Shown here: positions 1 through 64,000 of the stretch, one piece after another
Layout of the letters: each line of letters opens with the position of its first letter
Numbering within the stretch: the stretch's first letter is position 1
From: Malacoraja senta
Taxonomy: Eukaryota
Length of the DNA: 64,000 nucleotides
Direction of reading: 5' to 3'
Assembly (NCBI GenBank): GCA_038087875.1
Contig: CM075978.1
Coordinates: forward strand, 42,594,001-42,658,000
Notes under the pieces: model-generated
Database searches by the model: none
Told to the model about the DNA's origin: nothing
What the model saw: the letters and a program-made list of their open reading frames with translations, nothing else
Position numbers and translations under genes: made by a program

Positions 1-436
1 CATCCTGGACAGTCCCTGTTCAACCTCCTGCCCTCTGGTAGGTGGTACAGGTGCGTCAAAAGCCGGACAAACAGACTCAAAACAGTTTCTTTCCCTGGGC
101 CATTAGAACTCTAAATTCCTCAAATATCCACACGACATGAGAAATCTGTCATCCATTCCACTATAAAACAGCTAATATTTCTTTTTTTTAAAATTCTTTT
201 AAAGTATTTATTCAATTTTAAAGTGTAATATTCTCCCAGTGCAATGTTCTACCTAGGTGTGATAATTATAATTGATCTACTATTTTAAGCAGTTAAATAA
301 CGTATTGAATGTATTGGATGTGTTTTTGTCTTGTTTGGACTTTTGGTTGCACTGATCAGGAGTAGCTCTCCTAATTTTGTTGTATTTCTAAGTACAATAA
401 CAATAAAGGCTTATTATTATTATTATTGAGATAATT
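1..436 (+). mobile_element. Rex1/Babar-like LINE 3' end with (ATT)n tail
   Basis: HPGQSLFNLLPSGRWYRCVKSRTNRLK-type C-terminal motif, then AATAAA and ATT repeats. Confidence 0.7.
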
Positions 437-1295
437 ATTGAGAAGGGGAAACTTTCTTGTTTAATTATTGATAGGTTAGTTGATTCAGGAATGGCAAATG
501 GGACAAGAAAATACACAACACATAGTAGGATTCTGAAAACTAGAACATTGAAAGTAGCAGGCCTGGGAGATGAGCTGGTAAAGGATGAATGGTAAAGAAA
601 TGAACTTTTTACAATTTAGACACAAAAAAATGGAAAGAATAAAGTACAATTAGACAACAACAAAAATGGGAAAGCGTGTAAAATCTTTAAAAAATGACAA
701 ATACATTTCTACCTTCAACTTTTCTGAATTGAGGAGTGTGAGTTGTGTTGCATGATCTATTTTGTCCTTAGAATTAAAAGTCCCAACTCCATATGGTTGT
801 TTTAAGTTATATTTACACCACAATCTTCAAATTCAAGTTGAAGTCTCTCATGAGACCTTGAGGCAATGAAACATTTGCAAACTTTGCACCTGCAGGTTCT
901 CATGTTTTAACTATTCTTTCACACTAACTGCTGGAGTTCCTATAGATAATGGGTGACGACTTTATTTAACAAAGACATTGTTAGCAAAACATTTGCTTTC
1001 CAAAGGATGATGATCATATATACTTAAATGAGGAAAACATTTGAAGCTACAAGGAATGAGCAAGAAAAGGAACAATGAGTTAATGCTTTCAAAGAACTAG
1101 TAGACCTATTGGGCTAGATGTCCTTTTTCAGTGTTACAGGATGTGTGCAAAAATATATAATCTAAAAACTTCTATTGGAGATTAAGACTTTCACAGCTAA
1201 CTCTTTCAATCAGACTAAAGCTATTGGATTCCGTGGGAATGCATGCTGTCACACGGTTGGGACATATTATACAATTGTGAAATTGCTTTACCTAC

Positions 1296-1405
1296 CAATC
1301 TTTGTCCATCACACAAAAGGAAAAAGGAAAACTAGCAGCAATCTTTTCAAATTCTTCCTGTGAAATGTAGCCATCCTGATCGTGATCATAATTTTTAAAA
1401 ACAGA
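1296..1405 (-). CDS. RASGRP1: RASGRP1 exon 12 (EF-hand 1)
   Basis: ttgcag|; encodes [36 protein letters not shown]; donor TG|gtaggt. Confidence 0.95.
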
Positions 1406-4400
1406 CTGCAAAGAGCAAACAAAAGGTTAAATACAAAATGTGCTCTAATTAAAATAATGGAACAGTCCTAAATATACCAGTAGCTATGTTTATCTTAAGA
1501 TTGAAAGACCAACTTTGGGAATTGTTTCTGCTCAATTTTAATTTTAAATCACAGGCTGATAAATAGGGAAAAGTGTGGAAACCACTGCAGACTTAATTGT
1601 CATGGTCCAGGACAAGTGTTAGTCCAATAGGTAAAAGTGCAATCCGTGAAAAATAGGAGCAGGAGTAAGTCATAATACTTCATCAGCTTGCTCTTTTAAT
1701 AAGACCTGGATGAGCTGGTCTTGCCTCAGTTGTCCTGTCTGTTTCCCCAAGTTGATGATTTCCTTTTAATTCCAAAATCTGTCTACCAGCTTACAACATG
1801 TTCTTTCTTGTTTTCAATGGGTGATCCTTTATTCTTATATCAAACCCACATTTGAACATCTTCACTCATGAAGCAAAACATCCTCTCAGCATCTATCTTG
1901 TCAACCTCGCTTCACCTCAGAATTTAGTTTAGAGTTACGGCATGGAAACAGGCCCTTCAACCCACCAAGGCCGCGCCGACCATGATCACCCCATACACTA
2001 GATTTATCCTACACACTAGGGATAATTTACAGAAGCCAATTAACTTACAAACCTACATGTCTTTGAAATGTCGAAGAAAACCGAAGTACTCAGAGAAAAC
2101 CCACGCGGTCACAGGGAGAACATACATGTATGTTTCATTATGAAAACCTCTCAGTGTTCTAATTAAATAGTCATATTGATGTAGAAACTAATGAAATAGG
2201 TGGACATTGTGGAATAATTCATGAAATATGCTCTTGGTGATACCTGCAGACCTAAATTCTTGACCTGATCTTACAGCTTGTGAAACACTCATCAAATTTA
2301 ATGGTCACAGGAAGAATATTCAAACTTCACGCAGACATATTTAATTTACTGATTTTAAAGTAGGGAGAAGCAAACCTAAAGAGAGAATCACTTTTATGCA
2401 TCACAGCAGATTTTAGAATTATTGGCAAAGATCTACGAGTCAACATCATGGCTTGATTGGAGTTTAAGTATGGCCAAGATGAGCCAGGACAGGTGGATAA
2501 AAGATTTGGTTATTTCTTGCTCTATCATTTATTTAATAATATTATAGACAAGCTAGTCTTGCCTCAATGAGTGCAGAACTAACTTCTCAATTGTTATGGG
2601 CTCACATAACTCAAATTGGGAAGGCCACTCACCAGATACAAGTATTCTACACGATTCAGTTGATTTTTATTCTTGTGTCCTGCTTGGTAAAAGCAGTACT
2701 TTTTTCTACTGAAATTAAAGAAATGCATTGATGAAAATCAAATCTTGGGAGGGGAATACAACTTTTATCTGGTCTTCTGGTAACCATTTAGTGATCAATG
2801 CCAAATTTTGCCAATACCTCTGTGTCTTGGAACTACAATACAAAAACTAGTAACTACATCCACAACATTGTAGGAGGCAAAACTCACATCAACCATCCGC
2901 TGAACATGTTTACTGATGGTCTTCGGATCAGGCTTTGGGGTTATTCCGGGGGCCCAGTCTGCTACCATGGGTGGTTTACAAGGAGTTGATGGCTAAATTT
3001 TTTAAAAAAATTAGTTAATTTGCAACTGCAAACCTTCTATATGGGGGGGAGAACATTTATTGTTGCCATCTTAGATACGAATCATCAAGCAGTTTTGATA
3101 CCCAACAATATAATAATAATAATAATTATTATAATAATAATAATAATAATAATAATCATCATAATGCATTTTATTTATGGGTGCCTTTCAGAACACTCAA
3201 GGACACCTTACAGTTAAAACAAGCAAATTACAAATATATAAATAAAATGAAACAAAAACAACATATCCATGAATTTGATAGAAAGTGGAGTTACGTGGGA
3301 TAGGCCAGTCTGAATAGGTGAGTTTTGAGGGAGGTTTTAAAGGTGGGGAGAGACTCTATGGTACGGATGGATAGTGGGAGAGAGTTCCAGAGGCGAGGGG
3401 CAGTACGGCTGAAGTCTCTGAACCCCATCGTGGACAGGCGGGCAGATGGAGTGGAGAGCAGGGAGGAAGAAGAGGATCGGAGAGTTCGGGATGGAGTGTA
3501 AGGCTGGGGGAGTTCAGAGAGGTATGGAGGAGCGAGATTGTGGAGGGCTTTGAAAGTGAGGAGGAGAATCTTAAAATCAGGGAGCCAGTGCAGTTGTTTA
3601 AGGATGGGAGTGATGTGTTGGGTGGATGGGGTTCTGGTGATAATGCGAGCAGCTGAGTTCTGGACCAATTGGAGTTTATGGATGGACTTCTGGGGTAAAC
3701 CAGAGAGGAGAGAGTTACAATAATCAATACGGGAGGTGACGAGGGCGTGGATGAGAGTAGCAGTGCTGTTAGGTGTGAGTGATGGACGAAGACGGTGGAT
3801 AGTGCGTAGGTGAAAGTAAGCAGACCGAGTGAGATTATTGATGTGTTTTTCAAAAGAAAGTGTGCTATCAAGGATGACACCCAGATTCTTGACCTGAGGG
3901 GAAGGAGGAACTATGGAATTGTCAATGGTGTGAGAAATTGGGACATTTAGATAGGGTGGATTTGGAGCCAACAAGGAGAATTTCAGTTTTGTCACTGTTG
4001 AGTTTGAGGAAGTTGTGAACAAACCAGGTTTTAATTTCCACTAAGCAGTCAGACAGGGAAGAGGGAGGAAGCATGGAAGTGGGTTTGGTGGACAGGTAGA
4101 GCTGGGTGTCATCCGTGTAGCAGTGAAATTGAATGTTGTATTTCCTGAAAATAATACCAAGGGGAAGTAAATAAATTATAAAAAGGAGGTGCCCTAGGAC
4201 TGAGCCCTGGGGAACACCAATGGTGACTGGGGAGGGTTGTGATTGGACATTTTTAAGTTGTACAAACTGAGTGCGGCTAGTGTATGGGGTGATCATGGTC
4301 GGCGCGGCCTTGGTGGGTTGAAGGGCCTGTTTCCAGGTGAGTGATGTGTTGATGATACCAATGGAGGCTAGACGGTCGAGGGGGATGTTGTGAGAGATGG

Positions 4401-7400
4401 TGTCGAAGGCAGCAGTCAAATCAAGGAGGATGAGTATGGTGAGAAAACCGGAGTCGGCAGCCATCAGCAGGTCATTGGTGACCTTAACTAATGCTGTTTC
4501 TGTGCTATGGAGAGGGCGAAAACCAGATTGAAATTGTTCATAGAGGTTATTGCTGATGAGATGATTATGAACCTGTGCAGCAACTGTTTTTTCTAGTATT
4601 TTAGAGATAAATGGCAAATTGGAGATTGGTCGGAAATTATTTAGATTGTTGGGATATGTTTCTCCCCATTATTAACTGCCTGTTAACTCTGTAAATTAAA
4701 TGTGCCTAGGATCATTACATGTTGACTGTTTAAACAGTTTATTGACTTCAAAAAGTCATAAATCTAATATTCATTTTCACAACAAGCATGCTTTTTAAAT
4801 CGTTAATTAATAAATGAATGTAAATTTATCTTAACATAGAACTGTACAGAACAGGAACAGGCCCTTCGGCCCATAATGTCCACGCCAAGCATGATGCCAA
4901 GTTAATCTTCTCTGCCTGCACATGATTTATATTTCCCCCATTCTTTGCATATCCATCTTGCCACAGTTCCCATCATGTTAAAATAATTATTCCACAACCA
5001 TATGCGTTTTAAAAGGCTACAATAGGGATTGCGCCACCAAAAAATAGAAAGGACAAATACAAGGGTAATGACAAGAATTGAAGGGTTTTTGATCTGAAAC
5101 ATCAACCGTGTTTCTCTTACCTATGCTGTTACTTACTTCCAGCATATTCTGTTTTTATTTCAGATATCCAGCATCTGCTGTTTGTGATTTGAACAATTCT
5201 GGCCTTCATATTATAGGAAGGCATTAGAGAAAATGCAAAGAAAAATACTGCCTCAATGACCAAATAGATTTCATCTGCCCAGGTAGATTGGATAAGATTG
5301 GTAATTTCCGTACCAAAGAGAACACAGGGATTTTAGAGAGTAAATGTCAGGAAAATGTGTTATTATTTGGCAGGTTAAATTAATGGGCCATAAATATAAG
5401 ACAGCCAATAATAAATTAAATAAAGAATTCACAAGTATCTATTTTACCCAGGTAGTGTTTCGAATGTGTAAGTAATTGCCATCATTAATATGTGAGGTGA
5501 CCAGGATAGAGATGCTTGTCAAATTCAAGATTGAGTGAAGCACAGGACATGGCGATGGAATTAAGTGAAGGATGGAAGGTTTCTCTAGAACATTATCTCC
5601 ATTTGGTGCCTGTTGGGTCAAAGACGCTGCTTCTAAGCTGCAAGTACATTTCATTAATATTTAATATTTTGACTATGCCTCTAAAATAAATTTGGTTGAT
5701 CTAGATGAACCAATGGGAACCAGTGTTGAAAAATGGGAAACTGCAGCATTACAAGATCATATTCCATCAGACTGGCCGAATCAACTCAAGGCAACCAGGG
5801 ATTACAGAAATACGCCTCCAGCTGGATACATTTATCTAATAAAGGTTCAACAATACCCACCAGGAATTAATTTACACTGAAATGCTTGTACTCCATTTCT
5901 ATAACGCCTGGAAAAAAAATGCTCACCCTACAGTAGGATAACAAGAATCAGCCCTATTAGTTGAGTCCCATTGTTACTTCACACTCTACCAGTTTTTCTT
6001 TCAAAGAGAAACAATAAAACACCCTTGCCTCACAGTTCTACTAACACCCAAATAAGATGTCAATGGTACATAAACTGCCACTCCAATTGTACAGAAATAT
6101 CTCAGTAAATGATAAAGAATCCAGTTAGTGAATTATCCTCAACTGATTTAATTTGGATTGCACCTACCTGAACCAGAAAAATATGGTTCACAGTAGCAAG
6201 TGGATGCAGACTAATGCAGCATTAATATAACAAGTCGACATATCTGAACAAAGCTAATTTTAATTTTAGGCAATGGTATAAAGTAAGCAGGATTATACCA
6301 GATACTCATCAAACATCTCCCAGAGAAACATGAAACAAGACTAATCGACTGACACCTGATTTACAAACATATCAAAAATGTGGCTCACCAATATTTTGAG
6401 AATACAACAAATGTTCAAGTCACCTTGGCGTTACAATTACAATTAACACTGACCTCGGCATACTGTACATGTACCCCAAAAAAGTATAACTTTTAATGTA
6501 ACTTCCATATTATATTGGAGTTTTTTTGTTCGGCTGAAACCCTAAGTGAAAGAGTTTCAGATATTGCATATGCTTTCAACCTAAAATCAATTATATGCTT
6601 AAGGAGCCATAAAGCTCTTGATTGGAACATGATCAAATCTGATTGTCTTTCAAATTTCACCAACTGCAATTTCATGACATATAACTTATCTGGCAATCTG
6701 ACAAGATGATTGCAGCTTCAATCAGCAGTAATGCATATCACAATGTGCACTTAATGTGAAACAGCAATATCAACTGACAGAAATGGTATGAGGAAAGTTT
6801 CTTACTGGAGCTTTATTGTTTCGTGGCTCACGTGCATATGAAAGCTCATAAATTTCATCTTCTGTGTAGTAGAGGTCCAGTGAGAGCTGAAATAATGCAA
6901 AATATCAGTTACACCAACTGCTTTCACCAAATGTTTCAGTTTTCACTCACCGCACTACATAAGTGACCCATGTTTGGCAAGTACCTTTTATTGTATATTA
7001 ATAGACCCACTAATTAAGAAATGTTATACTCTTGCAGATCAATTAATGATTTACTGATGATTCAAGCCACCGCAAAAATCTACAGAGGGCACCAGTTACT
7101 CTGATTACAGATGGCAAACATTAAAATGGTAGTTATTGCAGTCACACTTCATCTAACTGCATCAATAAAACCTTTTAAAGAAAGCCAGATACAGAATATT
7201 TTACGCTAAGATCTCAAGTGTGGTTATGGCTTCTGATTATCTCACCTCTTTTTGACAACCTTGCTGGGATAAGATTACACAGGTATCGTCGCCCAGGTCT
7301 TGCCACAATAAGCATTATTCATATGAGCATTAACATGTAACTGAAGACAATATCTGAGTTTAGCCTTATTCCATCTTCAGCAAATGTTTACTAATACTTT

Positions 7401-10400
7401 AAGTTTTCAGAAACAGATATATTACATATACATTCCCTTTACTGAGACTTGTTGTAGTGATTCTAAGGTTGCTCTACAAGATTACCATAGAATAAGTTCA
7501 CATTTACTGGGATAGCTGTCCTGCATTTTTACATAAATACTATCCAGCATAAAAATACCACTTTACAAAATTGGCAAAACATGTTTTAAACTGACAAAGC
7601 AAGCAGCAAATTAGTATTGCAAATAGGCACCAAAATAAATTCACTGGAAGACTGCTAAATTCTTTTCAAAATATGCGTCTTCCCTAAATCAATGCTGCTC
7701 AAAACAGACTGACGTTAGTCTCATTACTTCATTTGAGCAATTTCCTCCTGGTACACAACATTGGGTGCAAATCCATTCCTTTATATTTTCACCTCTACTA
7801 TCATCTACACCCAGTTCCATCCCCAAATCTTCCCATCATCAGCAGTTCTGACTGAAGTATAGGCACAGCAGTAATGTCTCCATTATTGCTTCTCTTGAGT
7901 GGGTAGTTAGGAGAAGCACAAAGTGTTTGCTGGAGATGACTCACAGCAAAGCTTTGATCAGCAATTTGTTGGGAAAAGAGCAAATTATTCAACAACAACA
8001 AAAATAAATTTTACATGTGTATAAAGCCTGATATTGAATCACTTTAGGCATTACATTGAAAAAATGATACTGTTCCACTTTACTACAATGTTCAATGATG
8101 ATTGTAAAATCAAAATGGAGGAGCAAGTTAATGGTGACCAGTCTGAAGCTGCTGACTATTTGTGACCGATTTGCATTTTGATTTATTATCAGCAACTGCA
8201 TTTTATTTCATGTTCCCTGATGGGCTGCCCTGAAGTTAATAATCCCTAATAAGACCGTTTAATTGAAGAACACTATGTGAATTTGTTTGATTACATCCAA
8301 CAACAGCCGAGGAGCGGGCAGATTACACATTCCGAATAGCAAGTTGTACTTTCAGTAATCATCTACATGCTTTTCCACCTGCAGTCAGCACTGTAAATAC
8401 CAAAAGGCAGTTGATTGACTTTGTACACGCATCTGCCAAAAATAGCATCAGCAGACAATAGTGCAATCAAATTAATACTCATCAATATGAATTTAAATTC
8501 ACAAATTCTGCTTGCAGAATGGAACTTCGGAGTGCTCTGCTAAATTACAGTCTGTATAAACAAAAGGAAGTGTGGTAATGTCAAAATGAAGCAATAACAC
8601 AAAATGTATTTATCTTCTCATAATTGTTTCATACATTGTTCATTTTATCGTGGCCATGTGGCTTATCTAAACCAAGAAAAGGAAAGCAGTATTTAAAGAG
8701 CTTATCTTTATGAAAAACTACCAATTTTTAATTAATATTGTGGAAACAAAATAAAAGCCTGATAGGGTAGGTAACCTAATAAAATGCCCAATAGCAATTA
8801 ATAGGATCAGACCGAATTAATATTATCAAATAGAAATGTAAAAATGCAGACCATGTCACAGAAAGATATTAGGAGAGATGGCCAAAGGCTCAATCAGAGG
8901 TAGATTTAAAGGACAAGAGAGAAGTGGAGAGCTTTAGGGAAATAATTACAGAGCTTAGGGCAAAGGCTGCTGAACAAAAGGTCACAAATGATGGAGGTAA
9001 ATATCGGGGGAATACAAGAAGCCAGAATTTGAAAATGTGAATGATAATAAGTCTTGTATGGCTGGAGGTGTTAAAGAGTTATCAGTGGCGATGAAGAGGG
9101 GGTAGGTGGGGTGCGAAGGAAGGGGTAAAATGTAATGCACTGATACTTATTTATTAACACATTTCAAGACAAATTTACATTTTCCATTAATAGGATTTCA
9201 CTTTGATTCAATAAAGTTCACTATTAACCAGAATGGTATTACTTGGTGAATAAAGTTTCTTGCAGCAGTTTTGGTTTTGCTCATAATTTGCTAGTAACTG
9301 AACCGTGCAAACAATTTCCTGAAGCATTTTGATACAATTGATTTTGATGTATAGTTTTAAGCATGTAAATGAGAAAGCGAACCAGAACACTACAGCTTAA
9401 AGTTTTACTGCATTATCACATGCAAGATTGAAACTTGCATTTTAGTATAAGTGACGACCAGGTGAATCATGATTAAAGTTTCTTAAATTGTAAATTTCAC
9501 ATTTTATACGAGTTAAAATGTTGTTTATTCTTGGGAGATAAACAGTTGGAACTTGTAGAAACATTCAAAAGACAAAAGCAAATAGTTTTAATAAAAATGC
9601 AGAGGTCAAAACATTCTTAACTTTGATTTGACGTCATTTAATTGGTGCATTATAATAGGGCTATAGTGGTGATATGCTTGACATTTTTTTAACAGCATTC
9701 ATTTTCTTAGTATTTAGGAAAACAATATTAAAAATAATAAATTGAGCTATCCTTTTCCTTATGGATAAAAATTAAGGATATGAAAGTGAGTACAATATTT
9801 CATTGAATTATTTGCATCTTTCATCACAATTAAGGAGCAAAATAATGCTGAGAATTATGAATGTGGCAGTGGTAAATGTTTATCCTTAAAATTTGAATTG
9901 TCCAAGCTTTGTTTAGATCTCTTTATGGGATTGGTTGTCCTTATTCTATGCCTCCTCTAGGTGTACATCTCTACAATGCTCCAATTTTGATTTCCTGCAC
10001 ATCCTCTATTTACTTCACCACACCACTAGCAAATATTTCTTATTACCAAATAGCTTGGTTACAATCACTGCTAAGCACACTGAGAATAACTTTTCTGAGA
10101 GCAAGGAGAAGTTTGAAGAGTCCAGCAAGAGAAGCAGGGAAATTGGGTTGATAGGTCCAGGTTTGGTTTGGACTTAATTCCATGTTCTCCCATTGTTCTG
10201 GATGTTGGTGACTGCAACAGACTGAGAAGACCTGGACTCAATTTCTGGGCAGTGGTAAGTTAAATCAGGATCTGCAGCTAAAGACAGTTGGAGACACAGA
10301 ATGCAAGCAGTTTCCACTCGTCCCGTAGGATTACTCTGAAACCAGCGTTGTTTAAAGCAAATCACAAAGTAGGGGGGCAATCAATCAATCTCAGTTCCAG

Positions 10401-13400
10401 CCATTAATCAAAAGGCTCAAGCCCAGTTATCGCTGTGTCCAAATAAGCAGTGCAGAGGAACCTCAGCAAGTTTTTGTTCCACACCTGGATTCCACATGAA
10501 GTCCACTGCAAGAATCCGAATGTCTACGTATACTATATGCTGCATAATTTTATATACTTCTATCAGGTCTCGCCTCTGTCCTCAAACACCAACACTCCTA
10601 AGAAAACTATCCAAGTTTGTCCAACTTCTCCTGATAACTAATGCCCTCTAATCCAGGCAATATTCTGGTAAACCTCTGCTGCACTCTCTCCAAAACCTCT
10701 GCATTCTTCCTGTAATGGGGAACATGAACTGCACACAATACTCTAAATGCAACCTAACCAAACCTAAAGTTGCAACATGACTTTCTGACTCTTATACGTA
10801 ATGCCTTGACTGATGAAGGCAAGCATACCATATGCCTTTTTAATATCGCTTTACTTATGCTGACACTTTCAGGGAGCTATGGACTTGGACCCCAAGATCC
10901 CTTTGTACAACAATGCTGTTAAAGGTCTTACCATTGACTATATATTTCTTACCTTCGACCACCCCAAAGTCCAACAGCTTGCACTTGCTCTGATTAGCAT
11001 CCATCCGACATTTCACTGTGCATTTCTTTAACTGATTTATATCCCATTGTAGACTTGGACTACCTTCCTCACTGTTTGCAACTCCACCAATTTCGATGTT
11101 GCCTACAAACTTACTAACCAACCAATCTACATTTACATCCAAATCATTCATAAATAGCATAAGCATCCTGAGGAATGACATCAGTTGCATTTTGCTGGCT
11201 CAGATTTGTTCACCAATAACACCAACATGCATTTAAATAACACGGTAAAAACCGGGGGTTTTATTTAATTGACAAATTATGCACTTTCAATCAATCAAGT
11301 TTTATTCGTCACTTGCACGTAAGTGCAAGTGAAATGAATTTGCCAGCAGCGGTACAAATTGTTTACATTTATCATTTCATTTTGATATCCTAAATGTTTG
11401 AAATGTCATTGTGCAAATGTCTACCGTTGGACTGTTTATCACATGAAGGAACGAGACATCATCAGAGTAAGACCAACTTACTGTGAGCAAATGCACCAGA
11501 TCCTTATTTGCTTCCAGAGGTGGCACAGTGTTTTGAAGTTGGACAAGCTCGTTGATGTGGTTGAACAGAATTTGCAGTTTATGTATGTTAATCTTGCTAT
11601 CCTCAACATAGTCTGGCAAGGCTTCATGTAGTGAGATAAGATCTTTCAGGTGGACGCCCAGAATAGGAATCTTGAAGTCTGTGCAATCACCATACACACG
11701 TCGATAGCTGTTGTAGTTTCCACTGGACGAAAGCAGCTCAGTCATTTCGTTCATTACCTACATTGAAAATCCCAAGATTACAGATTCTGAATATTTTTAC
11801 TTAAATTAATCATTTATCTTAACCATATATATTTTCCTTTAATAGTTGTGAGAGAACATAGGCAATAAAAGTATAGGAATGAAAACATGTTGATGCAAAA
11901 ATGCCGTCTGTGATTGTCCACCACTGTAACTGTGCCTATTGTTCCTGTGAGTGTAAATTCTGCCTTAAGTCACCTGCCATTGGTGCTTAATCACCAGGAA
12001 TCAAGTATCGCAGGTTTACCAGCCTAGGCAGTGATTGTAATATTCTTGATACAGATTTTAAAGTCTGCAGTACTTTCACTGCTGTCATCAGGATTTTTGT
12101 CATGTTCACCATGCAAATATTGATTTATCAGTTCAGAATGGGATATGGTAGTTTATGTTCAGTACAACATATCTTTTTTCCATGTTTGATTTGGGCTGCA
12201 GATGCAACAGTGTCCAGAGGCAACGATGAAATTATCCTATAGTAAATTCTTTCTGAATTCATTTCTGAATCACTTCTGTCAAAGGAATAAGAAATTCCTA
12301 GGAATGGATGATACTGGATTTTGAGAAATCAAATGGTAGTTGTGGCTCCTGATAAGGAATTATGGTTGTCAATCCAGTTTCAAATCACAGCACAAGTCTG
12401 CCTGAATAATTCAAAAATATTCTCAAGAATTAAATATGTTTAAGATCATCCAATTCTGTCCTTACAATCAAAAAAATTACAGTGCAGAAAAACATTCAGC
12501 CCATTGTGTCTGGTCTTTATCTCACGTCTTAATTTCCCATTGCTAAAATATAACTTAATATTGCAAATGATGACATAAGATTACAGTGCAGAAAAAAATA
12601 CCTTGGAATTTATGTGACAAAGAAATATACTTCTTTATTTAAATCAAATTTCATGCCTTTACTTAATAAATTGCATAAGAATATCCAATACTGGAAAACA
12701 CTTCTCATTTCAATGCTCGGTAGAGTTAATGCTATAAAAATGATTTTCCTTCCGCAATTGCTATACCTTTTTCAATCAATTCCGATATATCTCCCAAAAA
12801 ATGTCTTTAAAAAAGTTGACTGTATAGTGACAAGTTTTTTTTTGGATTATAAGAACCACAGAATAAACAAAAAACACCTATGCAAACCCAAGACCAAAGG
12901 AGGATTAGTTTTACCAAATTTTTTATTTTATTTTTGGGCAGTTAATGTCAAATATATGAATTTTTGGTTGGAAGATATGGATCAACAACCAGACTGGTTA
13001 AAGATGTAAAAGGAAGATTGCTTGCCTTTTGAAATTGGACCGATACTGTTAGCTCCTACAAAATTGAATACAAAAATCTATAGTGAAAACCCTATAATAT
13101 ATAGTGGTATTCAAATTTGGAAACAACTAAAAAAGACATTAAAATTGGATAATTTATCACTTTCTCTCCCCATTGCAAATAATCCTTCATTTAAACCCAC
13201 AGTGTTGGATAAAGGTATTGTACAATGGAAAAATCACGGAATTAAAAAGATGGGACATCTTTATAGAAATGGTATTTTTCTCTCGTTTCAGGAACTACAA
13301 CAGAATTATGGATTACATTCAAATAATTTTTTTAAATACTTACAACTTAAAGATTATGTTAAATTACATACACAAGAATACAGAACTAGAAAACCAGAGA

Positions 13401-16400
13401 TTCTAGATGAATGTTTGAATAAACACCCTAATACAGTTAAATTAATATCTTATATTTATAATACTCTTTTAGACAGTGAGATTCCGTCGACGGAATTATA
13501 TAGACTAGCATGGGAAAAGGAATTAGCCCAACCCATAACAAAAGATATTTGGGATGAAAGTCTACAACATATACATCAATGCTCATTAAATACCAGACAT
13601 TCTTTAATACAATTTAAAGTACTAGACTGCATTATTCAAAAACAAAATTAAATAGAATCTTTCCTAATATCTCTTTTAAATCTTGTGCCATAATAGAGTA
13701 GGATCCATGTGTATATTGCGTTCACTGAGGATTGTAGGGCTACAGAAAAGAAAAGTTTGTTTCTTTTTTCAGTTGGTTTCATATTTTTAAATGTTTTAGT
13801 TGTTTTGATTTTGAAAAGTTAAATTCTTTATTTAATTTTCAGCAGTTTTAAATATTTCTGAATGTGGTACATGTTTACAAACATTAAATGATCTTACACT
13901 TTTGACAGAAGAAAGCTGGAAGCTTCTCCAATTCCCAGAGGAGTTTCATGGCTGAGGCATGCCCTGGCCTGCCCAATATTGCTCTTGTGTTAGTCAAGGC
14001 CCTGCTGCCATTCAGATCCTCATTGGTGAACTGATGGATTTCAGCTCCAAATGACTGGCTTTCCAGATCTAGGTAATTTCCATAATGTTTCCATGTTTTT
14101 AATGATATAAGAGAAGGCCATTTTAGCCTAATCATAGCTCTCCTGGTTCGCAAAAGAATCCCACTCCTACCCATTTTCCCTGTACTAATTTCCCCCATAC
14201 CATTCCCCCCCCAAATTCCACCACTTACCTAAGCACCAAAGGCAATTTAAGGCAGCCAATTAATCCATCGACCTGCAAGTGTTTGCAATGTGGGAGAAAA
14301 CTGGTGATCTGGGGAAAACCCATGCAGTCAAAGGTTGAACACGGCTGGCACAAAGTATAGGAGTAACTCAGCATCAGGCAGCATCCATGGAGAACATGGA
14401 TAGGTGACTTTTTGGGTCAGAACCTTCTTCAGTTTAAGGTCGAACAAGGCATATTCCCTGTGGGTCAGGATTGAGCCCAATAAATGGTGTTGTGAGGCAG
14501 CAGCTCTGCTGGCTATGCCTTTCTGCAGCTCTTCCAAATCTGATAGTCTGTAACTTACACTGTGTTGGTTCACAAATGGAGAAATGTAATTTTATACATA
14601 TAAATGTAGAAGATATTAGATATATGGAGCGATGGTCAAGCATATGTTACATAGGAAAGTAGGGGTCTGAAAGTTGCTACAATCAGATGCCGTTCCCATG
14701 TAACCTCTTACTTGGGGCCTCTATCATCCTACTAATAAAATGTAGTAGAGTGGAATACACTTTGCTGGCAACAGGAGACAACCTCCCAAATCTGGGCCTC
14801 TATCTCAAGGTCTCAAGCAACATGAACATTTAGACAAGATGTGATCACAAACAGCAAGATGGGATGATGGGGTCCATGGCAGTAAAATCCAGGCCGAACC
14901 TTTCATCAAATTTAAGACATTTACTATCAGTCTTGCAATATCATAAGCACTTGTGTAGAGCACGCCAAGAAAAAAAACCAACCTTATTCACTTCATGAGG
15001 GACACAAGCGCTTGTTTCTTTTAGTCTTGAGATTGAGCTGTGACACAAACCTCCAACCACAGCCATTAGTGTATTAAAGTTCTGTAGCTGCTGCAGTTTC
15101 TGAGGAGAGAACCAGATGATAATGCATTCTGAATCAGATGAGAGGAACGGCAGATTCCTGAATGCTTCAGGTTTACTGTACTGCAACCCTATTATTATAA
15201 TCACCACCTAGACTCAAAACAACAAAATATATAATTTGAAATATTGAAGGGCACATATTTTCCTGTATGTGCAATGTTAAAGCACAATTAACTTGCTAAG
15301 TTATAATTATGAACTGATGACAAGTTAATCATTTACTTTTGTTGAGACTGTTTGTTTTCAACATTGCATGAGATTGAAGCTCATGATCTGCCACTTTATT
15401 TAAGGTATTAGTACGGGCAAACTCTCCCTCCCCCTCTCCATATTACCAGGATGTGGGGGTTGGAAAAATATTAATTTTGTGTTTATTTATTTACTTTAAA
15501 AAAAAAAAATTATGAGTTTTTATTCCATATCCCAGATATTTTTTAGATGATTTGTGAATTCCATAAGGGTGATTTTCTATTATCCAAATGGAGTTTTCGC
15601 CTGTAATAAATAATGTTGCTGCTGTTGAAATGATACCTTTCTGCTATTATAGCACCACAGAAGATTTGAAAACATGGATACAATAAATTCAATTGGATTT
15701 CTTGCCTTATCGTTCCATCTACATATCTGGAGAAGCCAATAAAACAAACTGGATTACCCAACAAATTATGAATTTAAAATGTAAAGAATAGAAGCAAGAT
15801 CGGGCCAAATGAGCCTCTGAGCTTGCATCACCATTTAGTAAGATCATAGCTATTCTAATCCTGGCCTCAGCTCCAGATATATTTTTTGTCATTCTTCCTT
15901 TTTCCGAGTGAAGTAGGTATGGCAGTCATGGGACCTCCTGCATGATGTGGGACGTCAGGGAAACTTCCAGTGTCCCTGAGGAAGTGCGTCCAGCTGTAGC
16001 TCCTGACTGACCACATCAGAGAATTGGAGCTCTGGATTGTGCAGGAAAATGAGAGAGTCATAGATAGGAGTTATAGTGGGGTGGTCACACCTGAGGTATG
16101 GGCAGGAGGTAGACGGGAAAGGAAGTATGCAGGAATCTTTAGGAGTGAAGGTCCTTCAGACCATCTTTATGTGGGATAAAGGTGTAGACAAATCAGTCAT
16201 CCACTGTGAAAATAATTCAGTTGGGACTCATTTCGAGAAATGTCAAAACAGTGGAGGGTGTTGGATACAATGCTCAGAATCTTAGCTAGTAAGATCATTT
16301 CCAATAGGTATATGCCCAACCTGCTCAATTGTTTTTCATAACTCAACCTCTTAACACAGATATCAACCTAATGAACTCTCTGTCTCAGGTGCTGATTTTT

Positions 16401-19400
16401 CTTAAGCAAAGAGCCCACAAAAGAATGCAGTACTCCAGGTGTGGTGTGATTAATCCCTTATATAAATACAGCAAACCAACTCTACTTTTATAATCTCCCT
16501 TTCAATTAAGCCAATATTCCATTTGGTTTCTTAATCACTTAATGCATCTCCATGCTAACTCCCTGCGTCCCATGTATTACAATACACAGGTTCTTGTGAA
16601 TAGCACTAGTCTCTAGTCCTTCTCTGTTTAAACAATACACTGCATTTATATTCTTTCTACAACACGGAATAATCTCACATTCTTCAATATAATGGTCTAT
16701 CGGCCATTTTGATTTTGCCCTGAGACCTAACCCATTTATATCCTTCCTCACAACTTACAGTCAAGAAGCAGAGCAACATTGGCAAATTTGGCAAAATCTC
16801 ACTTAGCTTCTTCATTTAATTCATTGCTAAACATTACAAATAGTTATGGCTGCAGTACTTATCTTTATAGGAACCTCCTTGGTTATAGCCTAAATTTAAC
16901 TAATTAAATCCAACTCACTGTTTTCTGTGAGCTAACCAAACCTGTATCCATTCCATAAGCCAATACATAGTTACGTGGCAACTCATTTATGAAATCCAAA
17001 AACACTAATGCCATTGGTTCCCCTTTATCCAATTTCCCCTGGAATGCACTGCCAGGCATAGAGCCGGAGGCAGATATGTGTAACTAAGAGGCTTTTGGAT
17101 ATGCAGGGAATGGAAGGGAATGGATCATGTGCTTAATCAAATCATGTTGACTTTAATTGCACTATGATTTTCTAGCCATCTTGATACTATTACCTTAATA
17201 ATCGATTAATTACAATTAAGATCTATAAATTAAAACATGTTCTCATCATCCACTGTGACAATAATATTTTGGCAAAACTATTTACACATTTTGCAAAAAC
17301 CACTTGCACCATCCATACCTGAGCAACACGAATAAACTTGATGAAGACTTCAGCTCGTAGTTGTGGTGTAGGTCTACTGAGAACCATAAGCTGAACCCAC
17401 TGTGAGATGCCATTACACAAAGCAACAGAGCGTTCCATCGTGGGATTGTCCTTTACACAACCAGTCAATATATAATTCTGATAATCTGAAAACTGGGCAA
17501 AGCAAAATCCAGTCATTTTGTCATTGTTACCCATTTTATCAGCTTTGTCATATCCTGTCTTTTAATGGTAAGACAGCTTCTGATAGAACTGCAGTTGCTG
17601 GAGTCACAATAACTGTTAACACAAGGAATTATAGATGCTGGAATCTTGATCACTCTGAAGAAGGTTCCTGTCCTGAAATGTCACCCATTCATGCTCTCCA
17701 GAGATGCTGCCTGACCAACTGCGTTACTTCAGCACGTTGTTTTTTGCAGAATTACTGTGAATTGTTTAGGTGGCAGAAAGGTCTATTCACCTTAACATGA
17801 GAACATGCACAAACAAAAGAAATGCATTCCAAAGACGTACAGGTGTGTAGGTTAATTGGCTTCTGTAAATTGTCCTTAGTGCGTAGGACTAGAACTAGTA
17901 TACGGGTGATCGCTGGTTGGCGCAGACTCAGTGGGCCGAAGAAAGCCTGTTTCCATGCTGTATCTCTAAACTAATTTAAACTTCCTGCACTATTTATTAA
18001 GCTTCCCACCAGCCTGCAAATAGTGAAGGGAAAGTCAAGGATGGTCATGTTTGGCGTCAATGGCAAGATGTGACCAGGAAGCATCTCTTCGAAGGGACTA
18101 AAGATATAAACTATGTCTTGTGCATATAATCATTCCAAAGTTGAATTTGAAGCAATGCTGGATATCAACTGTGGTTTAATTTTAATATTTTTGCTTCTGA
18201 ATCTATTTAACAAATTGGGTATTTTTTAGGGGAACAAATAAATATTTGGGTAATTTCTTAAGGCATTTGGAAGGTTGTCTGTTAAAGTTGTTACACAAGA
18301 CAAGGTTATGGAATTAGGCATATAATATTAGCATAAATACAGAAATGGTTAGAAGACTAAACCAGCAAATGTTTTGAGAGGCATTAAGCATTGAGTGCTG
18401 CAAAGAAAAGTGCTTGGGCCTCAACTTTAATAATCTACATTAATGACACACATCAAGAGATTGTGTGTAATATATCCATATTTGTTGTTAATACAAAGTT
18501 GGGTGGGAAAATAATCCTTGAGTAGGACACAAAGAAGTTGCTAAGGAATTTTCAGACAATATAATTGAGTGGGCAAGATGGTGGCAGACAGAAAATAATG
18601 TGGATAAATGTGAATAAATCAAACTTTGATGGAAAGAATGACAAAGAACATTTTAAAATGGAGAGCAAGAATTCACAAACAATTAGAAAGGTAAACAGAG
18701 AGTTGGTCTTTTACTGCATTGGAGTACAAGGGTAGGGAAATCCTCATACAAGTATACTACGAGAATACACTTGGGAACTCTATGGACAGATTTGCTTTTT
18801 TTATCCTCAGGAAGGATGAATTAGCTTTGGAGATATGATGATAAATATTTTCTAGATTGATCCATGGGATAGAAGGGCTACCGAATGATGAGGAAGAATA
18901 TTAGAATTTGGATTAATATGAGGTGATCTCACTGAAACGTACAAATATGCTGAAAGAGTAGGACAGGGTGGATGTTGAAAAGTTATTTCCTTGTTTTGAA
19001 AAATCAAGAATGGTTTCAGGATAAACTATCAAACATTTAGATCTAAGGTCAGAAAGTATTCCTGTACTTAGAGCATTGTGAATCTCTGGAAATCTACACC
19101 CCAAAAGCTGTGCCCTCTTTGAGGAAATCTACACCCCAAAGAGGGCACAGCTTTAAGGTGAAAGGGGCAAAGTTTTAAAGGCGATATGCAGGGCAAATTA
19201 TTTTACACAGAGAATATTGGGTACTTGGAACGCACTGCCAGGCATAGAGCCAGAGGCAGATAGAATAGGTGTACCTAAGAGGCTTTTAGATATGCAGGAA
19301 ATAGAAGGAAATGGATCAGGTGCTAAGGAGATTAGTTTAACTTGGAAACATGTTCGGCACAAACATTATGGGCTGGAGGGCCTGTTCCTGTGCTGTACTG

Positions 19401-22400
19401 TTCTATACACTATATATTCAATACCAAGATTAACAGATTTTTGGAATCTAAGGAAGGCAAGGAAGTTGAGAATCCACTGAGAAACCAAGGTGCAGTTAAA
19501 GATCAACAATAACCCTGTCAAGTGGTAGCATAGATTTGTGAGGACATGTTCTTGCATCTTATATTATTTGAGGGTTTTATGTTCAAACCCTTCTCCAGAA
19601 AACAAAAGTGTTTATGACTGTTCAGTGCAATACAAAGGCATTTCACTGTCAGAAGACCTATCTTTCAAATGGGATGGTCAAATGGGATGTTAAGACTGCT
19701 CACTCAGCAGCACAGAAATAGAAAATCCCAAACTTTATTTAAAAAGAGATATGAAGAGCTCTCACTACATTTACCACTCGGGAAAACCAAAAAGAGATAA
19801 TGTGATATTTGTTTGATATTTGATTCATTTGTTTTGGGGATATTGCTGCATACTAACTGGCTGTTGCATTCCCATATTGTAATGGAGACCTGACCACAAA
19901 AGTTATTTTATCAGTTGCCATTGCATTAGGTATCATTGTGAAGAGGAATGCTACATGGTTGTGTATATTTTCTGGAAAGAATGTGAAAGATATTTCTCAC
20001 TGCAGCAAAATTATCAAAAACAATCTATGCAGAAATATTATCACCATGGAAACATGACAGAGTCCCCTCGATAACAAATTGTTAGCCATTCAAATGAGAT
20101 TTTGGAGGAGACAATATAAAGCAATTCTTGAAATCCTAAATGAAATTGGAGGTAAATTTGACTGTGTTTGATTGCTGGAGTATACAGTATGTACTGTAAA
20201 TGATAAGGCTAATTGTTTTCATACTTTTTTCACAGCTGTCAGTATTTAACAATTTCCCATGCACCTTCAACCATTTTGAGAATAATCACAACTGCTTACT
20301 ATGTGATTTATGTGAGGATGTGTGAAGCTTAAATGAGTAACCTGTTGAAATGTATCTTCTCTTCATTATGGTGATATAGTTACAATTAAAAAATACAAAT
20401 CAGATTTCTTCCATTTCCTAAATACAATTGCACAAGACTTACTGATATCCTGCGGAAGGACTTGAACTCGAGGTAAGTTAGGTGTTCGGCCAGCTCTTGT
20501 GGCTCCAGATGATCAAAGAGAAGGGAAACTTTTCGTTTTTTGCAACAGTTTGTCTTTATCCGTTGAGTGATTTTCCGTGACCATTCATGTGCACTTCTGT
20601 CCAGAAAACAAAAAGAGGGTTAGGTGTCAGTTCCAAACATATTCATCAGAGTAGGTTAGGTGGAGAATGTATTGGAATGATTTGCCATCCCACCAATATG
20701 TCTAAGATTTAGCTTTTTTGGTGGAGCACAATATTCAAATACCCTTTCCTGCTCCTCTTTCAATTCCATTAAAGTACCTATATTTTTGTCTGTTCTCATC
20801 TGGTATGTGCTGCCTGTGTTTATCCTTATCTGCCTCCTGATATTATACCAGCTTCAAACTTCTAATTTTCTAAAATGACAAATCCCTCATCCACCTATTC
20901 CAACAATGGAAAATACCCTCTTTGTGTTACTGCCTATTGCCTTAAATGTGATACTGCAATATTGCTGTTCCCATTCTTTCAATATATTTCCGAATAGTGT
21001 AGTGGCGGAATTTTACGACTTTATAAGGCACAACAATGGATATAACAGCATAATACCAGCTCTGCAAAAATCAAGAATATTTTAGGTTCATGAGTCCATT
21101 TTTATGCAGAAGATATTCAGGAGAGTGGAATCTGAGTGCCCAGAAAAAATACAAGTAATGGGTATACCTAACATAGTGCTTGGCTGGAGATGAAGCGATA
21201 GTTGAAGCTACAAAGTGGATAAGAATCTTCAGTATGTACACAATGTTAAATGAAACATTATTTTTGTGTGGCTGCTGAGAGAATTGCAAAAGATAGGGTC
21301 ACATTCTTATAACCAAAGTCAGTGGCAGTTGTTAATTGCTTGCCATCATCACAGTGACATATTGAGATGTTTATCTTTGGTTATAAAGACGTTCAGGTTC
21401 TCTGAGAGAGTGAAATTGTTGTTTAACTTAAAGTTCTTCCTTCTAGAAATGGTTTGAGAAAGCACACAATCGAGTTCATTTAAAATACAACTAATTCACA
21501 TTAAATTTTGTATGACGTCACACTCCATAAATCTACCATATATCTATATTGACTGAAAATATTGGCTTATAACATTTTCCACAATTTTTCCTCTTACATT
21601 TCTGCTCTGTTCCCAAACACCTATTCTTAAGCAAGAGTAATTATGCTGGTGATATTGTTGGATTGCTTAATATTTTTTTCATTAAGAAATGGACTGAATA
21701 CTTATGTCTTACATTTGTGAAGTGTCGATACATTGGGAATGTGACTCTTCACCCTTATTTCTCACCAGCTCTTGAAAATGTTCCATTGTTTCTGAAAGAC
21801 TATTGTCTATTTTAAACATAATCCAGAACTCTGTAATCCAATACCTGTAATAGAACAATGCAGCCATTAACATCAACATGGAGAGACAATTCTCAGATGT
21901 ATCCCATTGTTACCATCTTTCCCTGAAACCTACAACATAATTTAGAACAGAAAATAACTATATTACAGATTAGTATATAACTGAACTCTGTTATATCACA
22001 AATATTAATCTCAAATTGTATTTTCCTGGCTTTTTGCTTGCAATCACCATCTCAATTCACCCCTCTCTAATCCTAATTCAGAGGGCCATTGCTGCTGGAT
22101 GGAGCTATCCTGGAGACCAGAAATGAGGCCTGTTAGGTAGCAGGCTTTCAATGATGGACTCCAGAAGCCCCATCAACAAATTTCCCATGAATGCTTTGAC
22201 AGGTGACTGAGACCTGCCTCTTGCTGTCAATGCTGTCAGAGTTTATTAAAATATATTAAAGAACTTAAACATTTAAACTTATATAGAGCAGCTAAAATAT
22301 TTAAAAGCGAACATATTTAATATAGAAAGCTATAACACAAGCTAACATGTTTCAATGTATGAAACATTAATAATACACAGCAATTCCATCCTTTTTACTT

Positions 22401-25400
22401 CCTCATAGCACGGATTCGGCCGCTGGACTGGCTTACCGTCGCCCGGCGGGGCCACAGCATCAGAAGCCTGGATCGCCTCAGCGCAGAGGGAGAAGCGGGA
22501 AGAGACAGAGACTTTAAGACTTTTGCCTCCATCACAGTGAGGAGGTGCCTGGTGAACTCACTGTGGTGGATGTTAATTTGTGTTTATTGTGTGTTTTGTC
22601 ATTTATTATTATATGTATGACTGCAGGCAACGAAATTTCGTTCAGACCGAAAGGTCTGAATGACAAATAAAGGAATCTCTCTAATCTCTCTAATCCATTC
22701 ACCACTGCAATCAATGGGATCAAGGATTCTGTCCCTGTTCTAACCCCGTGCAGTATCTTAAAGCTATTTCCAAAGCTGGTTTCCATAGGGAATCAAGCTG
22801 AGGAGCACATTGAGGGACACATCGTTTGGAGCTTCTAGCATTTATCAGCAAGGTCTGGGTCCATGTGATGAGACAGATTATGAGTTGTCAGAGAGAGACA
22901 CAAGAAACACCAGATGGTGGAATCTTGTGCAACACACACTGTTGTAGGAACTCAGTAGGTGAAGCAGTATCAGACTGAAGAAAGGTCCCGGCCCAAAATG
23001 TTGTCTGTCCATTCCCTCCACAGAGGCTGCCTAACCCCCTGAGTTCCTCCAGCATGTTGTGTTTTGCTGTTGAATGAGTTGACAGATCCAGATCTCCTTC
23101 CTAAAGGAACGTCCTTTAATTCTGAGACTATGACCTCTGGTCCTAGACTCTCCCACTAGTGGAAACATCTTCTCCACATCCACTCTATCCAGCCCTTTCA
23201 CAATTCGACAATCGGCAATGGAGACCGCACATGGCAATGCACCTTTGGACATTACTTATGCAAAATTAATAGTCCATGAGCACATTGGTCACACATAAAG
23301 AAGTAGACTTTAACTGGAAGAGATGAAGTCTGTTTCTATGTTTGTTTAAAGAGGACAGGATTATGTGGTCTGTGGCTGGAGTGTCCAAGACATTGATCAT
23401 CTGACAGATAACTTTTCTAAGAACTTTTTTTGTGGGTCATTTTCACAACACCACCACCACCACCCTTCCCCCCACCCCTGCCTTCCCCTAGCTGGTTCAG
23501 TTCCTCTGACTGTGTCACCAACACTCTTCCCATCCTCATGACCTTGAAAGTCATTATCCTTAATATTTCTTCTCTCAATGTTGTCTGTTCCCTTAATGGT
23601 CTCAAACCTTTCAACCGGGTCCTTTCCTCCATCCCTTCCTATTGAGCCACTCTCAATCTGTTCCTGATACTATTTCCTGCCAAAGTGCGTGCTTGTGCGA
23701 ACTCTGTCATGCTTGTGTGTGCACAATCTATATAAAATATAGACACCTTATAGACACCTTAAGTCTTGTATGCAATGATATGTAGTTTATTAAAAAATTA
23801 CCCTTTCATGGAGAAACATCACCTTTTAGAGCAAGCAATATTCTCAGTGCAAGTCTGGTTCACTTAGGTTTCTTAGATTGACATGGAATTTGCAAATAAC
23901 TCATATCTGCTTCCTATTATATCCACTTAATGGGGCAGTAAAGATGACAATTGTTTATCATTTTTTTGGACAAAATTGATCGTTTCTTTTCTAGTGATAG
24001 CTATCAATCAGTGTCTCTCACTATCTTATCTTTTGGGCAATCTAAACATAGAAAACACAGTTTATAATTTTTAACACTATTTAGTTGATATATACATGAT
24101 ACAATCCGGAAGTAAAGAACATAAGAAGAATGCTCTGCTATTCAATATCATAGTTGAAATGACCAAGGTAACTCCATTTTACCATCCAAACTGTAGCCCA
24201 TCATTTCTCTGCAGTACAAAAATGCATCTATTTTTAATTTATCAGATTCTATAGCTTTGTGGCTAAAGAATTCTGAAAACAACTGACCAGAAAAAGCCCC
24301 CCCCACCAAAAATCATATAAATCCAAAAGAGTTTACTGCCTAATTTGTATCCATTCAACCCAGCAATCAGTCTTCACTGCTTTGCCTCTAATGTATACTA
24401 GACTAAGTGGGACCCGTTGGGTTTTGGGGGCATGGGGGTTGTGGGGGCTGGTTGTGGGTGAGGGGGGGTTGTGTGGGTGGGGTTGTGGGGCCGGTGGGGG
24501 GGTTGTGGGGGCCGGGGGGGGTTGTGGGGGCGGGGGGGGGTTGTGGGGGCGGGGGGGGTTGTGGGGTGGGGGGGTGTGGACGGGGGTGTGTGTGGGCGGG
24601 GGGGTGGGTGGGCAGGGGTGGTGTGTGTGGGAGGGGGGCTTGTGGGGGGGGGGAGGGGTGTGTGGACAGGGGGGTTGTGTGGGCGGGGGAGTGAGCTCGG
24701 AGAAAAGACGGGGAAGAGCCATGGGGGAGAGGGGAGCATCACGGAGGAGCGGGGGAGGAGCCAGCGAGGGGGACCAGAGGGGTAGTGGCTGGAATTGGCG
24801 GTGCGATGGGGACTCACAGAGGACGCTGGTCACTGGTCGTTCTCCTCCGCTGGGATCAGAGTCTCCGCTTTCCGTTTGCCGACATCTCCGACTCTGGGCT
24901 GAGCTGGGTGTCCAACTCTGGGCTGGGCTGGGTCTCTGACTCTGGGCTGGGCTAGGTCTCCCACGTTAGGCTGGTTCGGGTCTCCGACGCTGGGTTGCTT
25001 GGGGCTGGGCTGCTTGGGGCTGATCCGCTTGGGGCTGGGTCGCTTCGAGTCCTTCCAAAAATTGTGTCCGATTGGTAATCTCCGCCGGCCATCCTCAGCT
25101 CCAGTAAAGACGCGATGGCGCAGGAAGGGGCGGACCGTCCCAGGGAGTGACAGGGGAAGAGACTAATCTGCGCGGCACTGACTGTCAGGAGAAGGATAGA
25201 TCTGCGCACGCGCTGTTTTTAAGATTTTTAAACCTCGCTAACTTTTACGACATTCAACCGATCGGAACGAAACTTGGTGCGCAGGAGAATGGTGAGTGAA
25301 CTGGCGAAAAATCGTAGTGCAATCGCAAACCGTTTTTTGCTCAAATAGAAAGGACGCCAAACCAGAAGATAACAAGATCAGAGTTTTAGTTATGTATAGA

Positions 25401-28400
25401 AAGAATAGAATAGAATCTTTCTTGAAAAAGGAGACCAAAACCATGCATTATATTGTTTTAGACACAAAATGCTGGAGTAACTGGCAGCATTTTTGGAGAG
25501 AAGGAATGGGTGACGTTTCGGGTAGAGACCCTTCAGACTTCGACGCAAAACGCCACCCATTCCTTCTCTCCCAGAGATGCTGTCTGTCCCGCTGAGTTAC
25601 TCCAGCATTTTGTGTCTATCTTCGGTGTAAATCAGCATCTGCAGTTCCTTCCTACACATTATATTGTTTTAGTTACTTATACTAGAGCATCAACACCCAG
25701 TGTTTCAAAACCATCAAAACAAATTTAAATATTTAAATATTTAAATATTATTCCTTATTACTCGCCAGCACAATTTTGCCTAGAAATTAGATTAAAAATT
25801 AGATGCAATGGATATTCATGCATAAATTGCAAAAAAATATGTTTTGCATATTTTGAAGTGTGTACATTGAACTCCAGTCCCTCAGAAAATTATATAATGT
25901 GTTTCTTGTCCCAATTCGCTTTAATGTAGCTATCATTTCCCTCAAAGAGTTTTGCTTATGTAATGACACTGTCACAAGTGTGTTGCTGACTTAGAAAAAG
26001 AGATCGGTACAAAAGGCAATGTTTGCACTCTTGCAAGGTAAAGCAAGTTAACAACTATATCAGACAGAAAGGTGGGAACCATGTGTGAATTAAAGAGTGC
26101 CTGCTGTGATATATTGTTATTTTCAGTAACTACCACCCCCCCCCACAACTGAGTTTAATGAGCTGTTTTCTGCAGACAGGAAACACTGAAATCTGCACAT
26201 TCGCAAACAGGAAGTTGTTTTCAATTCTTAACAATTGTAGTAAAGTGGCCCAATTGTACAGGTGGGGAGAGGAGGGGGAGGGGGAGGGGGAGGGGGAGGG
26301 GGAGGGGAGGGGGAGGCGGGGAGAGGGGGAGGGGGAGAAGGGGGAGGGTTGTTGCCATTAAACTGCACTGTTTTAACACATGCTCCTAACTTTATCTCCT
26401 CACTCCACTTTCTGTATCTCCTCCCACCCCTTCATTCCACCTTATGACCAGTGAATACATAGTTTGACTTCTATCTCTTTTAGACAATTGCTTAAAACAT
26501 GCACATGAATTTTGTGCTTTGCTGGTGATACCCCTTTTAATGCTGGGACAAAATATAGCATTTTCAAGCAATTTATGTGTAAATAAAAGCAGCAATCATC
26601 TGCCACCGTCTCTTTCTATTCTGATTTTCTAATTTTATGCTTCTTAACACTTGCATCCCTTTATGTATATTTAACAGGTAGACCAGATAAGTATTTCCTG
26701 CATCTAACCCATTAGATATTATTTATCTATTATTGTTATTTGGAACATATATCGAACTGAATAATTTCACATAGTTCTCAACTGAATAGTATGTGCAGAA
26801 AAAACGAACTATAGACAACACGGATGATAAAAAGAGCTTTTATCATTTCAAAAAAAACATTTGCAGGATGTAACCACAATCTTTCAAACACAACCCAAAA
26901 TGAGATGTGCAGCTACCGCAGATAGTCACTTTGCTTTTTGTCTTTACTAGCTGTGGTTATTTCAGGAAAAGCCTCACCTTATGAAATAACAGATCTTCAG
27001 GCAGGCTGCAGCACAGTTTTGCTCTAAAGCATTCTGATATGTAGGTCATCATTAAGGAAAACAGTTCTAATTTGAAGTTTCCTTATTAATATCCTTACTG
27101 ATATTCAGCGACATCATTATTGAGGTCCCTATGAATGACATTTTCTGGAAGTCAACTGTTGAAGATAATGTCGGTCATTTGTCTTTTAATATACCTTGAA
27201 TACACAACAATTATGTTTCTCTAAAATGTAATTTCAGAGCTCTAAGAGGAACAAAATTGAGGCAATTATTTGCTACTTTAAAATATATTTACAAGTATAA
27301 TCAGTCTGGTAGAAGGCAGTGCGGTTGTATGCTGGTTATGATGTACCATGACAAACAATGATTGTGGCACTTAATCACTTCTTCAGTTGGCCAGCTTTAA
27401 TCTGCATCTTTATTTGGCAATAGGGTTGATGTCTTTTTACCCTGCCTTGTTGGGGAGGAAGTTGAGCAACAGTATTTTGGGCACGACTCTGCTAGTTCTG
27501 CAGTCCAGTCCCCACAACACCACAAGTATCTGGGATGGATATGTAATACCTCTCACAATATTTCTCTGCACCCTTGAGTCAAGTGTTGTAGCCTAGATAG
27601 AAACATAGAAACATAGAAAATAGGTGCAGGAGGAGGCCATTCGGCCCTTCGAGCCAGCACCGCCATTCATTGTGATCATGGCTGATCGTTCCCTATCAAT
27701 AACCCGTGCCTGCCTTCTCCCCATATCCCTTGACTCCACTAGCCCCTAGAGCTCTATCTAACTGTCTCTTAAATCCATCCAGTGATTTGGCCTCCACTGC
27801 CCTCTGTGGCAGGGAATTCCATAAATTCACAACTCTCTGGGTGAAAAAGTTTTTTTCTCACCTCAGTCTTAAATGACCTCCCCTTTATTCTAAGACTGTG
27901 GTCCCTGGTTCTGGACTTGCCCAACATTGGGAACATTGGGAACAGATGGCATAGTGAGGAGGCCTTGCTTCTCGAACCCTGAGATTCCTTGATGTTACAC
28001 AAAGCTGGGAGTGGTGCTATGGTAGTTATTAAAGCTATTATGGGGTTTTTCTCTCTGAAATTCAGACATTTGAAAACTAGAAATATAAAAAATATACAAG
28101 TTAATTTCTGAAAATAATTAATTAAAACACAAAATCATTTGGGAATAATTAAAAAATACTTAACTTGATTTTTAAAAGTGCCTTCCACTTTGCCTCCTAA
28201 TCTATATGGATGAGGGTCTCAGGAATAGAGGAGTTAAAACAAATATGGAAATGGGCAAACCGAGAATCCAATATAACTGTGATGTAGCAAACAATCTGGT
28301 TCAGACTCAGACATTTACCTGGAAGAGTTAGGAGTTTGTGGAAGGGACCAAACATAATGGCATCCCTATGATGAATTATATGATCTTTCGGAACTGGAAT

Positions 28401-31400
28401 TCAAATGAGCAGTCTGACAATTTGAAAGGAAAAGCCACAGAAGTGTAGTGAGGTAGGGTGCATACTGCAAATCATTTTCTGCCAGGATGATACCAAGATA
28501 TCACCGCAAATGACATCCTCTTTCATTGTGCACTCAAATTGTTGATTTTGTCTTCTGCTCTGAAGTCTTTCCAGTGCTAGCATTGGCAAATGTTACTATT
28601 TATAAACAAGTCTTTAAAACCTAAGCAAGCAGCCTACTGTAGATATAATGTTCTCATTCAAACATATATTTTTAGTATTTTCTGATCATTATGTTGGATT
28701 ATTACGGATAAGAATATTGTCCCACTGGAGCTCACAGGGACTAACAAGACAAAGGTAAGGATTCCATTGATTTCTGACAAACAAATATATAATGATTCAA
28801 TTAATGGTGCCCTTGAGATAGAGCAGAGAAACATCTGGTGTTTGGATTTTTGGTGGTATGATTGTAATCCATTGCTTTGAGATGGAACATGCTCAAATTT
28901 AGACATTGGTGACATCAACAAGCCTGCTGTTGTTCACTGCACTGTGCAAGCTCACATTTAAGTTAAGCAATTACCATATGAAAGTTTGCAGGTAACTATC
29001 ACTGACTGTCAAATTATAAGCTATGGTTATTGGGGGTTGGGAATGCCAATGTAGTGGTGAAAAAATGACGGATCAAACGTTGTCTTTAGTAGTGTGTGAA
29101 AGACATGATATAAACAAGTGCAAATTTATGCTGATCCAATGGTGTGACTAAAGGACGTTAACTTCCAATCCCTAGGGTCAATGCAGTAAAAGATTTTATA
29201 ACATTTGTCTGAAGAAGGGTCTCGACTGAAACGTCGCCTATTCCTTCTCTCCATAGATGCTGCCTCACCCGCTGAGTTTCTCCAGCATTTTTTGTCTACC
29301 TTCGATTTTTCCAGCACCTGCTGTTCTTTCTTAAACATTATAACATTTGTCTTCTCAGACAGGTGAAAATGTCTGCACTGGGTCTATATCCTTTCTAATT
29401 TGGTTTGAGTGCAACAGGGGGAATAAAAATCTTTGTTCTAACATGGTAAATGTCATGTGACGCAATATCATGCAGTGCCACTCAAACTTCACTGTGAATA
29501 GGTGCATTGGTGTGCCCTTTTCAAGTATCTGGGAAGCTTTTTTATCTCTCTACAAGCCTGCTGTTCATTCTCCAGCATGACAGACTAATTATCATAATAG
29601 TGAATGTGTTTTCTGAAGTAGCTTCTGTTGCCTGGGTTATTTTAAACATGGTCTCACTGATTAGAGTCTAATTTTAAACTGTTCCAACTCAATAGAGTAC
29701 TACGGGGACAGTAAATTAATGCTTGCTTCCTCTTCAGTGTTGGAAATATGAACAGAAATGAAAGATACTTATAATGCATGTGCCCTTAGTAAAGGTAGGT
29801 TATATATTTTTTTTCTTATTCAGTAGTTCCAGACAATATTGTAACTATACAGTTCTAATTATAGGAATATTATAACATTGCCTCTGTGAGATTTCTAAAG
29901 AATTGTCACACCCAACTTTAGCTGAAAGTATAAATTTTGAATGGGGTGTTTGTATGGCTCTAAACTTGAAACTAGGTGATAATAGTTTGTGTTATACTAA
30001 AATCTATTATTTCCATTGAATCATGTCAGATCTCATCATGACCACAATTACGGCAGGAACATCAAAAATTACAGGAGGATCATAATCAGATGGACAAGTA
30101 GGCTGAGGAAAGGCTAATAGATTTTAATGCAGATAGGTGTGAGGTGTTGCACTTTGGGAAGACAAACCAGGGTAGGACCTTCACAGTGAATGATAGGGCC
30201 CTGGGGAGTGTTGTAGAGCTGAGGGATCTAGACGTACAGCTACACAATTCTCCGAAAATGGCGCCACAGGTAGATAGGGTGGTAAATAAAGGTATTGGTA
30301 CATTGACTTTCATCAGTCAGGGTATCGAGCATATAACACAGAACAGCGCAGCACCGGAACGGGCCCTCCAGCGCTCAATGTTTTTACGGAACATGATGCC
30401 TAACTGAACTGATCTCCTCTGCCTGTACATGATTCATATCCCTCTATTCCCTGCACTTCCATGTGCCTATCCAAAAGCCTCTTAAACAGCACTATGATAT
30501 CTGCCTCCCCACCACCCCTCGCAATGCGCTCCAGTCCCCCACAACTCTCTGTGTAAAAAACTTGCCCCGTGCATCTCCATTAAACTCCCCCCCTCTCACC
30601 TTGTAGCTATGCCCTCTTGTGTTGGACATTTCCACCCTGGGAAAAGGTTCTGACTGTCTACCCTATCAATACCTTTCATTGTTTTATATGCTTCTATCGT
30701 CTCCCCTCAACCTCTGATGTTTCAGAGAAAACAACCCAAGTCTACCCAACCTCCCCCTGCAGCAGAAACTCTTTAATCTAGGCAGCATTTGGGTAAACCT
30801 CCTATGCACCCTCTCCAAAGTTATTACATCTCTCCTGTAATGGGGTGACCAGAACTGCATGCAATATTCCAAATGGGGCCTAAACAAAGTTCTCTAGAGC
30901 TGCATCATGACTTCCAACCTATTGTACACAATGTCCCTCGTAATAAAGGCAAGCATACCATATGCCTTCATTACCACCCAATCTACTTGTCTTGCCATCT
31001 TTAGAGAGCTATGAACCAGAAGTCCAAGATCCCTCTGCACATCAATGCTGGTAAGAATCTTGCCATTAACTATCTACTCTCTCCTTACATTCAACCTCCC
31101 AAAGTACAACACCTTGCGCTAGCTCGGGTTAAAATCCATCTGCCATTTTCCCATCCATTTCTGCAGCTGATCTATATCCTGCTATATCTTCTGACAGCCT
31201 TCCTCACTGTAGGCGACTCCTCCAATTGTGGTGTCGTCAGCAAACTTACTCACCAACCCATCTACATGTACGTCAAGCTCATTTATATATATCGCAAATA
31301 GCAGAGGACCTAACATAGATCCCTGTGGACTGCACTGGTCACAAATCTCCAGCAAAATATCTACTTTCCACCACAATCCTCTGTCTTCAATGGATAAGCC

Positions 31401-34400
31401 GATCTTGAATGTTATGTTATATTTGTACAAGATGTCGGTTAGGCCGCATTTGGAGGATTGTGTTCAGTTTTGGTCACCCTGCCATAGGAAGGATATCATT
31501 AAGTTGTAAAGAGACCAAAGAAGATTTATGAAGATGTTGCCAGTATTCGAGGGCCTGAGCTACAGGGAGAGATTGGGCAAACTAGAACTTTATTCCTTGG
31601 AGTGCACGTGGTTAAGGGATGATCTTATAGGGGGTATATCAAATCATGAAGGCAATTGATAGGATGAATGCATAGAGTCTTTAATCCATGGTAGGGGAAC
31701 CAAAAACCAGAGGACAACGTTTTAACACGAGAGGGGAAAGATTTAATAGGAACCCGAAGAGCATTTTTTTCACTCAGAGGGTGGTAGATATATATGGAAT
31801 GAGCTGCCATAGGGGATAGTTGAGGCGGTTACAATCGTTAAAAGATACTTGGACAGATACATGGATAGAAAAGTTTTAAAGGATGTGGACCAAATGCCAG
31901 CAAATGGCACAAGCTTAGATGGGGCGTTTTGGTTGGCATGAACGAAAAGGGCTGAAGGGCCTATTTCCATGATGCATGACTCTATAACTAAAATCAGGTT
32001 CAGTTTTTGTTTTTGTTAGTTGAGTGAGGGTCAGTATTCTCCCTAACACTCTGATGCAATTGAAAGTTCAGCAGTTATACTGGATCGGTTTACTTATATG
32101 TTTTGATCCCCATTATGTGTAATAACAAACTGGTGAAAACTACTTAAGAGTAAATTTTTGAATGACATTTACACTTTACACTAGTCCCTCCTGACAATTC
32201 ACCTATATGTTGTGGTATATTTATTGCAGCAAGTGCTGCTGAAATCATCAAGGGAACTCAGCTGCAGGAAGTGAAATATATACTTCAAATTTTAGTATTT
32301 GTTGTATCTGTAATCCCAGATCCCTTGGTCTCTGCTCCACTGAGGATTTTTCCAAGGTTTATGTGACCTCTTGGTATTGTTAGTATGAATATATTGGAGG
32401 GAGATACTGTCTGACTAATTTAAATTTTTTTTGCGATAATTAAATATATTGAATATGAAGTACAGTTGAATGTGTTCCACATCGACTTCAGTTAGGCCTT
32501 TGACAAAATGCTTCATGGAAGTCTGGTCCAAAAGGTTTGAGACCAAGTTGATAAATTGGTTCCAAAATTGGTTTGGTAATCGGAGATAAAGGATGATGTT
32601 GTAGAGTTGCTTTTGTGATTGGAAGCCTACGACCAACAGTATACCGTAAAGAATCAGTGTTGCTGTTTGTTACATACATTAACAGATGTCAAAGCTAGAC
32701 ACAAAATGCTGGAATAACTCAGCGGGTCAGACTGCATCTCTGGAGAAAATGAACAGGTGACATTTTGGATCAGAACCCTCTTCAGACTGAAAGATAGGGA
32801 AGGCCAGAACAAAACAGGGCCGGTTACAGATGACCTCAGGAAGGGTGGAATCTATTATGGCCCATTGTTGGCTGGGGAAAATGTGCTAATGACAGGGATA
32901 CAAGAATGCGAACAGTGGAATTAGTAGGATGACTAGAGTTGGGGAGGGGGTAGAGAGAAGGGGGGGGGGGGGGGGAAATGCAGGGGTTACTTGAAATGAG
33001 AGAAATCAACATTCATACCACTGAGTTGTAAGCTGACCAATCAAATATGAAGTGCAGTCCCTCCAATTCATGTGTGGCCTCACACTGACAGTCGAGGAGA
33101 CCCAGGACAGAAAGGTCAGTATGGAAGGCAGTCAGGAATGGGAAGGGGAGTTAAAATGTTTGGCACCTGGGAGATCGTGTGGGCCTAGGCGGACTGAGCG
33201 TAAGTGTTCAGCGAAAAGAGAACATTGTATAGGCCAATTGCAGATGAAATTGATAGATGTTTTTTGGGGGGATTGCATTAGAGCAGAATATGAATGATAG
33301 GGCCTGAGGGACTGTTGAGAAAGGGACTGTGGTGTACAAATCCAAAGAATCCCAAAGGTGATAGCGCTATTCGATAAGGTAGAGAAGGCAGCATACTTTA
33401 ACAACGTGGAACTCGCGGTCCTTGGTTAGCGACCGACTTTGGGAGCTCCAACTGCAGGAGGTTCGACCGCCCGATCGCGGGAGCTTCGATCGCCCCGACG
33501 TGGGAGCTTCGATTGCCGGCTGCGGGAGCTTCGATCGGCCTGACTGCGGATGGTTCGACTCCCCTGACCGCAGGAGAAAAGGAGGAAAGAAGATAAGACC
33601 TTATAGTCTTCCATCACAGTGGGGAATGTGGAGGAGCTGCTGTGATGGATGTTTATGTCAAATTTGTGTTGTGTGTCTTGCTGCTTTTTTGGTATGACTG
33701 TATGGCAAACCAAATTCCTCGTATGTTGCAAAACATACTTGGCTAATATATTACGATTATGATTATGATTATGATTACAGGGTATTTGCCTTCATTAGCC
33801 AGGGAATATAATACCTGTCATGGTACAACTTTATAAAACATTGGTTTGGCCAAGTTGGAATATTATGTGCAGTTTGGATTACCACAGTGGTAAGAACGGA
33901 ATTGCACGAGAGGAGATTTCATTTATGAGGAGAGACTGGATAGACTGAGTTTGGTTATCTTGGGCCACAGGAGGCTGAGAGGAGAGCTGATAGAACTATA
34001 CAACATTATGAAAGGCACTGATAGATTAGGTAGTAAGAAACATTTCCTCCCAGATGTCCAAGACCAAAGGACATAGAATCTTTTCCCACATAGGGTGGTT
34101 GTAATTTGGAACGCACTGGCTGAGGTGGTGGTAGAAAGCAAGTGCTCTCATGGCATTTAAGCATAAGGATAACCAGTCGAATTACCAAAACATACGGACC
34201 TAGTTAATAGGATTAGTACAGACAGGTGCTTGATGGTCTGCATACACAAGGTGGGCCGACGGGTTTATTTCTGCGGTGCTCTATGACTCTATGTTGTGAG
34301 ATGGTATATTTTGGGAGTGCACATCAGGAGGCTACATCTTGGAGAGATCTGCAATGGAGTAGAGACCCAAGAGATCAGAAAGTGCATATACACAAAGCAC

Positions 34401-35548
34401 GAAATGAACCCCAAAAGTATTGGAGTTATAGAACAGAAGAATGAAGTAATGTTAAACTTTTATGAAATTTCAATTGAAACACATCTGGAGAACTGCACAG
34501 TTTTTTTCATATCACAAAAAGGATACTAAGACACTGAAATTGAGTGTAACAAATATTTACTGGAATGATACACCAATTGATAGGTAAAACTAGGTTGAAC
34601 AGAAATGATTGACAAATGATCTATTAAGAGGTTTTTGAGGTTTTCGTAGGTTAGATATAGATAAGTAGATTTGTAGGGATTTTAATATCGGAGCTATTAA
34701 TAAAAGTTTCACTACTAATAATTCCAACAGGGTATTCAGAAGAAACGTCTTTACACAGAAACCAGTCATAATACGGAACTCATTGCCTCAAGTAATTTTT
34801 TTAGACCAATAGTACTGTTGTATTTACAGGAAATGCTATATAAGTACATGAGGGTAAACAGAAAGGAAAACTATTAAGTTGCAGTGAATTTAAATTAACA
34901 TGAAAGGTACAGCAACATTTTTTTTCCCTTTTGCATTAGAATCGAGATATCTGATTTGGTAGTGATAGAACAGCAACAATTAGATTCTATTACTTTGTAA
35001 GTGATCAGATTCTAAATTATATTTAACCTGAATCATATCACACTTGGGGATAACTCACGATTTTTGAAAATGTGTCATGGGATAATTTTAGATCTAGTCA
35101 AGAGGTCTTCAATTTAACATTTCATCCACGAGACACCACTTTGAACAGTCTGGGACATCCACTGCACTACCCTACAGGATCAATCTAGACCATTGATTGA
35201 CCTTTCAAACTTCTGACTTAGAAAGAACTACTGCACTATCAGCTGAATCTGGCTGACATTAAAGGGTGTAGATGGGGGGAATATACTTTTAACTTTTTAC
35301 TTCACAAATTAAAGAGCATTTTGACAAATCATTAAACTAAACTCCACTTCCTTTTCCAACCTGTTTATGATCCAGACATACTGTTACGCTCTAGTGGTAA
35401 TACCTGCTTTGCAGTTCAAGGATTATTGCACCAAAAGGATATAGTATGATGAGCTTCTGCAGCAGCTCCGTTGATGATACATTGAAGCGGTGCATTGACA
35501 GAGTTACCTGCAAGAGGTGGCTGCTTTGACATAGGTTCCCATCTGCAT
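1296..35548 (-). CDS. RASGRP1: RAS guanyl-releasing protein 1, partial multi-exon gene (10 exons, equivalent to human exons 3-12)
   Basis: Ten minus-strand exons with consistent phases splice into one open frame that closely matches vertebrate RasGRP1 (DADGNLC...YWITEFW...[14 protein letters not shown]...[10 protein letters not shown]...[11 protein letters not shown]...[21 protein letters not shown]...[22 protein letters not shown]). Exon sizes are 106/63/132/154/174/117/276/81/105/110. Confidence 0.96.
1921..2130 (-). mobile_element. V-SINE/HE1-like SINE
   Basis: Reverse complement has the ttctccctgtgaccgcgtgggttttctc...aaagac core and a CR1-type 3' tail (gaagggcctgtttcc...ctctaaactaaa). 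Confidence 0.75.
2888..2992 (-). CDS. RASGRP1: RASGRP1 exon 11 (autoinhibitory linker)
   Basis: atttag|; encodes [35 protein letters not shown]; donor gtgagt; 105 nt, phase 0-0. Confidence 0.95.
3106..4655 (-). mobile_element. L2-clade LINE, 5'-truncated RT pseudogene with (TTA)n tail
   Basis: ORFs 3922-4617 and 3291-4022: [44 protein letters not shown]; frameshifted. Confidence 0.9.
6806..6886 (-). CDS. RASGRP1: RASGRP1 exon 10
   Basis: tttcag|; encodes [27 protein letters not shown]; donor gtaaga. Confidence 0.96.
10560..11160 (-). mobile_element. CR1 LINE fragment
   Basis: [14 protein letters not shown]...[14 protein letters not shown]. Confidence 0.8.
11482..11757 (-). CDS. RASGRP1: RASGRP1 exon 9
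   Basis: atgtag|; encodes [20 protein letters not shown]...[11 protein letters not shown]...[14 protein letters not shown]; donor gtaagt. Confidence 0.96.
12540..13675 (+). mobile_element. L1-clade LINE ORF2 internal fragment
   Basis: YLGIYVTK...[23 protein letters not shown]...KGGLVLPNF...LIQFKVL; in-frame stop; AT-rich. Confidence 0.85.
14983..15099 (-). CDS. RASGRP1: RASGRP1 exon 8
   Basis: cctcag|; encodes [39 protein letters not shown]; donor gttggt. Confidence 0.96.
16380..17200 (-). mobile_element. old CR1 fragment with a foreign insert at 17040-17133
   Basis: Decayed SQHG/DKGEP/LDF and HLEYC motifs on the minus strand. Confidence 0.65.
17319..17492 (-). CDS. RASGRP1: RASGRP1 exon 7 (CDC25 domain)
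   Basis: cccag|; encodes [58 protein letters not shown]; donor gtatgg. Confidence 0.96.
17820..17980 (+). mobile_element. V-SINE/HE1-like SINE 3' half
   Basis: ccaaagacgtacagg...ggttaattggcttctgtaaattgtcc...cctgtttccatgctgtatctctaaactaa. Confidence 0.75.
18230..19560 (+). mobile_element. old CR1 with a nested CR1 3' fragment (about 19140-19410)
   Basis: Decayed RT motifs; the outer element resumes after the inner element's 3' tail. Confidence 0.65.
20443..20596 (-). CDS. RASGRP1: RASGRP1 exon 6
   Basis: ggacag|; encodes [51 protein letters not shown]; donor gtaagt. Confidence 0.96.
21713..21844 (-). CDS. RASGRP1: RASGRP1 exon 5
   Basis: ttacag|G TAT TGG; encodes [44 protein letters not shown]; donor gtaaga. 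Confidence 0.95.
22405..22695 (+). mobile_element. short non-LTR (SINE-like) element with 3' stem-loop and microsatellite tail
   Basis: CpG-rich head, hairpin ccatcacagtgag...ctcactgtggtgg, stem-loop ttcagacc-gaaa-ggtctgaa, AATAAA, (aatctctct)n; related to 33398-33778. Confidence 0.6.
24398..25400 (-). mobile_element. non-autonomous Helitron-like element with an internal G-rich minisatellite
   Basis: Minus strand starts TCTATACATAACTAAAA and ends accc-aac-gggt hairpin...TCTAG|T; no TSD or TIR; a related 5' end lies at 57812. Confidence 0.7.
24418..24700 (+). repeat. G-rich (GGGGGTTGT)-like minisatellite, G-quadruplex potential
   Basis: Repeated G5-G9 runs separated by ttgt. Confidence 0.9.
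25462..25656. mobile_element. palindromic Penelope-derived short insert
   Basis: Inverted arms; 16-bp TSD cattatattgttttag at 25446-25461 and 25657-25672. Confidence 0.8.
26262..26349 (+). repeat. (GGGGGA)n purine tract
   Basis: Direct reading of the sequence. Confidence 0.9.
26978..27040 (-). CDS. RASGRP1: RASGRP1 exon 4
   Basis: AC acceptor after TTTCCTTAAT branch site; encodes [21 protein letters not shown]; donor AG|gtgagg. Confidence 0.93.
27596..27943 (-). mobile_element. CR1 3' end with (ATAGAAAC)n tail
   Basis: [28 protein letters not shown] plus conserved 3'UTR. Confidence 0.9.
29207..29337 (+). mobile_element. Penelope-derived short insert with hammerhead-like core
   Basis: CTGAAGA-AGGGTCTCGACT-GAAAC-GTC at 29209-29235; 15-bp TSD ttataacatttgtct at 29196-29210 and 29338-29352. 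Confidence 0.8.
30085..31990 (+). mobile_element. CR1 (plus strand) interrupted by an antisense CR1 (about 30329-31403)
   Basis: Outer frame ...FISQGIE | [24 protein letters not shown] resumes after the insert; the inner element has [28 protein letters not shown] on the minus strand. Confidence 0.85.
32695..33216 (-). mobile_element. Penelope-like element 3' part (GIY-YIG endonuclease C-terminus and terminal repeat)
   Basis: [27 protein letters not shown]; the terminal region matches the short hammerhead-bearing inserts. Confidence 0.75.
33398..33778 (+). mobile_element. SINE-like element with internal tandem repeats and (GATTAT)n tail, nested in a CR1
   Basis: Four to five copies of a gggagcttcgatcgcc-like unit, ccatcacagtg...ctgtgatgg hairpin; the CR1 continues on both sides. 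Confidence 0.65.
35443..35548 (-). CDS. RASGRP1: RASGRP1 exon 3 (REM domain)
   Basis: ccaacag|AT GCA GAT GGG...; encodes [36 protein letters not shown]; followed by U12 donor ATATCCTTTT. Confidence 0.95.
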
Positions 35549-35994
35549 CTGTTGGGAGAGAAAAGATTATTATGATTTGGTACACAGGCTCACTGATGTC
35601 TTCCTCGTAATTTATGCAAATATGACTATTCGCCTTCAGTATGAAAACTTTGGTTTTAGTTCAATGATTTTGCGAGTAGGCCCTTTCATTAAATCTGTGA
35701 GTTTTAAGATTAAAGACAATGTAAAATGGCATGCTATTCATGGAAGTACTTGACTATACTGCAAAGTCAGGCACTGAAGTGGGTCAACACTATTAGCTCC
35801 AAACAGACAAAATTGACCGTGCTATTGTATGGACTGATCTCACATCTAAAAATGAACAACATGTTACAAAATTAGAAAGTACCTTGTTCTATTCTCACTC
35901 TTTTTTTTATCTGCTGAAAGCAGTATTTTATAAAACAAATTCAGGATTGACCAAAAAAGTAAAATTAATTCTCTTCCAAATCGCACACCATCCT

Positions 35995-37650
35995 AAAAAG
36001 CCCGAAGATTGGGAAGCTTTTAAAGAACAACAGAAGGTAACTAAAAAGGCAATACGGGCAGAAAAGATTAAATACGAAGGTAAGCTAGCCAATAATATAA
36101 AAGAGGATAGATAGCAAGACTTTCTTCATTTATATAAAGAGTAAGAAAGAGGCAAGAGTGGAAGTTGGACCGCTGGAGAATGATGCAGGAGAATTGATAA
36201 TGGGGAATAAAGAAATGGCAGATGAGTTGAATAATTTTTTTGCATCAGTCTTCATAGTGAAAAACACCAGCAACGTGCCTGAAATTCATGTTAGTCAGGG
36301 GGTGGAAGTTACTGGACTGGCTATTACGGGAGAAGGTGCTTGGGAAGCTGAAAAGGCTGAAGGTAGATAAGTCACCTGGACCAGATGGACTGCGCCCTAG
36401 GGTTCTGAACGAGGTGGCTTTAGAGATTTATGGAGGCATTGACAATGATATTCCAAGAATCACAAGAGAGAGGAGTGGAAAATTGCCAATATTACCCCGC
36501 TACATAAGAAGCGAGCAAAGCAGAATAGTGGGAACTATAGGCCGGTTAGTCTGACCGGTGGTTGGTAAGATTTTAGAGTCCATTATAAAGGATGTTACGG
36601 AGTACTTAGAAGTTCACGATAAAATAGGCCAGTCAGCATGGCTTTGTGAAGGAGAGGTCTTGCTTGACATCTGTTGGAATTCTTTGAAGAAATAAATGGC
36701 AGGACAGACAAAGGAGAGTCAGTAGATGTTGTTTACTTGAATTTTCAGAAAGCCTAGGGTGCCACATGTGAGACTGCTAAGGAAGATGAGAGCCCACGGT
36801 ATCAGATACTAGCATGGATAGCAGGTTGGCAGGGAAGTGGCAGATGGAATATAGTGTAGCAAAGTGTGGAGTCATGCATTTTGGTAGTAGGAATAAAGGC
36901 GTACACTATTTTCTAAATGGGGAGAATCCAGAAATCGGAGGTGCAAAAGGACTTGGGAGTGCTGGTGCAGGATTCCCAAAAAGGTAATCTTCAAGTCGAA
37001 TGGGTAGTAAAGAAAGCAGACTCAATGCTAGCATTTATTTCAAGAGGGCTTGTATGCAAAAACAGGGTTGTAATGCTGAGGCTCTATAAGGCGCTGGTAA
37101 GGCCACATTTGGAATACGGTGAGCAATTTTGGGCACTATATCTGAAGAAAGATGTGCTGGCTCTGGAGAGGGTTCAGAGGAGGTTTACAAGAATGATCCC
37201 AGGAATGAGTATGTTAACCTATGATAAGCGTTTGTCAGCACTGGGCCTGTACAGCTGGAGTTTAGAATAATGAGGGGGGACCTCATTCAAACATACAGAA
37301 TAGTGAAAGACTTGGATAGAGTGGATGTGGAGACGATATTTCCACTTGTGGGAGAGTCTAGGACTAGAGGTCATAGTCTCAGAATTAAAGGACGTTCTTT
37401 TAGGAAGGAGATGAGAAAACATTTTCTTTAGTCAGGGGGTGGTGAATCTGTGGAATTCTTTGCCGTCAGTGGATATTTTTAAGGCAAAGATAGATGGATT
37501 CTTGATTAGTACAGGTGTCAGTGGTCATGGAGAGAAGGCAGGAGAATGGGGTTAGGAGGGAGAGATAGATCAACTATGATTGAGTGACAGAATAGAGTTG
37601 ATGGGCCGAATGGCTTAATTCTACGCCTATCACATATGACCTATGACCTA
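35995..37650 (+). mobile_element. CR1 LINE ORF2 pseudogene, internally deleted
   Basis: KSPGPDGLRPRVL, RPHLEYGEQFW, LERVQRRFTRMIP; (atgacct)n tail. Confidence 0.9.
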
Positions 37651-38059
37651 ACTTCAAAATACATTGCCAGTCTTTCTGAGTCTAAATCTCGGATCTATAG
37701 TAATATCTTCAGCAAAAGGGCTGCAGAAATTGAAGCAAGCAGTTTACCATCACCTACTCTGGGGTAATTAGGAACAGGCAATAAGTAAGATGCCATATTA
37801 CATAAATTAATGGCAGCTCATTCCATACAACCATGATACTGTGGAAAAACTCCAATCTCCTTTACATTTTTCCCCTCACCCTTAAACCTATGCCCTCTAG
37901 TGTTAATTTCTGGGATACTCTATCTCATCAATGCCCCTCATAATCTTATACTTCTATAAAATTACTGTCAACCTCAGAAATCACCAGTGTGAACAAATTC
38001 AGACTATTCAATGTCTCCTTGAGGATAAAGCCTTAATTTTAGGTGACATTCTGGTGAAA

Positions 38060-38315
38060 AAAGGAGAGGTGCTGGAGGAACTCAATGTGTCAGGTGGAGA
38101 GAATTGAACAGTTGATATTTCAGGTCGAGATTCTTCATCTGGACTGAAAGAGTAGAGTTGCCAGTATAAAAGGGTTGGGAGAGGGTGGAGTAGGCTGACA
38201 ACCAATAGGTGGATCCAGATGAAAAGGGGTTGATAGGTAGATATGGGTGAGGTGGGGGTAGGAAGGGAAGGGTGGAGATAGTGACACAACTGGGAGGTGA
38301 TAAGTGAAGACATAC
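38060..38315 (-). mobile_element. degenerate Penelope terminal fragment
   Basis: Minus strand ccagatgaagaatctcgacctgaaatatcaac resembles the family core. Confidence 0.55.
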
Positions 38316-38369
38316 TGGCTTGGTGTAAGGAGTTAGAGGGTGGTCATGGTGGGCTGTTAGTCAAATTGG

Positions 38370-39350
38370 AAGCCCTTATCCAGTAGTGTGCTGGAGGGTT
38401 CAGTGCCCGGTCTACTGTCGTTTGTCTTCTATATTTACAATTTCGATGACAATGTTCATAACAACATTTGTAAGTTTGCAGATGACTCCAAAAGTGGTGA
38501 CATAGTGAAAAGAGCTATCTAAGATTACAAAATGATCTTGATGAACTGAGGAAGTGGGCTAAGGAATATAGTGGAACTTACTTGGATAAGAGCAAGGAGT
38601 TGCATTTTGTTGTGTTGAACTGGGGCAAGACTTGCAGAATATATGGTAGGGCCCTGTAAAGTGTTGTAGAGCAGAGAGACCAAGGGGTAGTGGTACACAT
38701 TTCCCTGAAAGTGGTGTCACAAGCAGACTAGGTGATGAAGAAGGCGTTTGGCATGCTTGCCTTCTTTATTCAGGGCACTAAATATAGGAGTTGGGCCATC
38801 ATGTTAAAAATGTACAAATCGTTGGTGAGACTGTATTTGGAGTATTGTGTGCAGTTCTGGCTGCCCAGCTATAGGAAGGCAGAGAAAGCGGTAGGAAAAA
38901 TTCACAAGGATGTTCCCACGGCTGGAGGGATTTAAGGTGTAAGTAGAGGCTGGATAGGAGATTGAGGGGTGACCTTACAGAAGTGTATACAATCGTGTGG
39001 GACATAGATAAAGTAGATGATCACAATCTTTTTCCCAGGCCCTGGGAAAGGGCGTCTAAAACTAGAGGGCATAGTTTTAAGGTGAGAAGGAAAAGATTTA
39101 AAAGAGACCTGAGAGACAAATTGTTCACATGGAGGATCATAGGTATATAGAACGAGCTGTCAAAGAAAACTGTTGAGGCAAGTATAATTACAATGTATAA
39201 AATACATTTGCACAGGTACATGGACAGAAACAGTTGAGAGGATATGGTCTTAATGCAGGAAAATGGGACTAGCTCAGAAGATATATTGGTTGACATGAGT
39301 TGGACCGAAATACCTATTTCCTGGGAAAAAGACCTATTTCCATGCTGTTA
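38370..39350 (+). mobile_element. CR1 fragment
   Basis: KFADDSK, LVRLYLEYCVQFWLP, RGDLTEVY, TRGHSFKV. Confidence 0.85.
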
Positions 39351-40054
39351 ACTTTGGATCTAAGAAGCCTATGACCCTCTGCCTTCTTTCATCAAGGCAA
39401 TTTTATATCTAGTTTGCAACACTTCTTGGATCCAGTGTGCTTTAACCATGCAAGATCTTGTCAAAAACTTTGCTAAAGTCTATGTAAATAATGTCTACCA
39501 CTCTTCAATAATTTAGTAGAGTGGGAGGTTTGCCATTACTTTCAGTGTTGTGGCTTAGTACATGCATAAGGAAAGAAAATGTTCTGTTATCAAATTCTAA
39601 TATTGTTAGTCATGGAAGCAATTATCATTCTGTAGCAAAAGAAAAAAGCTTTATTTGCACAGGTCCCATAGGCTGCATTGTTACATCAGTTAGTCATCAT
39701 GGATGTTCTCCATATTGTACTTTATTAAATGTGATCTTTGTAGTCCATTTTACTGGCACCCATTACCTCCCAGCTTATCCAGTATCTACTTCTGCTTTTT
39801 TTTTTATAATTAAAGATTCTGCTTGCATCAAACTTTGAGGAAGAGAATTCCAAAAGCTGTTGATGTAAATAATCATGCACCAGGATATTCTGATCCCACT
39901 GCATCTCAGAACTTTACAATCTTTCATCATTATAGGTTAAAGGCTTTTTTGATATTTTTCCTGCCAAAGTGGACAATTTCACATTTTCCCACATTATATT
40001 CCATTTACGAGATCTTTGCGCATTCACTTAACTTTCTTCTCTATAGCCTGTTCA

Positions 40055-40855
40055 AACCTGCATTCAGTGGCCCCGATGTAGCTTCCTTTACACGGCGAGA
40101 CCAAGTGTGCACTAAAAGACTGCCTCACCTAATATTTGCACTTTGTGCTCCAAGACCTGCTGAATTTCACCTTTGCTAACCATTTTAACTTCCCTTCCCA
40201 TTCCTCTACCAATCCTTCTGTCCTTGGCTTCCCCCATTGCTGGAGGAGAGCCACAACCAAACTGGAGGAACAGTACCTCATATGGTACTTGGGTAGTGCA
40301 CAACCATAGGGTATGAACATTGAGTTCTCCAATTTCAAGTAATACCCCAACCCCCTTCTCTTTCCCATGCTCCCCATCCACCCACTCCAGTGCACACATA
40401 CCAGTCACACCAACTTCCAGCCCCTCCCCATTACCCTGCTCCTTCCCCGTGCTTCGTACACTTGTCTCCCATTCTCAAGTCCCCAGTTTCATTTTTATTC
40501 CCTTTCTTTCCCCTCCTCTGTCCCCTTCCACCCATATCCCTCTCTTCAGCTTTACATTTCATACCTTTTTCCTTATCTGACACCTTTTTGTCTCCTTTTT
40601 ATCTCTAGCCTTTATCACTTACTCCACTCATTTGCCCCCCTCCCTCAACCTGTATCCACCTATCACTTGCCAGGCTTTGCCCTGGTCCCACCTCTCTTTT
40701 CCAGCTTTCTCCACCCTACTCCAATCATTCTAAAGGCCCAAACCAAAACCTTGTCTATCCATTTCCTCCACAGATGTTGCCTGACACACTGAGTTCCTCA
40801 AGCACTTTGTGTTTTGCTCAAATTTCCAGCACTTGCAGTTTCATGTGTCTTCTTT
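40055..40855 (+). mobile_element. Penelope-like element (decayed GIY-YIG region and 3' terminal region)
   Basis: Decayed ..LY.GETK...ANHFNFPSHS...KLEEQYLIWYLGS.QP.GMNIEFSNFK. Confidence 0.75.
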
Positions 40856-41134
40856 ATAGCCTCCTTTTGTTCAATTCAACTTATTTTACTATTTGCCTTT
40901 ATGTCATCAGCAAAGTAAAACAATACCTTTGATTCTTTCTTCCAAGTCATTTAGATTCATTGTGAACTACTGAGGCCCCAGAAACAATCCCAGTGGCGCA
41001 CCACTCATCACATCCTGCCCAAAGATCCACTATAGGATCTTTGATCCTGCCCAGCAGAAAAAGACTCGTTTATGCCTATTCACTGTTTTCTATTATCCAT
41101 GCAATTATCCATACCAATAGGTTATATCCTGGAC

Positions 41135-41730
41135 CAATTTGTCAAGTGTGTCTAATTTTCATATGTATTGGAACCAGAACAATGACATTTTTTCTTGCTG
41201 CAGGTTTACTATTCTAGAATAGCAAATTATTCTATAAATTATTCTAGAAACAAAGACCATGATAGTGCAAACCAAAGTATGTTGCCAGTCCAGAGCAGTA
41301 TAGTTCTGAAGTGAGATTGTCTTTAGGATTGTTCAGGGTGGTTCAATGGGAAGAAGATGTTTTGAACCTGGAGGTCATAGTTCTCAGGCTCATGTACTTT
41401 CTTCCCAGTGGCAAGAGTGAGGTGAGAGCTTGGCCAGGCTGATGTAGGCCTATGATGATATTGGCTGCCTTTGAGAGGCAGAATTTGATGGAGGGGAGGT
41501 CATTGAACTGGCAATGTCCACCACTTTCAGCAGCCTTTTACATACTTGAGCATTCAAACAGGCCAAGGAAACCAGTCATTTAGCAGCATGCCAAATCTCC
41601 TCAAACATCTGAGAAAGTAGAGGCATTGGTGAGCTTTTGTTGTGATTGCATGAAAGTACTTGCCTCCGGACAGATCATCAGACCTCTTTCATCTCATGTG
41701 CTAATCGCAGGACAGATCATCAGACGTCTT
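41135..41730 (-). mobile_element. Rex1/Babar-like 3' fragment
   Basis: Minus strand LPLGRKYMSLRTMTSRFKT motif. Confidence 0.6.
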
Positions 41731-41733
41731 CCA

Positions 41734-42170
41734 TTAAAGATGATTAGGGTGTGATGACTTTATGCCAGCAACTGAGCAGACAATATTAGATATAACACTT
41801 TTTAAACCACCATTTTCCACAATGACCTTTGATGCAGCATCTTTATCAAATGCCTTCTGGAAATCTAAAAATAATACATCTATCAGTTCCCTTTCATTAC
41901 CGTCCTTTTTCATTCTACAAAAGAACTCCAATAAAGTGGTCAAACATGCTCTACTTTTCACAAAACCAAATAAAAAAATTCTTAATCACCTTGAATCTTT
42001 TCTAAATGCTTTAATAATAGCTTCCAACACTTTAATTATGACAGATATTAAGCTAACCGCCCTGTAGTTTCTTGCTTTGTCTCCCTTTTTGAATGAAGAT
42101 ACATTTGCAATTTTCCAGCTCAATGGAACTTTACCAAATATAGGCAATTTTAGAAAATTTGATGTTTTAT
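41734..42170 (-). mobile_element. CR1 fragment
   Basis: KSRACLTTLLEFF...DVLFLDFQKAFDK. Confidence 0.75.
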
Positions 42171-43107
42171 TATATATCTCTCACTAGCTACGTCCGTTAT
42201 TGAATGACTTAGTTACTATTACAGAGTAATGCAATTACATCATTTTCATACATTTTCTAATTTAACCAATGCATTTAATAGATACAGGAACTTTTAGAAC
42301 CATAGCATTGTACCCTCGTGTGCAGCATGAAAAATAAGTGGGACTAATACAAACTTAAAAGGTTTGCGTTGGCTAATAATTTAGTTGATTAAAGTGCTTC
42401 CTTTCCTCTGATATCACTATCTGAGAAATTGAAAGGGAGTCTGAAGGAGGTGCCCAGTTCGTTGTGAGCCCAAGACGATCTCAGCAGCAGAGAAATTCTG
42501 AAGGATGTTTCAGTCATTCATTCTATGATACGATACGATAGAACTTTATTTATCCCGGTCAACAGTCATAAAAACACAAAATACATGAAATATTAAATTA
42601 AAGTGACGAGTGGAAAGGCTTGAGGTATGTGCAAGGATTGGGGAGGGGTGGAGGGGGGAGTCAGTCTCTGTCTGTCCCACGACAGAAGGGGGAGGGATTG
42701 TAAAGTTTGATAGCCACAGGGAAGAAGGATCCCCTGTGGCATTCTGTATTGCAACTTGGTTGAACCAGTCTGTAGCTGAAGGCACTCCTCAGGTTTACAG
42801 GTGTGTCGTGTCATCTCGAGATGGGGCATGCATGCTGATGGACTGGAATAGAGTATTTTCACATGTTATATCTGCAATAAGGAGGCAGGCACCAACCACT
42901 TGACTGTTATGGACGTCCGAGCAGCAATTCCGATATGGCTGAGTGATCCAGCCGGGCATACATCAAATCAGACAACTCTTCCAGACTCCTGACTGAAATG
43001 ATAAATGTGCCATATTGTATGATATCTTCAACAAACTGATAAATGGAGGGAGCATTGTAGCAATACAACTGGTCAGTGATGGAGAAACTTCTTGTAATAA
43101 AATACAC

Positions 43108-43357
43108 AGGTGGGCGGCACAGTGGCACGTTTGGACGTTTCCCCATGACAGCGTGGGTTTTCTCTGAAATCTTCGGTTTCATCCCACATTCCAAAGACGT
43201 ACAGGTTTGTAGGTTAATTGGCTTAGGTTTGTATACTTGGTATAAGTGTAAATTGTCCCTAGCGTGTGTGTAGGCTTGTGTTAATGCGCAAGGATAGCTG
43301 GTCGGCCTGCACTCGGTGGGCCGAAGGGCCTGTATCTCTAAACTAAGCTAAACTAAA
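43108..43357 (+). mobile_element. V-SINE/HE1-like SINE, internally deleted
   Basis: ggcggcacagtggc head, V-domain core, ctctaaactaa tail. Confidence 0.75.
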
Positions 43358-43949
43358 GGTCAGAAGAGAGGCAATTGGTGACCCCTGATCAGTTTGATTA
43401 ACTGAGAGATCACCAATGAGACGACATCAAATAGACGCAGTAAGCCACAAAGATAACATAAATGGAGATTGGACCTTGGCAAGATAGCTCAGACAACATA
43501 ATCTTTATTTTTTACTATATATTTGACCTGATGAAAATCCTTTCACAAAATATTACTTTGTTGCACAGAAAATCATTTACTTAACAATAGTAAAGTAAAA
43601 GCTATTCTGTGCAACAGTAATATTTTGTTTAGTCTTAAAGTAATATACCTTTATCGTACTGTTAATAGATGTTGTTCATTCACAATGGTCGCAATTATCT
43701 GCAGTAGAAATAAAAAATGTATAATGTTCTGCAGTCTGATCTAATAAATAAATCAACACAAGTCAGGCTCATAACTGACGGTCAGCCTCAGAAAACTTGG
43801 TTAATTTAAATTACTCCATCAACACTAAAGTGAAACATTAAAATATGAAGTTTAAACAGTGAATAAAATAGTAATAGATATGTTTTTTTACATTTTTAAG
43901 TATGAAAACATTTCAATGGAATCTCATTTGGTTGTCTTTAGCAATGATG

Positions 43950-45120
43950 ATATGCTGGAGTATTGTGTTCAGTTTTGGTCATCCTGCTATCGGAAAGATG
44001 ACATTAAGCTGAAAGAGTGCAGAGAAGATTTACGAGGATGTTGCCAGACTCGATGGCCTGAGCTATAGGGAGATATTGGGTAGGCTAAGACTTTACCGAG
44101 AGACTAAAGGGCCTGTCCCACCAGCATGCGATTGCATGCGTCTTGCGCAACCAAACGTGGTGGCTTGAGGCGTACGGCCTCGCGGGGCCGATCCCACTTC
44201 CAATCGCGGAGCCGTCTGGAGTTGTGCGGAGCTGGTCCCGACATCATACTCACCAATCAGCTGGGCAGGAGGCGGGACGACTGAATTTGGACGTCGCACG
44301 GCGTCGGGCGGTGACGTCATCATGCAACGCCACACGCTAGGCGTACGTCAAGACGCTGCGTATGGCGTCAAGATGCTGCGTACGATGTCGAGATGCTGCA
44401 TAGGGCGTCGAGGCGGTGCGTGCGGCCTCCATGCGGCAGCGGGCCGGCAGGCCTTTGCCGCGCAGAATTTTTGAACACTGTCAGTTTTTAGGAGCCCCGC
44501 GCGATGTCGGGACCAGCTCCGCACAACTCCATGCGGCTCCGGCGATCGAAGTGGGACCGGCCCCGCGAGGGCGCACGTCTAGCGCGACCACGTTAGGTCG
44601 CGCTAGCCGCATGCAGTCGCATGCTCGTGGGACAGGCCCTTAAGAGACTGAGGGGTGATCTTATAGAGGTAAATAAAATCACGTGGAATAGGTGGGTGAA
44701 TGCACTTTGTCTTTTTTCCCTAGGGTAAGGGAATCAAGAACTAGAGGTCATAGATTTAAGGTGAAAGGGGAGAGATTTAATAGGGATCTGAGGGGCAACT
44801 TTTTCACATGGAGAGTGTTGGGTATATGGAACGAGCTGCCAGAGGAAGAAGTTGAGGCAGGTACAATAACATCAGTTAAAAGACATGTGGACAAGGTACA
44901 TGAATAGGAAAGGTTTAGAGCAATATGGACCAGGCCCAGGTAAATCGGACTAGTTTGGATGGGGCATCATGGTTGGCATGGACTAGTGAGCTGCAGAGTT
45001 TCAATCCGAAACGTCACACATTCCATCTCTCCAGAGATGCTGCCTGTCCCGCTGAGTTACTCCAGCTTTTTGTGGCTATCTAGTGGGCTGAAAGGCCTGT
45101 TTCTGTGTATATGACTTTAA
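43950..45120 (+). mobile_element. CR1 3' fragment hosting a MITE and a Penelope-derived insert
   Basis: LEYCVQFWS ... LRGDLIEV ... ESRTRGHRFKVKGERF. Confidence 0.85.
44108..44640. mobile_element. PIF/Harbinger-type MITE, 533 bp
   Basis: TIR AGGGCCTGTCCCAC...GTGGGACAGGCCCT, imperfect arms of about 135 bp, TAA TSD at 44105-44107 and 44641-44643. Confidence 0.88.
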
Positions 45121-46309
45121 AACTCTGAGTCCTATACTCCAGCTATTTCTTTATATATCCTATTACCACTGTTTGAAAAACAACTTGAAAAGAACACACC
45201 ATGTGTAAATTAGTTTTCCAGTCTGGTGCTAAATCACACTGGCCAAATATGAGATAAAAATTAGTTTATGTTTCTCGTATCAGGAGGTTAAAATATATAC
45301 TTGTCTTCAGCAGCCATCAACTATGAACCTTTGAGGAATACTGAGATTTGTTTTAACTTTGGGATGAAAAGTAGTCAATTCCATCATGGATAACTGTCAC
45401 ATTTATGGTATTTTGAAATGATTTCCTGTAACACATTGCTACTATTTCTGTTGATATCAATTGACAAACATTTTAATGAAGTTAGTGCTAAGTTAAGCAT
45501 TTTAAATATTTTTGAATGCCAAAGTATATTTTATGAAACAACATGTAAATAGCAAAAGATTAAGGGAAATGTTCTGGATTTGCAGAATTGAATTAACAAT
45601 TTTTCAAAGAAAATGTAAAAGCTACAAATAACTAAGAATGACATGATCTATACAGCTACTCTCAAGATAAAATAACCAAGAATGTATTATATAAGGTATA
45701 CAAAAATGTAAACCACAATATGTAAAAGCTCTAAAGCATCTTAGAGCCTTGAGGATACATGCCACGTTCTATATAAAGCTATGAATGTCTTTTTGTTTTA
45801 TCACGATTATGTTTGCTGAGAAATCCAGAATATTCCTGTTGTTACTTTGCTATTTTCATGGGTTAATGGAGAGTGAAAGTCAGTAGAAGGCTGAGTATCA
45901 TTGAGTGGGAGTGAATAGATTGTCACTGTTGCATAAGTGATGTCACGTGACTCATGCTAGGGCACGGCTTTTCTATTTTAACAGTGAGACTGAAAAGACT
46001 TTGGAATTCATTAATATTAAAAGGCATTGTTTGTGTTTTTCACATCTGCCGTAGCTCGAGAATGAAGGAGAGAATGTTTTTGCAAATATCTTGCCCCATA
46101 TGCAGGCCATTCCATAATTTTGTGTTAAAGAATTGATTAATACTAAAAGTCAGACATGTTTCTTTAAAAAGATAACTAAATGTAGTAAGAAAAATGTCTT
46201 TCTTAATAAAAGTGATGATTATAAAGACCTTCTGCTATAAAAAAACAATTTTTTTAAAGCAAGTTGTTTGCTTGTCATTGTACTTGTGTGGTATCACAGT
46301 AAATATCAT

Positions 46310-46615
46310 CATAGAGTAAGAGATACAACAGAAAGGAAAGAGGCCCTTCGGCCTACCAAGGCCAACCATCAAGCAACCATTTTGTACACTAATGCTACCC
46401 TAGCCCATTTTGCTCTCCCCAAATTCCCATCAACTATCAGTCATCTATGCACTGAATGTAATATAAAGTGGCCAACTAACTGACTATACCAATCCCAAAC
46501 CATAAAACTAGAGGACACCCACATGCTCACATACAGATGCAAACTGCACACCAATAGCATTAGGGCAGTTGAATTGAATCTGTGTCACAGGACCTGTGAG
46601 GCAACTGCTCTAGTT
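46310..46615 (-). mobile_element. old V-SINE/HE1-like SINE
   Basis: Minus strand tRNA-like head (gcagttgcctcacag...gattcaattc), V-like core and CR1-type tail. Confidence 0.6.
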
Positions 46616-47449
46616 CATGTTCAAGTTCACATTTATTTGTCATATGCACAAATTAAGGTACAGTGAAACCATATCTGTTCTACATCTTTATACAGTATGT
46701 GCCATTTAAGAATGTTTTATTCTGATAGTTTCAATACTAAGAAACTCCATTATCAAGAAGCCATAACAAAGTAAAATACATTTTAGACAAAACAAATTGT
46801 GCTGGACATTAACCTCCACATTGCCTCTCCTATTCGTATTTGTTCCTATCCTACCCGCTTTTCTTACTAGTCCCTTTTCTCCCATCTGTTCACCATGCTT
46901 GCCCTTAAGAGTATGAATGCTTTCTGATTTGATTGTTCAATTTACCAGTACATTCCTCATTCCCACATCAGGTTGTTTTAATGCTAGAAGAAATTTCACT
47001 TTTTTTAATCTGATGCATGAATACACCCTTGTTTAAGGATCACCAGCATGCCAAAAGAGTTTCTTCATGACTAACCTTTTGAAAACCTTTTAAATTTAAA
47101 ATACTTTCTCCCATCTTCTCCTTTACAAAGAGCCTGAACAATCTAGTTTATCCCAGTGCAGGTTTTTAGGTTAGCTTGTGCTGTCTAGGGATTAAGCAGC
47201 ATGAAAGTGACTTGTAATTGAGTAACTCTATCTATTATGAGGTTTCTTGCTGAAGACATTTTCTCTGCCTAGTGGTTATTGCTGATGTTTGCAATCGAAT
47301 AGACCATTAGAATTATTGCATACAAAGCTTTCCTCCAATTCCATACTATGACAATGCTGTTTCCACTTGATATCCTGCTCCTAACTGCTCAGAATCTCTG
47401 TCAGGAGGAGCTTTAATGATTCTGACACCATGCAATGGTAGGCTTCGAT

Positions 47450-49120
47450 AAAGTACATCAGGAAGTATAAACAATCTCCCATATGTACTAGTGGCCCAAG
47501 GACCTAGGGTGATGGAGTAACTGAAGGAAATTCACATTAGGCAGGAAATGGTATTGGGTAGACTGATGGGACTGAAGGCTAATAGATCCCCAGGACCTGA
47601 TGGTCTGCATCCTAGGGAACTGAAGGAGGTGGCTCTAGAAATCGTGGACGCATTGGTGATCATTTTCCAATGTTCTATAGATTCAGGATCAGTTCCTGTG
47701 GATTGGAGGGTCGCTAATGTTATCCCACTTTTTATGAAAGGAAGGAGAGAGAAGACAGGGAATTATAGACCAGTTAGCCTGACATCGGTGGTGGAGAAGA
47801 TGCTGGAGTCAATTATAAAAGATGAAATAACGGCACATTTGGATAGCAGTAACAGGATCGGTCCGAGTCAGATCTATGAAGGGGAAATCATGCTTGACTA
47901 ATAGGATGTAACTAGGAAAATGGACAAGGGAGAGCCAGTGGATGTAATGTACCTGAAATTTCAGAAAGCCTTTGATAAGGTCCCACATAGGAGATTAGTG
48001 GACAAAATTAGAGCACATGGTATTGGGGATAGGGTGCTGACATGGATAGAAAATTGGTTGGCAGACAGGAAACAAAGTGTAGGGATTAACGGGTCCTTTT
48101 CAGAATGGCAGGCATTGACAAGTGGGGTACCGCAAGGCTCGGTGCTGGGACCGCACTATTTACAATATGCATTCATGTTTTAGATGAAGGGATTAAAAGT
48201 AATTAGCAAATTTGCAGATGACTCAAAGCTGGGTGGCAGTGTGAACTGTGAGGAGGATGCTATGAGGATGCAGGGTGACTTGGACAGGTTGGGTGAGTGG
48301 GCAGGTGCATGGCAGATGCAGTCTAATGTGGATAAATGTGAGGTTATGCACTTTGGTGGCAAGAATGGGAAGGCAGATTATTATCTGAATGGTGTCGTTA
48401 GGAAAAGGGGAAGTGCAATGAGATCTGGGTGTCCTTGTTCATCAGTCATTGAAAGTAAGCTTGCAGGTACAGCAGGCAGTGAAGAAAGCTAACGGCATGT
48501 TGGCCTTCATAACAAGAGGAGTTGAGTATAAGAGCAAAGAGGTCCTTCTGCAGTTGTACAGGGCCCGTGTGAGACCACACCTGGAGTATTGTGTGCAGTT
48601 TTGGTCTCCAAATTTCAGGAAGTACATTCCTGCTATTGAGGGAGTGCAGCATAGGTTCACGAGGTTAATTCCCGGGATGGCCGGACTGTCGTATGTTGAA
48701 ATAATGGAGCGACTAGGCTTGTATACGCTGGAATTTAGAAGGATGAGAAGGGATCTTATTGAAACATATAAGATTATTAAGGGATTGGACACGCTAGAGG
48801 CAGGAAACATGTTCCCGATGTTGGGGGAGTCCAAAACCAGGGGCCACAGTTTAAGAATAAGGGGTAAGCCATTTAGAACAGAGATGAGGAAAAACCTTTT
48901 CACCCAGAGAGTTGTGAATCTGTGGAATTCTCTGCTTCAGAAGGCAGTGGAGGCCAATTCTCTGGATGCATTCAAGAGACAGATAGAGCTCTTAAAGATA
49001 GTGGAGTCAAGGGATATGGGGAGAAGGCAGGAACGGGGTACTGAATGTGGATGATCAGCCATGATCACAGTGAATGGCTAGAACGGCCGAATGGCCTACT
49101 ACTGCACCATTGTCTACTGA
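47450..49120 (+). mobile_element. relatively young CR1 LINE, RT and 3'UTR
   Basis: [58 protein letters not shown]; several frameshifts. Confidence 0.93.
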
Positions 49121-52100
49121 AGTAGCAAAGTATTGCTAGGTCCAAATCATAGCTTAAGACAAAAAGCTTAATTTGCTAAAACTCAAAAAAACAAACAGCT
49201 TATGGTCATGCAGCATCTCCGAAGGGAGAAATAGTTAATGGTTCAGGTTGATTACCTTTTATCAATACTTTTACTGGAATTATATCTGTCTCCTGAAGAT
49301 ACCGAAAACTGAAGGGTTTTGCAGAGATCTGAAAGGAATGCTAACATTTTCCTTTCACTTACAGTACATCTTTTAGCAACAGTGGCTGAACCTTCATCGT
49401 CATTGACTATTTAGTATTGCACTAGAAAGTCTCCCGATTAATTTACACTTGAAGAATGAGAGTTACCAGGACTGAGAGGTGACTTGCTGGACTTTGAATG
49501 TTGATATAATTGCAATCAGTGTTGTGCACAAATGTTTCCCCAGGGATCAAACACCAGGTTTCATCTGCATTAGGCATTGGGCCATAGTTATTACATTCTA
49601 GCCCTTCAGCTCTGGATGATAATGTGTTCAAATATTTAATAAACATACTGCAATCGTACAGAAGCGAAGTCTTCTCCACTTAACATTGAACTCAGTAATT
49701 TCAGGTAATCAGTTATTCTAGTTGTGGTTCAATAGTTATATTATTTTTTCCTCTTGAGATAATTATGGAATTTACTTCTCCTATTTACACTTCTCCCAAA
49801 CTTACCCTTTATTTTATTCACCAGCCGTTCTACATCAGCTGGCTCTATCACCACTCATCATGTAAATTCTGTCTAAACCCCATCAAACTTTTTGTTTTCT
49901 CTCCCCCTCTCCATTTTCCTCTGTAATTTATAACAGTTTAATACATTTTTTTCCCCAGTAATAAGAAAAACTCATTAACCTGAAGTATTAAACTCACCTG
50001 CTCGGGCTGCATCTATTCAAGGGTCAAATGTTTTAATTAAATTAATTCTGCAGCAGAAAGTTAAAAATCACTGGTTATTGACATTTCTCTGCCAAAGTTC
50101 TTTACCTTAGTCAGGTTGTTGAAAGGGTAAAATAATGAGAGTCAGATTTTCACCATAAAGATGGTAACTAGCAAATAGATCATTATCGACCCTACTGACA
50201 TATCGCCTGATACTGAGATCAAATACAACATCTGCAGAAGTTTGGTAAGGTGTAGTATGTTTATTTTCTAAGGGGTATTACTGTGAATAATTCTATGTAT
50301 TAACTTGTTCTTTCATTAAATTGTAACATTACATAACTTGCTGAATTCTGATGTGAAAGGAAATTCTGATCTGTAAGGAACATATGTTCTGCATAAACGC
50401 AAGCCAATGACCATTTCTAACAATAGATGGTCAAACCACTTCCTGTTGATGTTCAATGATGGCAGCATCATAAAATCTCCCAACATCAACATCCTCTGAG
50501 TTACTGGGTAAAAGATTTAACATGATCCTGGCTAGAAAGACTGGACATTCTGTAGCAAACAACTCACATTCTGACTGTCAAAAACCTTTCCACTATGACC
50601 AACAGTATGAAGGAATACACCCCACTTGCCTGGAAAAGTACTGATCTAAAAAGCACCTCAAAACAATCCAGAATAAATCTGTGCGATTGATTAACCAATC
50701 TACCGTACCGACCTTTCACTTTTTCGGTCAGTTGGGCCTGGCTATCTGACCCGTCCAATAAAATCCAACTAAATAGGTCAGGCTCAGGTCTGGTATCGAT
50801 AAACAAATTGGAAATTTTCTGGCTCAGGTTGGATGAGTCTGACCAGCTCTTGAGAAGTTAATTCACTAAGGCTCAGTAGTGTGGGACACATTAGGGTTGA
50901 CTTACCTATAAATAACTGGATAAGTACCTGAAGCAACGCGTGACTTCTTTAGAGATTGCTTACCTGGGCAGAGTGTTTGGTCATGAGAATATTTATCATG
51001 ATCCATGTAACAGCTAGGTTTTATCTATATTTGGTAAAATGATTGCAGTCTTAAATTCAATCATCTTATCACTGAAATCTTGAACACTTAATATCAGTAA
51101 GAAGGATACAAAAGCTGTCTTATTTCTTTTGTCTTCCCACTTATGCAACATATCTAAAAGCACCATAATTTTTGTGCTATTAAAGTAGAACAAACCTCAT
51201 CCCATTTCTGGCATATATTTTAAACATCATTGATATATCTCTCCTTTTCAATAAATGAAGAACAACACTGGAAGAAACGGCTGTGAGTAAACCACCCATT
51301 TTCTTCCCTCCTGCTCTCAGACCTCTGAACTAATCACCTTTTTCACAACCCCTTCATCGTAGCATTGCCATGTACTCTTACTCTCAAATCTACCTCACTT
51401 GGCTATTCCATTACTGTATGGTTAACTTATTTTTTGCACTACTCATATTTGCATTATAACCTTGCACCATAGAGTCATACAGTGTGGAAACAGGCCCTTC
51501 GGCCCAACTTGCCAATTTACACTAATCCCACCTGCCTGCATTTGGCCCATACCCCTCTAAACCTGTCCAAATGTTTTTTTTAAACATTCTGCTGTTTTTC
51601 ACTCATCATTTTATTATTGCATTATATACTGTGATTGTATATATACTGTTTATTCTGCCAGCATCATGTGAACTAGAAATATCATTACACCCTGGTGTAC
51701 ATGATAATAAATGAAACTGAATTTAAATCTATTGCTCTTACAAAAAATATGCTTTAAGACAGATTTTACCCTTGCAGTTGAGATGCTGATTGCTTGATTT
51801 GTTTTTAACAGAACATGAGCAATTTTGAAAAAGTTAATATATATCATGCACATGGTCCACTGCTCCCACCTTTCTACTAATTGAGGTTGGTTAATTATGG
51901 AACAAATAAGTGAATCGATCTTTGAACTTTCCAGTCAATATGAAAGTTATATGTGTAGAGGCTTTCCAGAAATTGGTTGCTTTCATTGCAATATTTTTTC
52001 GGGAAATACATTTCAATGAAGTACCAGCATATTAGCAAAATCCAGTTTTGTTCCAAGCCAAGGCAATGCAGTGAAGTAAAAGATTTAAAGGTTCTTACTT

Positions 52101-54487
52101 TTTTGCTTGGAAGAAGTACACATGTAATGACCTAAAATGCTGTTTATTATTGTGTACTGTGGGCAATGTAATGCAGAAAAGACTGGAATATTGCAGTTTG
52201 TAGAAAAGCTTGCTGTATGTTTTAAGAACATCTTTAATAAAACAGTTAATTTGATTGATTAGCAAAGCTCAGTTTGGTGCAATGAACACAAATGCAAATT
52301 TAGCTTTTATCCTTAATTTCAGTTTTGTTGCCTTGAATACATATTCTGCAGCAATAGGTCACAGCATGTAACTCGAATGGTTGCTTTTTGTCACCATAGT
52401 AACCTTTATCAATTGCCATTTCTTCCCTCCCTTTCATCACTTGGATAAAACTTCCAGCTGCCTCATGACTAAATAATGAAGTGGGACTTCAAGTAATAGC
52501 CATAAGTCTCTCAGATATTTCCCAGTTCATGATATCTGCCTTGCTATAAAGCCACCATGACCGATGCTGAAATCCACAAGAACAACATTTGTGTACAGCA
52601 TTTTGTATCCAAGAGTACTGTAATCCCACGAAAAGCAAGTTGCCATAACAACCTGAACTATTGTCAATGTGGCACTTAGGATGCATTTTGCTCAGGAATT
52701 AATCTGATAGGGTATGGTATTTCACATTTACAGACCATAGAATATGTCAGTAGTTATCTCTTCAATGGTATGACAATTGATGTACAGTTAAAATTGTTTT
52801 TGAACAGCATTTAAGAGTACATCAGCACTATCAGTATAATAACTGGACAGTGAATGTTTTACAGATTCATACATTTTATAATAGGATTTCCCATGTGACT
52901 GTAAGATAACTTTAAAAAATACAAGCATATTACAAATAATGTCTGTCCTGGTTATAATACTTCAGAGTGTTAATACAAAATTGTCACCATTTTTTTCCAT
53001 GTCAATTTCAAATCATATCCAAACCTACACCAAACTTAACATTGACCTCAGGTAAATCTTTCGCACTCCACAAATTTAAGTATGTAGATTTTTTCCATAT
53101 TTTTCCTTTTCCTTTCCTAACTTTATCCTTTCCTGATGATGCTAACATTATGGAATAATGCTTCTCTGGATGCTAACAGTACCATGAGTTGTCTTTGCAA
53201 GCTTGGACAAAACATTGCCTCAATAGACATCTACCAGGGATCCTGCTTGACCACAGTCACATTTAGGTATTCTTTCCATAACCATATAAAGATTTTATTG
53301 CATGCCCTAAAGATGAATTTTATACCAAATATTATTTTGATTAAACTGATTAATACACTTGGACAAAGTTCTTGTGTGTGGTATTTTGATAAAGTCAGTC
53401 CTCTTAAAATAAACAACTTTATTAAGCCAGTACACAAAGGAGTCCCTGACCCAGGAATTAAAACACAACTCTACAGAATTTAAACCATTCAAGGTTTTAG
53501 GTCTCGATTCTGAACTATTTTTGTTAATTGGTCAGTCTTAACCATACAATAAATTATTTCCACTAACTACCACAGTCGCTGGTTCCAAACCTTTATTGCA
53601 TTTGCCAACAGAAATTAATTTTATTTTACAGATTATTCAAAACTGAAGTGTTATTAACATAGGGAAACACTTATGTACTATAGCTGGACTCATCAGCAGA
53701 ATTGCATTATATTCCCTTATGTAAGCGACAAAATGATTACTACAGACAGCAAATTAAATGTCATGCAAATTGAATACAGTAGGAAGGTTTAGAATATGGT
53801 CGGCATGGGAATTCTGAAGGCAGGGTGGCGCAGTAGGTGGTATTGGATTGTGTCTCTTGTATTTATGGTGGTTTGCATCTGATTCATGCTGGAAATGTAA
53901 AATTTGTCCAATGCTTAGTGTGTTTTTTAATTAAAAGCTTACAACCAACTAAAAGGGGATTTTAATAAAGTCAACCATTTAATTTCTAACAGATAAACTG
54001 GTTATTTGAAACAATCTCAATCTCAAACATATGGAAATAAAACTAATTGAATAAATAAAATAAAATTTGATAGGAATGGTAGAGTAAGTAATGCGTTGTA
54101 TAAGCAACATGTTGAAGTTGGTGGAAATGTGAGAAAACCCCAGCAAACACAACTGCAGTATCTGCATCTCGTGCAAAGTTGGCTCAGAATCGTTGATTCT
54201 GACTTGCAGACTTTACAATGCATCAGAAAAGGAGAGATTCATCTGTGATCCAGTTAACTCTCCTGGTCCCCACTGTGGTAGTAAAAGGGGATAATATTGT
54301 CAGGCTGCAAGCTATGTAAATCAAGGATAAAACACATTTCTTCAAGGCTGGGGAGCACTTAGTGGGAAGGCAGGATCCTGTTTGCATGGTCCCTGGAGGA
54401 ACCAACAAATGGGATAGAAATGTCAAAATAGTATTGCTAATGTCTAAATTAACAAGAACAACCATAAAGGTATTAATTTCTGCATTA

Positions 54488-54725
54488 CAATAGACAATAG
54501 ACAATAGGTGCAGGAGTAGGCCATTTGGCCCTTTGAGCCTGCACCGCCATTCAATGTGATCATGGCTGATCATCCCAAATCAGTACCCTATTCCTGCCTT
54601 CTTCCCATATCCCCTGACTCCGCTATTTTTAAGAGCCCTATCTAGCTCTCTCTTGAAAGCATCCAGAGAACCTGCCTCCATCGCCCTCTGAGGCAGAGAA
54701 TTCCACAGACTCACCACTCTCTGTT
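54488..54725 (-). mobile_element. CR1 3' end with (CAATAGA)n tail
   Basis: Same 3'UTR as 27596-27943. Confidence 0.85.
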
Positions 54726-54974
54726 ACAAGCTACATCACATAAAAATTGACAAGGGATACAACATCAGAATACACATGGTTTGAAAACCATTGCGGGAGA
54801 AAGGGGACTTGATTCACACACGTTTGCTTCAAAGTAGGGGAAAGAGGAAGACAGTACATTGGATCAGATTTCATTTAAATTAGACTGGAGCAAAGTGTAA
54901 ATGTAAGGGAGACAATTAAAGATTCTTTATTCAAATACAAAACAATATTTCTAATGAGGCAGAAAAAATATTGG

Positions 54975-55795
54975 CACAAATAAAGATAAATAAGTTCGAT
55001 TTAATTCAACCACAACAGATTTGCATTTACCAGGTGATCAAAGCAGGGAACTGAATATTCCAGGTTGGCATTCCAGAAAAACAGGCAGAATGGTAAGAGG
55101 CAGTGGACAGCATCTCTGCAGTGAAGGGTGATGCCAACAAAAATAAGAAAGAACCCAGGGCTGGAAATGGAATCAATGTAGATGAAGATGAAGAATAAAA
55201 AAAATAGCTCAAAGTCCTTCAGTAATAACTGTGGAGTTGGACAAACTGATCAGTGGGGAAATAAAGTTAAAGAATATTTTTTTATTCTTCATCTGTGTAA
55301 TCCACTTCCAGCCTTGGGTTCTTTCTCATTTTTGTCAGCATCACCCTTCACTGCAGAGATGCTGTCCACCGCCTCTTTCCATTCTGCCTGTTTTGCTGGA
55401 ATGTCAACCTGGAATATTCAGTTCCCTGCTTTGATCACCTCGTAAATGCAAATCTGTTGTGGCTGAATTAAATCTAATTTATTTATCTTTATTTGTTGAC
55501 ATTCCAGAAAAACAGGCGGAATGGAAAGAGGCGGTGGACAGCATCTCTGCAGTGAAGGATGATGCCAACAAAAATGAGAAAAAACCAGGGCTGGAAGTGG
55601 AATCAATCAATCAATCAATCAATTAGTTTTACTCATCACATACACAATAAAGTGCAGTCAAGTGGAAGTGCATTCAGTCACATACACAATAAAGTGGAAT
55701 CAATTTAGATGAAGATGAAGATTTTTTTTAAATGCCCAAGGTCCTCCAGTAATAACTGTGGAGTTGGATAAACTGATCAGTGGAGAAATAAAGAA
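54975..55795. repeat. forward-inverted-forward triplication of a decayed CR1 endonuclease segment
   Basis: About 54977-55266 forward, 55276-55496 inverted, 55494-55793 forward. Confidence 0.88.
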
Positions 55796-56089
55796 GGCTT
55801 ATAACAAATGAACTGAAGTATCCACGGGCATTCTAATTTGAGTCCCAAGGACAGGGACATGAAATACATTGTCCTTAGCACTCAAATTCCCCTTGCAGAG
55901 GAGCAGATGGAAAACAGTCCGATCCCTTGCTCGTTGATTAACAAGTGATCACACTATTTTGAATAAAGGATCTGTAATTCTCTCCCTTATGTTCATTCTT
56001 CGCTCCAGTCAAATTTAAATTGAATCTCTCAGTGGACTGGGTTCCTCTTTCCTCTATATTGTGGGAAATTCTTGTCAATCAAATCCCTT

Positions 56090-57185
56090 TTCCGCCTACT
56101 CCTCTGTGTAAAAATACTGCCCCAGACATCTCCTTTAAACTTTTCCCATATGACCTCAAACAATCCAGTCTTTGATATTTCCATCCTGGAAAAAAAGATT
56201 CTGACTGTCTGCCCTATCTACAGTATGGCTCTCATCATTTTAAAAACTTTAATCAGGTCTCCCCTCAGCCTCTGATGCTCCAGAGAATGCTCCAGGGAAA
56301 TATCAACATGCTAGGGTAGTTTGAGATCAAAAGGGAAGTGGTTTGGAGTTCTTGATGAGCATTATGGCTAAACCCTCAGGGCCTGATAGGATCTATCCTA
56401 GGTTGTTGAGAGAGGGAAGAGAGGAGATTGTAGGGGCCTTGACAAAAATCTTTGTATCTTCTCTAGCCACAGTCATGGTTCTAGAGGACTAGAGAATAGC
56501 CAATATTGTTCCTTTGTTCAAGAAAGGATGTAAAGATAATCCAATAAATTACAGGTCATTAAGCCTCACGGATAACAAATGGTAAGAAAACTATTAGGAT
56601 TCCTCAGATTAAGATTTACTCTCTTTTGGAAGATAGTAGACCAACTTGGGGCAGTCAGTTTGGCTTTGTCCATGGCAGGTCATGTCTCATAAACGACTGA
56701 ATTTTTTGAGTAGGTGACAAAGGTGATCGATAAGGGTAAGTCAGAAGATGTTGTCTACATAGAAAATGCCCTCATGGAAGTCCCTCATGGAATACTTTAT
56801 CAGACGAGCGGAGATTCAGCATGCCCCTAGGTACGCTATGGAACTTAGAGTCATACAGCATATATACACGCCCTTCAGCCCAACTCGCCCATGCAGACCA
56901 AGCTGCCCCATTTACATTAGCCCCACCTCCCCGTGTTTGGTCAATATCCCTCTAAATCGTCCCTATTCATGTACCTGTCCATATGTCCTTTCAATGCTGT
57001 TTTAATACTTGCCTCAACTACCTCCTCTGTCAGCTTGTTCCATATGACCACCACACACATGAAAAAATTGCCCCTCAGGTTCCTATTAAATCTTTCCCCT
57101 CTCATCTTAAACCTATGTCCTCTGGTTCTATCTATTCCCCTCATGATTTTGTACACCTCTATAAGATCACCTCAGCCTCCTGCAC
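56090..57185. mobile_element. cluster of CR1 fragments in both orientations
   Basis: Plus-strand SGPDRIYPRLLRE; minus-strand YKIMRGIDRTRGHRFKMRGERF. Confidence 0.75.
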
Positions 57186-57565
57186 CACAGGGAATATAGT
57201 TCTACAAATAAGCGGTGGAGAGCATACTGTTTGGGTGCATCACTGCCTGGTTCACTTGAACACTTAGGAAAGAAGGAAGCTCAATAAGTGGTGGACAAGA
57301 CCTGATCCATCACATGTACTGACTTTACCACCATCAACGGGATCAACAAGAAGCAATAGCCCAAGAAGGCTGTTAACGTCTTCAAACACCCACACCACCC
57401 TTGCCATGCACTCTTCTCATTACTACCATTGAGAAAGAGGTATAGGGACCTCCAGGTTCAAGAAAATCGTTCTCAAATCAACCAACAGGCTCTGGAACCA
57501 CCCTGCACAATCCTAACCACAACCCTCTCTCAGCACCAAACCACTACCAACTTTGCATTACTATA

Positions 57566-57694
57566 TTTAAGAAGGAACTGCAGATGCTGGAAAATCGAAG
57601 GTAGACAAAAATGCTGTAAACACTCAGCGGGTGAGGCAGCATCTATGGAGCGAAGGAAATAGGCAAGGTTTCGGGCCGAAACCCTTCTTCAGAC
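57566..57694 (-). mobile_element. Penelope-derived short insert within a Rex1/Babar remnant
   Basis: Minus strand gtCTGAAGAagggtttcggcccGAAAC; flanking direct repeat tgcattact. Confidence 0.75.
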
Positions 57695-57811
57695 TGCATT
57701 ACTGTAGTTGCTCTACATCCTATAAATGTTGTTGTTGTTGTTACATCTAATATTCATGTAAATCTGTAGCAAGAAATAATGTTATTGGCTCCAGTTCACA
57801 TCCAATGCATA

Positions 57812-57897
57812 TCTATATAACTAAAAGTCTCATCTTGACCACTTCCTGTCTGCACTCTATATTGATTTTAGAAAAAAACGCTACCCTATATCGCTAT
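57812..57897 (+). mobile_element. Helitron-like 5' end fragment
   Basis: A|TCTATATAACTAAAAGTCTCATCTTG, similar to the 5' end at 25400 on the minus strand. Confidence 0.55.
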
Positions 57898-59817
57898 TTG
57901 TTATCTCAACATAATCACCTCTATGCTTTTACTCCAACATGATTCCAAATCAACCTTGCATGTGAAGTATATTGCAGAGAGCTAAAGAATTAATCACGCG
58001 TAAATTGTAGTAGGATTGGAATTGCACGGAAACAGCTACATATGGTGAAAGAACAATGTATAAAGTAACTGTCAATGAATGATGAGACTTAGCCTAACTA
58101 GAAAAAAATGAATACAAAACAAATTTAGAAACATTCTTCTTTACATGACTGCATTTTAGCTGAGAGGACATTATTTTAAGTTTCTGCACATTTTCCGACA
58201 AACATTCATGATTCTGAACTTTTTCCTTTTGAACTGAACTGAACATTCTGTCAAATAACGACTAAAAGTGCTTGGATAAATCAGCACTCATCTGCAGTAC
58301 TTTACTACATAAAGTTCTTGTGCACAAAACAGAATGTGCTTTTTGGACAGAAATAAGAATGCAGCTTTAGAACTGAAAGGCCCGATGGATTATGTATTAA
58401 ATCGTTCAGTTTTCTCCTAGGTTTAAAAACAAAGATAGTCTAGACTTTCAAATACCCAAAATGTGTGTCATCATCAACTCAGTTATTGAAGTTCAGAGTG
58501 TTCGTGATGTAGGTCCTTTCTGTCAAATTTCTTTGATCCCCCTTCTCAAAGTGCTTGATATTTCAAAGCAAAGTTACACATTCCTTAGAAGCCTCATTTG
58601 GCGATGTGACATTTCAGCTCTGCATGTGTTAGAGTAGGTATTGCATTGCCCCCATAAATAGATGGCAATTGCAGTCTGTGTAGATCTCAACATCCAAAGG
58701 CAACTTATCCCCAGGACCCCAGAGGGTAGCTCTGATGTGCAGCAGCACAGCAGGAATGTTTTCCTCTTTATACCTGTCATGTGGTTACTGGTCAGTTCTT
58801 TTATTTTTCCTTAACCCTTTGGTTTCAACAAGTAAGATTTTTTCCCAAAATAATTACCTGACAGTTCAAATGACCAAGGATTCAGGTATCACGTATCAAA
58901 CTCCCTTCCTGATACTGGCACCCATCTGTCTATGTGGTAACAGAACACTTGAAGACATATGAAACTGGCATGCTGAGAATTTATTTTGATCTAAATATGT
59001 TCGGTTGCCTTTCCATCAATCGCTGCCACAGAGAAATACACTGTGAAAGAAGAATGCTTAACTCAAACTTTCACTTCTAACAGCATTGGAGAATGCGAGT
59101 GGCATGGGAGCAGCAGAAGAATATTGGGAAAATCTTGAATTAATCTCCTAAGAGAGCACAGAATTGCAATGCATGCTGGTGTGAATGTATAATTAAATTG
59201 CCTTTTGTTACGTATTTGATGAGATTTTGATTGATAAAATAGAATTAAATTTGTGACCTAGAAATTGATCCATATAACACTTCGTACTGGATACTATTTA
59301 GATACGAAAGAACACTAATTTTGCAGTCTCTTGAAGAGCAACATAAAAGCAAATGGTGCACTTTCTCTTCTAGTATGTCCATATTTTCTGAGAAACTGTG
59401 GAGTGGTATTTAATGCTGCCCTTATATAGTAGATTGTAGAAGGAATTGAAGATAACTTCCCAACATTTAATTGGAAGAAATTGTGGTTGATTCTGGGCTG
59501 GATGTTGAACAACTAGTCTGACCAGTTCCTTTCCCTAGTCTTCACAAACTACCCGTAAAATCTTACAGAAGAGTTGTAGAATTTTTCCCGGATTTACCCA
59601 AACAAATCTTGGAGATCTGCAAAGTGCAGGGCACATCTTTCTATATAGGTTACACATCTTAATTCGTGAAATGAAATCTATAGAAATTAGCTACATAGAA
59701 CATGTACACTGTATAAAGAAAGCCAACGATTTGGTATAGTTCAGTATTGTATATTGATTCGAGTTGATTTCAACAACAAATTGAACTTTAAAAGGTCAAA
59801 AATATTTAAATATTCTC

Positions 59818-59894
59818 GTCCTGAAACGTCGCCTATTCCTTCGCTCCATAGATCCTGCCTCACCTGCTGAGTTTCTCCAGTATTTTTGTCTGCC
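59818..59894 (+). mobile_element. Penelope-derived short insert
   Basis: 12-bp TSD ttaaatattctc at 59806-59817 and 59895-59906. Confidence 0.75.
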
Positions 59895-60290
59895 TTAAAT
59901 ATTCTCAGAAGTTGCTTTAGTTTATGACCTCACTGTTCCAATTAAAAGTACACCTTTTCTCCTTGCATAATATTCATGGAATAATGAACATGGTTGTAAA
60001 ATTCAGGTCAAAAGAACATAATAGAAGCAACTTAATTAGCCATGATCAAATTATTCTCATTGTTAAGGGAAAATACCTCTCAGTACAAACTTCTACTTCA
60101 ATCTTTTAATTAAATGTAATATAATACCAGGTCAGCAGAAAGCTAAAATTTTAAGATGTTAGACATTTTATATCTTAAACAAATGCAAGACAAATAGTTC
60201 TTATGCTCTCTGACTAAAACCTCCATTAACATTCCAGCTAAGTGTTCAACAACTAAAAGGTTGTATCTCCCTGCATTAGGTTGAGCAACA

Positions 60291-60501
60291 GAATGTATAG
60301 GAAGGAACTACAGATGTTGGTTTAAACCGAAGATAGACACAAAAAGCTGGAGTAACTCAGCAGGACAGGCAGCATCTCTGGAGAGAAGGAATGGGTGACG
60401 TTTCGAGTCTGAAGAAGGGTCTCAACCCGAAACATCACCCCTTACTTCTCTCCAGAGATGCTGCCTGTCCCGCTGAGTTATTCCAACTTTTTGTGTCTAT
60501 C
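60291..60501. mobile_element. palindromic Penelope-derived insert with hammerhead-like core
   Basis: Inverted arms around CTGAAGAagggtctcaacccGAAAC; 15-bp TSD ttaggttgagcaaca at 60276-60290 and 60502-60516. Confidence 0.82.
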
Positions 60502-60909
60502 TTAGGTTGAGCAACATACTGATATTAACTACATCAGTATGCTTCTCAACCTATAGTCTAATATGCTTCTCAACCTAAAGGGAGAGGGATACAACTTCTT
60601 AGCTGCTGAGCACTGAGCTGGAAAGTTTAATGGATAACTACAGTGGGTGAAGCATATTAGACTATTGGTATACATGCCCTGTATAGTATGCCCACTATAT
60701 AGTTTCAAGCTGAAGGTATACAGGCAAATGGAACGTGAACACCATCTTCCCATCTCTTCTCTAACCCCCGAGTGGTTTCCTGTCAATTTTTCCATTTGAA
60801 TATTTTCTCTTACTTCTCAATACTATGTTGATAGGGTCGCATGCCCAATCTTACAGCAATTTTATTCTAGATAGCTACTTTAAATTGTTCAAAAGGCAGC
60901 TGATGTATA

Positions 60910-61195
60910 TTTCCCCATACAAGCGTTACAGGTCCATCAAATCACACACCACAAGATTAACAAACAGTTTCTACCCCAAGGCCATCACCACTCTGAACTC
61001 TGCACTGAACAAACAGCCCCCATAGCTAATATTTGGTACTGCCACAACACTATACTGTGAATATTGCACATTGCACATTCTGACTTGACTTGACGTTTTC
61101 TTGCCGTTTTTGTAATTCGTTATTCGTTTTTATTTATCTGATGCGTTGGAGTGCGCCTGAAATGTCGTTGCATGTATTTACAATGACAATAAAGT

Positions 61196-61260
<65 letters not shown>
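60910..61260 (+). mobile_element. Rex1/Babar-like 3' end with long (ATT)n tail
   Basis: KRYRSIKSHTTRLTNSFYPKAIT; ATT repeats 61198-61260. Confidence 0.8.
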
Positions 61261-61262
<2 letters not shown>

Positions 61263-62620
61263 GTCAATGGCAATGAAGTGCTTTGATAGGTTGGTTATGG
61301 GGCATATCAACTATCTCAGCAAGATCCTGGACCCACCACAATCTGCTTATCATCACAATAGATCAATGGGCATATGATCTTGCTGGCTCTCCACTGGCCC
61401 ACGTGGACAATAAGAACAAGTATGTCAGGCTGTTGTTCATTGACTACAGCTTGAAGTTCAACCACATCATACCCTCCAAACTTGTTATCAAACTTAGGGA
61501 ACTGGATCTCTGCAATTTCAATACAACTTCAATTTCCTCTCCAACACACCACAATCAGTACAAATTGTCAACAACACTTCCTTCTTGATAACTATCAGCA
61601 CAGGAGCACCTCAGGCCTGTGTGCTGAGTCCCTTGCTCTATTCACTTTATACTCATGACTGTGTTGCCAGACACAGTTCTAACGCTGTCTTTAAATTTGT
61701 CGATGACACCATCGTTGTTGGACAAATTACAGGTAATCTTGAGTTGAAGTATATAAGGGAGATTGATAATCTGACCGAATGGCGCCTGAACAACCACCAT
61801 GCTCTCAACGTCTGCAAGACCAAGGAGCTGAGAGGTGACTTTAGAAAAGGGAAGCTGAGGATCAACAAACCAATCTTCATCAATGGGTCAGTGACAGAGA
61901 GAGTCAACAACTTCAAATTCCTGGGTGTACATATCTCTGAAGAACAGGCCGGAACCCAGCACGTTGATGCAATCATAAAGAAAGCCCATCGACGCGTCTT
62001 CAATCATGAGACAGGGTACAGGAAAGAGATAGAGAATTTAGTAACATGATGTCAGGACAATAACCTCTCCCTCAATGTCAGCAAGATGAAGGAACTAGTT
62101 ATCGACTTTAAGAAGCATGCTGGAGTACATGCTCCAATCAGCATCAATGGTGTTGACGTGGAAATGGTTCAGAGGTACGAGTTCTTTGGCATTAATATTA
62201 TCTGTTGTGGACCAACCACATTGACGAAACAGCCAAGAAGACACAACATTGCCTCTACTTCCTCAGGAGACTGAGGAAATTTAGCATGTCTCCCTGACTC
62301 ACACATACTTTTACACCTATTGGGTTACAAACGCTTGGTTTGGGAACAGCTCTGCTGGCAAGAAATTGCAGACAGTTGTAGATGTAGCCCAGACCATCAC
62401 TTAGACCAGACCTCCCACTATTGACTCCATCTGCACTTCATGCTGCCTCGAATAAGCAGCCAACATAATCAAATACTTGTCCCACCCCAGTCATTCCTTT
62501 GTCTCCCTGTTCACATCCGGCAGAAGGCACAGAAGTCTGAAAGCACGTAAAGTTCTTGCAGACACTGGAACAACTTCTTCCCCTCTGTTATCAGGCTTCT
62601 GAACGGTTCTTCCATAATAA
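61261..62620 (+). mobile_element. Rex1/Babar-like RT pseudogene, two overlapping segments in tandem
   Basis: MKCFDRLV, YVRLLFIDYS, TGAPQACVLSPLLYSLYTHDC, FKFVDDT; the YRxEIxNL...KELVIDF segment occurs twice. Confidence 0.85.
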
Positions 62621-62635
62621 ACCTAAACCTTAGAT

Positions 62636-62960
62636 CAGGGGTCACCAAACTATGGCCACATCCGGCAAGATTTTATCCGGCCCGCAGCAAGGCGTCGAGT
62701 CGATTCGAGTTGGGGGAGCACGGTGGCACGGAGTTGCTCTTAGTGTTGTTACCAGGTAGGTCCCTCAAATTGTCTGAGCCGAGACATCACAGGGCCATCG
62801 TGAAGAAGGGTGCAATGGGGGGGGGGGAGGGGGGCGGGGGGGGGAGGGGGTTGTTCGGCGGCGGCCAGAACGGGTCGGTGGCAGGGGCAGGGGGCGGTGT
62901 TCGGCGGCGGTCAGAATGGGTTGGCGGCACGTTATAACGTGCGATCGTTCGTATCTGCCC
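62636..62960 (+). mobile_element. hAT (Charlie-like) non-autonomous element, left end
   Basis: CAGGGGTCACCAAACTATGGCC...TTTATCCGGCCCGC, preceded by ccttagat; the other end is not seen. Confidence 0.6.
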
Positions 62961-63378
62961 TCTCTCTCTCCCCACTATCCGCTCTCTGCCATCTTGCTCT
63001 CTGTCCTCTCTCCCCTTCTCGCTTTGTCCTCTCTCCCCTCTCTTCCCCTCTCTGTCCTCTCTCCCTTCTCTACCCCCTCTCTATCTGCCCTCTCTCCCTT
63101 CTCTGCTCCCTGCCCTCTCCCATCTCTGCCCTCTCTCTCTCCCCTCTCTGCCCTCTCTCTCTCTCTCTCCCCTCTCTGCCCTCGCTCTCTCTCCCCTCTC
63201 TCTCTGTCCCCTCTCTCTCCCCTCTCTCCCCTCTCTGCCCTCTCTCTCTCTCTCCGCCTCTCTCTCTCTCTCCCTCTGCCTTTCTCTCTCTCACTCTCTG
63301 CCTCTCTCTCTGCCTCCCTGCCTCCCTCTGCCTCTCTGCCGCTCTCTGCCTCTCTCTCTGCCTCTCTCTCTCTCTCTC
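62955..63378 (+). repeat. (CT)-rich polypyrimidine microsatellite
   Basis: About 420 bp of ctctctctgcc/ccctct repeats. Confidence 0.95.
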
Positions 63379-64000
63379 TAACAGGATCGGTCTGAGTCAG
63401 CATGGATTTACAAAGGGGGAAATCATGCTTGACTAATCTTCTGGAATTTTTTGAGGATATAACTAGGAATATGGACAAGGGAGAGCCAGTGGATGTAGTG
63501 TACCTGGACTTTCAGAAAGCATTTGACAAGGTACCACATAGGAGATTAGTGGGCAAAATAAAGGCACATGGTATTGGGGTAGGGTGCTGACATGGATAGA
63601 AAATTAGTTGGCAGACACGAAACGAAGAGTAGGGATTAACGGGTCCCTTTCAGAATGGCAGGCAGTGACTAGTGGGGTACCACAAGGCTTGGTGCCGGGA
63701 CCACAGCTATTTACAATATACATCAATGATTTAGATGAAGGGATTCAAAGTAACATTAGCAAATTGACAGATGACACAAAGCTGGGTGGTAGTGTGAACT
63801 GTGAGGAGGATGCTATCAGAATGCAGAGTGCTTTGGACAGGTTGGTTGAGTGGGCAGAAGCATGGCAGATGCAGTTTAATGTGGATAAATGTGAGGTTAT
63901 CCACTTTGGTAGCAAAAACAGGAAGGCAGATTACTATCTAAATAGTGTCAAGTTGGGAAAAGGGGAAGTACAATGGGATCTGGGGTTCCTTGTTCATCAG
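63378..64000 (+). mobile_element. CR1 RT, same subfamily as 47450-49120, running off the window
   Basis: GKSCLTNLLEFFEDITRNMDKGEPVDVVYLDFQKAFDKVPHRRL. Confidence 0.93.

Follow-up and report, generated by a model that had tools for sequence, protein, structure and literature searches.

A perfect 59-bp inverted repeat around RASGRP1 exon 11 of the skate Malacoraja senta and its probable origin by templated insertion

In Malacoraja senta, the two introns that border RASGRP1 exon 11 carry a perfect 59-bp inverted repeat, in which a segment of a SINE in intron 11 is found again, in inverted orientation, within a LINE in intron 10. The intron-10 arm is probably a lineage-specific scar of microhomology-mediated template switching, either of the MMBIR/FoSTeS kind or through fold-back synthesis in double-strand break (DSB) repair. 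Throughout, the window is the whole 64-kb stretch of DNA (64,000 nucleotides) that was analysed.

The inverted repeat and its host elements

The segments at 1943–2001 and 4277–4335 are reverse-complementary at 59 of 59 positions, so that the exact match claimed in an earlier, sequence-only reading is reproduced on recomputation. The identity ends abruptly on both sides of each arm, the flanking sequences are unrelated, and the distance from template to insert is 2275 nt (approximately 2.3 kb). In a self-comparison of the whole 64 kb, this 59-nt pair is both the sole repeat pair at 100% and the longest exact repeat; the runner-up pairs are 97% identical over 38 nt and 95% identical over 75 nt. 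Elsewhere in the window, large imperfect palindromes or foldbacks are located at 54976–55601 and 60222–60634, self-inverted over 531 nt at 83% and over 438 nt at 74%. The features around exon 11 are collected in Table 1.

Table 1. Features around RASGRP1 exon 11 in the window, with the basis of each assignment
Feature	Coordinates	Strand	Basis
RASGRP1 exon 12, start of the EF domain	1298..1405	-	translation, tblastn
5′-truncated SINE copy in intron 11, sense on the minus strand	1921..2135	-	alignment, BLAST
Downstream arm, template segment within the intron-11 SINE	1943..2001	-	aligns to other SINE family members
RASGRP1 exon 11, 105 nt, phase 0-0, 35 aa	2888..2992	-	phmmer, splice sites
(ATA)n microsatellite at the LINE 3′ end	3100..3170	.	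sequence
5′-truncated L2/CR1-like LINE with RVT_1 reverse transcriptase (5′ limit approximate)	3171..4700	-	ORFs, reverse-transcriptase homologues with PF00078
Upstream arm, inverted copy of the SINE segment in RASGRP1 intron 10	4277..4335	-	59/59 versus 1943–2001
Diverged SINE fragment in intron 10	4845..4895	-	78% complementary to part of the inserted arm
RASGRP1 exon 10, 81 nt	6806..6886	-	translation, splice context, tblastn

The SINE family of the downstream arm is represented by at least seven fragments in the window, and the family alignment took in the copies at 17600–18010, 43000–43380 and 4800–5100. Measured by BLAST against the copy at 1925–2135, the remaining copies are 72–86% identical, including those at 17825–17973 (81%), 43140–43336 (79–82%) and 4856–4895 (78%), in agreement with the earlier remark that the other copies in the window differ widely. 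Between two independent family members at 80% identity, a match at 59 of 59 positions would arise with a chance of approximately 2e-6. The 3′ end of the SINE (...CTCTAAACTAA) is located at approximately 1921–1942, beyond the copied 59-mer, so that the copied fragment lacks the last 22 nt of the SINE. Scans of the window with Rfam, at the gathering threshold, and for tRNAs gave no matches.

The inserted 59-mer is situated within the reverse-transcriptase frame of the minus-strand LINE, whose open reading frames at 3922–4617 and 3291–4022 are separated by a single frameshift near 3925–4020. At the place where the window has the insert, all 30 of the 30 nearest L2-type reverse-transcriptase proteins show W-FxSYLSG-RTQF, which supports the earlier proposal that the 59-mer takes the place of codons in the LINE frame. 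The insert peptide is absent from every protein retrieved in this search for L2 reverse-transcriptase relatives, and a second protein search with a 137-aa piece gave no close relative of the LINE copy. For the orthologous LINE open reading frames, the protein collection holds nothing closer than 81%, and the window's own frame is not on record there. No second copy of the LINE was found in the 64-kb window; a paralogous LINE (L001) has the 20 nt uninterrupted, where they are replaced here. The LINE frame stays open through the patch, with a net gain of 36 nt. A meaning for this preserved frame was considered and rejected, since the copy is truncated and frameshifted and a frame free of stops across 19 codons has a chance probability of approximately 0.13 by our own estimate.

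Orthologous loci and polarity of the insertion

The RASGRP1 locus of Amblyraja radiata (L003) aligns colinearly with the window at 96.4% identity, and that of Leucoraja erinacea (L004) does so at 96.1%. Its RASGRP1 exons mark the window as skate sequence nearest to A. radiata, though distinct from both of these species. Both species carry the same LINE at the same place without the insert, which is the outcome of the comparison with related species that the sequence-only reading had proposed. Both outgroups read ...CACCTGG-TTCACATCATACCTCTCCGG-CCG... across the site, whereas the window reads ...CACCTGG-[56 nt]-CCG..., and the ancestral 20 nt, corresponding to the codons FTSYLSG, are kept in both outgroup skates. 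The (ATA)n microsatellite at the LINE 3′ end also differs in length among the species, with a 42-nt gap in both outgroups. At the template site, the SINE is present at the orthologous position of A. radiata, where the arm is identical at 57 of 59 positions; in L. erinacea, most of the SINE is gone through a 917-nt deletion.

Over a 4.6-kb region, the divergence is 3.6% between the window and A. radiata and 3.9% between the window and L. erinacea, against 2.0% between A. radiata and L. erinacea; the species of the window is therefore the outgroup to that pair. Since both orthologues have the LINE without the patch, the LINE insertion is ancestral, and the patch arose afterwards in the lineage of the window. 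Judged from the three loci, both the LINE and the SINE were already present in the common ancestor of the three skates. The copying direction is from the SINE to the LINE, because the segment aligns to the SINE family and the LINE family is without it.

Two smaller rearrangements are seen in L. erinacea. The 917-nt deletion in intron 11 (L004 at approximately 83272; window-equivalent 1951–2867) has TGTT microhomology at its breakpoints, one of which is located 8 nt inside the SINE segment from which the window insert was copied, so that two independent microhomology-mediated rearrangements meet at the same few bases of the SINE. The L. erinacea gene model is flagged LOW QUALITY, and the 917-nt deletion is possibly an assembly error. 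In addition, the L. erinacea LINE has a 14-nt deletion (window-equivalent 4259–4272) with ACT microhomology, which begins 4 nt from the exit junction of the window insertion and beside a CGGCCG palindrome. The deletion and the insertion near CGGCCG may mark a local break-prone spot, or their proximity may be a coincidence.

Junctions and rival origins

Compared with the orthologous empty site, the insertion removed 20 nt of the LINE and added 56 nt; the 59-mer consists of the 56 new nt and 3 nt (TGG) common to the LINE. The microhomology between the LINE and the template comprises TGG (3 nt) at the entry and a weak G (1 nt) at the exit. No target-site duplication is present at the insert, and 20 nt of the target are lost instead. 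The earlier claim of a recent local templated insertion, as opposed to an independent retroposition, is strongly supported by the two empty orthologous sites, the junction microhomology and the missing SINE 3′ end.

A patch of 59 nt created by the assembler or by polishing is improbable and is given little weight. The LINE–insert–LINE junctions are known from one assembly only, and sequencing runs presumed to be from this species contain 0.64–0.69 of the words sampled from 1800–4500, a figure that carries no positional information. Against such an artefact stands the clean 20-nt replacement with microhomology at both junctions, which is a biological signature; nor does the structure resemble a typical collapse or chimera, since the flanks align undisturbed to two species.

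Still less probable is that a SINE fragment retroposed independently into the LINE, or that an older fragment already at this spot was converted by the neighbouring copy. The abundance of the SINE family in the window speaks for either, but the 3′ 22 nt and the tail, at which target-primed reverse transcription starts, are missing from the fragment, and the inserted segment is identical to the neighbouring SINE and only approximately 80% identical to the others. Retroposition is ruled out by this missing SINE 3′ end together with the 20-nt deletion found in place of a target-site duplication. Gene conversion of an older fragment is ruled out by the empty ancestral site, as neither outgroup species has a SINE fragment at this spot of the LINE.

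LINE reverse transcriptases can switch templates, so that a jump onto another RNA during the original retrotransposition is conceivable in principle; its probability here is negligible, since the orientation, as reasoned from the strands, is wrong for copying the host pre-mRNA, and it is refuted by the two other skates, in which the same LINE lacks the patch, which therefore post-dates LINE integration.

Mechanism and age

For the preferred templated insertion, a DNA 3′ end within the LINE would have annealed, through a very short stretch of homology, to the complementary strand at the SINE, 2.3 kb distant; a single uninterrupted tract of 56–59 nt would then have been copied, followed by a return to the LINE 20 nt further on. 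Two geometries, both derived from strand polarity, may account for these steps. In an MMBIR/FoSTeS model, the nascent strand would leave its template at TGG, prime on the complementary strand, copy the segment and return. In a snap-back model, the resected 3′ tail of a DSB would fold back and use sequence lying upstream on its own strand as a template, and the copied product would then be joined to the other end at CCA/TGG. The tract length and the distance appear to fit MMBIR-like events better than Pol-theta templated insertions (TINS).

The arms also bear on the age of the event. Had the insertion occurred just as this lineage separated from the Amblyraja–Leucoraja clade, the arms would be expected to differ at approximately 2.1 positions (P(0) = 0.12); the number observed is 0, with a 95% bound at 85% of the branch. 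These figures point weakly to the younger third of the branch as the most probable date, and the three CpG sites in the arm favour a younger date. On present evidence, the event is an ordinary mutation, assumed to be neutral.

RASGRP1 exon 11 between the arms

The two arms sit in introns 10 and 11, on either side of exon 11, which is the 11th coding exon in the exon maps of three full-length batoid loci. Its translation is identical to human RasGRP1 (PDB 4l9m) at 29 of 35 residues in a phmmer search (E = 7e-14), and the match to RasGRP4 is far weaker. The peptide aligns around Trp 454 of human RasGRP1, and this tryptophan is conserved. The alignment falls on the Cdc25–EF linker, whose residues are autoinhibitory in RasGRP1 (PMC3728621), as the sequence-only reading had stated for the exon. 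Its phase, 0-0, follows from the placement of the neighbouring exons 10 and 12, and both these exons and the splice sites agree with the earlier description of a 105-nt exon lying between the arms. The donor is GTGAGT, and the acceptor consists of a T-run followed by an A-run, a poor pyrimidine tract. Just past the donor, the window and L. erinacea have a GCCTCC motif (window 2868–2873, approximately +15 to +20 of intron 11); these 6 nt are missing in A. radiata.

Exon-11-less RasGRP1 isoforms are annotated as models in a sawfish, two birds, a lizard and a sturgeon. In the sawfish, Pristis pectinata, the annotated model X3 (P0510 versus P0513) is exactly 35 aa shorter; the further models are P0490, P0494, P0495 and P0378. 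Among the species with such isoforms, flanking repeats were sought in the sawfish locus (Pristis X1), and no significant inverted repeat across exon 11 was found in the Pristis, Amblyraja or Leucoraja loci. Since Pristis pectinata skips the exon, by annotation, without a repeat, the repeat is not required for skipping. Exon 11 thus has the appearance of an old cassette exon whose skipping needs no repeat, and the new repeat could at most modulate this skipping.

Possible effect of the duplex on splicing

In the pre-mRNA, 1285 nt separate the upstream arm from exon 11, and 887 nt separate the exon from the downstream arm. The duplex of the two arms has a predicted energy of −131.7 kcal/mol, and introns 10 and 11 share no other significant complementarity; the sole within-intron pairing competitor covers 40 nt at 78%. 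Such a duplex could in principle loop out exon 11 and increase in-frame skipping, which would give a RasGRP1 without its autoinhibitory linker, or else back-splicing or A-to-I editing. This functional reading concerns the consequence of the repeat and can hold together with an origin by templated insertion, but it is considered unlikely. The predicted energy, the single cross-exon complement with one weak competitor and the poor pyrimidine tract of the acceptor are all in its favour, as is the cassette behaviour of the exon elsewhere, in human variant A and in the other annotated isoforms. Furthermore, complementary repeats of 30–40 nt are enough for exon circularisation in minigenes (PMC4201285). 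Against it, exons of 400 nt or less were circularised poorly or not at all in the same work and exon 11 has only 105 nt, the arms are remote from the splice sites, and the skipping in Pristis pectinata is annotated without a flanking repeat.

From these points, the skipping or editing put forward in the sequence-only reading is plausible, and a single-exon circRNA is unlikely; no RASGRP1 circRNA was found in the literature. Judged from the sequence, the most likely consequences would be modest: an intronic duplex that ADAR may edit, and possibly a slight change in how often exon 11 is included. The stronger proposition, that a single repair event, confined to one skate lineage, made a 59-bp duplex because of which exon 11 is skipped or back-spliced measurably more often than in Amblyraja and Leucoraja, is more doubtful again than function in general. 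If true, it would provide a dated natural experiment in which the scar of a templated insertion rewires the splicing of an immune signalling gene. Skates that have the insert and skates that lack it are a natural pair in which the effect of a short perfect repeat on the inclusion of a disease-relevant cassette exon could be compared.

Comparison with known systems

Two known systems resemble the exon 11 arrangement. As described in passages of PMC8416054, human RASGRP1 variant A (Yasuda 2007; Kono 2018) skips exon 11 in T cells, which bears out the earlier statement that exon-11-skipped transcripts are reported in humans. The exon concerned is the orthologous 35-aa in-frame linker exon, but in those passages the skipping is tied to SRSF1 levels and not to an inverted repeat. 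The repeats that drive circRNA formation or skipping (Liang and Wilusz 2014, PMC4201285) share with the skate locus complements of more than 30–40 nt in both introns and little competition. The difference lies in the exon, whose 105 nt fall outside the length range of efficient circularisation, and in the position of the repeats, approximately 0.9–1.3 kb from the splice sites; the skate case is known here from the genome sequence.

With regard to the insertion itself, Pol-theta TINS are local insertions of 3–30 bp with primary tracts rarely longer than 10 bp, and their inverted-repeat type is explained by a resected 3′ tail that primes on itself as a hairpin and is finally joined at short microhomology (PMC7165422). 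The skate insert is likewise of the inverted-repeat type (Carvajal-Garcia et al. 2020), but it is a single 56-nt tract copied from 2.3 kb away. A closer counterpart is found in the microhomology-mediated templated insertions termed MMB-TI, which are linked to MMBIR/FoSTeS (Osia et al. 2021, PMC8421209), in which an inverted insertion is derived from a nearby template, has microhomology at the junctions and persists as a germline variant. The skate insertion is similarly inverted relative to a nearby complementary template, with 3 nt and 1 nt of junction microhomology, is accompanied by a small deletion, and is retained as a harmless germline or evolutionary variant. It differs in that the template is 2.3 kb distant, not immediately adjacent, and the homology at the exit is 1 nt exact. 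In this cartilaginous fish, a germline templated insertion is thus polarised by outgroups, with the template, the recipient, two empty sites and both junctions visible, and it illustrates that a repair scar can make a perfect intronic inverted repeat in one step and with no transposition. As such, the insertion is a fresh example of an already known class of mutation.
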